A stretch of 64,000 nt of DNA from Takakia lepidozioides (taxonomy: Eukaryota; Plantae; Bryophyta): the NCBI GenBank assembly GCA_030704615.1, contig CM060733.1:61752001-61816000 (forward strand). The letters run 5' to 3'. The notes below the pieces were generated by a model that worked only from the letters and a program-made list of their open reading frames with translations, had not been told where the DNA came from and ran no database searches. A program made the translations under genes and the position numbers. Positions 1 through 64,000 of the stretch are shown here, piece after piece (position 1 is the stretch's first letter; each line of letters opens with the position of its first letter).

Positions 1-1345
1 TCCGTTTAGTAATATTGTCGAACACTTGCCGTGCATGTTTCACACTCCCGCATTTGGCATACATTGACAGAAGGTTATTGGCCAGAATGATATCCGGTAT
101 GATTCCAGCTTTGATGATGCTGGCATGTACCTCCATGCCCTGTTTCAGGTCTCCCAGGCAGGCACAAGCCTTGAGAATGCAAATGAATGTGACCCCATTG
201 GGCATCACCCCATCCAGTCTCATTTGCTCATACATTTCCAAAGCATCCCTACCATATCCATGCTCAGCGTATCCTGCAATCATGGCACTATATGAGACAA
301 CATCTCGTGGAATCATATTGTTGAACACTTGACGTGCATCCTTCAGGCTGCCACATTTCGCATACACATTGATAAGGGCATTCTGCAAAATGATATCTGG
401 GGCAAGTCCAGCTTTGAGGATGTCCCTGTGCACCTCTCTGCCCTTTTCCAGGGCCCCCAAGCTGGCGCATGCTTTGAGAACGCAAGTGAATGTGACCGCA
501 TTTGCCATCACCCCTTTGTGTACCATCTGGTCATACATATCCAAAGCCCCCCTATTACAGCCATGCTGAGCATACCCTGTGATCATGGCACTCCATGACA
601 CCACATTCTGTTTAGCCATATAATCAAACACTTGATGTGCATGCTTCAAGCTCCCGCATTTCGCATACATGTCCACAAGGGTATTCTCCAGAATGATATC
701 TTGTGTGATTGCGGATTTCACAATGTCTGTATGTACCTTTATGCCCTTTTCCAGAGCACCCATGCTGGCACACGCCTTGAGTATGCAAGTGAATGTGACA
801 GCATTGGGTGTCACCCCTTCTCCTATCATCTGCCCATAGATGTCAAAAGCCTCCTTACCACAACCATGTTTGGCATATCCTGCAATCATTGTATTCCACG
901 TAACCACATCACGTCCAGGCATTTTCTCAAAAACTTGGCGTGCATCCACTATACTCCCGCACTTTGCATACATGTCGATGAGGATGTTCAGTAGAGAGAT
1001 GTTTGGCTTGAATCCACTTTGAATAATTTGGGCATGCAACTGCTTACCCTCTGCTAGCCGTTGCTTGCTGATGCACTCCTTCAAGATACAGACATAAGTG
1101 TTAGAGTCCGCCGGAGTACCTTGTGGGTTCAAAATGTGCAGCCCCTCTTTCAGCCATTCTGCCTTACACAGTGTCCTCACATCCTCACACATGCCAAGAG
1201 AGTTCTTGCTGACTCTCTGTGTTGGTCCTTCAAGCCAAGCTGATTGTGGGCAATACTCAAATCTGTCCACGGCCCCTGTTTGACCATGGACTGTGCTTTC
1301 ACCATGATGTGGAGCAATAGCAGATTGAATTTGAAATTGTATCAT
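1..1345 (-). CDS. PLS-class pentatricopeptide repeat protein (C-terminus beyond the left edge)
   Basis: Minus-strand frame from ATG 1345 reads MIQFQIQSAIAPHH...EDVRTLCKAEWLKEGLHILNPQGTPADSNTYVCILKECISKQRLAEGKQLHAQIIQSGFKPNISLLNILIDMYAKCGSI..., followed by repeated P-L-S motifs. It is absent from the ORF track, consistent with no stop before position 1. The start is uncertain if an upstream exon exists. Confidence 0.9.
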   Translation of the reverse strand, partial: MIQFQIQSAIAPHHGESTVHGQTGAVDRFEYCPQSAWLEGPTQRVSKNSLGMCEDVRTLCKAEWLKEGLHILNPQGTPADSNTYVCILKECISKQRLAEGKQLHAQIIQSGFKPNISLLNILIDMYAKCGSIVDARQVFEKMPGRDVVTWNTMIAGYAKHGCGKEAFDIYGQMIGEGVTPNAVTFTCILKACASMGALEKGIKVHTDIVKSAITQDIILENTLVDMYAKCGSLKHAHQVFDYMAKQNVVSWSAMITGYAQHGCNRGALDMYDQMVHKGVMANAVTFTCVLKACASLGALEKGREVHRDILKAGLAPDIILQNALINVYAKCGSLKDARQVFNNMIPRDVVSYSAMIAGYAEHGYGRDALEMYEQMRLDGVMPNGVTFICILKACACLGDLKQGMEVHASIIKAGIIPDIILANNLLSMYAKCGSVKHARQVFDNITKR

Positions 1346-3343
1346 GGCACCTACCTCCTCTTTGACCCAAGGAGGATTTGCACAACCCTCAATCCAAAAG
1401 GCCTCCTTGTAGCATACATGTATGGAATGAGGTGATCTTGCACTTTTCTGGAAAACCACCAGTGGGCAGCTGAGCAGTCATATTCAACCACAGCCTCATA
1501 CATACCATGTACAAGCACCAAAGCTCCAACTAGATTTCAAGTACCAAGCAACATTACTTTCCCGCACTATTAAAAACGAAGGAGCACCTATACATTGTGG
1601 CAGTAAAAAACCCTTTAGCTGATATTTTCACACACAGCAAAATTATACGGATCAAAGAAACTGACATACTGGATTTTGCTACAAGCCCTTCGTGAAAAAC
1701 AGTATCACATTTGAAATAAAGATCACCTCGCCTTATCAGACCTCTTGTGTGGAGAATCTGAGAAAAGCTCCTGCCAGAGACAGGAGCTTGACCTGCATAC
1801 AAAACCTTTAAGAACTTGAGAACTTTGCCAGCTTCAATCGCATCAATTATCCTTGGCAAGTGCAGTGCTTAGACAGAGATCTCCGCCAGCTCTATTTATC
1901 ATCATATGGAGCAATGCTAGTGAAGGCTTGGCATTAAAGTCACCTCTTCTCTCTCTCTGCTCTCTCTCTATAGGGTAACTGCAATTACAGCAACAACTGT
2001 CTTGGATTGGGAGCTAGAGCAGCATTGCTGGAATTCGCCTACTGGTTTGTAGCACGGTGTACATACCCGCCGTCACATCAATACTGAACTCCGTTCGAGC
2101 TCTATAACGTTTAAGGCCTCAGTTCCAGAGATTCGTGCGTACATCTCTCAGTTGGCTCCGGGAGGGCTGATACTCCAGAGACTACGCCATCAAGGGTTTC
2201 CATACCCAAGGTTGGCAGTGCACGGTTCAGGACCACATCTTCGCCGTCTCCCTCCCTCACGCTAACTTGCAATTTTTGCTCAGGACCACACAACTGTACG
2301 CCACACCTGTAATACTTAGTCATCCTCACAATACTTGCCCCTCATAAACTTTGAGGGGACGCTGATGTAAAACTTCGTGGGAAAACTTCGTGGGAATTTA
2401 CCCTCAAAGACAGCATCCCCCACAGCTACGCCTCTGCAAGCAAGTAATAGCAATTACCTCTCCCATTGGTTCTCCCCTAGACATAATTTCTCCCTCATGC
2501 AAATCATTGGAACGAAGATAAATTAGCACATCTCTCAGAAATTGGCGGAATCAGATTCAGTCGAATCAAGCAAAATTTAGATTCTGCCTCTCCGCAGCAC
2601 ACAGTACACGAACACAAACAAAATGCAAAACTTACGGATCCATACCTTTCATTGGTGTACATGAAGACTGGGGAGGCGTCCTACCCATCACTCGAAAGGT
2701 CATGGTCCTGGAGTTGGTTAAATGGAGGCACATTTCAGCTCCACAGCCTGCTCAGATGATGTGCAGAACACCATCCACACAAGAAGGCAGCACGTTGGGC
2801 AAAGTCCCGTTGCTCAGTAGAGAGAGAGAGAGACTCCTCCACTGACGGTAAACATTTAGTTACCGAAATCAGATCTTGCACCATGTTTCGTTTGTTATCG
2901 GAGAAGGACAGTGACGAGATTTATGACACCCGCAAAGTCTTATCCCAACAAGGGTTTTGGGTTTTGGAAGAAGAAGAAGAAATGATAGTTAGGGTTTTGG
3001 ATCGTATTGACATCTGCTCACATCCTGGGCTATGGCAGCATCTCAGTGAGTTTCAAAATCCGCACACAGGAAAATTTGTTAGAGGGGTCTGGCCCAGTGT
3101 GCACAGGCATTGAGATTTGACCAATTCTGTAAATGAGGCAGCTATGTGATTAAGGGGCAGCTGAGATCGACACCTACGAATGTCCCCGGTCTAATTACAA
3201 TGAGCGTTCAGAAGGTCGTGGAAAAGAACTCCTCAGACTTACAGCAATCGAAGCTGTGGAAGAGTGGGCATCCAGACTTCTTTCGGATGGCAGGTAACGG
3301 GATTGAGCATCAATTACAGAGCTGATTAAGCACTACCGGCAGC

Positions 3344-6300
3344 ATGATTGCTGCAGGGCAAGCCAAGCTAGGATCCATGTCTCGGAGCTATGCGTCCACA
3401 TTACAATCTCCCCATGGTGTTACTCCTAACCATTCACCTAGGTCTCACTGCCGAGTGCATGCGATGTGTCTAGAATTTCCAGCACTGCAACAATGTCAAC
3501 GACTTCAATATCGCCTACTTGTGGGTCGTACCTGCTGGGAAGGCTTAAGGCCTCCTCGAATCGTAGCCGCAGGATCTGGGCTAGGTTTGCAGATATTGCA
3601 GAGGGCTCGCAAGCACGGCATTCGACCACACCGTCAGCCACAGTGTTTAGTTAACCAGGTATGCACCTTTGTGGCCCTCGCAAATTGAAGTCTTCGGAAT
3701 GTGTGAGCAGTATACGATAATATCCAGGCGAGTGGCTTTTTTGCATGGCCGTACCTGCAATCTCCAGAATTGAGCTCAATTGGACTATGTTGCTCGACTG
3801 GTAATGTATTAGACGTTCCTCACTTTAGCTCTCTTTGTTGGACCTTTGTTTATCTGTGTCTATTTTGTATGCAATAAGTACAGGATACAACTGTTTGCAG
3901 GTAAATTGTGCATTAGAAGGAGAGGATGCAAAAGATGCCGAAAATGATAACTTCTCCTCAAGAACCCTTTCATTGCCTACCAAGCAGGCTGGAATTTCTG
4001 CTGTGTCTCAGGCACTAGCAATTTCGCTTCCTCTGTTAATGGGGACAGATGCCTTAGCTACAGTGGTCGAGACAACGAAGAGAAAACTAAAAGCTTCCCG
4101 GAAGCCTAAGACAATGCCACCTGAGGAGAGGAAGGAATGGACCAAAGGCCTGCCGCTGGTCCAGGAAAGGATACCTTACACTGACATTCTCGATCTGAGA
4201 CATGAAGGGAAAGTGAAACACATAATCAAGCACCCAAATTCAATGCTGAAAGAACGACCAGACAAAGTATTTGTGATTCTGGATGATGATAGAGTTGTGC
4301 GGACAGTTCTGCCAGTGCCTGGAAGAGATGAACGTTTTTGGAAAGCCTGGGATGACCTGCAGTTGAATGAAGTGCTCATTGATGCGTATACTCCCCCACC
4401 ACCTGCACCAGAGCTGCAAGGATGGGCCACCAGAGGACCATCTCTCACGTTTTTGACAAATATTGTGGCCTGGTTTGAACAAGCAGGCAAGAGAACCGAT
4501 GGGACCAAGCTTGGCAAGAAAGGCTCCACTCAGTCAGCTGCTCGATCAAGGCTGGAACAGCTTGAGGAAGAACGCCAGGAAATGAAGAGAGAGCGAACAG
4601 ATAGGGATGCAGATATGAAGAGGCAGATAGCAGAGAGGGACAGGGAGGAGAAAGCTGCGAAAGCTAGGGCACTTGCACAGAAATTGCGGGAAGAGAAGGA
4701 GAGGAAAGATGCGGTGATCAAGGCAAGAGAGGGTGCCGCTCAGGAGGAGAAGCTTGCCCAACAAGTGCAAAGCAGTGCAGAATGGAACAATTTCTGGTAC
4801 ACTGCATCACGGAATGAGGGATTCCGATTCCTCTTGGGTGTGTTCTTCTTCTGGTTGTTTTACCAGACAGTTGTTGTTGGCGTTAAGAAAAGAAAGAAGG
4901 ACTATGATGACCGGGTGAAGATTGAACAGGCTGAAGATGAGGAGCGGCGCAAGATGCGCGAGTGGGAGAACGACATGGACACTGCTGAGGTTGCTGCTAC
5001 TCTTGTAAAAAGTTTGGAAAATTAGTATGCAGAGTAGCATGTTGATCTCTTTGAAGGTCTAGCCGCTATTGAGATTCAAAGTTTCTGGCTAGTGGTGTGG
5101 TTTCCATGGTATAAGGCTATATATATCTTGTTTTAAAACTCGTCTTGGTACAGGCTATGTCAACCACCCAGGCTTGGGGCAAAGAAGGCATGAGCGAGGG
5201 GGAGAAGAAGAGATTAGAGGAGATTGAGAACAATCCACAGCTCAAAATGGGCTTGAAGTTCATGCGGTCAGGTCAGTGACTCAATGCCGGAGAACATGGA
5301 GTGTTGCTTATAAGGCATTGTTGCCGGGTGTATCCAGAGATGCCCCCTGGCTGTATCTGTAACAATAGGGAAAGAAATCTTATAACATCCACAGGAGGCT
5401 CTGTGGGCCCGTGGGACAAAGTAGAACATCAAGAGAGATTGTACTCATAAGACATTGTTTGCCGTAGCCTTGTGGCCATTGACCCCGCGCCCAGTTTGAA
5501 CGGAACATAAAGGGACAGAAACTACCTTTGTCAGGGGCTGATGCCGGTAGTATGATTTACCTTGGAATAAACAGTTGATCCGAGATTTCCAGATATCCTC
5601 CAGAAATCCCTTCACACAACCATCAATCTGATGTGTGTGATTTGCCCAATAGCTAGACCCCGAAAGGGCCTGTGCTTTTGGCTCAGCCTCAAGATTTTCA
5701 AAGTTGTTAAACAGAGGTACAGGCACAACTTCCTTGATGGAATTGAAGAGGGTGCCAGGACAATGAATCAGAAAGTGAATATTGTCTTCAGGTTGCCCAC
5801 ACAACGGGCACTTACGATCCCCCTTTCCTCTCTGCGACTGTTTGTTGTTCAAAGGTAGGCTACCCGCCCTGAGTTTGAATTTCAGTCTAGTGCCGAGGGT
5901 GGGTAGGCCCTTGACGTCATCCATGATGGCCTCACCCATGTCACAGACTGGAAACAGGTTCAGGGAAGTTTTCTGCCTAACTTCATTTTCTTCAGACAAT
6001 TTTCTGGCAATAGACATGGCTTCGGAAACTTCAGCTTCTAAGCCAGATTTATCCAGCAGGGTCATGGCTAGTGGACTAAGATTCAGATCCTTGAAAATCT
6101 CTTCTACCCTTTTCCGCCAGGATTTAGCCTGTGTTGACAGGGCGGTCCTGCTTCCAAGATATAGACTCGATTAACTTAGGATATCTGGTATTAGCCATAC
6201 GTTGCAGCTGACCCCACCATCTGATTTTGAATTCATCGCGTCGGGAGCTTAAGGGAGGAATGCCAAACCCACCCCGAACAGCCACATTAGCTGTTTTGGA

Positions 6301-9300
6301 GCATGCTGACATGCACTCCTTGAGCACCCCGACTTGGATGGATTCAAGAGACTTAGCCTGGTTGGAGTTATCAACCCATACAGCAGATGCATACTCCAAG
6401 GCCGGCCTGATAACGCGGCAAAGCATGGTTTTTTTTACTTCAGAGTTGATCCCTCTGCAGTGGAAAAATTTAGTGAGACCCAGCGTTTTGCGTTTGCCAG
6501 ATTGAACCACTCTTTGAATATGTGCTTCCCAATTAGAGTTGGAGGGAAACTCAACGCCAAGATAGGTGTAGGACGGGAGAACAGGGATCTCTTGGCTTCC
6601 CCACTGCCAAGAGAGAAAGAAGAAATGAAATGAAATGGACTTTTTAGAGAAAGAAGAAAGGAAGCCCTTTATAATATCCATGGAAAGCTCAAAGAGCTTA
6701 TGGGACAAAAGAAAGCAGGATGCAAGAAAGAACGTGGGGCCCTCAACCTGCAGCCAAAAATCGACTGTTAACGTATATATTTATTTATTTATTTAGTTGT
6801 CTATATTTGTTCATCTATATATGTATATAATGTACTCATAAGACTTCGTTTGCCGTAGCCTTGTGGCCATAGACAGTGCGCCCAGTTTGGACGCAACATA
6901 GGGCATAGGCACTACCTTTGTGAGGCGCTCACTCCAGTAGTGTGACTTACCTTCATATAAACAATTAGTTCAGGCTTTCCAGATATCCGCTAGAAAGCCC
7001 TTCACACAAGCATCAATCTGCTGTGTGTGAGTAGCCCAAAAGTTAGACCCTAACAGGTCACTCTCTGGTGAGAATACCCCAGACATTGTGTTAGAAAATG
7101 GATATTGTCTTCAGGTTGCCCGCACATCGGGCAATCAGAATCTCCTTTTCTTCTCTGCATCTGTTATTGTTCAAAGGTAGGCTCCCTGCCTGAGTTTAAA
7201 GTTCAGTCTAGTGCCAATGGTAGGTAGACCCTTCAGATCATCTTTAACGTCCTTGCCCAGACTGGAAACAAGTTCAGGGAAGTTTTATGCCTAACTTCAT
7301 TTTCATCGGAAAGTCTTTGGGTATCAGACATGGCTTTGGACACAACTCCCTCCAGGTCAGATTCATCCAGTAGGGTCGATTCTTCTTGACTAGTGTTCAG
7401 ATACCTGAAAATATCTTCTACCATTTTCCGCCAAGACTTAGGCTGTTTAACAGGACGGTCTATCTTATGGTATCTGGTAGTAGGCATGTGATGCAACTGA
7501 CCCCACCGTCTGACCTTGAATTTATCACGTCGAGAGCTTAAATGAGGTATGCCAAACTTGCCCCGAACAGCCACATTAGCTGTTCTAGAACAAGCTGACA
7601 TGGTTTCTTTGAGCACCGCGACCTGAATGGATTCTAGAGATTTAGCATGGTTGGAATTATCAACCCACACAGCAGATGCATATTCCAAGGACGGTCTAGC
7701 AATGTTGCAAAGCATGGCCCTTTTAACTTCAGTATTAATCCCTCTGCAGTGGAAAAATTTACAGCCAAAGCTTTGCTTTTAGCTCATTGAATCACTTTTT
7801 GTATATGCGCATCCCAGTTACGTTTCGATGAAAACTCAACAGCAAGACATGTGTAGGAAGGGAGTACAGGGATCTCTTCATTACCTCATTTCCATTTGAT
7901 ATCCCCTCCTCCCTCCCCATGGTCGTGGAATGCCACCACTGCGCATTTAGCAACATTAGCTTCTAGCCTCCACAGGTCAAAGAACTTCTTTGCACAATCA
8001 ATCAACTCCTGGAGATTGGATGGGGTATCCCCTATGCCTGCTAAGTCATCCACAAACATAGATCCACCTGCTTTATACCCGCTTAGATGCTTTACAGCTT
8101 CCATGACCCAAACTTTATTTTTTCTAAAGGAGGAAAAAAATTGAAAACCCTCAACAAAAGCCATAAGGCGTAAACACCAGCAACATCAAGAAACGAGCCA
8201 AAGCACATAAGACCAAAGACACTTAGAGCTGCAAATGACAGACCCTGCAGGAAAAAATGAAAATGGACTTCAAATATGATCCATGTCACTATAAATGCTG
8301 GTTATAAACATGGCCTTCGTTATTGGGTACTGTGTAATATTACTGGTCAGAGATCAGTATAACAGGTGCTATCCGAGAGTAATCTCTAGTCAGGATCAAC
8401 ATGCTAAAAATTGTATAGAGGTAATAACAGATACTAGGTACTAAACTATGGGTCTGCTACTGTCACGTCACATCTTCTGCTCCAAGCTCAAGAACTTTTT
8501 CAGGACCTCCACTTGCATGCTTCTTCATTGTGTCCTTGCATTCTTGAGAAGGGCCCCTCACTATTAGAGTTAGATTCACAGTCAAGAAGGCTGTAGTGTG
8601 TTTCAAAGGTTTTAACAATGTCAACCTTTGAAGTATCAACTGCACCCTTATTATTCCTTAAAGCCTGCACTTGCTGGCCATTTTTCAGCCTGTACAAATG
8701 CTTTAAGGCCAACCAGAATCTCTTATCATTACCACCATGGTGGTTTGAGTTAATTTCTTGGTACAACTCTTCCCAATAAACTTTCTTCTGAGCCCTTACA
8801 AGCTGGTTAACTTCTTTGCGCATTTGGTAATATGTAGACCACAGCTCTTTGTCATCTTTGATATTACAGTAGTCCATCTAAAGTGCCCATCTCTCAGCAA
8901 TTTTGAGCTTGATCTCATTGGTCCACCAATTTACTGGTCTACCACAGACAACTAGTTTCCTCGCAAAGATCTTATCAGCTGCAGAGGTGATGAAACCCTC
9001 CCAAGAATCCACAGCTCGTTCAACTTGACTTCTTGCATCACTAAGCAGGAAGAGGGGTCTGGGAGTGATTGGATAAAGTGTGGGGGAGCCTCATTTCAGG
9101 CCTGGACATATTCTGTCTGGACCTCTTCCTTCTGGAATATCTATTCGTCACTTTCGAATCAAATGTTTCACAGATCTCTTGGTGTTAAGAGTACTCCTTT
9201 TGATCTCAGTCCAGACAAGAAAGTGATCAGAAGTACCAAGATCAGGCTATCAACCACCACTTTGGCACACTGGGGGAACAACTCCTTATCCACTACGAGA

Positions 9301-12300
9301 TAATCAACAATGGACCATTCCCCAGTTTGGGTTTTTTCACGAGTCCACTGCAAAGGGTCTTCTGTGGACCTATTGTTCAAGGTCAGAAGCTGAAGTTCTA
9401 CCAGCAAATTGATAAGTCTTTTACCATTAGAGTTATTGCTGATCCTCGCCAAAAAGCCCTATGATGTCGTCTTGTCGTAGACCCATGCCCAGCCAGGCAT
9501 TAAAGTCACCTAACAAGGCACATGGCCTTTGGTGAGGAACTTTATCTGGGTCAACACTAAGTGTTCCCTCTGTAGGCATTTAGACACATCCCACAAAGAG
9601 GTCCTTAGCCCTCAAGCCGCCCTTCAATTTCAATCTTAGCCGCATCCCCAACTAGCTTGTCTGAAGTTTCCCATGTCTCCTGACCAGCACAAATGTAAAT
9701 GCCATTTGCTTGAAGAATTTACTGAGGGATAGAGTTGAGCTCTTTGTTAGTAACTCAATAGGCGAAATTGCCAAGCTGATGAAAGACAAATGTTTGAATA
9801 GGGGCACGTGTACGGCGGGCGAAGGGACGGCGGCCACCCCAATTTCTAGATCTCGATGCTGATGTCAAGTTTGCCGATGTTGCGGGGCTGGGTGATATAC
9901 GCAAGGAGCTAGAGGAGATCGTTGACTTTTTTACTTATGGTGAAAAGTATCGGCGACGTGGTAGCAGAATCCCTGGTTTGTCCTGACCCAAGTCAGACTA
10001 TGCTGTGCAACACTTATTTTCTCTGATAAACTGTCTTTGATCTTCACCTTCCAACAAAAGATGGAACCCTTCTTCTAGTTGTAATAAAATCCTCAGAGAA
10101 GCTGCTCAAGGAAGACCCTGTCTACGACTCCAAGGCCAGTTGAGGTCTGATATACAATGGTGGAAAGGAGCTCTGGAGAGACTTGAGAGTCTAACTGGCT
10201 GTTGGCCATGGCAGCTGGGATATTGCTATGTGGAGAGCCAGGGACAGGGAAGACTCTTCTGGCCAAAGCAGTGGCAGGTGAGGCCGGGGTAAATTTTTTC
10301 TCTATCTCAGCATCCCAGTTCGTGGAGATTTACGTGGGAGTCGGAGCCTCTCGAGTGCGAGCTCTTTACAATGAAGCTAAAGATAATGTAAGGGTTCTGG
10401 TACTCACGTGATACTACTTGCTTTCTGTATATTGTGGTGGTTGCATAAAAAACCAATTGAGGGGGGAAAGCTTTCAATAGATTCCAGCTATCTACAAATC
10501 TACAGAATTAAAGCCTATCATGTGGTCTTTTTACACAGGCAGGAAACAAGAAATATTAAGCATCTTCGGATGACTGAAACGGGCTGATGTAATTGCTGGC
10601 CATATCTGTGTTCATAAGTCTACGTGTAACTATGGCAAAGGAACAGCTGCCTGGATCGAGTGCCTTGTCTTTTGATTGGCCTTCAAACTTCCCACCTCTG
10701 TCCATTGAATCATACCAAAGCTCCCAGCCTTCAGTTCAAACTGTCCATCTGTAGCAGTTTACAAGCTCCCCATGGTTACAAGCGGGCTGTTGGTACTCAG
10801 GTTGATTAATGCAAGTTCAAGTGTCTCCTGTGCAGGCGCCAGCTGTTGTGTTTATTGATGAGCTAGATGCCGTGGGGCGGCAGCGTGGTCTCATTGGAGG
10901 ATCTGGTGGGCAAGAGCGTGACTCAACCCTCAATCAGGTGCGTTACTCCAACATGTCTTTGCAGCTTTTTGGTAGCCACTGAAGAGAGGACAAACACAAC
11001 TATTAACTTGATTGTTGGCCCGTCCGGGTGGTTGCAGCTGCTGACCTGCTTGGATGGGTTTGAAGGGAGAGGAGAGGTGATCACCATAGCTGCCACCAAC
11101 AGGCCTGATATTCTGGATACCGCTTTGGTGCGACCTGGTCGATTTGACCGCAAAATCTACATTCCCAAGCCTGGTATTAAGGGTCGTGCAGAAATTCTCA
11201 AGGTATTTGACATACTCCATATTGCTTTCCAATGCTGTAAGTTCGTTCCTTACACTTGAGGTGGAACAACCTGCTGCAAGTTAGTGACCAAGTTTGTAGT
11301 TGGCCTCGTTGAAATTGGGAAGATCTTGACGGATGCCTAACGAGCTGCTGGGCATGCCTCAGGCCATAATTGGTACTTGGGTGATCTAACCAGTAAAGTA
11401 TGAAGCACTGTGGATTGTCAGGTACCATGAAGAAACAGACAGCTTTAGGAAGGAAATTGAGGTTGGCAAGGGTGCAGGTTCATGCAAGGAACAAACCAAT
11501 GGCAGAAGAGGTGGACTATGATGCTGTGGCAGAGATGACAGATGGAATGGTGGGAGCACAACTGGCCAACATTCTGGATGTAGCTGCCCTCGCTGTTCTT
11601 CGGGACCGCCGCAGTGAGGTGTGACAAAATGTCCTTCAGTCTCACCCCATCAGAAATGATGGCATCACTACAGGCTCTGATGTTTAACTACAACATGTAT
11701 AGCTTTGAAAACAGGAATGGTGGCCCAGAAGTCAAAAGTAGATCCAAAAACTGACTAAGCATTGACGGAATTTACAAACTACTTTGGTTCAGACTTTGAG
11801 TCCATGGGTGAGAGTTGCGCAAGGTAGTCAGCCTTCTTTGTCATTCAGGACCAAAAAAAGAACACATGAAAATCTGCAGGTTGTAGTTGAAACAGGCTGT
11901 TTTTTGACACTTAGTGTCCAGAGACTGGGGGGGGCACTTGAGATTTGTTCGGGATGGGGTTCCTTACTGTGGAGGTTGAGATTCCAGAAAGGATGGAAGA
12001 AATTGCACTTTTGAAAGCCAGCAAGCAGACACATTGTCCAGAGGCATGCATAACAATCCAGAGCTGCTATGATGTCAGCAAGGGACAGTAGGCCATGGAC
12101 CCAACCAGACTTTGCTATCCAACTGAATGGATGCGTGTGTCCAATTCCAGATCGTTATAGAATAGCTCAGACTCTCAAGTTGTTATGGTATTGTTGGAGT
12201 GCTTTCTTGGTGGGGACAGATTACCACGGATGATTTGCTAGAAGCTGCACAGCTGGAGGAAGGTGGCCACCCAGATCCACGCCCACGGAGTGAATACTTG

Positions 12301-14634
12301 TTGCGTATGCTGGCTCTCAATGAGGCCTCCATGGCAACCATGGCTGTCAACTGCCCGGACTTGAACCAAATTCAACTGGTATTTGCCACTCTCTCTGAAA
12401 CGTCTCTGCTACTTTTGCATCAACATTTGAAATGCTCACTCAGAAATATACTCTCCTTCTGTCAGCATGGTCTTATTTATTCACTTCATAATTGGTCTAT
12501 CTGCCAACTGGATCATCTTTGCTTTGTTTTCCTTACATGGTGGTTACATCAGTCTGGAAACAGGGTAGTTTGTTGTATTCCAGAAAGAAAGAATTGCTGA
12601 TGAGGACAGATTCTTTACAGTTGACAATTGTGCCGAGGATGGGGGAGGAGAAAGGGGCAGTTCGGTTCCGTGCTGATCACACCAAGTTTGAATCTCAATC
12701 TGTCAGGTATTGGCCCTCTTGAACATTGACACTCATTTCAGGTTCAGGAGATTTGCACCTAATGTGAACCTAATGTGATTAGAAGGAGACATGTATATAC
12801 ATCCACGGGAGGCCAGAGGGCACATTGGAAGAGAGAGATAGCGCTGAAGTGATATAAAGTTGACATACTGTCCGTTTGTGGGATTTCTACCACTAGGTGT
12901 GAAATGCCTGAAATTGCCATGGCGCTAGCTCACCGCCAACGGTAACCTGAATCAAGAGTGATGCTCTACTCCTGGATACAGTCACAGATGTGACACTGCA
13001 GATGCAGTGTCTGGAGAAGGGCAGAGCAAGGAGTGCTCTGGATAGGTGTCTCAAATGCAGTTTTCTATTTCTGTGCACTATAGTTTCCTACTAACTGTAT
13101 TTATCCTTGCCCAATGGGGCTTCGCAGCCGGCAGGGAATGCTGGACTACATCACAGTGCAGCTGGCGCCACGTGCAGCTGATGAGCTTTGGAATGGTGCT
13201 GACCAGGTCTGTACGATCCTTCAGCCTGCCATTAATTTTTTGCTGCGAAAAGTTTCAGACTTTGTTAGGAGTTGTGTATAACCTTTGTTACTTGGGGGAG
13301 ATAGAGAGATGACATGGACACATAATGGCTGGTATTGTTTAAGAAATCCTCCTCACCATTTATCTCACGTGCAAAATCGTAACCTGCATGGTCTCTTGTG
13401 TATGAAATATTTTTTGAGACCCTGCGGCTCTTGCCTATTTAAGGGGATAGGGTTGGCGTACAGAGGTCTTAAAGGCCTAGTGATCCAGTTATTTATAGAC
13501 TTTAGGACAGGATCCAAGTGCTTTAGGTGGGCTCCAGCAGTGCAAATGATCTACTAACTGATTTTGCAAGCACAAAAGTGACTCTAACCCTTTAGCTCTT
13601 TAAGAGGAACTCTCTAATGGGACCAGAGATGTATGATGCTGGGCTGGCAGATGAGCACCATATGGGCAGATACAGTGGACCAGGCTCGCAGCACCGCACG
13701 TGACTTTGTGTTTGCAGGCCTTTCTGACCGGGCTGACCTTTATGGCCTCTTTGACTGTTGGAATGACTATGACCGTGTAAAGGTACTACTTCCTCCCTGA
13801 CACCTTGCCCTGTGGCTACCTCTGTCCATTCCGTTAGGGAATCAGTCTAGTGCTCGTGTCATCTTGGGCCCATATGTGGAATCCTTGCTTAATCTGTACA
13901 TGGATACTCTGACATACCTCAACTATTTCTAGCTGTTGCTGGTACAAAAATTGTTGCTTTACACAGCTACAAGCTGATGAAAGAGTTTAGGGTATTCTGA
14001 ATGATCTTGTGGTGTGATTTTTGTCACAGGCAGTGGATGTTGAGGCACTGAAAATTGTGGAGAACTGCTATCAACGTGCACTTGAGGTTAGCCGGCCCCG
14101 TCTAAAATACTTTTTACTAAATGTTGTTTGACTAGCTAGATTATGTTCCCACTGTGACTTTGATAGTCAACATTCTGCTTCTATCTGTCATACACTGTAG
14201 GCAATGGTGTACTCTTAGCATCGTTGTCACTGGCTTGACTAGGATGTCAATAATCGGACTTCATATGAAGTAGAGCTCCTTGAAGTATCTGGTGTGAACC
14301 TCCCCTTGCAGTGGCCATAGGAAATCTTTCGAGTACCTATATTCACCAGAATTTGGAAACCGCTGTCAAGGTATAGTCCAGACATCTAGACAACAAAGTG
14401 ACATTCTGTTGGGTGTTATATTAGTTTTTGCAGCGGAACCGGGACCTGGTTGATGAGTTGGTGGAGTGCCTGGTGAAAGATCGGGTCATTCGGCAAGCAG
14501 AGTTTGCACAGTTCGTTGATAGGTATGGCAACCTCGACAAGCCAGCTCCATCACCCATGGAAGTACGGAATCGTGAGCTCGCAGTCTTCCAGGAACAAAT
14601 GATTGCGCAAAAGCGTAGTTCCCATGGTGTGTAG
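3344..14634 (+). CDS. FTSHI2: Inactive ATP-dependent zinc metalloprotease FtsHi2-like, chloroplast (14 exons)
   Basis: GT-AG exons joined in frame: 3344-3658, 3901-4989, 5154-5271, 9802-9975, 10215-10387, 10836-10937, 11038-11202, 11478-11618, 12220-12378, 12621-12706, 13128-13206, 13651-13782, 14030-14086, 14425-14634. Motifs: RIPYTDIL...KVKHIIK (FtsHi2 N-domain), Walker A GEPGTGKT, Walker [31 protein letters not shown]. The HEXXH zinc site is replaced by NEASM. The first exon and start are least certain. Confidence 0.92.
5439..6607 (-). mobile_element. 5'-truncated APE-RT LINE (family A) in FtsHi2 intron 3
   Basis: ORFs 6124-6708 and 5445-6065 (YLGVEF; [15 protein letters not shown] zinc knuckle; ends KATANNVL*) match the full copy at 40336-45168. 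9-bp TSD CAAGAGAGA at 5430-5438 and 6608-6616. Confidence 0.9.
6829..9745 (-). mobile_element. Degenerate, internally deleted LINE (family A) in FtsHi2 intron 3
   Basis: 3' end TGTACTCATAAGAC at 6831. RT pieces (MFVDDLAG, 7886-8070), linker (8500-8877) and APE pieces (NSNGKRL, SIVDY, 9168-9740) are colinear with the full copy, interrupted at ~8070-8470. Confidence 0.85.
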
Positions 14635-15315
14635 GGGCATCCCACATGGCTGAGAAAGTGTATGGTAAAAGAAGACATGACCTCTCAAGATGGATCCCCC
14701 ATCTTGTAACATGTCATCATTCCATCGTGATCTCAAAGTAGTAATGAGGAGATGTAAAGTGTGGCTTAACCACAGGTCAATTGAGCCTGTGTGTTCGCCA
14801 CCCAATATTGTTCAACAGATCATCTAGATCAACTGGGCTAGCATTCTAGGCCAGAGCATCCTAACCATGTTTTCAGTCTAAGGTCCAACACAACATTCAA
14901 AATCTCCACCAATTGCATTTGCTTCATTAGTGAACCATCAAACCATTATGTGGAGGCTAACTATGTCATGTCCTTTGTCATCTCCAACAGCAGCTGGACT
15001 GGGAAAGCTGTGTAGAATGCTGGTACAAAGTAGTGGAAGTGAATTTTGAGGACTCCGAAGAATTCGCGATTTTGGGAAAAGATTGTAAACTAAAAAGAAT
15101 CCCAAGTGCAGATAGCATACTTAAGAATTACTAAAATACCATGAGTAATCGCCATGTGTTCCACAACCTTTCCCTCGCACAAGTTGTGGAGCAGTCGCCA
15201 TAGTTTCTATGCGTTGAATGCAGCAAAGGACCAACCAATGCATGATGAGGAGGTAGTATCAAGTCTTTAGACTTGTGGCATAATTAAAAGAAGGTACATG
15301 AAATCTGAGCATTAA

Positions 15316-16646
15316 CCCCTAAAGGACGAAGCGACCCAAACTGGGTCGGTTAGATTTTGAAAAGTGTTTGGTTATCACTGGGGTTAAGCCTGATTTGGGC
15401 ATGTTTAGGCTCATCGGATAGGTAATCGCGTCAGCTATGAGGTGGCATTTCCCAATTCATCATTGGGCGTGGCCCAGCCACGTGGAACACCTAGAGTCTT
15501 CCACACTTGTGGTTTTCAGCCCCATTTTGGGCAGCTAACCTGCCCTCCATCCTACGTGTCAACAAGGGTCAGGTTAGGGAGAAATTCCACGCACCCCCAC
15601 TTGCGCAGGGTGGCGCGTCTCCCAACACCCTTTATTGCGCCCCCTCCACCCTAAAGTTGGCAGGCAAAGGCACCCCCCGAAAACCCACATACCTTAGGGC
15701 TACAGGCCAAAAAGTATAGGCAAACATAGGTGCACATGGAGAAGTCATGGGCAGGGGAAAAAATCATATGAAGGGAGGCTCTGATTGGCGAAAAAGTTTC
15801 TTTGTGCTTACACAAACCTGCCCACTACAGTACAACCAGAGCGATTGACAATTCAACGGTTCAGATCTTTTCACCGAATTTTCTAATAGGGTTTTGTGCT
15901 TGCCCCTTTGAAATTGGGACCCAAATTGGCCATACAAAGCAGCCCACATGAGAACATGTCAGAAAAAAACTGAAATTTTCAGGGCAGATGTCTTACCTGG
16001 CAGGGTACAAGATTATGGTTTGTGTCATGTCAAGAAAATTCACAGCTGGGAAATTCGATAAGAAAAGCTGCGTTTTTTACCCCATTGTAAATAGGAAATT
16101 TGTTTTTGGCCCAACTTTCAACATTATAATCTTGCAATCAGGCAGTTCGATTTGGACCAGAGTTTTTGTGGTCGTAATGCACTGCCGTGCGCATCACGCT
16201 GATGTGGCAGGTTTTGATTGCGTACGAGGAGGCCTGCTATTTCCTGTAGCATGTGTCCTTCTTTTCATCTCGTATTTTGTGTCCTTCGTGTGTCCTTTAT
16301 GATGTGACAGGGCTGAAAGACCTTACTCAGCAGGTCACTTTATGACCTGCTCCATCCTTAGCGACAGTGACATTACGTCGTGTAGCGCACTGGAGCGCGA
16401 CCTCTACGGGCAGTAGCAGGTCGCGGTGACTAGCTCGACGCTCCCGCGTCTCGTCACGCACAGCTCCTGCTACGGCCCGTAGCGGCCGCGCTCCAGTGCG
16501 CTACCTAGTACATAGCTGGGGTAGGCAGGAACATTACAACGGTCAGTTTTACAGGGCCTGAGGAAATCTCAAGATATAAATTATTTAGTGGGGAAGGGTC
16601 AACTTTTGGGGGGTGGACCCAAAAATTGGGGTTACTCCTTTAGGGT
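15316..16646. mobile_element. Non-autonomous TIR element flanked by TTAA (piggyBac-like MITE)
   Basis: TTAA|CCCCTAAAGGA at 15312-15326 and TCCTTTAGGGT|TTAA at 16636-16650. Subterminal CCCAA..TGGGTC similarity at both ends. No transposase inside. Confidence 0.6.
16382..16504. repeat. GC-rich inverted repeat/hairpin
   Basis: GTAGCGCACTGGAGCGCGACCTCTACGGGCAGTAGCAGG pairs with CCTGCTACGGCCCGTAGCGGCCGCGCTCCAGTGCGCTAC (39-bp arms, 3 mismatches), with extra inner pairing GTGAC/GTCAC. Confidence 0.85.
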
Positions 16647-16659
16647 TTAAGCCTTGGGG

Positions 16660-16810
16660 TGCCTCCTGGCGAGGTTACCTACTATGAAAGACGTTTTGAC
16701 AGAGCCCTTTTAAAAGACGTTATTTTCTCCTATCACTAAAATTAATGGGTGAGCCGCCGCCCGAAGCCCGGGTGTTTCGGTTCAAAAGAAAAAATTAAAA
16801 ATTAAAAAAG
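16660..16810 (+). mobile_element. Possible 3' fragment of the tRNA-SINE family
   Basis: GGCGAGGTTAC...TTATTTTCTCCT...GTGAGC...GGTGTTT plus an A-rich tail resembles the body and tail of the SINEs at 19775 and 22566. No tRNA head seen. Confidence 0.35.
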
Positions 16811-17828
16811 AAAATGATATACCCGCCCAACGTTGATCCACGTCAGAGTGACTGCTGTGATGACTAAGCCATTGAAGGTCACGGCGATGGCGCCGTCTCT
16901 CTTCACAACGACTGTTCTCTTCTGAGAATGTGATTGCAGAGATGGAGGAAGAAGGACCTGCGTGTGCGTATGAAGGCCTAGAAAGCGACCGTCACACCGG
17001 CACTGTGGTGCCGCCAACTACTCCCGAGTCACCAAAAACCGAGTGTGTGCTTTTGTAGTTACCTGGCCTAATTAAGTAGTGGCTTGCTTGAGTTTGTGCT
17101 TGAGAGTCACCTACCAATATCTCTGCACCACCCATACTACACTCTTGTCGAGCTCACGAAAGTGATAGTGATGATCAACACGATCAGACCTCCACCCATG
17201 CTCTAGACATGACAAGTGAATAGGTGTCACACGGAAATTCAGAGACCTGTAAGAGCTGAAGCGAATAAGAGAGGAGACAAAGTCTCCTGGAGCTGGTAAT
17301 TCAGCAGGGCCCACCCAAAAGAAACATTTTGTTGAAGGCTTACATGGTAACTCAGGGAGATGAAAGTGTGGCAATCCATGCATGCACAGAACCCAAGAAA
17401 CCATTGTAGCTGGTCTTCCTCCGGCCTCCAAAGATTGAGAGAGTTAAACGGCGCCTAACCGTCAATTACGGTGTGCTAACCGACACGATCTTTAAGGTGC
17501 CATACCTAATCAGAAGTGGATTCAACTCCACATTTACCAACTCAACCCGCATTATTTCTTTAACTGATGAATCATCGTGCATCTTAAATTAATATCGGTT
17601 TTAGATGGGGCTTGCAATGGGCGAAACTAGTGTATTGATTGAATGTCTGATTTTTCAAGGCCCCCATAGCACGGGATACCCAAAAGGCCATGCTTCACAT
17701 GCCTTGCGAAAAGGATGCATATTGCAACGGCCTGTCATGATAGGTGAAAGGAGAAAGGAGGAGGACTTTGGTAGTTCGACAAGGAGCAGGCCCAAGAGAT
17801 CTACGGAAAGGGAGGGCAGGTTGATTAG

Positions 17829-17869
<41 letters not shown>

Positions 17870-19774
17870 GCACGGGTAGGTGCAAACGGTCGGACGTCTC
17901 TCGACGAGCCAAAGGGGCTTTGGGGAGGAGGGAAGGGAGAAGGGAAGATGGTGGAAGCGGTTCGATTCCTGGAGAATGGGACCAAGCCAACAATAAGGAG
18001 AAGTTTACGAGGCTTGCTAGTTAGCTAACAACTATCTCAGGAGTGTGTCTAGATAGTGCCGTTAGATGAAAAGACCTCGGTGAAGAAGGTATTCTTCAAT
18101 CCTTCTCTGAATGTAGATGAGGAGTAAGGAGTAAGCTGTTTAAAAATAGAGGAGAAGCGGCTCCTGAGACAGAAAAATTTCTTGGTACGGAGATCAGCGG
18201 AATAGTGAGATCCGACTACGATCGTTCGAAGTAGTAAATTGATTTGTGTGATCTGTCTTGGTGGGAAGAGGACCCAATGTTTGGAAATCTTAAAAGGGAT
18301 CATTATAGGCTGATTAAATATGGTCGGTGTTCGCGGGCCTGTATGTGGACCTTTTTAAGGAAAATATTACAGTTGTCTTATCTCCGCTTGGACTCGCAAT
18401 TTGTCCGGCTTTCCCTCCATTTCTACTATGAGGAACAAAGGTACGGTATATGCAGAAGTGAACTTCTAACCCACTCCTAATTCGGCATAGACGGCTGGAG
18501 AGATGAAGTCGAGCAACACTGTCGGTTTAGCATCCTAGACACGGGAATTGGAGGTGGGCCCTCTGAATCCCATCAAGACGCGTCAAAAGAGGACGCGTTG
18601 AACTCCAATCTTGCGAGGAAGATAACCCAACCTCCAGGCTTTGCATAGAAGGGCTGAGCTCCATCCATCGCTCTTGAGCGTAATAAGCAGAATAAGTACA
18701 GTGGCGCGTGTAGACTTCACAACAAAAAGTAGTAACAAAGCATCCATGCAGTGTTTTCAATCTCTGTCCCACTACTTATTAGCAGGCTAAACAACTACAG
18801 TACAATCCATTGGCTTGTATTATTCTTTCCCCTGATAAGCCGGTCTCTGTTACTTGAGCAGCCTTGAGGAGCATTGGATTTGGTTCATGCATCTTGCAAA
18901 CATGGCAAAATAAGTCCGCCGGGGACTTACTCATGAAGTATTCCAACCAACAAAAGTACATAAAATATTTTTACTACTTAGGAACTATGAGGGGCCCAAC
19001 TAAGTTTGACCTCACCATCTTTGGTAGGGAAGGGCCCACTTATAGGTAGGGCCACTGTAGACACACACCATGAAACCAGAGGTCAAAATCACTTTTCAAG
19101 CCGCAGTGGGTGGGATAAAGTGAACTGTGAGAAGCCAATAATAGACGATAGTAGAAAATTATTGACTTTACCCATCTGCTTTGTCTTTGCATTGGGTTGC
19201 AAGGGTTGCTTCATGGTCATGCAGAGAGATTGCTGGAGTGGCTGAAAATGTAACTGCTTGGCAACAATATTTGATTTTTTTTTCACATAATGACCGTTTA
19301 GACGGTTAGGCAACAGTTGGGATAATACAAAATGTTGTCCTAGATTTTTGCAGTTGGAAGTTGCCACATGGACATTGCGTTTCCCATGTCTAGTATCCAT
19401 AGGCCGAATGAACCAATTAATCCAATGAATGACTACATACCAAGGCTACATTTCATGTAAAGTGGACAAACATTTTTAACAGAAAAGTTAAAAGGGAACA
19501 AAAGCCTTTTTGAACAAATAAGAAAAATATCAGGGGGGGTGCCTCCTTTTTCATCCTCCATGGTTGTACTCGCTTCCAATTCGATCAAGACACTTGCCAC
19601 CAGAATAGTCCGTCTTTTAATGAATAACATCTGGTCAAGTTCTTGTGCATGCCATGCCACCTGGGTGATGCAGGGCTCAAATCTTGTTACCGTGAGATTT
19701 ATGTGATCTTCCAGATTTTTACTACCTATTCATAATTACCATACAACAGGGCTTGCATGAATTCCATGCATTTG

Positions 19775-20012
19775 TTCGTTTATTTTTTAAAGGGAAATCC
19801 TGGGGAGCTTCCGCTCACACATAAGGCCCTTGAGGGGAAAATAACCTCATAGTAACCTAGCATGAGGCACGGAGCACAAGGCTCTAGGGACATTGCCCAA
19901 GGGAAAGGGGGGGGGGGGGGGGAGATTATACCATACCCTACAAGCTAGCAGGTTTTGAACCCAGGATCACCTGGGTGGCACTCAGTGCTCTATCCAACTG
20001 AGCTACCGACAT
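19775..20012 (-). mobile_element. tRNA-derived SINE
   Basis: Minus strand GTAGCTCAGTTGGATAGAGCACTGAGTGCCACCCAGGTGATCCTGGGTTCAAAACC carries Pol III A and B boxes, then a body AGGTTACT..GAGGTTATTTTC..GTGAGC and an A-rich tail. Homologous to 22566-22797. Confidence 0.8.
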
Positions 20013-20636
20013 GTGGTTGTTTTTTATTTCCTCACAACAACCAGGGCTTCGCGTTGCTCCGCAGTACTAGCGACGAATTCCAAGAACCACGATCAATTTT
20101 CACAAAAAGGGCGGGGTCATCCACATGGTGTTACATACACACATGCCGTGCTTCATTGTTTCGGGCAAGAAGAATGGAGAAGTGTTGCCAAAGCGACCAT
20201 GTCACGTCTCCCTATTTCATTGATGCAACTACCTCTAACTACGCCCAAGAAGTGAAGGGGAGTTGAACCCCTTCTTTCTCTGTATTTTGCCCATCGTTTA
20301 ACGTACGTTTCGTTTTGATCGGAAGTCGGTTGTTTATATCTTTTTCCTCGCTCATCATTTGTCTCTCATCATTTAATTTTATTGTCATGATCATCTTGAT
20401 AAAAGATAATTGTCTTCATAACAAATGATTGTGTTGATAAAAAAATAATTGTCATGACATTGATAATTGTATTCAATGTTTTACACAGTTTGGTCAAAGA
20501 GTTTACCAAACTACGATAAAAATTTATGCATATTTTCTACATGTAAAGGAGCTTTGGCCAACACTTTGACTCCTAGAAAGAAATGTTGTGTTCCTTCAAC
20601 CTCGACCTTGTATCAAGGCAGCTAGCTCTGCTTTCA

Positions 20637-21883
20637 TCAAGACCTCATTAAGGCCATCATAGATATTGTACACTCATCTCCAATACAAATTCATCTCCAC
20701 AAAGTCAGATCCCATATTGGTATCATAGGTAATGAGATAGCATACGAACTTGCCCAACTTGGAACCATCCAACCTACTACTTACCCCACGACTGACCCTA
20801 TTCACCTGTCACACACATCCATTCTGGCTGACATCCACTAAAGCTACATTCCCGGACATAGCCCCCATTGACCTTCATGCATATATGGCAGAAGAAACTA
20901 TGGATCAAATCCGTGCATCCCCCACCTATCTAAAACCCTACATATCCAAATGGGTTACGCCACCTCAGTTGCTCCACCGTATGTCTAATCACTTCTGGAA
21001 ATCTCCAATAATCACTGATGCCCAAATTAAACAAACGCTCCGATTTCGATACGGACAATACTTGGGCAATCAACGGCGTAATTTATTTTGGCCTCTATTA
21101 TATCCTAACAAGCACTGCACATTATATTATTCACAACCCCCTCGAGTGGACACATGGCCGCATCTTCTTCTCCACCGTAAACATCTCATTATCCATGGAC
21201 TTCACATTACTCGACATAATCAAGGAGTTTGGCAACTCCATAAACTTTTTCTCACACACCCTAAAACTAGATGGTACAACCTCATTAATGCAGGCACAAC
21301 CGGACCACACAATACCTTCATGGTTGCTACCATGTACATGCGCTAATCACCCATGCCTCCTCTGTATGGCAAGATTATGTCCAGATATTCTTCTTGTCCA
21401 AGGACTCCTCATCTCGTCGGCAGCACCAACAGGTCCACTCCCCTCCCTCACTATCCACATCATTGAATTTACCTTATGTCATGACAGAGATCCCGACCAA
21501 TCCATTATGTTCAAACGTGAAAAATACGAACCCCTAGTTCTAGCCCTCCGTCAATATGGATGGAACACTGCCCCTCTGACAATTATCACTGCTATGTTAG
21601 AGGGGGAGCTCACTGTCACAACAATCTAATCCTAAAAGAAAACCTTAAACTACCTCATAAATATACCACCCCCCTATTACGAACATTACAATTCACGGCC
21701 ATCACTTCACTAACAGCCATTATCCTCAACAAAGGAAAGATTGAAAGTGGCCAGCTTGCCGCTTAGTAACTGGTTCTTGTTACCATAGAGCCCACCCCGA
21801 AAGGGGCAGTACCCACAGAGGGAAGAGGCTCTTATTTGCGCTAGCTTCGGCTGGCGTCATATATATATATATATATATATATA
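20637..21883 (+). mobile_element. 5'-truncated Dualen/RandI-like non-LTR retrotransposon (RNase H, zinc knuckle, restriction-like endonuclease)
   Basis: 20701-20754 reads KVRSHIGIIGNEIAYELA (RNase H C-terminal motif). Then HCTL...DTWPHLL and ITRHN, then PDILLV...IEFTLCHD...KREKYEPL..L...GW (PD-(D/E)xK RLE) across frameshifts, stop at 21766. A structured 3'UTR and (TA)n tail follow. 8-bp TSD TGCTTTCA at 20629-20636 and 21884-21891. Confidence 0.8.
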
Positions 21884-22565
21884 TGCTTTCACCGGGGGAG
21901 GATTTGACCAACTCTCAACCCAAAGAACATCCTTTGTGTGCTTATGTCGGAAGTATGGTGATCTTGAATTTCTATGTGAAAAGCATGAGTGGACAAGTGA
22001 GCCTACATATCTCTTCAACTATAGCTGGTCTGGACCAGACTACAACCGTTAAAGCTCCCAAGTCCTCTGAAATGCAGAGAAGAACCTACTTTCATGTCCG
22101 GTAACAAATTTTGCTGTTTTACTGCAAACACAAGCAGAAATTTCAGTGATTTAAGCAATTTATGGTCAAAAACCCACTGGCAAGATTAAGCAAGACTTGT
22201 TAAATGCATCCCAGCTCAGTTCCGATGTTGAGGGCGTGTTCATGTTTTATAATGATCTGCTCAAAACCTCTAAGTCCGCCATCCCACACTATTCACCTTC
22301 CTTGCGTTCAGCTCTACCGTTAACACAATTCCAGGCCTGTGGGGAACTTCTGCATGTATCAGGGAGGCTTTGTCTACTTACTGTTTAGGTGTGCTAGAGA
22401 GACATGTTATGTCCTCAACTGCTCGATGCCGCCAGGAAGCACAGTGCCTACTCCTCCTTCGTCACAGATAGCTGCCATTTCAGCTTCTGCTCACGCTGAT
22501 TCCTGCTTTCATTGCTACATTCTTAGCCCATTACTTGGGAAGATAATAGAAATAATGTAAGAACA

Positions 22566-22797
22566 TTTTTTATTTTATTTTTTAAGGAAAACACCTGGGA
22601 GCGACAGCTCACAAATCAGGCCCCTTGATAGAGAGAGGAGAAAATAACCTCTCAGTAACCTCGCCATAAGGCTTTCCGATGCGACACTGCGCAGGGAAGG
22701 GGGAGAAGAGCGTACCACACCCGTCAAGTAGCAGGATTTGACCCCAAGGTCATCCGGATGGCACTCAGTGCACTTTACCAACTGAGCTACTGACTGT
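22566..22797 (-). mobile_element. tRNA-derived SINE (second copy)
   Basis: Minus strand GTAGCTCAGTTGGTAAAGTGCACTGAGTGCCATCCGGATGACCTTGGGGTCAAATCC, with the shared body and an AAAAAATAAAATAAAAAA tail. Confidence 0.8.
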
Positions 22798-23343
22798 TGG
22801 TGATCATTATTCCTCAGTTATTGCCTTCCCATTACTTGGACCTTTCTATGTATCTTCTTATTTTATTTCCTTTTTTTCTTTTGATCTTTGAAAAGACCAA
22901 TTTTTACTGAGAGAGGGGGAAAAATTGAACCCCACGGAGTGCCATAATGCAGAACCTTTCTTTTCTTTTTCTTTGGCTTGGAGCCTTGGGGGCTGCTTCC
23001 CTCACGAAAGGTTATAGCAGAACTTTTTATTTTTATTTTTATTTTTATTTTTGGCAGAATGAGTGTGAGCACACTGCAACGATCAGCACAAAATACACTA
23101 GGTGTGACACTCATGCTGCCCAACTAAAATTTATAAAACTCCAGGGCCTTCACAAAGGAAAAGAAAATCATGGCCCTTGGGAGTTTATTTTTCCCCATTA
23201 ATCAACAAAATTATGGGGCTTCAAAGAAAAACAAAAATAACAAAAAAACTGAGTAATAAGTTAGTTGGTCGCCGGTACGGTTACGTTTGGTGTGGGCCGT
23301 AGAGAGGTAAAGTAAAAGTTGGATTAACGTCCGGGGATTCAAG

Positions 23344-23399
23344 AGAGATAAAAGATAAAGTTTCTGTAAGGTCCAGTGAATTTACAGAGCCTACTGCTC
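23344..23399 (-). repeat. Short dispersed repeat (second copy at 47224-47277, opposite orientation)
   Basis: GAGCAGTAGGCTCTGTAAATTCACTGGAC followed by a (TTTATC)n-like tail in both places. Confidence 0.7.
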
Positions 23400-23710
23400 T
23401 GTAAATTCTGCTCTGTAAAGAGAGAGAGGGAGTGGGAGCGATGGCAGAAGAAAAGGTGTGCCATCCTGCAAAGTCGGTGGAGCTCTAGTGCTGGTTGCTG
23501 CAGAGCTTCTGGCGCGGTAGATTATAAAGGAGAGCCTTGGATTGCATGCTCACCTTCAGATGCATGGTGTTTGTAGCAGGCGTTAGTATAGCACATGGGT
23601 GTTTGGTGTGTTAGACGTGGGAGAGTTGAATCAGGAGGGAGTGGTTGTAGCATCTCTCTCTGAGGGGGGTGTGTGTTGAGAGAAGTAAGAATTGGAGGAT
23701 ACTGGAAAAG

Positions 23711-26494
23711 ATGTTGGGCTTACGCGAGCAGCCAACAACGGGGTCATACTCACGCATCAGCAAAAAATGGGTGGGATTTGTAACAGCAATATGGGTGCAA
23801 GCGATCGCAGGAAACAACTACACCTTTGCAAATTACTCACCGGCATTGAAGGCAGTAATGCATTACAATCAGCTGCAGCTCAACAATTTAGGGGTCGCTA
23901 AAGATGTTGGGAAAAGCATTGGTCTCCTGGCGGGGCTTTTGGCGGACTATCTTCCTACATGGAGCATTCTGATGATCGGAGGTTTGGAAGGCATGCTGGG
24001 CTACGGAATTCAGTACTTGGTCGTTAGCCAACGCATCGGCCCGTTGCCATACTGGCAGGTGGGTGTATGTGTGACAGATAGCTGAGGAGAAGAACATTTC
24101 CATGCAACGTAGGATATGTTTGAAATGTCGCAATTAGAGCTTTTGGCCGCGGTCTACTAGTTTTTCTATTGACTCACAATGGTACGTACTTGTGATCGAC
24201 ACGGCCATATGTCACTGCGGCATTGCCATCGTTAGTCACATTTGGATTCGTGCATGACGTGCACACGGTGAAATAAGTTTGAAACTCACTAGGGAGACTA
24301 TCAGGGAGCCAGATCTTGTAGCACGCACAGTGGTGGAGCCCTTCCGTCCCGGGTCGCAATTTCTCTTCGGCCTCTCCATGCTTCCCTAGCAGACCTGCAA
24401 TCCGGATAGACATACAATAGAATTGACTCGTGGCTTAAGTAGCTTGAATGCATGCGAGTCGTTCATGCTAATACTATTGGCACTCCTTCGAACAGAACCA
24501 GGCAGCCGTAGTAAACCATGCCTCTTATGAGCTCAGGGACAGAAAGAAAGAAAGAAAGAGAAGAGAGCGATTGAATTTTGTAGCAAAGGGGTTCTTAAAT
24601 CTCTCTCTATGATGGGTGCAGATGTGTGTGGCATTGTGCTTGGGGGGAAACAGCACCACATGGATGAACACCGCAGTGCTGGTGACATGCATGCGAAACT
24701 TCCCCCGTAGCCGAGGCACTGTGACGGGTATGCTCAAGGGCTATATTGGCTTGAGCACCGCTATATTCACACAGCTCTGCACCGCTCTCTTCACAAGTGA
24801 GGCATCGTCCTTTCTTCTCCTCCTTACATTTCTGCCCGCGGTGGTTTGTCTTGTGTCGATGTGTTTTCTTGAGGAAGTGGCCCCCTCAGCTAGCGACGGA
24901 GAAGATGCGGAAGAACAGTCGAATTTCTCGTTGCTCAACGCTATTTCAATGGCTCTGGCACTTTATCTCTTAGCTTTCACAGTGATTGAGGATATCCTTC
25001 CTTTGACTCCACGTCTGTACAAGGCATACGCACAGGTGCTGCTGCTGTTTCTTGCTTCCCCTCTCGTGGTCCCCTTCAGACTTTTCGTTCAGCAATTTAT
25101 CAGACAGAGTGGTATGAAGCTGTCAGGGAGGCTTAACATCGATGATATCAGAGAACCCCTGCTGGGGCCCAGGGTACCAGAGACAGAGCAATTAGAGTCA
25201 TTTAATGGGCCTGCATTGGAAGGGGTTCGAAGTGGAGATGAGACTCAAAGCACAACCATCCTCACAAGCGTCTCAGATGAAAATGAGCATTTTGACAACC
25301 AGAGCATGAAAGAAGGGGTACTATCACAGGACACTCCTCAGAAGTTCGGTGGGAAAAAAGACGCATCTGGTAGTAGCCAGTCACTTGACTTAGAAGATGT
25401 ACAAAATGAAAGAGCACTGGTCAGAGTGGATGATGAGGAGAAGAACGGAAGGCCCAAGCTAGGCGAAGACTTCTCTCTTGCGGAAGCAGTCTTGACCATA
25501 GATTTCTGGTTGCTGTTCTTCACTTTTATGTGTGGAATAGGGACGGGCATCACGGCTATTAACAACTTGGGGCAGATAGGAGAGGCCCAGGGCTACACAG
25601 ATGTGTCCATTTTTATCTCGCTAGTCAGCATCTGGGGTTTTTTCGGTCGTGTTGGAGCCGGTGCTCTCTCAGAGTTCTATGTTAGGTTCGTAATCTGCCT
25701 GCTTTGTACTGGATTGTTGTCCTATCACTTTTTTGATAAATTTGGAATTGTGCCTGCAGCTCTTCCCTTCCCACCTCCACACCTGCAACAGAGAAGTGTA
25801 AATCTTAAATGTTGTCTGTCTAGTTTGGATGTGGCAAGTAAGCTTGCTTAGTAAGGTTCTCGAGCATGTGGATCCATTGATTAACACGCAATCTGGGATC
25901 TCTGCTAAATTGTGCAGGAGGGCTGCCATTCCGAGGCCAGTGTGGATGGCACTATCACAAGTAGTGATGTTGGTAGGCTATGTGAGCTTGGCAACAGCAG
26001 CTCCAGGGTCCTTGTATTTTGGCTCCATTTTGGTGGGCATATGCTATGGTGTACACATAAGCATTACGGTTCCAACAGCGTCTGAACTGTTTGGTCTCAA
26101 GCACTTTGGTATAATTTACAATTTTCTCATATTGAACATCCCGATTGGATCTCTCCTCTTCTCGGGGGTGATAGCAGGGTACTTGTATGACAGAGAAGCT
26201 GACAGAGTCAGGCCTGGTGGTATCTTAACAGTGGGTTCCGAGCATTTGAAGCTGGTCCAAGTCATGGATTCCAGTGAGTTTTCATCCTTGAACATTGTTG
26301 CAGATGATGATCCCGTGCAAAAATGTTTTGGGGCTCATTGTTTCCGAGTTGTGTTCCTCATCATGGCGGGCATGTGTACAATTGGTTTTGTGCTGAATGT
26401 CATTTTGATACTTCGTATTCGGCCCTTGTATCGGTCACTTTATGGACCAGCAGGCTCAATAGACAGCAAGAAGCTTAAAAACAACACAGATTGA
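23711..26494 (+). CDS. Nodulin-like / NFD4-type major facilitator superfamily transporter (3 exons)
   Basis: Exons 23711-24058, 24622-25685, 25918-26494 with GT-AG and consistent phases. Motifs WVQAIAGNNYTFANYS, LNNLGVAKDVGK, GNSTTWMNTAVLVTCMRNFP, GEDFSLAEA..DFWLLF, SELFGLKHFG, CFGAHCF. Confidence 0.93.
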
Positions 26495-26519
26495 TTCCTT
26501 AGTGACCTGGAGGAGAGAG

Positions 26520-26561
26520 AATGTACTCATAAGACGTTGTTTGCCGTGGCCTTGTGGCCAT
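26520..26561 (-). mobile_element. 42-bp 3' stub of LINE family A in the MFS 3'UTR
   Basis: AATGTACTCATAAGACGTTGTTTGCCGTGGCCTTGTGGCCAT flanked by the 17-bp direct repeat TGACCTGGAGGAGAGAG (26503-26519, 26562-26578). Confidence 0.9.
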
Positions 26562-28020
26562 TGACCTGGAGGAGAGAGGGAAAGAGAGGTTGTTACTATG
26601 CTAGCTTCCAACTTACAAGCTAGTCTCTTGAAGCACCAGTCGCAGGTGTAGGTAGATTACACAGTGTGTACCATAGTATTACACATTATCATGATTACAC
26701 CACAGCATATTGTTTTTCAAGCTTTTGACAGTGGTGAATACAACATGACACTGGTCCTTGAAGTTTGCAAAACACGAAATCATGTGGTTTGGGATGCAAT
26801 TCGAGGAAATGGTTTTCTGTTATTCTAGCATTGCAAACAGCTAGTAGGGTCTGGATGGAATTGATAACAGGATGAGTGGGATGGTGTTTGTCAGTATTCT
26901 GCCGCAGCACTGGCAGGCACTGGATTAGCAATGAAACTTACAGTAATTTTGGGTGCCCACCAACCCAAAGTGCAGTGTTGCAGAAGGGTGCTTCCATGTT
27001 TGAGAACGCAAGTCTTTACTACATCACTTCTCAAGTGTTTTCTCGTGTGCAGTCCAACTCATGCACTCTCCATATCCGGAAGTGAGTGAAGGAGAAATGA
27101 GGATCTTCATTGTGTAGGTATCTTGAAGCGCATTCATGGAGTTTGATCTGCAGATGAGAGAGGCCTTTTCAAACTCAACGTCTGGGTCTCGGCGCAGCTT
27201 CATTCACACTTGCAAGTACATAACTAAAGATTTCTTATGTGTCATCAGTGTCTGCAGGTGTAAAAAGATTTGTTGAAACCCTGGTAAATCTTTAAAACCA
27301 GATTGCTCATGTCCAGCCCAACCAAGGACACTACATATTGGCAACTCCATCCATCAAACCTCAGAAAAGCACGAGAATGCACCATTGTCTTAGGCAGGCC
27401 GTTCCAGGGTGAAACCTGGCGAACCTGTCTTGTTCACCAACGGAACGGACCAAATGTTGAAGGAAAAGTACAGGCAGGTCGTCAAGATGTCTGCTCTCCG
27501 TGCTCTGTTGCGAGACAACGGTGCGAGTGCGCAGCACAAGAAATCACCACCTGCACTATTGGGGGGCAGGGAGAATCATCAAAATGTGGGTAGCTCAAGC
27601 GAAGCATGGTGTCAAGAATAACAGCGGTGAGTTGAAAGTCAAGAGTTACAAGCTCAAGCACCTCAGAATGGCTAGTGAACGCACTTCCTCAAGAAAACAA
27701 TTTATTACTTCCGCGGGAGGCCATGAGTTCATGGGCGTGGTAGTGCCCCGGAAGCAGGGAGATCCCACAGTTCGAGGTCTTGTAAACTGGGTATGTCTGT
27801 TTTAATGTGTACAATGAAAGAAACAGTCGTCAAAGGTAGGGTTCTTTTCAGCATTTGTGGGCTCTGAGTTGGCGTCAGCTTTTTCTACCCGGGCTTTGTG
27901 TTGCATGTTGAAACCAAAAATGTCGCTGACGCCAAATTTGTAGAGGCCCCGTGAGGTTGTTGGGGATGGGTTTTGTCTAGCTGCCTCACTATGCTACAGT
28001 GGACTGATGGCTCCTGGCAT

Positions 28021-28373
28021 GTGTAGTCGAATCTTGGATCACGCTGATGGTGGTGATTTTTGAGAGTGTCATTACTGAACAGATCAAGAAGATGAACAGG
28101 GTGCATAAAGGAGAAGAATGATCATTGTTACCTCACAAACGCAACTCCGTCAAAGCTCAATGAACATGATGGCAGTGCGCAGGAGGGCATCCAGGCAGGC
28201 TTGTGTAGTCGAATCTTGTATGACGCTAATGATTTTTGATAGTGTCATTACCGAACAGATCAAGAAGGTGAAGACGGTGCATAAAGGAGAAGAGTGATCA
28301 TTGATACCTCTCAAAAGCAACTCCGTCAAAGCTCAATGGACATGATCGCATGATCGCACTGCGGAGGGCATCC
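28021..28373. repeat. Diverged ~180-bp tandem duplication
   Basis: GTGTAGTCGAATCTTG...GCAACTCCGTCAAAGCTCAATG...GGAGGGCATCCA starting at 28021 and 28203. Confidence 0.85.
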
Positions 28374-28867
28374 ATATTCTTGGCTAGCTGGAGAACCTGT
28401 CGTAGGAGCGTCTCTTGATAGGGTTTTTTATCCTCATGTGAGCCTAGTAGACATTATTATCATCATTGCCATCATGGCCACTCAGTTCCTATAGAAGGAT
28501 AAAAGTGTGCTCACCTTAGGAGAAGTTCTTCAACTGGCCAAGAGTGTGAATGCCCTTTGATGGATTCAATGCAAAGAAGGATACGATGGCTGCAACGCAA
28601 GTAAAAATTAAGGAGAATGGGAACTTGAGATGAAGTCCACGAGATGAACTGTAAATTCTCAACCTCATAGTAGGACAATGATATTTACAGACATATCCTG
28701 GCATAGCTTTATAAAAAGACCCAATGATGTTTGGCGTAAACTTTCCACTCAAGGTGTGTGCTATCACCCCTGTGTGTTTAGTTGTGACAGTCGAGCTGGG
28801 ACTGAAGGGAAAAGACTATCCTTCATGTCTCCTAATCCAGCTCCTACGCTATTCACAAAGAGCTGTC

Positions 28868-29053
28868 TAATTTATAGTATTGTTTTTGAAGTGTTTTCAC
28901 ATCCTTAGGTTGATCCCAATATTGTACTCTTACAGGTAAATGACTGAACAGCTTGAGAGTTAATTTATAGTACTGTTTTCAAAGTGTTTTCACATCCTTA
29001 AGTTGATCCCAATATTGTACTCTTACAGGTAAATGACTGAACAGCTTGGGAGT
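28868..29053. repeat. 93-bp tandem duplication
   Basis: TAATTTATAGTA...GTTGATCCCAATATTGTACTCTTACAGGTAAATGACTGAACAGCTTG occurs twice. Confidence 0.9.
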
Positions 29054-30087
29054 ATGAAGGAGGACCAGCATGCATCCATGCTGAAGTGAGAGCACTATAG
29101 CGTTGTCCAGATATACGAAAGTGTTTTCAAAAATAGACGTGGGCATATTCTGACGAGATGACAGGTTGGATGGCACTCCACAAAGGACAGGACTATACCT
29201 ATTGAATGTCAGGGTGGCTATTCAAATTTTGTGGTGGACTTTTGGAACATGAATGTACTCATGAGACATTTGCCGGAGCCACAAGGCCATAGATACTTCT
29301 GGAACAGAGACATGTTGCTGCCCAAAGGAACTGTCAAGCACACAAGACAAGGAGCATGACAGAGCATTTTTACACACTGTTCTCCAGTGGCGTGAGGGTA
29401 TGAAGTTTGGACTTCCACTGAGCATTGATGTATTGAGATGTTGTTAGAAAGATGTTATTTTACCTATCTCGGGTTGGCTTGTAAGTTCAGATTGTTAATA
29501 GGAGAAAAGTATAGCTCACTGCAAAGAGATTATGAAACCATTGCTCATATCTTGAGGCCATTCCTGCCCCAGCTTCTCTGGTTTTGCCCTCGTTCTGTTC
29601 CATAGTTCGGCCCCATATTGTTTGACACTGTTAGTGTGCATATGTAGTGTGGGGAACTGTCAAAGAGAGTACTATGTATGGGGCATCCCACCACACTTGT
29701 GACCATTAACTGCACCACAGCTCAGGCTCAAACCTGCTACTCAGCTGTAAGCTCAAACCCACAATGCACATCTGCTTACAGCTGAGTAGCACAATTTTGT
29801 AGGATGAGGATCCACAAGCTATATCATGTTGAGGAGACCACCTATCCTTGTCAAAAAGACCTTGTTATAACTTCCCAAGTAAAACCTACACTAAATACAC
29901 CTTCCTCAAAGGTTTTTCTCCCTCGTTTCTAATTTGATTAATCAGGCATTGCTCCCGTTCCATTAAAACATTAATGTTTTTTTTGTAAAATTAAGTTTTA
30001 CATATTTTACAGTTTATCAGATAGTACTGAAGTTTTTAATTATTTTTAAGGAAGGGAGGGGAGGACGATGGCGATGGGACTATTTGT

Positions 30088-30219
30088 TGGGACTGTCACT
30101 GTTTCGCTTCCCGCTACATCCATGACTTTCCACCATCCCTTCACTTCCGGAGTGGGACTGTCACTGTTTCGCTTCCCGCTACATCCATGACTTTCCACCA
30201 TCCCTTCACTTCCGGAGTG
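30088..30219. repeat. Perfect 65-bp tandem duplication
   Basis: TGGGACTGTCACTGTTTCGCTTCCCGCTACATCCATGACTTTCCACCATCCCTTCACTTCCGGAG occurs twice. Confidence 0.95.
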
Positions 30220-30264
30220 TTAATCGTAGTTTCTCTAGCTTCTCTTTTTTATATTCAGTAGAGT

Positions 30265-30358
30265 ATATAGGGCCCACCCCCGAAAGGGGGCAGTAGCCGC
30301 AAGGTGAAGTGGGCTCTTAGTTACGCCGGCTTTCGGCTGGAGTCTTCTCTCTCTCTTC
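30265..30358 (+). mobile_element. Isolated 3' end of the Dualen-like element (structured RNA motif plus (TC)n tail)
   Basis: ATAGGGCCCACCCCGAAAGGGGGCAGTAGCCGCAAGGTGAAGTGGGCTCTTAGTTACGCCGGCTTTCGGCTGGAGTC is homologous to 21785-21858. Candidate TSD TCAGTAG(A/G)GT at 30255-30264 and 30359-30368. Confidence 0.75.
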
Positions 30359-30539
30359 TCAGTAGGGTGTTACTTCAGTGTCGGGTGTTGTTCGTTGCGT
30401 CTTCTCTGTTGCATTATGGCCCTTGGAAGCAGCAAGCCTCGGCTCAAGGAGCTAGTCGAGACTCGGATTCCAAGGAGCATGCTGCTACCAATGCAAAGGA
30501 GGATCAACCAGCTTTTGGAACCGGTTTCTTTTTTGCGCA

Positions 30540-31399
30540 TCAGGCCCGTTCAAGGGATGGGCTTGGCCAATGGGTCAGTAAGGCCCCCCTCCCCCCCCCT
30601 TCACCATCAATCCCCTCTCTCCCCCCCCAACCACATCCCAAAAGTCCAAGATTGAACTCGGTTTCATTGCATGTTCCCAACTCGCCACCATCAACGGTGG
30701 AGTGGGTGGAAGAGACAATCCTAAACCAGGAGGAACTTGACATGGACTACCCAATGATTTCTATGAATGTTTCTGAGCTTCAGAATAGAGTGGCAACTAT
30801 GGAGGAATTCGGAATTTTTATTCACTTCCCTGGAAAGAAGGTGGACAGAGCATTCGTTCGAGACTGGGCCATCAGGAATCTGGGGGGCCAAGGCGAACTC
30901 AGACAGCAATTCTGTCATGCGAAAGGGCGTGGTTTCTACTCTATTGTTTTTGAAACACAGGAAGCAGTTACTCAGGCCCTACTGTTTAACCCTGACACTA
31001 AGGGGTTCAATGTCAACATCTTTCCGTGGTCCTCTAAAATGGGAAATAGAAATGGGAAACTATGGGGGCCTCATATCATCTGTGTACCTTTCATTCGAGA
31101 CCAATATCTGGTCAACTTACCCGATATAGCCAACCAATTTTGGATCATATCTGGGTTGCCTCGCTGTTTTTGACCCACAGATGTGTACTCAGAATCTGAG
31201 ACAAGACCCAGCGTGGAGTTCTGTCACCATTGCATCACGACTCCACGAAACGGGTTGTGCGAAAATAGTCCTTATGATGCTAGATGAGGACACATTGCCC
31301 CGCTTTGTCAAATTGCCAATAGATGAAGAAAGAAACTGCATCACTATCCAGTTAATCGAAGACACTACTTACACAACATGTTTCAACTGTGGCCAGCTT
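30540..31399 (+). mobile_element. Plant L1-type LINE ORF1 remnant (DUF4283-like plus zinc knuckle start)
   Basis: AKGRGFYSIVFETQEAVTQAL...IFPWS...LPDIANQF, then a frameshifted ...TTCFNCGQL cut exactly by the Gypsy LTR. Confidence 0.55.
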
Positions 31400-32126
31400 T
31401 GTCGCGCACCTCACTTCGGTAAAGCTCCCCTTCAAATCATAGATACTCGCTTTGATGCGCGCGCCTAACTCCCAATCTGGCCGCCGGGCCAACTCGGAGC
31501 TTCGGCTGCTCACCGGGACATAACGGTCCCCCTTTGCTCCTCCACAAGCCCCTCGCTCACTTTGGGCCTAGTGGAAATTCCCTTTGGTTGTTGGCAGTCC
31601 GGAATAGCTCCCCACACCTTGGTCGCTTTCCGGCTCGCACGCTTACTCACTAATTTTTGGTCACCAACGGGCTTGCACCGTTCTCGGGGTGATTACTCCC
31701 TATATATACTTCTGTGACTGTCCGCGGGGGTCTCACAAACAACACCGTCTTTTTATGGCGAACCACCACGAAGACCCTTGACTCCCGGTGATGAGTCGCG
31801 GTGAGTCTTGGCCCACCCACCACGGCCCCAATGGATCGTGATGAGTCCCAAGACTCCCCATGACTCCCATCACAAGGTCTCCGTCCCATGGTGAGTCCTA
31901 TGCCACCCCCACTAAGACCCACTAAGCTACCACCACACCTTGTGGAACCACCCCCACCCGCAACCCTGTGTGTGGGGCTCCACCTAGTGAGTGCCTCTGC
32001 CTCCTTGAGTGCCTTGGGCACTCAAGGTTGCTTCAGCCCCCATACCTATTGTTGCCACTGCCCCCAGCACAGGGGCAGCCCCTCTTGTGTCGCGACCCCC
32101 TGTCCTCAAGGCAAAGGGCCACGACA
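31400..32126 (-). repeat. 3' LTR (~727 bp)
   Basis: Terminal inverted TGTCG...CGACA. On the minus strand it is preceded by a G-rich PPT-like tract GTTGGTAGGGGTGTG. Confidence 0.65.
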
Positions 32127-33679
32127 CACACCCCTACCAACAGGGAGTCGATGTCCTCATCGACTTGTCCATTTTGTACTAGAAACTAACATCCAAGTTG
32201 TGGCGTCCCACATCAAGGAGTTTGTTTCCGTACCATGGCGTCCCATGACAAAAAACCAAACCCTCACTTGACTCTACTCTCCACTAGCTAGTTCGGCCGA
32301 CTTCCTCCAAGTCCCGGCCAAGGGTGGAGCCTTTCAAGCTCTACCCAGTGCACTCTTTTTGGCCCATTTCAAGGCCAATGAACGATCATCCCCGAGGATC
32401 GAATCGTTTTACTGCAACAACATTGCTTGCGACCGCTCATGATGCCGCTTTTTGGCATCACCTTGAGCAAGGGTTCACTTTGAACCCTTTTTTGACTAGG
32501 AAGATAATTCCGCAAAATCTGCTTCACCACGGAATTCACTCTTTATGTTTGGCCGTCTGTTGTAGGTCGGAAGGCCCTGCTCATCTTGAGCCTCGTCCCT
32601 ATTTTCTTCCAAAGTGTTCTCCAAAATTTACTTGTAAACTTTGGATCGCGGTCCGAGACAATATCCTTCGGGAGCCCATGATGCTTGAAGACGTGGACAA
32701 AGTAAAGTCGTCACGTCTCATGCGCCGTTGCCGTCTCTTTGGTGGGGATGAAATGGCCCATTTTACTGAACCTATCCACCACCACCATGATTGCATCGAA
32801 TCATTTTGACAGCGGCAAAGCAGTCACGAAATCCATCGAGACACTTTTCCAAGAATCTTCTGGAATCGGCAAGGGTTGTAACAGCCCTGCTTGCTTTTTG
32901 TACTCGCTCCAGTTTTGCTGGCATGTGGTACATGTCTTGACATACTCATCGGCCTCCTCCCTCAGTTTGGGCCAGAAATACTCTTTCTTCAAGAGTGTCG
33001 CGGTGCGCTTGGCTTCGCCGTGGCCCGCAAGCGGGCCATCGTGGCATTCTCTAAAAGAGACTATCTCTGATCCCTCCCTTCGACACGTAGAGACGTTTTT
33101 GCTTGTACCGGAGCAGTCCATTCTGCAAGTGGAACTGCGATTTAATTCCAAACCTCAAGTCCTGCATCAGGGACTTCGTCATCTCATCCTTCTGCCTTCC
33201 GGATCTTCCTTTGGAGCGTCGTCTCGCCCCTGTACACCAACATGAGCTGCTGCTTTCTACTTAAAGCATCGGCCACCACATTGTCACATCCCGGTTTGTA
33301 TTGGATATCCACGTCGAACACTACCAAAGTGTCGTGCCACCTAAGTTGTTTTGGGGACAACTTAGGCTGCGTGGCAAAATACTTCACCGTGACATTGTCC
33401 GTGAACACCTTCACCGGGTTGGAACCAACATAGTGGCGCCAAAGCTCAAGGCAATGCACCACCGCCTTCATCTCTTTCTCGTGCGTAGGCCACCGTCGCT
33501 CTACTTCATTCAGTTTCTTACTTTCGTAAGTCACTCGACATCCATCCTACATGAGCACACCCCCAATTGCGAAGTCCGACGCATCTGTATGAATCTCAAA
33601 TGGACGGTCGAAAGCTCCGGGATTTTCAGGACTGGAGCTTCCGCCATCCGCTGCTTCAACTCGGCAAAAGCTTGGCTAC

Positions 33680-34015
33680 AAAAGGTGTTCCATACCCATA
33701 CATTGGACTTACACAGAAGGTAGTTTGCATGCCCAGGCACGTTTCTGGAAACCTTATGCGTGCTATTCCATTTGCTGGTCATTCTTCACAGTCAACGATG
33801 GCGGAGCTATTGATGTTGACAAACGGCAAGTGATGAGATGTATAATCTGTTGTGGTGCATCTGTGAGTTCAGATCTTTTAGCTCTTCGCATTCGTAGCAG
33901 AAAAGGCTTGATTACTTACTTCAAGGCCAATGGTATTAGTGCCATGAGAAAACATGTTGAGACGAGCACTTACGCTTAAGTAGTAGATACGATGAAGAGG
34001 TGAGCAGCAGGGCAA
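33680..34015 (+). mobile_element. BED zinc-finger fragment (hAT-type transposase N-terminus) inside Gypsy pol
   Basis: ORF 33725-33979 CWSFF...MRCIIC...YFKANGISAMRKHV fits the BED pattern. It lies antisense to the Gypsy and replaces the RT-RNaseH connection. Confidence 0.6.
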
Positions 34016-34732
34016 ATGATCGCGATCTTGGCAAAATTTCTCACATACTTTCGATAATAGGAGGCGAGTCCTAGGAATGATCGCACTCCCGGGACCGAAG
34101 TCGGAGGCTCCCAGTCCAAGATCGCCCACACCTTTCTGTCATCCATTTTGATCCCATCATGTGTAATCACATGCCCTAGGAACTCCACTTTTGTGACCCC
34201 GAATTTGCACTTTGAAGCTTTGGCATACAGCTTCCTTTCGCGCAATTTCTGGAACACCCTTTTGAGGTGCTCCAGGTGCTCTTCCTTTGTTTTCGAATAC
34301 ACCAAGATGTCGTCGATGTGCACGATCACAAAATCATCCAATCACTCCTGGAAAATGCTGTTCATTAGCGTGCTAAAGGTCGCGGGTGCATTGGTGAGCC
34401 CAAAAGGCATCACCAAGAACTCATATGAACCATATCTTGTCCTGCACGCGGTCTTTTCCTCATCTCCTTCCGCCACTCGGATTTGATGATAACCTGAGCG
34501 CAAATCGATCCGGCTGAAATATTTTGCTTCTGCCAACCGATCGAAGAGGTCGTCGATCCTTGACAAAGGGTACCGGTTTTTTATAGTCACCTTATTCAGA
34601 GCCCTGTAATCGACACACATCCGCAACGTCCCATCTTTCTTGTCTGCGAATAGCACCGGGGCTCCGTAAGGTGACTTACTCGGCCGGATGTACCCCTTTG
34701 ACATTAGATCCTTGAGCTGGGCCTTCAGCTCG

Positions 34733-34800
34733 CACTACAACAGATTGCGGCTTTTACGTCTCTGTGTTATGATTGCAGATGCAGTTATGGAAGCCATTTA
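34733..34800. mobile_element. CACTA/EnSpm terminal sequence
   Basis: CACTACAACAGA begins exactly where the Gypsy RT breaks off. No clear partner TAGTG end was found. Confidence 0.45.
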
Positions 34801-36689
34801 CGACTTCATGACTCTAAAGACGTAAAAGCCTAGTTAGTTGTGACATGGCAGATATGACTCTCCAGGCTGGCTGTGACATGGCGCCTGAGCAACTGTGGGG
34901 GTAGTCATACACGTTGGCTTTACTGAATGACTAAACGGACAGTGTAGTCCATGTCAGCGGCTGTGCAAGAGTGACACGTGATCGATACAGAAAATGACAT
35001 GTAGCAGAGTGTTCGCTCTCCATGACTGTAACTATGACTACGGGCGTGCTAATCCGGTTGCAACACGTGGCACGTTGCAGGTTTACACGTGGTCCCTCAG
35101 CAGATTGACATGTATCATGATGGGTGATTTTTTGGGTATATTGCTAATTTTTAACATATTTGTATTTCCACCTCGTGGTGTAGTACTATTGGAGAGTGAA
35201 AATAGATGTAGTCATTATTATGACTGCGATAGAAGTCATATACATGTCTATTACAGCAATGAAATATAATATATAATACAGACAGAACAAGGCAGCAAGA
35301 CATAACTGCAACAAGTTGAGCAAAACCAAGAGATTGTACACCATCTCTATTTATCAATCTATTTATCATTATCATTTTTGTCGCTATCTAAAAATACATA
35401 AAATAGTCGCATGTTCTCATGTGAATTAAATTGTCTAACTGTAACACTTTGAAAAGTGTTCACCCAAATCTTCTAACTACTCGTGTATTCCATCAATCTG
35501 CAACCCATCAAAAACTAAGGCTTGCATGCTTTAAGAATCACTACAGCAAGGACATCTGTTTGTTTTCCAAGTTCTTGCATAAGATGCACCAAGCAACATT
35601 GCATTGTGAGACACTCACTCACTATACTCCAAAGCGTCCAGGGAAGGTCACTGAGCAACCTGCCAAGGTGGAAACAATTAAGATAATTATCTAATATCAT
35701 ATATAAAAAACCAATGCCAGTGTTGTTTATGGTAACTTCTATCCCATGGACTCGTAAACAAACCAAAGCAAACAGGTTGGCGTGTGTTGGCGAAGACAGT
35801 TACTTCACAAAGAAACATGCACTAAAAATGAGAGCCAGGAGGATAGGAAGGTCACTCACGTTATACAAAGACGTCTTGCCCACTGCCCAGCACCCTGCAT
35901 CACCCACACTCTATCTCTACTCCTTCAGCTATCGGCCATGCCTCTGCACAAATCAAGCATTCATCCTTGTCTTGCTGCTAGTAGCTGACAATGACAACCT
36001 ACATTTGGAATAGGAAACACCCAACTCAGCGTAGCACACTAGGCGCTATGCTGAATTGCGTCTGTTACTCTCTGAAATGTAGCAGACATTCACCTTTATG
36101 TCCCGGTTGACCCATCAGTGACTGGGCTCAGATAAGTATTCATTCCACAGCTTCTCCTCATCTCTGTTACCTGTTTTTTTATACTTTCCTATTGTCACAT
36201 TGGCAATATCATGTCAAAATCACTCCAAACTAGATTCACTCAACCAGCTAACTTACAGAATTGAACATGGCAATTTAGGGCTGATTCTGATAAGAGGGAA
36301 AAACAGGGTGAAATGTGTTGAAGAAGATGCCTTCATTAGCAGTGCCTGATTTTATCACTTGTGCCGCTGCTGCCAGTTGACCATCTACCCATGCAGGTTT
36401 CTTGTAGCTATTGATCCACAGGGAGTCACAGGTAATCTTGTGCTTGAAATCTGGCCCTCTTGGATGAATCTGGACCCACACGAAATCTCTGCTCCTTCAG
36501 CTATCCATGCCTCTACACAAATCATGCATACAATCTGGCCCTCTCGGATGAATCTGGACTCACACGAAATCCATGCTCCTTCAGCTATCCATGCCTCTGC
36601 ACAAATCATGCATACATCCTCGCCTTGCTGCTAGCAAATGACAATGACAGCCTAGAATTGTCAAAGCAAACACTAGCAGGGAAAACAGG

Positions 36690-37515
36690 GTGAAATATGG
36701 TGAAGAAGGTACCTTCACCCCTTTCCTATCATTTGCTTTCAGATCTCTAAAGCCCCATCCCGCGCTCCTGCTCTGCACACCCTGCAAGCATCGCATTCCA
36801 CGACACCACATCTCGTTCAGCCATACTCCCTTGGCATCCTCAATGCTCCCACATTTAGCATACATGGCCACCAGAGCAATGTTCAGGATGACATCTCGTC
36901 CTCTGCACAATCAGGTGCGCAATCCTGCTGTTTCTCTGGCCGTGAATGACTAGAGAGACATAAAAAGAGTTCAGAAACACGGCCACCATGTCACCATGGA
37001 CCTGCCAGGCAAGATCCACTCAACCAGCTAACTTGCATAATTCAACATGAAACAGGGTGAAATGTGTTGAACAAGGTACTTTGATTAGCAGTGTCTGATT
37101 TTATCAATTGTGCCGCTGCTTCTGTAGCTTCCAGTTGACCATCTACCCATGCAAGATCTATGACGGACCTCTGTGCCCTTTCCCAGAGCTGCCAGGCTCG
37201 CATTGGGCATACATGTCCACCTGGGCATAGTTCAAATGACATCTGGTACAATTCCAGCTTTGACATTGACACCATGGATCTGCTCCATTTTCCAGGGTGC
37301 CAGGCTCGCATTTGGGATAGATGTCCACCAGAGCAGAGTTCAGAATGACATATGATACATTTCAGCTTTGACAATATCATCGTGGACCTGTCCGTCCATT
37401 CCATAGCTATCATACTCACATTTGGCTTACATGTCACCAAGGCAGTGTTCAAAATCAGATTTGGTGTACAGTTCCAGCTTTGACAATGTCATCATGGACC
37501 TCTACACCCTTTTCC
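36690..37515 (-). pseudogene. PLS PPR pseudogene relics
   Basis: 36700-36900 reads DVILNIALVAMYAKCGSIEDAK / MAERDVVSWNAMLAGCAEQ with a frameshift. 37160-37515 holds tandem degenerate L/S motif pieces (EKG..VHDDIVKAG..LNTALV.MYAKC). Confidence 0.7.
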
Positions 37516-38481
37516 TAGCAATCTTGCATAAGCCATTATCTTAGCAAATCAGAGAGTCAAGTTCTGAAACGAAACTCACAGCTACTAGGACTGTTGTGAC
37601 CGCTATCCATAACGACCAAAATTATGCCCCAAAATTCCCCTAAAAAAACGAAGATCACGGTTTTCAGGAGACTGAAATTGGAGTACAGTAGAAGTTTTGG
37701 GCTTGGATTTTTGTTATAATCTTCCTAATCACAGGGTCAAATCACCTGAAATTTTTACAGCAGGTGCATGAAGTAGGTAAGGTGTCTTTCATACGGTTCA
37801 TCCCCGTGGATGTTTGTCAAATGAGAAATATACCCTCATCCATGAGGGTATGTTCCGTTTTGAAAGGGCTCGTCCCTCCAGTGTAACCTGTGTGACCATG
37901 GATGCTTTGTTAGACTCCGGCGTGATATGGTGTGGGTGCTGGTCAACGGCGCGTGCCCAAGCAGACGTGAGCCAGGACGATGCTAGCAAATGCACTGCCT
38001 CACTTTCTTGCACGCTCGGTCTCCACAGTGTAGAGGCAAGCGATGGCCAAGTTACATGCTTTTAAAGGAACGGGTGTTCTAGTCCTGGCTGGAGACGCTC
38101 GTGCCCCATCGTTTCTATTCAGGATCGAAGCTGGTCGGGAGGGGTCTCTCCCGCCGACAGGCAGAGAGATGGTGGCAGCGTGCTGCGGCGCTCGCCAGAG
38201 CTCGGACAGAACGCCCTCTCCTCTTCTATACCTAGACTTACGAGAGGACTCACATTATGCAGCAAATTAAGGGAACAACTCAAAGTGCCATCAATCTTGG
38301 CACCGTTTCGGAGATGCTTGCAAGTGGTAGCCATGAGACCTCTCAACTTTCCGAAAGAAGGTATAGGCATGAAACTTTCTGCAAACTGGTCGGGGTCTCA
38401 AATACCAGCATAATGGCATTCATTTTGGTCTAATTAGTTCATAGTATTCAGGTTTCTTCAGTTGATTGCAAGAGGGAGAGA

Positions 38482-38836
38482 GCGAGCGAGTGCGCGTACT
38501 CATAAGACGTTGTTTGCCGTAGCCTTGTGGCCATAGACCCCGCGCCCAGTTTGGCGGAACAAAATGGAACGGACACTAATTTTTTTGTGAGGGGCTCACC
38601 TTGATAAAGACAATATCCTCTCGAAAGCCCTTCACACAAGCATCAACCTGCTGTGTGTGAGATGCCCAGCAATTAGACTCAACAGGGCTTTAGGCTCAGC
38701 CTCAAGATTTTCAAGTTGGTGAATAGAGGTGCGGGAACAATGTTCTTGATGTTCCTGAAGAGGGTCAATCTCTGGTGAGAATATCCCGGACAACGTATGA
38801 GAAAATGGATATTGTATTCAGGCTGTCAGATGTCGG
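38482..38836 (-). mobile_element. 5'-truncated LINE family A copy
   Basis: GTACTCATAAGACGTTGTTTGCCGTAGCC at 38496 plus the degenerate zinc-knuckle region. Candidate TSD GCAAGAG(G/A)GAGAGA at 38468-38481 and 38837-38850. Confidence 0.8.
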
Positions 38837-38858
38837 GCAAGAGAGAGAGAAAAAAAAA

Positions 38859-39359
38859 ATGTACTTATAAGACGTTGTTTGCCGTAGCCTTGTGGCCATT
38901 GACCCCGTCCTCAGTTTGAGGGGAACACAAAGGGACAGAAACTATCTTTGTCAGGGGCTGACGGGCGGTAAGTATGACTTACCTTGGAACAGACAATTAA
39001 TCCGAGTTTTCCAGATATCCTCTAGAGATCCCTTCAAACAAGCATCAATCTGTTGTGTGTGGTTTGCCCAAAAACTAGGCCCCAAAAGGGCCTGGGCTTT
39101 TGGCTCAGCCTCGAGGCTTTTGAAGTCGGTAAACAGAGGTTCAGGCACAATTCCCTTGATGGATTTGAAGAGGGCGTCTCTCTCGTGAGAGTACCCAGGA
39201 CAATGAATCAGAAAATGAATATTGTCTTCAGGTTGCCCACACAACGGGCAATTGCAATCCCTTCCCCTCTCTGCATCTGTCCGCTGTTCAAGGGTAGGCT
39301 TCCCGCCTTGACTTTAAATTTCAGTCTAGTGCCGAGGGTGGGTAAACCCTTGAGGTCAT
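38859..39359 (-). mobile_element. 5'-truncated LINE family A copy
   Basis: [14 protein letters not shown]...[16 protein letters not shown]; same 3' terminus at 38860. Confidence 0.88.
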
Positions 39360-39978
39360 GTGGCCATGAGCTCATGTTAGTAACCACCCATTCCCAAAAG
39401 GAAGGTGTCACTAGAGCCAAAGTACTCAAGCAAGGGGACACATAGAGGTCTTTGGTTAACAGAAGTATACATAGAATCAGAGTAGAGCTTAATCAAGTCC
39501 ATGTAAGTAAGCATGACAATAAGCACTTATTCCTAAAGAGGAAGACCAAGTACTCAAGCAAGGACCCATATAGAAGCCCTTGGTTTTGCACAAGTGTTCC
39601 TAGACTCAGAGTAGAGCTTAGTCAAGTCCATGTAACTTCCTCATAGTGTCAACTCTCTTTGTGTTGCCATACTAAGCAGTCCATCACAGTGTTGAAGGAG
39701 TCTGAATGGATACCTTGCTTGTAGCCATAGTGTAGTCAGCTCCTTCAGCTCTTGCCTGCTCCTCTTCCAAATGAGAAGAGAGGCCAAGCTTACGAACCAT
39801 ATAGGGCAGCAGCTTTAGGTTAAGACCTCTAGGGTGAATCCTAATGAGTTACCCTCATGGGTCACCCTAGTGAGTTATCCCGTTATCCAATTTCCCGTTC
39901 CGTTCTAGACAAAAAAATCTGAACAGAGTAACGGGATCAGGCAATTCTTGAATACTGTAAAGACCTTAGCAACATTCA

Positions 39979-40031
<53 letters not shown>

Positions 40032-40335
40032 GGTTTGTCTTGTCAAGACAGGATACTGACAATACAGCCTTGCAAAGCAAGGCACCATCACAAGATTTCC
40101 AGTAAACATACTTTCCTCCTTATGGCAGTCGGGTCTGCACTTTTTCAAAATTTCAGTCCCGTACTAAGTTAGACTCTGCTTTTTTTTAAAACAAGCCACA
40201 GTTCAACTTTCAAAGAGTGTATGTAGTGACTGCTTTACAAAGTTTAGAAATCAGAAAACTATGTCCAGTTTCCTATTCAACAACTTCCAGATCCAATAGT
40301 AGCATTCTGCTGCACATTGGTATGAAATAAAAATA

Positions 40336-43300
40336 TTGTACTCATAAGACGTTGTTTGCCGTAGCCTTGTGGCCATTGACCCCGCGCCCAGTTTGAGCGG
40401 GAACAAAAGGGACAGAACCTACCTCTGTCAGGGGCTGACGTTGGTAGTAAGACTTACCTCCATATAAAGAATTAATCCGGGTTTTCCAGATATCCTCTAG
40501 AAATCCCTTCACACAAGCATCAATCTGCTGTGTGTGATTTGCCCAAAAACTAGGCCTCAGGAGGGCCTGGGCTTTTGGCTCAGCCTCGAGACTTTCAAAG
40601 TTGGTAAACAGGGGTACAGGCACAATTCCCTTAATAGATTTGAAGAGAGCGTCTCTTTGGTAAGAGAACCCCGGACAGTGTATCAGAAAATGAATACTGT
40701 CTTCAGATTGCCCACACAACGGGCAATTGCACTCTCCCTTTCCTCTCTGCTTCTGTTTGCTGTTCAAAGGTAGGCTTCCTGCCCTGAGTTTAAATTTCAG
40801 TTAGTGCCGAGAGTGGGTAGACCCTTGAGGTCATCCAAGATGTCCTCCCCCATTTCACAGACTGGAAACAAGTTCAGGGAAGTTTTCTGCCTAACTTCAT
40901 TTTCATCAGACAATCTCATGGCAACAGACATGGCTGAGGACATTACAGCCTCTAAGTCAGATTTATCCAGCAGGGTCAAGACTTGCGGATCCAGGTCCAG
41001 GTCCTTGAGGATCTCTTCTACTCTCTTCTGCCAGGACTTAGCCTGTTTGACAGGGCGGTCCTGTTTCCAAGATATAGAGTCGATTAACTTAGGATATCTG
41101 GTGTTGGGCATATGTTGCAGCTGACCCCACCATGTGACCTTGAATACATCTCGTCGGGAGCTTAAGGACGGAACGCCAAACTCACCCCGAACAGCCACAT
41201 TGGCTGTTTTGGAGCATGCTGACATACACTCCTTAAGCACCCCCACTTGAATGGATTCTAGAGACTTAGCCTGGTTGGAGTTATCAACCCATATGGCAGA
41301 TCCGTACTCCAAGGCAGGTCTAATAACGCGACAAAGCATGGTTTTCTTAACCTCAGAGTTGACCCCTCTGCAGTGGAAAAATTTAGTGAGCCCCAGAGCT
41401 TTGCCCTTGCCAGTTTGAACAACTTTCCGGATGTGCATCCCAATTACAATTGGAGGAGAACTCAACGCCCAGGTAAGTGTAGGAAGGGAGGACCGGGATC
41501 TCTTGGCTACCCCACTGCCACTTAAGATCACTTCCTCCCTCTCCTCTGTCGTTGAATGCTACCACTGCACATTTGCTGACATTAGCCTCTAGCCCCCAAA
41601 GATCAAAGTATCTCTTCGCGCAATCAATCAACTCCTGGAGATTAGTTGGAGTCTCCCCTATGCCTGCGAAGTCATCCGCAAACATAAGGGCTGGTATGGT
41701 GGTATCACCCACCCTTAACCCAAATCCCTCACTTTCCACATCCTCGAGGAGTTGATTGATGAAAACATTGAAGAGCAGAGGGGAGAGAGTACATCCTTGA
41801 GCTACACCTTGGTCTATGTCAAAGAAGTTGGACTTCTGTCCGTTAACAGTGACAGCTTTTGGTGTGAGCATACAAGTTGTGGACAACTCTCCACATCTTT
41901 CCCTTGATCCCACAAGACCAGAGGCAGAACCATAGGCCATCTCTCCACACTGTCATAAGCCTTTTTGACATCCAGGAAAAAGACATAAGTGGGTTTCCCC
42001 TCTTTTTTCCTTCCCTCCATAATCTGGCTTAGAGTGAAGATATGATCCACATAGCCCCTGTTTTGACGAAAGCCAGCTTGGCCTTCGTGGAAACAACCTC
42101 TAGATTCCAGATCAACCTCGAGACGAGTACTTATAACTCTGCAGAATGTCTTGCCAACAGCATTGAGGAGCGTGATGCCTGGGTAGTTCCCCGGTTCTTC
42201 TCTGTCACCCTTCTTGTATAGATTGACAATGACCCCCTGTCGCCAGCGAAAGGGGATCATTTCAGTCTTCCAGATAAGGTTAAAGAGGAGAACTAGGGCC
42301 TCTATCATGGGATCGCCACCGTGCTTGATAAGCTTGTTGACAATACCATCAGGTCCACCAGCTTTATAATTTACATGTTCAATTGCTTCCACAATCTCAG
42401 AAGAACTAATGGGAGCATTATAAGCCATTGAAATATACTCCAGTTCATCAGGGCTGTTTTGAATCATAGGAACAGTTTTTCCAACTGTGTCCCTCCATTC
42501 AGCAGAAGACCCCTCACTGTTAGACCTAGAAGTTCTGCCAAGGATACTGTAGTGAGTTTCAAAGGTTTTGACAATGTCAACCGATGAAGTCACCACTGCA
42601 CCTTTAGTAGTCTTCAGCGCTTGTACTTGCTGACCGTTTTTCGGCTTGTACAAACGTTGAAGGGCCAACCAGAATTTCTTGTCATTACCACCATGGTGGT
42701 TTGAGTTGATTTCACTGTATAACTTGTCAGTATAATTTCTTCTGAGACCTAACAAGCTGATTGATATCTTTACGGAGCTGGTAGTACCTCGCCCACAATT
42801 CTCTGTTGGTTTCCAAATTGCAGCACTCTTTATAGAGGGCTCGTCTCTCAGCTATCTTGAGTTTAATCTCGTTAGTCCACCAATTAACTGCTCCACCGCA
42901 GACAATTAGTTTCCTCCCAATGATCTTGTCAGCCACGGAGGAAACGAAACTCTCCCAAGAGTCCACTGCTCTTTCGACTTCATTTCTTGCGTTAACAGAG
43001 CGTGACTGAAGTTCTTGGAGCGATTGGACAGAATGAGGGAGAGCCTCTTGCAAGGCCTGGACGTACTCAGCCTTGACCTCCTCATTGTGGAATTTTTCTA
43101 TGCGCCACTTCCGAATTGAACATTTCACAGATCTCTTGGTGGTGGGAAAACACCTTTTGATCTCAGTCCAAACCAGGAACCAATATCAGTTCTGTCGATC
43201 AACACATTGGCACACTGGGGGAACAAAATTTTGTCCATTATGATATAGTCCACAATGGAACGTTCCCCAGTTTGGGGTTTCTCACGAGTCCACTGCATTT

Positions 43301-45168
43301 GGTCACCTCTTGTCCTGTTATTCAAGGTCAAAAGCTGAAGCTCTTCTAGACAGTTAATTAACCGTCTGCCATTAGAATTCAGCTTGTCCTCACCAAAAGG
43401 TCCAATGATATCGTCCTGATGGATCCCTTTGCCCACCCGGGCATTGAAGTCCCCCAATAGTACCACCTGACCTTTGGCAAGGAACGAAGCACAGTCCAGC
43501 TTTACATCTTCGAAGGCCTTGTCTGCGTCAGCACTAAGGGTCCCCTCTGTGGGCATGTAAACACAACCAACAAAGAGGTCCTTTGTACTCATGCCGCCCT
43601 TCAAATTCAGTTTTAGCCAGATACTATGCTCGTACCTCAAACCCTTGTTGATAATTTCACAATTGTCAAACAAGAAATCACGGACAAAGAATCCGACCCC
43701 TTTTTGACCGCGTTTGGCAGAGGCTGCCTTGAGAGTACACATCTTACCTGCCCATTTATAACCAATGACATCTCCAACCAGTTTATCCGACGTTTCCCAT
43801 GTTTCTTGCCCAGCACAGATATGAATATCATTAGTCGGAAGAACTTGTCCCACTTCAAGTTGTTTCCTTTGGTTGGTCAACCCTGAGAAGTTGAAAGTGG
43901 CCAGCCGCAAGCCAGCCCTTTGCGTGTGAATTGTTTGTCGTCTAGGTAGCTTGTGCTGAAAGATTTGGTACCCTGAATGGTTTACCAATTCTCAAAGTTT
44001 ACACAAGACGAGCAAAATCTACACATGGGGTAACTGTCCCCCCTTTGCAGAACGGTTGGCCGTCCAGGAGCGGCTCCGCACACATAGGGGCAGATTGTCC
44101 GTCAGACTGCTTGGGGACAATTACCCCGTGTATAGATTTTGCTCGTCTTGTGTAGACTTTGAGGATTGGTAAACCATTTAGAGTACCAAATCCTTCAGTT
44201 ACACGACGTTCAGGCTCTGCACACTTAGGGACAGATTGTCCATCTGACGGCTTGGGGACAATTACCCCGTGTATAGAATTTGTTCGTCTTGTGTAAACCT
44301 TGAGGATTGGTAAACCATTCAGGGTACCAAATCCTTCAGATTCAGGACGTTCAGGTTCCGTACACTTAGGGGCATCTTGTCCTTCTGGCTGTTTGGATTC
44401 AACCTCATCCAGAGCATCAAACCGATTAGAAACTCTCAAGTTGAAGTTGTTGCCCTTGGTTGTCTTCCTAGAGCGCCCCATTGAATCACCAATGTCTAAG
44501 ACCGCTCTCCAGCCAGTCAAGGGACGAACTTCTTTGAGATTGAATTGATGCGGGACTCTATTAGAAGCACTTTTGGTCATTGCAACCTTCAACGTACCCC
44601 TGTTATCAAGTCTCGAGATGGTACCATTAGCCATGAAATCCAAGCCTAAGCTAGAGCATGTAGTTTAAAAGGACACATCGTCCATCCTGGGATTCACCCC
44701 AAAAACTACACATGAAGCCCTAGATTTGGCATAAGTAACCAATTCCCAGGGATCACCCTGAGGAGTGTTGATGTTGATAGGAGCTAAATTTTTGATTGTT
44801 TTCGCAGGCCATAAGTTTAAGCACAGGAACCAACCCGAGCCCAAGTGCCGAGTATGCTAGACAGAGCATACGACTGCCCAATTTGGGCGGAGGGGCTGCC
44901 CCCAAGCAGTAGGAGTCCGCTTGTTACCATTCAGAGATCACACTCCAGGGAGTTGCAGGGAATGGCCCGTGTAGGCATATTCTAAAGAGGGAAAGGCCCC
45001 AAGCTTTCCAACTAAATCCAATGCACTACCGTACCTGAAGCAAAGCGCTTCAGGTCGAAACAAACAAGGACACGAGGTCACAAGGCCGGCATTTAGTCAC
45101 AGAGACATTAATGTTCTCCCGTTTCAAGTCCACCCAATGTCAATAGGCTTCCTAGAGGACAGGGAGAA
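40336..45168 (-). mobile_element. Full-length LINE family A (ORF1 plus APE-RT-zinc knuckle ORF2, frameshifted)
   Basis: 15-bp TSD TATGAAATAAAAATA at 40321-40335 and 45169-45183. ORF1-like 43999-44643 (SNRFDAL). APE 43125-43988 (TFNFSGL, QETW, LGDFNA, SIVDYI). RT (GPDGI, QAGFR, QGCTLSPLLFN, LMFADD, YLGVEF) split over several ORFs. C-terminal CPLC..HFLIHC. Confidence 0.93.
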
Positions 45169-46279
45169 TATGAAATAAAAATAAAAAGGCCAAAAGTATA
45201 GGAGATAGCCTTCCATTGTGAGTGTCCAAACACAGCTTGTATTTTAACCATAGATTGTTGCAGGTAGACATGCCACCTCTGCTCCAAATGTAAATGCTGA
45301 ATCTGTAAAGCATTTGAGTAGTATTTGAACCAGCTCATAGAGTTAGGAGATACCAGACAGATGGAAACCCTCACCTGCACCCGTCCCAAAAAACACCACA
45401 GACGACAGTGTGTGGGTTAGTGAGGTTGTGCGAGGTGAATAGCAGGTTCCATACGTGCTATAGATGTCGATCTGGTAGTCACAACACAACAGAGCAGTTC
45501 AAAAGAATAGAAGTGTTCATCACTTTGCAGAGCAGGCAGCAACTTGCTTGTCTGTCCCATGTGACCTAAGCCATGTTAGGTTGCAGAGATGGTGAACAGA
45601 GAATATATACTACCTGCACCCCTACAAACAAAGCAAGGGTTCCAGAGTTGTGATACAATCAGAACCATAGCATTCAGGCATATATCAAGGAGATGGTAAA
45701 CCCAAAATATGTTTGAAGTATCTCAGCCTTCAACCCTGTGTTCATCTCCATCACCTTGTAGTTTTGTAGCATCTGTGCAATTGACATCATGCATACCTTG
45801 GAAGAGGATCCAGCAGAATTTAGCCAGTCTGTCTCTTGTCATCTAAACCAGGATAATTTGCAGAAACAGTGCAGCAGATACTCCCTGAGTTTTCATGCAC
45901 CATGCGGAAATTCCAGGGTGGTGATATCTTTCAAGCCATTGTAACAACCTAAAACAGAACAAACTGAACAAGGCTGGGAGGAGAATACTTCCCTGGCACC
46001 GCCCCATGCATATATAGGAAGGTTCTCCCAGAGGAAGTTATGGCTGCATTTGCACCCTGCGTTATGAGGGTTGTCAAACATGCAGGTCAAACAATCTTTT
46101 GTACCAAGGGAGGGAGAGGGTAGCACCTCCATATTCCCAAATGAGAGAAATGATGGAAAAGCTACAAGTTAGCTTTACCAGGAACTTCTCATGGCCGCCC
46201 TTCATAGAAAAGATTGTACAAGATTTGACAGGCTGAACAGAGTGGTAGCATTATTGCCTGTGACTAATTCCATACCAGT

Positions 46280-46790
46280 TTTTGAGAGAACTTCCAAACA
46301 CTCTAAACCATATTAGGTAATAGAGAAAGTAAAGAAGGTTCCCCCTGAACCACTTAAACCAGTGTAGAAACTCCAGGTTAACAATTTACTCCAAGCCTCT
46401 GCAATGAACTATAGCAGATAGTATTGCAAAATATGTCAGGGTATGTAATAGATGTAAACATCTCAGTCTGATATGAGTCTTTTCCTGTCCTTGGAAAAAT
46501 TCCAGATACTCTAGACCAAATTAGGTAGCAAAGAACCCTGAACCACTTTATATATTGCAGAAACTTCAGGGTAGTAGTTTAAACAGAGCCATTGCAATGA
46601 AGTATACCTTTCAAGTTTATGGCATCTGCTCTACCTGCATAATCAACCTTTCCATTCTTTGAAGGAGCTCCAGAAAGTCTGAACCATGCCAGGTAGTATA
46701 GAAAGTAAAGAAGGTACTTCCTGTACCTCTCATAACAGTGTAGAAACTCCAGGGTATCAGTTTACTCTAAACCACTGCAATGAAAACATC
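46280..46790 (+). repeat. Three diverged ~170-210-bp tandem units, possibly an LRR gene relic
   Basis: Recurring ...CCA(G/A)A.A.TCT..ACCA...AGGTA...GTAGAAACTCCAGG...TGCAATGAA. Fragments translate as RELPNTL, GKIPDTL, GAPESL. The coding origin is speculative. Confidence 0.45.
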
Positions 46791-48276
46791 TTTGAGGTAT
46801 CTCAAATTATCTCAAGGTATGTCAAAGGCTTATCCTTTTTTATCACCTTGCAGGTTTGAGGAAGCTGGGCCTGTGACATTGCTCCCTTGCTCTTGAGAAA
46901 ACTCCCAGTTTAGCTCCCGATGTATTGACGAGAAAGCACAAAGAATGAATTCTTAGAGAGACAAAATCCCAGACTGCCTTTGAGAGAACTCCCGACAAAG
47001 GATAGAATAGAAAGTGAGCACACTGAGGGAGGTATTCCCAAAAGAAAATAGGGCTGCATTTGGACTGACATCAGCCAGAGTCATGAAACCTGCCAGTCCT
47101 GCCACTTAGAGCAATTATGGGGGGGAGAAGGTGGTTTCTCCATATCCCTCATCATCAAAGTAAAACCAGTGATGTTGGTTTTACCAAGAATAACTCAAGG
47201 TTGCCCTTACTTTACTGTGTGTTGAGCAGTAGGCTCTGTAAATTCACTGGACGTTAAAGTAACTTTATCTTTATCTTTAATAATGATAGCATCCCACTTG
47301 TCATGCTAAGAAATATAGAAATGGAGAGTACTTCCCTTGTGAAGCCACTCTAGATATGTACCAAGTGAATCCCTGGCATTGCTCCATGTATACTGAGGAA
47401 AGCGCTCCCAGAAGAGAATATGATTGCCTTTGGACAGCCCCTCCACAGTAGAATACTCAAAATAAGAGACCAATGGAGTCTTTCACAGAATCTCCCGAGT
47501 CTTTCTCCAGGGTCGTGCAACAGGAAAGCACTCATAACTGGGTAACATTTTCGCTTCACTTTTACCCCAGCCACAGCAAAAAAGAAGAATGCTACCCTGT
47601 GACCGATCTTCACTTGAATTGAATGACTCCTCCGAGTCTATCTCCATGGAGGAGAAACAGAAGAATGCTCGAAGTAAGAAATCCATGGAGTCTTTCACAG
47701 AATCCCTAGAGTCTTTCTCCAGGGTCGTGTAACATTGAAGCACTCATAACTGGGTACGCAGGGAGAAGGTGGCACTTCCTGTCTCTGACATAATTGCATC
47801 TCGGTTAAGCTAGAGTGTCCAAATTCTTGCGCGACACTCATTGTATCAGTACTTACGTGGCTGCCACATCAGGCTGTTACGTCATCTCACCCCTTGTAGT
47901 TCAATTAACCCTAATTAGGGATAGTAAACCATGGACAGTAGGTCCTTCAAAAAAACATTGAGCTTGCCACCTTACTGATATAAACCAGATTTTTACAGGT
48001 GGTAGAGGAGTGTAATAAAAATAATGCCAAGGAATACTAACTTGCGTTTGTAGATGCGTGCCTGTTGTGACATATAGACACCTTCTTTGCCTACGGGCCT
48101 ATTACAGAACCATAGACTGTTAATTGTTTATCCCTGAATAGGGACCCTTAAACAATAGGCCTGCTGATTAGGGATCATTATTAGCCCATAGGCCTGTCAC
48201 CTTATAACCCTGAACAGAAAGTTTACAGGGTGGTAAAGGAACAACAAAAATAAAAAATCAATCTGCCAAGGAATAA

Positions 48277-48307
<31 letters not shown>

Positions 48308-48789
48308 CACCCATGCAAAATAATTCCTAGCAGCGCTTAATAACTTGGTCTTATGTCTTACTGGTATTTGCATGCAGGCCAAGCAATGAACATAGAGTGG
48401 CTTTGGCAGCGGTTCAAGTCAGAGCTGTGTGACAAGGGTGTCAAGAAGGTGACTCTATGTGTATTGTGACCCAATGCTTTTAGCATTCAGATCAGAAGGA
48501 ATGGATGATGTTCTCAGTTGCCCAGGTTAATGGTCGTTGCTCGTCGTTCCTTGAGTAGGAGCTCTTCTTGTGAATCAGTCGGCTCTTAGTTTTGCAACAT
48601 TTTGTTTTGTTGAAAGTTGTTGTCTGGTCTATATGGGCTGTGGGTTGGAGCTATGGCTGCTCAACTGCACACTGGTGGTTTTCACAGATAGGTGCAAGAT
48701 ACTTATGTCATAAGCCCCCAAGGGAGGTCCTTTGTATCAAGAGTTGGTCCAACTCCCACTCCCCTTGGGTGAAAGCAGACCTAGCTGCC

Positions 48790-51392
48790 ATGACACAGGA
48801 TCGAGCACACTCTGGCATTGGTTCAAAATTTGATGTGCACCACGGAGCTCCAGATCAAGAATACAAATGGTACTGCCTTGTGGATGATAACTCAACAGTT
48901 CTACATCAGAGACAAAATTGCAACGGTTTCTTCTCCAGAGAGGATGGATTTCAGTAGTTATGGAATACTGTTGATTATTAGCAACATGCCAGGGATCTTT
49001 CTTGTAGTAATTGGGAGCGTATACTGTCAAAGAATTTTCTCAGACTAAGAGATCTGAGTCATGCAGGATAACAGGGTGGAATCATGCACGATATCTCGTT
49101 GCACATCAGAATAGCATCAGTGATAGCACTGCTGTCACCACTGCTTTTGAAAGAGACCCGGTCAATCGCAGGTATTCTAGCGCTTATGTGGATTTGAGAT
49201 CATTATGTAAGGAGGGACAACTGAAAGAGGCGCTGCACATTTTGAACCAACCAGGCATTCGGGCAGACTCCAACACTTACGTCTGTCTCTTGCAGGGTTG
49301 CATCAGGAGGAAAGCCCTAGCAGAGGGAAAGCAGGTGCACTCCCATATTGTCCTAAGTGGGTTCAGTCCATGCATCACCCTAGACAACACCCTTATCAAC
49401 ATGTACACCAAGTGCGGTAGCGCAGTGGAGGCACACCAAGTGTTTGACAAAATGCCTGAACGAAATATGTTTACGTGGAGTATGATGATTGCAGGATTTG
49501 CTAAGCTTGGGCTTGCTGAGAAGGCTTTCAAACTCTATGAGAAAATGCAAGGGGAAGGGGTAACACCCGACAAGGTGACATTCACTTGTGTTCTCAATGC
49601 ATGTGCCAAGCTAGGAAGCCTGGAAAGAGGGCAGCGGGTCCATGCTGACATCATCAAAACTGGAATTCTGTCAGACGTTACTTTGGAGACAACCCTTATT
49701 GACATGTATGCCAAATGTGGAAGCATAATAGATGCTCGGCAGATGTTCGATAAAATGGTGAAACGAAATGTGGTCTCATGGACCGCAATGATTGCAGGAT
49801 ATGCCAAATGCGGTAGCATGAAGGATGCACTATTATTATTCAACACTATGGCTGAAAGAAATGTGGTCTCATGGAATGCCATGATTGCAGGATATGCTGA
49901 GCATGGACATGGGGAAGAGGCTTTGAAAATGTATGAGCACATGCAACGGGAAGGGGTTATGCCCAATGTGATCACGTTCATTGCTGTTCTGAACGCGTGT
50001 GCCAGCCTAGGAGCACTGGAAATGGGCAAGCAGGTCCATAGTAACATCATCAAAACTGGAATTAGGTCACCAGTTAATTTGGAGAATACCCTGATAGACA
50101 TGTACAGCAAATGCGGGAGCGTGATGGAGGCACTTGAAGTCTTTGATAAAATGGCTGAAGTTAATGTGGTGTCATGGAATGCTATGATTGCAGGCTATGC
50201 CCAGCAAGGGCATGGTGAACAGGCATTCCAGATGTATGAGCAAATGCAACGCAAAGGGGTGATACCTGATGGGGTCACATTCATATGTGTTCTGAATGCG
50301 TGTGCCAGCCTAGGGGCTCTGGAAAAGGGTAAACGTGTCCATGCTGACATCCTCAATACAGGAATTGCCCCATGTATAAATTTGAAGACCTCCCTTGTTG
50401 ACATGTTTGCCAAATGCGGGAGCCTAAAGGATGCACGTCAAGTATTTGATACAACGACGAACAGAGATGTAGTCTCATGGAATGCCATGATTTCAGGCTA
50501 CTCCCAGCATGGGCATGGTGAAGAAGCTTTCCGAACTTTTGAGCAAATGCTACAGGAAGGCTTGAAGCCAGATGGTATCACCTTCATGTCTCTTCTCTCT
50601 GCTTGTAGCCATGTAGGCCTTGTGGATGAAGGCCATCTCTATTTTCATTCCATGAGTCAAATTCATGGCCTGACACCTATGGTGGGCCATTTTGGGTGCA
50701 TGGTGGATCTTCTTGGCCGTGCAGGCCGCTTGGATGATGCAAAGGACTTAATTAAGAACATGCCAATCAAAGCAGAAGCTTCTGTGTGGCGGGCCTTGCT
50801 AGGTGCCTGCAGGGTTCATGGTGATGTGGAGCTAGCAGAATGTGCAGCAAACTGGATTCTCAAGTGGGATCCACAGCATGCTGCAGCTTATGTGCTGCTC
50901 TCAAACATCTATGCTGCAGCTGGCAGGTGGAATGATAAAGCAAAGATAAGACAAATGATGCAGGAAAGAGTTCTCAGAAAGGAGCCAGGGCGCAGCTGCA
51001 TTGAGATGAACAACCGTGTGCATGAATTTAATGCAGAAGATAAAGTGCATCCAGAAATCGAGGAAATCCATGTTGAGCTCAAGAGATTGTCTGGACAGAT
51101 GAGGGAGGCTGGCTATGTGCCTGACAACTGTTTTGTATTGCATGATGTGGAGGAGGAGCAAAAGGAATGTTCTCTTGGCCACCACAGTGAGAAGCTGGCC
51201 ATTGCTTTTGGGCTCATTAGAACACCCCCTGGAACGCCAGTCCGCATTATCAAGAACCTCCGGGTGTGCAGTGACTGCCACACCGCAACCAAGTTCATCT
51301 CAAAGATTGTTGGGCGAGCAGTTGTTGTACGGGATGCCAACCGCTTCCACCACTTCCAAGATGGAGTTTGCTCTTGTGGGGATTACTGGTGA
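48790..51392 (+). CDS. PLS-E1-E2-DYW pentatricopeptide repeat protein (organellar C-to-U RNA editing factor, DYW:PG type)
   Basis: Open frame 49011-51392 with 15 PPR motifs (including one SS), E1/E2, PG box KEPGRSCIE, HSEKLA, CSDCH and terminal DYW. There is no ATG before the first PPR motif; proposed exon 1 is 48790-48869, spliced to 49067 (uncertain). Confidence 0.93.
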
Positions 51393-53617
51393 CACACTCA
51401 ATATGCAACATGAAAGGGAGTGGTTGCTTGAGAGGTGCGGGTGGAAAGGTTATGGTCTGCTGTCAGTAATTTAAGCATCACATCGCGAAAAGAAGAGCCT
51501 GCACTTGCCTTTGTGATTCAAGACAGGCTTCCCAAATGTGAAGAAACAAGTGGTGTGATCATATGCAAGAGCGAGGAGCTCATTTCTGGTGAGCTGCTGA
51601 TGGTGATGTAAAACAAAACCTTACTGTAGAGGAGACCATCTACAATCACAAGGACAACTAGTCATGAAGAAAGCCCTGGAACAGTGGGGGTCCTGAAAGT
51701 GGACCTGATGCTTTGAAAAACGATTGATGAATTCCAAAAGTTCCTTCGAATTTCCAGAAAAGCTGGAGAGGGCCATGCTTGTCCAAAGTGGGAGATGGTC
51801 CTCCTCAACATGTGTGATTGGTTTTCCAGTATTGAGAATACTTGAAAGGCATGGTTGTGTGCGTATAAGGCAACTTGAAGGAAGCAGACTCTTGAATCTC
51901 GTCTCAAATTAAAGTTAAGGAACATCACTACCTCACCATGGAGATTCTCGCTGAAATTTGTTATTATTGTACACACAAGGAACTGGATGCAGGGCTAGAC
52001 AGAGTCAGCTTAGTCTAAGATCAGCCTGCTTAAATGATTTTCAAGCTCCTCATGTATTTTTCTCAGATGGTAGAGGGGTAGTAAAGATGGGCAAGGTGTT
52101 GTTGCCTCTTCTCTGCCACCAGCCATGAAGTGGATCGGTAACATTTACTAGGTTGGGAAACATTGAGGAACAGTGGGGGTCCTGAAAAGCTGATGGTGCC
52201 CATAGTTCCCCTAGGAACTGAAAGTGAACTGCACATACACACACAATACACACCTACCTCAAATTTGATGTATTCTAGTTATTCCCAGAAGGATACATCC
52301 AGAGGTAGAAGGTTGAGACCCTGATTCTTCCCAAATATGCTGTGTAGGTGCAATTCTGTGGCTGACGAGTCATTAGCACAGTTGTAAATAAGTGAATTTG
52401 CAACCCAGGAGAAGGCTTATCTGCAATGGCGATGATGAGCTTCCTTCAGTGGATGACCTGGGAGGTCATTCAATCAAATCCTAGCTTGAACTCTTTAGAC
52501 TATAAAGTTTCTGTTATTGCACAAGCCACACAGTACTGCGCTTGCCAGCTCTCTTTTTCCGATCTGATTTTTTCCTCTGATCAGTATACCAAATCTTTCC
52601 AACACTGTATGCCAAGCTGCAAAGTCAATTTTGTTCTATTATGCTGTTGTCAGAGCTTAATGAGATGTTACAATATTCTCTCTTCTCAATGTGGGAATCC
52701 TCTGTGTACATAGCATTCCATTGATACGGATGAGATGAATACTATGACTTTGTTATCTCCTCGGAGGTTGATTAGACTTGCTTTGTTTCCTTGCTCTGGG
52801 AGAATCTCTGTTTCTTTCTTGAGCTCAAGCAACCTCTGAGGGACTATGTAGTATACTGAGTATACATTTTGTGTATTTATCTAAAATGAGCTGAAAGCTG
52901 TATTCTGCGTGTAAACTTCTCCCAGGTCCAAGAGAACATACAACTGGAGCTTCGTTTACTTCAGAAATTGGTACTCCAAATTTTGTGTATTTAATCAGGT
53001 GCCAAGACGTCGAAACTGTTTATGTGCCCCTGTTGGGAGAGAAAGCAAGTCCTATTTCATAACCCAGCTTTCGACATTGACAGTAAGGGTTTAGCTTCAA
53101 GCTTACGCATGCATTGAGTGTGGAATCCTGCTGCATGAGAAACTTTTGCTTCCCCCCCATTGGCAACAACTACTTCAAAGTTCCATTTTCAAAAATCTCT
53201 ACACTTTGACCTTCAAAAACATTTCAAGTGCAACAAACATTTGCAAAATGTCACTTACTGTATTTTCTGCTTCAGTCTCTGTGAAGGCACATTTAGCTCT
53301 TAAACAGACCCATAGAAAGAAGTCTCACCTTGGAAAGAAGCTGTGCATGTTCATTGATGTTAAACGCTGGCTATGCTCACTCTGCCCTTCAAGTTAAATC
53401 TCAAGATGGTGGACACAGGGCTGATGCCTAGACTGTGTAGGGCACCTCAAAGTTAGTTCCAAATCAATCAAAAGTTGCATTCCATACCCAACACTTGACC
53501 AACAACTGTTTTAAATGTTTCTAGTGACAACTAGAACTGCAAAACTGCAGCATATCTACTGCATTTGTCACTCTGGCGCACAAGGTGCCCCACTGAGAAC
53601 AATCAGCCCATAACTCT

Positions 53618-55357
53618 TCAGGACTTGTCGCTAAAAGAAAGAACAGGAATCAATACGTCTATTTGAGTTTCTTGGGTTCCCACCTCCAATCTTTCTTGGA
53701 ACTTGGTATCGTTGCACTTGAGCATCCATGCAAGGCTGCATTTGACTCCTTTCTCTGTAATCTGTTCATAACGTGGCCGTATTCTATTGTCCAGACTGTA
53801 TGTGAAGTACATTGGGAACTCCACCACGTCTTTCACATTTCGCTTCATCTCTTCCACCAAAAAATCCAGACTGGGTTTTAACATTTGGTCAATGCTCAGG
53901 GCCAGCAATTGTGGGCACGCAGTTACCATCTGACCAACATCTTCTGCTGAAAATCCAGCCTGCCTCAGAAAATCTACCCTGGCTGTCCCCAATGGCACAT
54001 TTATTACAAGGATTTGTGGGAGTTTTTCCAAGATTTGTCCCATACTGTCTTCTCTGATGCCCACTATGGAAGTGAGCCATGGCAGTTTCTCTGCCAGTTT
54101 TACCTTGACATCTAGTCCCAGGACTTCTGGAAACTGCACAAGAAAGTGCGCTATGGCCTCCCTTTTCACCCCTATTTCCAGCAAACTGTCAACAGTAGGT
54201 CGCATCTGGTCTGCCAATCCCAACCCCAGTATGAAGGGCTGCTTCTCGATCATCTTTGAAATGACTGGCCTAGGTATGCCAAAGCTTATTAGGTAGTCGA
54301 CCTTTGGTTTGATGTTATTGCCAACGCGCATACCCAGAATTTCAGGCTTCTCTGTTAGGATACCACCTATCTCTCTGGGATTCACACCAATCATGACGAG
54401 GTAAGCAATCGAGGTGCTCATCGTTCCTTCAATGTTGAAACCAAATACATCTGGATACCTTGTCAACACACTTCCAAGCTGCTTTAGCTGAATGCCCAGG
54501 CCCTGCAGGTAGGTCACAATTGGTTCCAAATCGACAACCACACTCGCATGCAATATCCTTGGGTACTTCCGTATTAAAATGGGTAGAGAGTTGGTGGTAA
54601 TTTTCAGAGATTCTAGGTAGTTGAGGACCGGAATGAGGTTCTTCTTCACACTGCAACCAACCATGAGGGGATAATCATTTATGTCGCTTACTGTGAGACC
54701 AATTTTCGTCAGGAATTCTACGCGTTCTCTCACAACCTCAAGAGATGTTGGAAGGTCCACACCTTCCAGTTCGCTGCTATCAATGCCCTCGCTGCGCAAG
54801 TATTCCAACACCACCTCCTGATCCGTAAGGTGTTTTCCATAATCCTCAACTTCTCCCGCCGTTACACTTGGTTCCGCGAATGCATAAGCGGCTAGGAAGG
54901 GCACTGTCGTTAACATACTCCTTGATGAATGATGCGATTTATGTATCCTGTAAAACCCTAAACATCTACAGCTACTTTTAAGGCCTGTTTCCATGCTGCT
55001 GGAAGAACTGCGTGCTTGTGTCTGTTTTCCTTCTGCCAACGCTTTCGCGTTCATGCACCCCTGCCCCAGACAGACATAAGGATAAGAGTTTGCCCGAACA
55101 CCACGTCGCAGAGCCTCCTTCAGTCTCCCCTCCTCACAGAACCTCCTCACATCCTCAAGAGTTCCAGCCTTAAGCTTGATGACTCGCTCTCTTGGGCATG
55201 TCCTAAAAATGGTGGTGATGGCTGACGCGCTACTCCCAGTCTGATGTCCCATCAACATTTGTCGCTGATGTGAACCTGCCATCCCGCATGACTCACAACT
55301 TCTGGTTACAAGTTGTGGTTGGAAACATCCAAATACCTCTGGAGACCTGGTAGACAT
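53618..55357 (-). CDS. MTERF4: mTERF4/BSM/RUG2-like mTERF protein with PPR-derived N-terminal extension
   Basis: 579-aa intronless ORF. ERVEFL..GLT..DINDYPLMVGCSVKKN, ILHASVVVDL, FNIEGTMSTSIAYL and FTYSL...KCSLAWML are mTERF4-type signatures. Residues ~8-115 align with the N-termini of the PPRs at 49011 and 56889. Confidence 0.88.
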   Translation of the reverse strand: MSTRSPEVFGCFQPQLVTRSCESCGMAGSHQRQMLMGHQTGSSASAITTIFRTCPRERVIKLKAGTLEDVRRFCEEGRLKEALRRGVRANSYPYVCLGQGCMNAKALAEGKQTQARSSSSSMETGLKSSCRCLGFYRIHKSHHSSRSMLTTVPFLAAYAFAEPSVTAGEVEDYGKHLTDQEVVLEYLRSEGIDSSELEGVDLPTSLEVVRERVEFLTKIGLTVSDINDYPLMVGCSVKKNLIPVLNYLESLKITTNSLPILIRKYPRILHASVVVDLEPIVTYLQGLGIQLKQLGSVLTRYPDVFGFNIEGTMSTSIAYLVMIGVNPREIGGILTEKPEILGMRVGNNIKPKVDYLISFGIPRPVISKMIEKQPFILGLGLADQMRPTVDSLLEIGVKREAIAHFLVQFPEVLGLDVKVKLAEKLPWLTSIVGIREDSMGQILEKLPQILVINVPLGTARVDFLRQAGFSAEDVGQMVTACPQLLALSIDQMLKPSLDFLVEEMKRNVKDVVEFPMYFTYSLDNRIRPRYEQITEKGVKCSLAWMLKCNDTKFQERLEVGTQETQIDVLIPVLSFSDKS

Positions 55358-55384
55358 ATGTCCTCGTGAAATGGGCAGAGTTCA

Positions 55385-55730
55385 GAGCCTATTGAAGGTA
55401 CTTGAGCGCGTGGTGAGAGACCGGGTGACTCGGCAAGTAGCAGAGCTTGCCTAGCTCAACTACATGTATGGCAATCTCGACAAGATCTGTCACCATTCAT
55501 GTTCGCCATCTCTGTCACCTCGCAGCCGTCCGCAAGAGAAAGTGTACGGTCGATCAAAACACGATGTTTCAAAAACAATCCCCGTGTGCCAACGATGAAT
55601 CCCTTGATTTCCTAACGGCTTTACGCCTTTAAACGCCTTTAAACGCCTTTAAACTGCGATCACACCATCCATATCCATATCCATATCCTACAAATCAGCA
55701 AAGAGCATCCGAACCATGTTTTAATCTACT
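55385..55730 (+). pseudogene. Degenerate duplicate of the FtsHi2 last exon and 3'UTR
   Basis: TGGTGAGAGACCGGGTGACTCGGCAAG..AGAGCTTGC...GTATGGCAATCTCGACAAG matches ~14471-14541. GAGAAAGTGTA matches ~14652. AGAGCATCC.AACCATGTTTT matches ~14853. Confidence 0.8.
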
Positions 55731-57089
55731 TACAAGCTTTCAACAGTTCTACTGCCTGCTCAATAATCTCGTTAAGGAATCCATTAAGAGAATGTTGTAA
55801 TGAAGCAGGGGATGAAAGAAGTCGGCATCGGAGGTATAGTTTGTGGGTCTCAAGTCTCAAGTCTCACGGAAAGCGAAGCAGCAATCTAGAGGAGAACCAG
55901 AACGTTACCTGTGCCCTACACTGGAGCCATGCAGGCTCAAATCTGTCCTTGCTCTGATACCAGCAGAAGCACTCATCTTGGTCCAAAAAGTCCACGGGAC
56001 TGTCAATCAAGAGGTGCGAGAAACGCGAGTATAACCGAACCCCTTGTCCCACTCCATCAGCGTCTTCTGCAACATCTGCAAGTACTGGTAAAATTCTGCT
56101 CCCGGCCATCCATTGTAGATGTGTGTCTGTGTTTAACAACGACCTTTTAGACTTTACTTGCCGTTTGGGCGGAGTAGGAAAGGCAAGGAGAGGGAACAGA
56201 GGAGAGCAGAATGGATGCCACTGCAGTCGCGATTGGTTCGCCCCAGTAGTGGGACTAGGCAGATGAGTGTGGGAGTGTGAGGCTGCCACTTTCATATAAG
56301 ATCGTTTTGAGACATTATGCAATCACAAGCTGGCCTCATCGGCGACAAGTGCCAGTCTGATACCTTGCCAATTGCTGGGCTTGCAGCACAAATGAACATA
56401 CCGAGGTCTACTCTTTGGACCATTGCAACACCTGCAGACCAAAAGTGGCATGGGACGTACGAGGCAATGAACTGAAATTGTACTTGTATGCAGGCCAAGC
56501 AATGAGGATAGAACAGGAATTGATGTCAGATCTTTCCCAATCGGATAACAATTCTGTAAAGGTGAGGCCGTCTGTTTCGCTCGCCTAGCTTGTACTGGTC
56601 TTAGGAGGTAAATGGACAGAAAGGTCCCTGTTCTGACACTGCCATGATCATACATTGTACATGGGCCACAGTTACAGTTGAATACAATCAATAGCAGTTC
56701 GTATTGGTGGATCACGAAGTTGTAGAGTGACAAGTTGGATGCTCAAAGTTGGGTCCTGTTTGAAATATGCTTGGGAGCTTGGATGGTGGTGGTGTCAGTC
56801 GGTACAAGGCTGGAATCTATGCGGTGCCTGCTGAGCTGCACAATGGTGGTTAGCACAGAACTAGGGATTGAGAGTAGTTTGACTAGCCTTGGGTGAAGGC
56901 AAGGCTAGCTGCCATGACACAAAGTCAAGCAAAATCAGATGGAGGGTGGAAATCAGAGTGTGGTTTGAACTTTATGGTGAATATGCTCCCTGGAAGTCTC
57001 TAGACCAGAGTCGTTTGGGTGGAAAGGCAGATTATCTGGGATCTTTCAAATTACCAAAAGTCTTAACTAGAAATGTTGAGTCATGCAGG

Positions 57090-59534
57090 ATGGCAAGGTC
57101 ACACCAGGGACGAAGGCTTGTTCTACATCCGACTGGCGGCTGGGGTAGTACCTCCACCACTTTCAGTAGAGGACCAAGAGAGAAAGGCAGCAACATTACA
57201 GCTGACACTCTTGGGGATGTGAGGAGACTATGTAAGGAGGGAAGTCTGAAAGAGGCTCTGCACATCCTGGAACAACCAGGTGTTCGGGTAGACCCCAATA
57301 CTTATGTTTGTATCTTGCAGGGGTGCGTCAACATGAAAGCACTGGCAGAAGGAAAGCAGTTACATGCACACATTCTCCAAAGTGAACTAAGGCCAGACAT
57401 CTTTCTTGGTAACAGCCTTGTCAACATGTATGCCAAGTGCGGGAGCATGGTGGATGCTCGACGAGTGTTTGATGAAATGCATCAACGAGACGTACTCACG
57501 TGGACTACGATGATGGCAGGATATGCCAAGCGTGGGCGTGCCGAGGAGGTTTTCAAAATTTATGAACAGATGCAATGGGAAGGGGTGAGGCCCAACAGGG
57601 TCACATTCCTATGTGTCCTCAATGCAAGTGCCAGCCTTGGATCCCTGGATAAGGGCAAGCAGGTCCATACTGACATCATCAAAGCTGGAATTGTGTCATT
57701 TATTAATTTGGAGAATACCCTCGTTCACATGTATGCTAAATGTGGGAGCATAAAGGCTGCACGTCAAGTTTTTGACATAATGGCAAAACGAGATGTGGTC
57801 TCATGGAATATATTGATTGCCGGATATGCTCAACATGGGCCTGCTGAAAAGGCTTTCAAAATCTACAAGGAAATGGCACAGGAAGGGATCTTGCCTGACA
57901 GGGTCACATTCATTTGCCTTCTCCAGGCATTTGCCAATATAGGAGCCCTGGAAATAGGCAAGCAGGTCCATGCAGACATCATCAAAGCTGGAATTGCCTC
58001 AGACTCTATTCTGGAGACAGCCCTTCTTGACATGTATGCAAAATGTGGGAGTGTAAAGGATGCGCGGCAAGTATTTGATAACATGGCCAAACGAGATGTG
58101 GTGTCATGGAGTGCAATGATTGCAGGATATGGCCAGCATGGGCAAGGTGAAGAGGCTCTTAAGATCTATGAGCAAATGCAACAGGAAAGAGTGACGCCCA
58201 ACAGTGTCACTTTCATTTGCATTCTCAATGCTTGTGCCAGCCTAGGAGCTTTGGAAAAGGGCAAGCAAATCCATTCTGACATCATCCAAGCTGGAATTGT
58301 CCCATGTCTTAGTTTGGAGAACACCATTGTGGATACATATATGAAGAGTGGAGGTTTAAAGGATGCGCATCAAGTGTTCAACAAAATGGCTAAACACGAT
58401 GTGGTCTCCTGGAATGCAATGATTGCAGGGTATGCTCAGCATGGGCATGGTGAAGAGGCGCTTAAAATTTATGAGCAAATGCAACATGAAAGGGTGCTAC
58501 CTGATAGGGTGACATTCATTTGCACTCTCAATGCATGTGTCAGCCTAGGAGCCTTGGAAAAGGGCAAGCAAGTCCATGCTGACATCATCAAAGCTGGAAT
58601 TGCCTCATATCTTAATTTGCAGAATGCCCTTGTAAACATGTATGCCAAATGTGGGAGTGTAATGGATGCACTTCAAGTGTTTGACGAAATGATCAAACGA
58701 GATGTGGTCTCATGGAATGCAATCATTGCAGGTTATGCTCAGCACGGGCATGGTGAAGGTGCTGTTCAAATGTTTGAGAAAATGCAAGGTGAGGGGGTGA
58801 AGCCTGACGGCATCACCTTCATTAGCATTCTCAATGCGTGTGCCACTCTCGGAGCCCTGGAAAAGTGCAAGCAGGTCCATGTTGACCTCATTAAAGCTGG
58901 AATTGTGGCAGACGTGAATGTGGAGACAGCCCTTGTTGACACATATTGCAAATGCGGGAGTGTAGAGGATGCACGGGAATTGTTTGATAAAATGGCTAAA
59001 CGAGATATGGTCTCATGGAGTGCGATGATCACAGGATACGCCCAGCATGGGTGTAGTAGAAAGGCTCTGAAACTCTTTGAACAAATGCAACAGGAAGGCT
59101 ACAAGCCTGACGGCATCACCTTTACTTCTGTTATCTCTGCATGCAGTCATATGGGTCTAGTTGATGAAGGTTGTCACTACTTCCATTCTATGTGTCGAGA
59201 TCATGGCCTCCCTCCTACTGTGGAGCATTTTGGCTGCATGGTGGACCTTCTTAGCCGTGCAGGACGATTGGATGAGGCAGAGGAGCTCATAAACAAAATG
59301 CCAATTGAACCAGGGATTGCGGTGTGGATGACGTTGCTTGGTGCCTGCAGACTTCACAGCAATGTGGACGTTGCAGAACGTGCCGCAAAAAGAATTCTTA
59401 AGAGTGATCCTCAGGACAGTGCCGCTTATGTGCTGCTTTGGAATATCTATGCTGCAGCTGGCAGATGGGATGATCGAGCAAAATTGAGAAAAATGCTAGA
59501 GGATGGGGTGTTGGAAAGGAGCCCAGTGTATTGA
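57090..59534 (+). CDS. PLS-E class PPR protein (20 PPR motifs, E1-E2, no DYW)
   Basis: Open frame 56889-59534 with first ATG at 57090. L-S-(P-L-S)x5-P2-L2-S2, then WMTLLGACRLH (E1) and AYVLLWNIYAAAGRW (E2), ending ERSPVY*. Confidence 0.92.
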   Translation: MARSHQGRRLVLHPTGGWGSTSTTFSRGPREKGSNITADTLGDVRRLCKEGSLKEALHILEQPGVRVDPNTYVCILQGCVNMKALAEGKQLHAHILQSELRPDIFLGNSLVNMYAKCGSMVDARRVFDEMHQRDVLTWTTMMAGYAKRGRAEEVFKIYEQMQWEGVRPNRVTFLCVLNASASLGSLDKGKQVHTDIIKAGIVSFINLENTLVHMYAKCGSIKAARQVFDIMAKRDVVSWNILIAGYAQHGPAEKAFKIYKEMAQEGILPDRVTFICLLQAFANIGALEIGKQVHADIIKAGIASDSILETALLDMYAKCGSVKDARQVFDNMAKRDVVSWSAMIAGYGQHGQGEEALKIYEQMQQERVTPNSVTFICILNACASLGALEKGKQIHSDIIQAGIVPCLSLENTIVDTYMKSGGLKDAHQVFNKMAKHDVVSWNAMIAGYAQHGHGEEALKIYEQMQHERVLPDRVTFICTLNACVSLGALEKGKQVHADIIKAGIASYLNLQNALVNMYAKCGSVMDALQVFDEMIKRDVVSWNAIIAGYAQHGHGEGAVQMFEKMQGEGVKPDGITFISILNACATLGALEKCKQVHVDLIKAGIVADVNVETALVDTYCKCGSVEDARELFDKMAKRDMVSWSAMITGYAQHGCSRKALKLFEQMQQEGYKPDGITFTSVISACSHMGLVDEGCHYFHSMCRDHGLPPTVEHFGCMVDLLSRAGRLDEAEELINKMPIEPGIAVWMTLLGACRLHSNVDVAERAAKRILKSDPQDSAAYVLLWNIYAAAGRWDDRAKLRKMLEDGVLERSPVY

Positions 59535-60156
59535 GTCCAATGTCTTTGGGATGAAAAACTACATACACCAGTTCTCCAACTTTTGGGGATCAATGGAAAC
59601 CCGCTGTCAGACATGGGAACTATAATCTTGTTCTATATTGGAAACTTGTGTATGGTAATGGAGGACAAGCACTGTGCTTGGGAAGGTTTGATGGAACTTG
59701 GGCTTTCATTGATTTTGGACTGTAGTGCATGTGGCACTCTTGACAACCCAAAATGCAATACCATTGACTATATGAGTTGTCAATCAAGAATGCCAATGTA
59801 CAGTTGTATACATAGTGGAGCAAATTGAGTGAAGTCTTGAACAGTTGCTCAGACTTGCACCTCGACAACTTACAAGTCTCTGGAATCAGATGATCACGAA
59901 TCAACAATTGTATATCATGAATGGTTGTTATATGATCCTGGAGGGCTACCTCCAGACATTATTTGCTCATGGAACAAAAATCCACTATATACAAGCTGAT
60001 GCATGTCCAACAGCACCGCTGTAGGTTGAATTGACCTCACCGCAAATTCACTACCGCAGGAATTGTATGACATAACCTGTGCCGACAACAGACAGGTCCA
60101 CCTTCGCTGAACGAATGTGACATGTACCTGATACAGTTCCTATGGGGAAGACCACG

Positions 60157-60650
60157 GTATGAATGGATAAGCAAAAATAGGAAAGTCTACAGATGACTTG
60201 TCACCTTTGAAATTTGTGAATGAAATATCCCAACCACGGTTCTGTTGTACCCAATGTAAGAAGAATGCGCATCAAACATTTGAATTAGGGTTTAGGGTTT
60301 AGGGTGAGGAAAAGTGTAAATGGAGAAACAATTATGGAATCTGAGTCTTCACATGGACCTACAAAAATTCATGACATAACCTCACCACTTCGATCGTACG
60401 CAAAACTGGAAAAATTAAGTTAAATAAGCATCAACATTGGAATTAGGTGTTAGGGTATAAAGTTTGCTAGGGTACTAAACATACTCAGTATGAATGGACA
60501 AGAAAATATGTGAAAGTCTACAGATGACTTGTCACCTATGAAATTTGTGAATGACATATCCCAACCACTCTATTGTGCCCAATGTAAGAAGAATGCACAT
60601 CAAACATTGGAATTAGGGTTTGCGATATATGGTCTAGGGTGAGGAAAAGT
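60157..60650. repeat. ~160-bp direct repeat pair with telomere-like TTAGGG/TTTAGGG motifs
   Basis: GTATGAATGGA...AAAGTCTACAGATGACTTGTCACC...CATCAAACATT.GAATTAGGGTTT...AGGGTGAGGAAAAGTG at 60157 and 60488. Confidence 0.85.
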
Positions 60651-61759
60651 GGGATATCAAGCAAAACTGAATAAGCTGAATAAAGCAAAAGCTAATTTAT
60701 ACGTTGAAATTAGGTTCTAGGATGCAATAGGGTTTGAGGTAATGAAGTTTAAAGATGAACAAATGTCAAATATGGAAGAGTTGTTAGAACCTACCTTAGT
60801 CAATAAACAATCACAACCATTGTATGGTTCGAGAAAGATCGAAAATAAAATTGAAAGATGTTACCTTGGAATTACTTATTTATTGTTTTTGGGTGTATGG
60901 TTTAGGTGAGCAAATCTATTTGACATGGTCCACAAACAATGAATTTATGCAAGAACCTACAAAAAGTTTGAATGAGAAATATGAACGGTCACTCAGTTGT
61001 TATGTCACGCTAGAATGACAAGATAAATTTAAAGTACCATGAAAAGTAGGTTTCAGTGTGTAGAAGGGTTTTTGATGAGGATTTAAATGGTAGGTGGACA
61101 AACAAGGTACTGACATCAGAAAATGATGACTCGCATGAAACATTTAGATTAATTTTATGAGTATAGTTCATGGTACTATTTGTAACTCGAATAAATGATT
61201 TAGCTATGAATTAGCCCAGAAAGATGGAAGGGTTTAAAGAATCAACCACAAAAAATTCGAGTATGCTATATCCCAACCATTAGACTATTGTAGTTATACC
61301 CCAATTCATCTAGAAACAAATTGGAAAAAAATAAGAAAAAAAATGAATAAACAAAGAACATTGTAGGGCACTCAAAAAATTTCAAAGTATAAATGGAACA
61401 AATATGGAATGGTCTTTAGAACCTAATATGATTGAAATTTTGAATCAATTGTCCGGGCCAACGGTATGGCCTATGACAACATTATATATCAACATATGGC
61501 ACAGTCATTCGAATGTATACATAAGAGTTCATTCCAGACACCTAGAAATAAATGACAGTAGAGTGATTAGAAGATCCTATAAAACAGAATTTTTGTCAAC
61601 AATACAGAGCCTGGGGAGTTGTCCAAACAAGACAAACCTGAGATGACGCGGAACGCCGGGTGGCCAAGCAAGGTTCAGAACTGGAGAAGGAAAGAAAATG
61701 GAGGAGAAGACAATCTCAAAAGGCAATCAAGTAAATGTAGCTCTGAACTTGGACCCAGT

Positions 61760-62950
61760 AGAGAAAGCCGGTGGACAACTTGAGGGAGGAGGTTCACATT
61801 ATTGAAGGTACATTTCAGTCCCTCTCCGCAGAAGTACAATGTATTAAGGAACTTAATCAATGGTTAGTGGTGAAGTAAACCAGAGAATGTGCGAGTATTT
61901 GGAGGAGAAAACAGTTTGGTGAGAACCAAAAAAATAATGGGTGCAGTGAGAGAGAGAATGCACCGAGTGTGAAACGCTCAAAGACCTCATCAAGAAGTCT
62001 GTTAAACGGAGCGCTGAGCACGCCTCTCATAAGAAAGCCCTCGATAAGCATCTTAGGCATTAGGAGTCTTGTAGGAGACTCTATCATAGCTAGAGGAATG
62101 AGTCTGCCATGATGCCCTCCGAGTTCTTCTGCATCATTCATGATAAGATGGATCATAGGAAGACAGCTATTCCAAGGTTGCAGACGACAAACAAGATGGT
62201 CTCCGGCTTAGGTCAGCTTCCAATCTCGCTTACCGACATGGTGATCCATGGTCACAGAGATGAAACTTACGGGCAGTACTCGCTGGACTTTTGGCGGCCT
62301 GGAGATCTAAACTTCACGGTTGGATCTCCGGCAAGATGTCTTCGTCAATTAGAGCTTTGACTACCCACTTCAGAATTCATTTTTCAAAGTTTTCATACAG
62401 GGTAAATCCAAGTGTATGGACGCTCTGAAGCCTTTCGGCGAAAACGAAAAGAAATGGGCAGTTTCACTTCCACGAAGACTCTACCTCCAGATGGACAACT
62501 GTGTGAAATGAGAACCAAAACAGGTGGATGCTTGTTTTTTTGTCGCTCTTAACTGCAAGAGGTGTGTTTGAGAATATTCAGATGGGATTTCTCATGGTGG
62601 GCCACACTCATGATGACATCGATGATAGATCTTTAGTTATCTGTCTAAGAAACTGAAGGAAAACAGCACATACGTTCTGTCCGATCTTATGAGGCATTTT
62701 ATGATCTCTCAAGATATGCAATTCATTCCTCAAATCATTCAAGAGGTTCCTGACTTTAAGGCCTATGTGGACGGTTTCATTCTCGATGGAAAAGAGGCAT
62801 TAGTCGGGCAAACAAAAACACAGTTTTCCATTTCTTTGTAGATCCCGTGGGGTTGGCCTGTCATGCAGTATAAGAAGTCTGCTACAGATTCTGATTGTCT
62901 CCCCAAAAAAAGGCACAGTAAAGATGTGGAACTCGAATCCTAACGGATCT
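61760..62950 (+). mobile_element. Decayed DDE transposase, Sola-like (DUF7869-type)
   Basis: C.ECETLK...CIIHDKMDHRKTAIPR...GHRDE...LYLQMDNCVK...N..MLVFLSLL...FLMVGHTHDDID, with stops and frameshifts. The superfamily call is from recalled motifs. Confidence 0.65.
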
Positions 62951-63098
62951 CCAAAGCTGCATGCTGGAGGGGAATGCTAGAGTGTGAGCCTAGCCACGCG
63001 AGCCCAGAAGCCTGTGAGCCCAAGAGCCTGACGTGAGCCCAGTCCACGTGGCACGAGAATGAGGGAAGATGCAGGGTGTATTTCCGCGTATGAGCACC

Positions 63099-63341
63099 CA
63101 TTACCGCGGAAATACGGCAAACACGACAAATCGGCAAATACAGCAAACCCGGCAAACCCTAATCCTAACCCTTAGCGAACTGCCATGTTCGTGAAGGGAA
63201 ACAGGCTGGGAATTAAGGTGACGTCATTACAGCGGAAACACGGCAAACCGGGGAAACACTGCAAATCGTAACCTCAAACCCTAACCCTAACCCTTAGTGA
63301 ACTGCCATGTTCGCGAAGGGAAACAGGGCTAGGAATTAAGG
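63099..63341. repeat. ~125-bp direct repeat pair with AAACCCTAA motifs
   Basis: CATTAC.GCGGAAA.ACGGCAAAC...AAACCCTAA.CCTAACCCTTAG.GAACTGCCATGTTCG.GAAGGGAAACAGG...GGAATTAAGG occurs twice. Confidence 0.85.
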
Positions 63342-63414
63342 GGGTGTAAGGCCAATGAGAATTCAAAAAAATAAAAATAAAAATAAAATTATTTATTTAT
63401 TTCTCGGCATTTGG

Positions 63415-64000
63415 ATAGATGTCGTCGATGATCATCGTGAAATCAAGATCATGAAGAAATTGAGTGCGTTGACGCACTCAGTTCTCCGCCGGGGGGGGGG
63501 GGACAAAAAAAAAAAAAAAAAACTTTTTTTAATTGTTTTTTTTTTCGGTCCCCCCCCCCCGCAGCGGAGAACTGAGTGCGTCAACGCACTCAATTTCTTC
63601 ATGATCATCGACAACATCGACGACGGTGCTGTGCGGGTCCGGATTTTCACCTTGGGTACCCGGCGGGTTGGGGGGGGGAAAAAACAAAAAACAAAAAAAA
63701 CAAAAAAAAACAAATTTTTTTTTTATTGTTTATTTTTTCGTCCCCCCGGCGGAGAACTAAGTGCATCAACACACTCAATTTCCTCATGATCATGATTTCA
63801 TGATGCTCATCAACGACATCGACGACAGTGTTGTGCGGGTCCGGATTTTCACCCCGGGTACTCGGCGGGTTGGGGAAGGGGGGGGGAGGCGAAAAAAAAA
63901 ACAAAAAATAATAATAATAATAATAAATTTTGTTTTGTTCATCCCCCGCGGAGAATTGAGTGCGTCAACGCACTCAATTTCTTCATGATAATGATTTCAG
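63415..64000. repeat. Inverted plus tandem ~190-200-bp repeat array with an internal palindrome
   Basis: The unit contains CGGAGAACTGAGTGCGTCAACGCACTCAATTTCTTCATGATC. One inverted copy (~63418-63500) faces direct copies at ~63550, ~63741 and ~63945; the array continues past the window. Confidence 0.88.

Follow-up and report, generated by a model that had tools for sequence, protein, structure and literature searches.

A transcribed open reading frame of Takakia lepidozioides joins a PPR-derived N-terminus to an mTERF4-type protein

Does a single open frame in the moss Takakia lepidozioides encode one protein, in which an mTERF4-type factor has acquired the N-terminus of an editing-factor PPR, or have two unrelated pieces merely come to lie in frame? 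The frame is located in a stretch of 64,000 nucleotides (contig CM060733.1, positions 61,752,001 to 61,816,000), here called the window, and was recognized in an initial annotation made from the letters of the sequence. The follow-up analysis favors, with a probability of roughly 0.68, a real, expressed and lineage-specific chimeric gene with an N-terminus derived from an editing-factor PPR. The coordinates of the features are collected in Table 1.

Table 1. Features of the chimeric gene and of its PPR neighbors (positions in the window).
Feature	Position	Strand	Remarks
Chimeric open reading frame	53618..55357	minus	579 aa, ATG start; 554 aa if started at the PPR-homologous ATG 55282
mTERF domain	53696..54625	minus	aa 245-554, Pfam PF02536
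mRNA of the chimeric gene	53310..55500	minus	about 143-nt 5' leader, open reading frame, about 308-nt 3'UTR, no intron
5' leader	55358..55500	minus	upstream ATGs: 55500 (14 codons), 55496 (35 codons), 55465 (ATG-TAG)
PPR-derived segment	55004..55330	minus	inverted copy: last ~50 nt of PPR57k intron 2 and first ~288 nt of the coding exon
PPR-homologous ATG (M26)	55280..55282	minus	strong context gggATGg
Former 3' splice acceptor	55284..55285	minus	GG here, AG in PPR57k at 57087-57088
Native mTERF4 N-terminal (putative transit-peptide) remnant	54883..55012	minus	aa ~116-158, abuts the PPR part
Telo-box AAACCCTAA	54953..54961	plus	gene strand reads TTAGGGTTT, the codons for Leu-Gly-Phe
Gap between two divergent RNA contigs	55501..55760		260 bp, candidate bidirectional promoter
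PPR57k 5'UTR	55761..57088	plus	exon 1 55761-~56087; intron 1 299 nt; exon 2 ~56387-~56561; intron 2 527 nt, ending AG at 57087-88
PPR57k coding exon	57090..59534	plus	814 aa, PLS repeats and E motif, no DYW
PLS-E-E+-DYW PPR gene	49011..51392	plus	more distant copy of the same leader

The open reading frame and its intact mTERF domain were found as annotated, the latter as a single Pfam match over the complete profile (positions 1-314/314, E 2e-99). An AlphaFold2 model presented a confident helical solenoid for aa 164-563; for aa 1-163, where the alignment was without depth, the pLDDT remained below 50 nearly throughout, and short helices were predicted at 67-85. The best database matches were moss proteins with 54-69% identity over aa ~130-579, named by NCBI 'transcription termination factor MTERF4, chloroplastic', and among the top named matches were MTERF4 of Physcomitrium and of many angiosperms (E 1e-161 to 1e-124). 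The affiliation to the mTERF4 subfamily is by these closest database matches. The conserved core (FAEPS) begins at aa 160, and all residues invariant across 12 aligned orthologs are present. Once mature, the product would keep the role of an organellar nucleic-acid-binding factor of the mTERF4 type.

The N-terminal part had been aligned with a divergently oriented PLS-class PPR gene, here PPR57k, and this colinearity was confirmed: residues 7-115 matched the PPR open reading frame 56889..59534 with 51% identity (pairwise E 3e-32). On the nucleotide level, 55004-55330 and 57376-57039 were 71% identical over 342 columns, and the inverted-repeat arms between leader and PPR57k were 74-78% identical. 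The leader has its nearest donor-like relative within the window in PPR57k, and a third copy, less closely related, stands at the head of the PPR-DYW gene, also as annotated. The homology is confined to 55004-55330 versus 57039-57376, and a search for a long palindromic duplication linking the genes found none. The 5'UTR structure of PPR57k was obtained from a spliced contig of the RNA run X1 (55761-56086 / 56386-56559 / 57087-57300, GT..AG, 0 mismatches); in the spliced form its start codon is the first ATG in frame and is preceded by 10 upstream ATGs. The copy in the chimera includes part of PPR57k intron 2, therefore it originated on the DNA level, and a retroposed PPR mRNA was ruled out as source of the leader. 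Since the acceptor was lost, the intron-derived sequence between ATG 55357 and ATG 55282 is now exonic and part of the reading frame.

The leader is homologous to the start codon, the presequence and the first degenerate motif of the two PLS PPR genes in the window. The designation 'partial L motif' was not confirmed: no Pfam family, and hence no PPR motif, was detected in aa 1-121 at E<=0.01. By alignment, the leader comprises one degenerate PPR-like motif with a deletion of 12 nt (4 aa), the small in-frame deletion already described, and half of the next motif. In contrast to PLS-class PPR editing factors, the chimera is without PPR array, E motif and DYW domain and has no confident fold in the leader; it is not a PPR protein. 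Both leader indels are multiples of three and the PPR/mTERF4 junction is in frame, while the remaining two frames of the leader contain 5 and 6 stops. Under neutral drift, such an open frame with in-frame indels and junction has a chance of about 0.01, a value that carries an ascertainment bias, as the locus was picked for being open. The dN/dS ratio of the leader was 0.70 in the pairwise comparison and about 0.57 for its own branch, which is not distinguishable from 1. Thirty-seven changes on this branch, a divergence of about 14%, stand against 20 on the PPR57k leader, thus the leader evolved about 1.8 times faster.

The PPR part is transcribed together with the mTERF domain. One unspliced contig of X1 (2191 nt) is colinear over 53310-55500 with 0 gaps and 2 mismatches and joins both parts across the junction. 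In a second study, X2, the contigs 53337-55092 and 55070-55350 presented 0 mismatches and a 23-nt overlap. These contigs give neither true transcript ends nor strand, and minor isoforms or alternative starts could escape them, so for the transcripts seen the colinear X1 contig rules out splicing at TTTTACAG near 54948 or elsewhere in the leader, and a start downstream of 55010 was not observed, with X2 reaching 55350. The spliced PPR57k mRNA identifies the X1 sequence as RNA, and the zero depth in the PPR57k intron bins of X1 indicates a negligible contamination with genomic DNA or pre-mRNA. Runs X3 and X4, from other organisms of the same study, had only 47-50-nt matches in the core and were uninformative on the N-terminus. 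Contigs with 82-87% nucleotide identity over 54230-54877 in both RNA runs suggest a second expressed mTERF4-like gene. P0001 and P0002 were rejected as in-genome paralogs, their nucleotide identity of 67-69% assigning them to other species.

The linker between the PPR part and the core had been regarded as a captured 5'UTR, marked by a telo-box. The telo-box is present, but it is no such marker: TTAGGGTTT sits within the coding sequence of six other moss MTERF4 genes (L002, L006, L007, L008, L009, L010), Sphagnum included, where the LGF/telo-box is identical letter for letter. All six coding sequences are intronless, as is the chimera, and carry the motif at +136 to +202 nt from the ATG, compared to +396 in the chimera. 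Scored against the native MTERF4 N-terminal region, the linker reached 7.7 bits (HMM; 2/1000 shuffles reach this score), and the BLASTP alignment to Physcomitrium MTERF4 runs up to the junction. These comparisons identify the linker as the remnant of mTERF4's own N-terminal coding region. As the linker is native and the telo-box intragenic, part of the native transit peptide was replaced, rather than a leader added to a 5'UTR; the PPR leader probably took the place of roughly the first 35-50 codons. The full native transit peptide is absent from the chimera, its distal part (aa ~116-158) being native and the first ~115 aa PPR-derived. The proposed capture of a PPR 5' piece by an mTERF4 copy holds for the true chimera in one open frame, not for the addition to a 5'UTR.

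The 9-mer AAACCCTAA is identical to the telo-box or short interstitial telomere motif, which is said to be bound by TRB proteins, reportedly the work of Schrumpfova et al. in 2016. Telo-boxes have been described as most frequent immediately before transcription starts, in Physcomitrium at -50..0 (PMC12616469), whereas the one in the chimera lies inside the coding sequence and doubles as Leu-Gly-Phe codons. Fixed within moss MTERF4 coding sequences from Sphagnum to Bryopsida, it offers a defined site at which an intragenic action of TRB-bound telo-boxes can be examined, and it illustrates that a 'conserved peptide motif' of a transit peptide can in fact be conserved as a DNA element. A leaderless isoform from an internal start near 54950 is conceivable.

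The start of translation decides whether the leader becomes protein. ATG 55357 has a weak context (catATGt), the PPR-homologous ATG a strong one. Five in-frame and several out-of-frame ATGs are encountered from 55357 to 54994, hence initiation behind the leader would have a low efficiency on this mRNA, and by ribosome scanning a start at 55357 or 55282 is most likely. The ATG annotated as the last before the domain, 54916, is present and in frame; the distance of about 30 aa given for it was wrong, as only 12 aa separate M148 from the core. A further in-frame ATG, 54994 (M122), lies between the PPR part and 54916, 38 aa before the core.

The strongest alternative considers the PPR fragment as transcribed 5' leader only. 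The functional protein would start at 54994 or 54916, reached by leaky scanning, by reinitiation or by an internal transcription start near the telo-box, and the frame would be open by chance, the insertion being rather recent. The mRNA does bear upstream ATGs and so tolerates complex leaders, as does PPR57k with its 10, but on the sole transcript form seen five in-frame ATGs, the strong-context 55282 among them, and out-of-frame ones precede 54994. The dN/dS of the leader is not distinguishable from neutral, as expected for an untranslated piece; its indels in threes and the in-frame junction are not expected, with the joint chance of about 0.01 given above. The telo-box is located 37 nt upstream of ATG 54916, and telo-boxes peak just upstream of Physcomitrium transcription starts, yet in the canonical orthologs it is equally a part of the coding sequence. 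The N-terminus from M122 is basic and hydroxyl-rich and could act as a short presequence, but 38 or 12 aa before the core compare poorly with the 78-105 aa in other moss MTERF4 proteins. Overall we regard a start behind the leader as unlikely.

Considerably less probable is a decaying, redundant mTERF4 paralog, damaged by the rearrangement and still transcribed, but without a function of its own. The putative second expressed mTERF4-like gene would make this copy dispensable, and the shortened acidic C-terminal tail and the faster evolution of the leader (37 vs 20 changes) would be early signs of decay. The 579-codon frame is intact, however, the Pfam match is full-length with E 2e-99, all residues invariant among the 12 aligned orthologs are kept, the model is a confident solenoid, RNA was found in two independent studies, and the leader-branch divergence of about 14% means that the frame was preserved over a long time. 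Faulty genome or transcript assembly, with PPR and mTERF misjoined via shared k-mers, might be suspected from the large PPR leader family, with up to 22 paralog contigs stacked at 57243, and from the X2 contig break at 55070-55092, but is very improbable, as the junction is identical in the genome assembly and in the independent X1 contig (2 mismatches/2191 nt), the leader is 71-78% identical to its window paralogs and thus has locus-specific k-mers, and the X2 contigs flanking the break are 100% identical to the genome and share 23 nt.

For a genuine chimeric gene, the following origin is proposed. An intronless mTERF4 gene would have received, within its 5' coding region, the 5' end of a PLS-PPR gene by an inverted duplication on the DNA level. 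This copy would have consisted of the tail of the last 5'UTR intron, the start codon, the presequence, a single degenerate PPR-like motif and one half of the motif after it. Its insertion would have been in frame and have overwritten the proximal transit-peptide codons, whereas the rest of the native N-terminal region, with the intragenic telo-box, and the whole mTERF solenoid would have been retained. With the loss of the copied splice acceptor (AG to GG), the message is unspliced and the frame open from ATG 55357 via 55282 into mTERF4. The product would be an mTERF4 protein with a PPR-derived extreme N-terminus, the part that decides on organelle import.

In Arabidopsis (At4g02990) and in maize (Zm-mTERF4; Hammani and Barkan 2014, as cited in PMC9459714), the family of mTERF4, BSM or RUG2 promotes the splicing of group II introns in the chloroplast. 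The chimera shares its full-length mTERF solenoid and, with other mosses, the intronless coding sequence and the moss-specific LGF/telo-box signature; it differs in the first ~115 residues, which are PPR-derived, and in the acidic C-terminal tail of other moss MTERF4 proteins, which is shortened. The fusion was not met elsewhere: no full-length match covers more than 82% of the chimera, and no mTERF4 covers the leader (best 120 of 584 matches). Searched within the full-length frame, aa 1-125 had no match to other proteins at E<=0.01 in a database seemingly without the host's own proteome.

A change of the N-terminal address tag is one of few ways to shift a function among chloroplast, mitochondrion and cytosol. 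To our knowledge, there are few well-documented natural changes for which the donor, the exact junction and RNA support are all available, and most concern genes newly transferred from organelles. Rice rps11 reportedly acquired its presequence by duplication of an existing targeting signal (Kadowaki et al. 1996, EMBO J). Presequence acquisition by exon shuffling is attributed to Long et al. 1996 (cytochrome c1) and Vibranovski et al. 2006, as these are cited in PMC7456531. The gain of a presequence by duplicating an existing one is an already known mode, and the present instance is clear, not unprecedented. As in the known examples, a nuclear gene encoding an organelle protein contributed a copy of its N-terminal targeting region, in frame, to another gene. 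Here the donor family is identified and the in-frame junction is present in mRNA, as an unspliced contig; the import role of the copy is putative. The recipient was not a newly transferred organelle gene, but already had a transit peptide, which was partly overwritten. The junction is found within one exon instead of at an intron, and the copy carried along an intron piece with a dead acceptor. The nuclear machinery of organelle RNA processing includes both partners, and the donor PPR family is hugely expanded in this genome; PPR 5' ends may therefore be a stock of presequences and promoters ready for use.

The chimeric gene is arranged head to head with the PPR57k mRNA, the contig ends being 260 bp apart. 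This layout is circumstantial evidence for a co-regulation of the two genes, which may share a promoter. A more far-reaching scenario is doubtful: mTERF4 would have been duplicated and one copy re-addressed by the PPR presequence together with PPR-coupled expression, and, separately, the intragenic telo-box would be a working regulatory element. From M26, the first 40 aa contain 4 Arg, 2 Lys and 8 Ser/Thr, the earliest acidic residue being at position 32; canonical Bryopsida MTERF4 N-termini have 0-3 Arg and 9-14 Ser/Thr. If the scenario were true, the overwriting PPR presequence, more basic than a chloroplast-type transit peptide, could send the copy to a different organelle or to both, address swapping would have been the route of neofunctionalisation, and the 260-bp shared promoter would tie the expression of the copy to the editing-factor cluster. 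The telo-box would then constrain the peptide, not vice versa. The gap between the contigs contains short tandem repeats, three copies each of CCTTTAAACG and CCATAT. In the adjacent 5' leader of the chimeric gene, 55404-55484 resembles 14464-14541 of the window.

The chimeric ORF on the minus strand carries a single, complete mTERF domain (aa 245-554, E 2e-99, Pfam). A protein database search with the chimeric protein yielded 584 relatives of the mTERF part, the best-ranked with 66-69% identity and in several cases derived from environmental or run assemblies, the next-ranked from Ceratodon, Physcomitrium ('MTERF4, chloroplastic'), Sphagnum, liverworts and lycophytes. Judged by this ranking, the genome appears to be a moss genome. 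Among the matches listed (120 of the 584), none had an identity of at least 90%, so the database lacks this organism's own proteins, and none covered the first ~90 residues. The features tested for mTERF4 membership were all present except at the extreme N-terminus; the chimera is not a PPR protein. When the chimera was aligned with 12 MTERF4 proteins from bryophytes (11 moss sequences among them), the strongly conserved core began at FAEPS (aa 160). AlphaFold2 gave a confident solenoid for aa 164-563, whereas pLDDT stayed under 50 across almost all of aa 1-163, where the alignment had no depth; the model would fit a flexible presequence. At its other end (53618-53690) the protein stops about 20 aa past the core, and the acidic C-terminal tail of other moss MTERF4 proteins (PDVPY.. 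and a DE-rich stretch) is mostly missing.

The chimeric gene is real and transcribed. Contigs of two RNA runs from two studies (X1 and X2), which give no information on strand, true ends or rare isoforms, were placed on 52900-57300. In X1, a single 2191-nt contig was colinear with 53310-55500 (no gaps, 2 mismatches) and spanned about 308 nt of 3'UTR, the entire ORF and 143 nt upstream of its first ATG; X2 contributed contigs at 53337-55092 and 55070-55350 without mismatches. Another X1 contig consisted of three blocks (55761-56086, 56386-56559, 57087-57300) separated by canonical GT..AG introns, whose bins had zero depth; X1 is therefore RNA, and carry-over of genomic DNA or pre-mRNA is negligible. 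The initial annotation would have been contradicted by transcripts starting or splicing downstream of 55010, e.g. at TTTTACAG near 54948; the transcripts seen do not show this, the X1 contig being colinear and unspliced. Both runs also contained contigs 82-87% identical to 54230-54877 at the nucleotide level, which point to another mTERF4-like gene that is expressed. One such contig extends about 630 nt upstream without a match to the window, consistent with a paralog having a different N-terminus. Three mTERF4 homologs are listed for Physcomitrium in a review (PMC9459714).

The proposed fusion of a PPR leader to an mTERF protein was borne out. Residues 7-115 were 51% identical (pairwise E 3e-32) to the N-terminus of the divergent PPR ORF 56889-59534, which contains the coding exon of the PLS-PPR gene PPR57k, and the ungapped inverted arms had 74-78% identity on the DNA level. 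The leader contains the predicted in-frame 12-nt deletion. The PLS-E-E+-DYW gene 49011-51392 also begins with a copy, the third and more distant one (49k copy). At E<=0.01 the leader was common to no other protein in a 5.8-billion-sequence collection without this organism's own proteins. Since the copy begins about 50 nt inside the last PPR57k 5'UTR intron, it was taken from genomic DNA, not from mRNA. The acceptor AG of PPR57k is GG in the chimera, and the formerly intronic stretch is now exonic and in frame with a new ATG that precedes it. As many as 22 distinct RNA contigs from organism A, less than 90% identical, were stacked at 57163-57300 over the leader and first motif of PPR57k, therefore a large expressed PPR family has a common N-terminal module. 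In each run one contig linked ~55083 with ~56936, the two parts matching opposite strands, with a shorter side of 33-35 nt at a likeness threshold of 80; this is probably PPR paralog mRNA cross-mapping onto the inverted leader copy.

Coordinates of features of the chimeric gene, PPR57k and the telo-boxes
Feature	Position	Detail
Chimeric ORF	53618-55357 (-)	ATG-started, 579 codons
PPR-derived leader	55004-55330	inverted copy of 57039-57376; 71% over 342 columns
New upstream ATG	55357	weak context
PPR-homologous ATG (M26)	55282	strong context
Former acceptor	55285-84	GG; AG in PPR57k (57087-88)
In-frame ATG	54994	overlooked initially
In-frame ATG	54916	confirmed
Telo-box	54953-54961	TTAGGGTTT, confirmed
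Other telo-box 9-mers	2989, 16640, 60285, 60292, 60613, 63154, 63276
PPR57k 5'UTR	55761-57088	503 nt; GT..AG introns of 299 and 527 nt; 10 upstream ATGs
Telo-box in MTERF4 CDS, L002	+202	nt from ATG
Telo-box in MTERF4 CDS, L006 (Ceratodon)	+166	nt from ATG
Telo-box in MTERF4 CDS, L007 (Physcomitrium)	+175	nt from ATG
Telo-box in MTERF4 CDS, L008 (Physcomitrium paralog)	+175	nt from ATG
Telo-box in MTERF4 CDS, L009	+166	nt from ATG
Telo-box in MTERF4 CDS, L010 (Sphagnum)	+136	nt from ATG

The telo-box-bearing linker between the PPR part and the mTERF core had been read as 5'UTR-like. This did not hold, because the linker matches the native mTERF4 N-terminal region in several respects. Most of the aligned moss sequences have a basic-x-LGF motif upstream of the core, which aligns with C-R-C-L-G-F-Y of the chimera; the six moss genes listed in the table all encode Leu-Gly-Phe by TTA GGG TTT, i.e. 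the telo-box itself, and the neighbouring codons vary. An HMM of N-terminal regions, built from five of these genes, scored aa 111-158 with 7.7 bits, reached by only 2 of 1000 shuffles. The BLASTP match to Physcomitrium MTERF4 reaches as far as the junction, and A-R-S-S-S-S-S just after the PPR part resembles A-R/K-G-S-S-S-S of Ceratodon and L009 at equal distance from LGF. No 5'UTR was thus captured: the PPR piece adjoins native mTERF4 coding sequence and replaces roughly its first 35-50 codons. The six moss coding sequences are intronless, likewise the chimeric one. The most original by-product of the analysis is the telo-box kept inside moss MTERF4 coding sequences: its conservation from Sphagnum to Bryopsida, synonymous sites included, in a transit-peptide stretch otherwise poorly conserved, is suggestive of a DNA element inside the gene and not of a peptide motif. 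It was not found in the 5' coding sequence of the Marchantia gene.

On the chimeric mRNA, three short upstream ORFs precede the new upstream ATG and M26, followed by three further in-frame ATGs ahead of 54994 and several out-of-frame ATGs; from this order, scanning predicts initiation within the leader. Counted from M26, the first 40 residues include 8 Ser/Thr, 4 Arg and 2 Lys, have no acidic residue before 32 and resemble the PPR57k leader (5 Arg). In canonical Bryopsida MTERF4 N-termini, Arg is scarce and Ser/Thr/Ala are abundant; this comparison of composition is purely descriptive. Presequences are in general under weak evolutionary constraint. Pairwise dN/dS between the leader and PPR57k was 0.70, indistinguishable from neutrality. 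When the 49k copy served as outgroup, parsimony assigned 37 changes to the mTERF branch (24 of them non-synonymous and 13 synonymous; about 0.57), also indistinguishable from neutrality, versus 20 to the PPR57k branch. The 93-codon frame remained stop-free in 26% of simulations at 14% branch divergence; adding two multiple-of-three indels and the in-frame junction lowers the joint chance to about 0.01, a significance inflated by the choice of the locus for being open.

In 1996 Kadowaki reportedly described how a presequence is gained when an existing targeting signal is duplicated. The chimera matches the known class of presequence acquisition through such duplication or exon shuffling (Long 1996, Vibranovski 2006, as cited in PMC7456531). 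Unlike in known acquisitions, the recipient gene was equipped with a transit peptide beforehand, the join falls within an exon and a dead acceptor made intron sequence part of an exon. The chimera thus adds a clean new case to a known evolutionary route, and its functional consequences are putative. mTERF4 has a role in the splicing of group II introns in chloroplasts (Hammani and Barkan 2014, as cited in PMC9459714).

The spliced X1 contig revealed two 5'UTR introns in PPR57k. Its coding exon starts one base ahead of ATG 57090 (..CATGCAG|GATGGCA), which opens an 814-codon frame in the spliced mRNA with a stop one codon upstream. Common to many paralog contigs is a short element (56887-56936; 88.6% identity to 48763-48797, which lies upstream of the DYW gene), apparently an alternative 5'UTR exon in PPR family members. 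The chimeric and PPR57k mRNAs lie head to head with contig ends at 55500 and 55761, and the 260 bp between them are a plausible candidate for a shared bidirectional promoter. Short tandem repeats occur in this gap at 55625-55690 (10-mer CCTTTAAACG and CCATAT, three copies each). In the chimera 5' leader, 81 nt (55404-55484) are 75% identical to the distant 14464-14541 and may be a small dispersed repeat. Eight exact telo-box 9-mers were counted in the 64 kb, versus 0.54 expected and a count reached by none of 100 shuffles; several are grouped at 60.3-63.3 kb, downstream of PPR57k.
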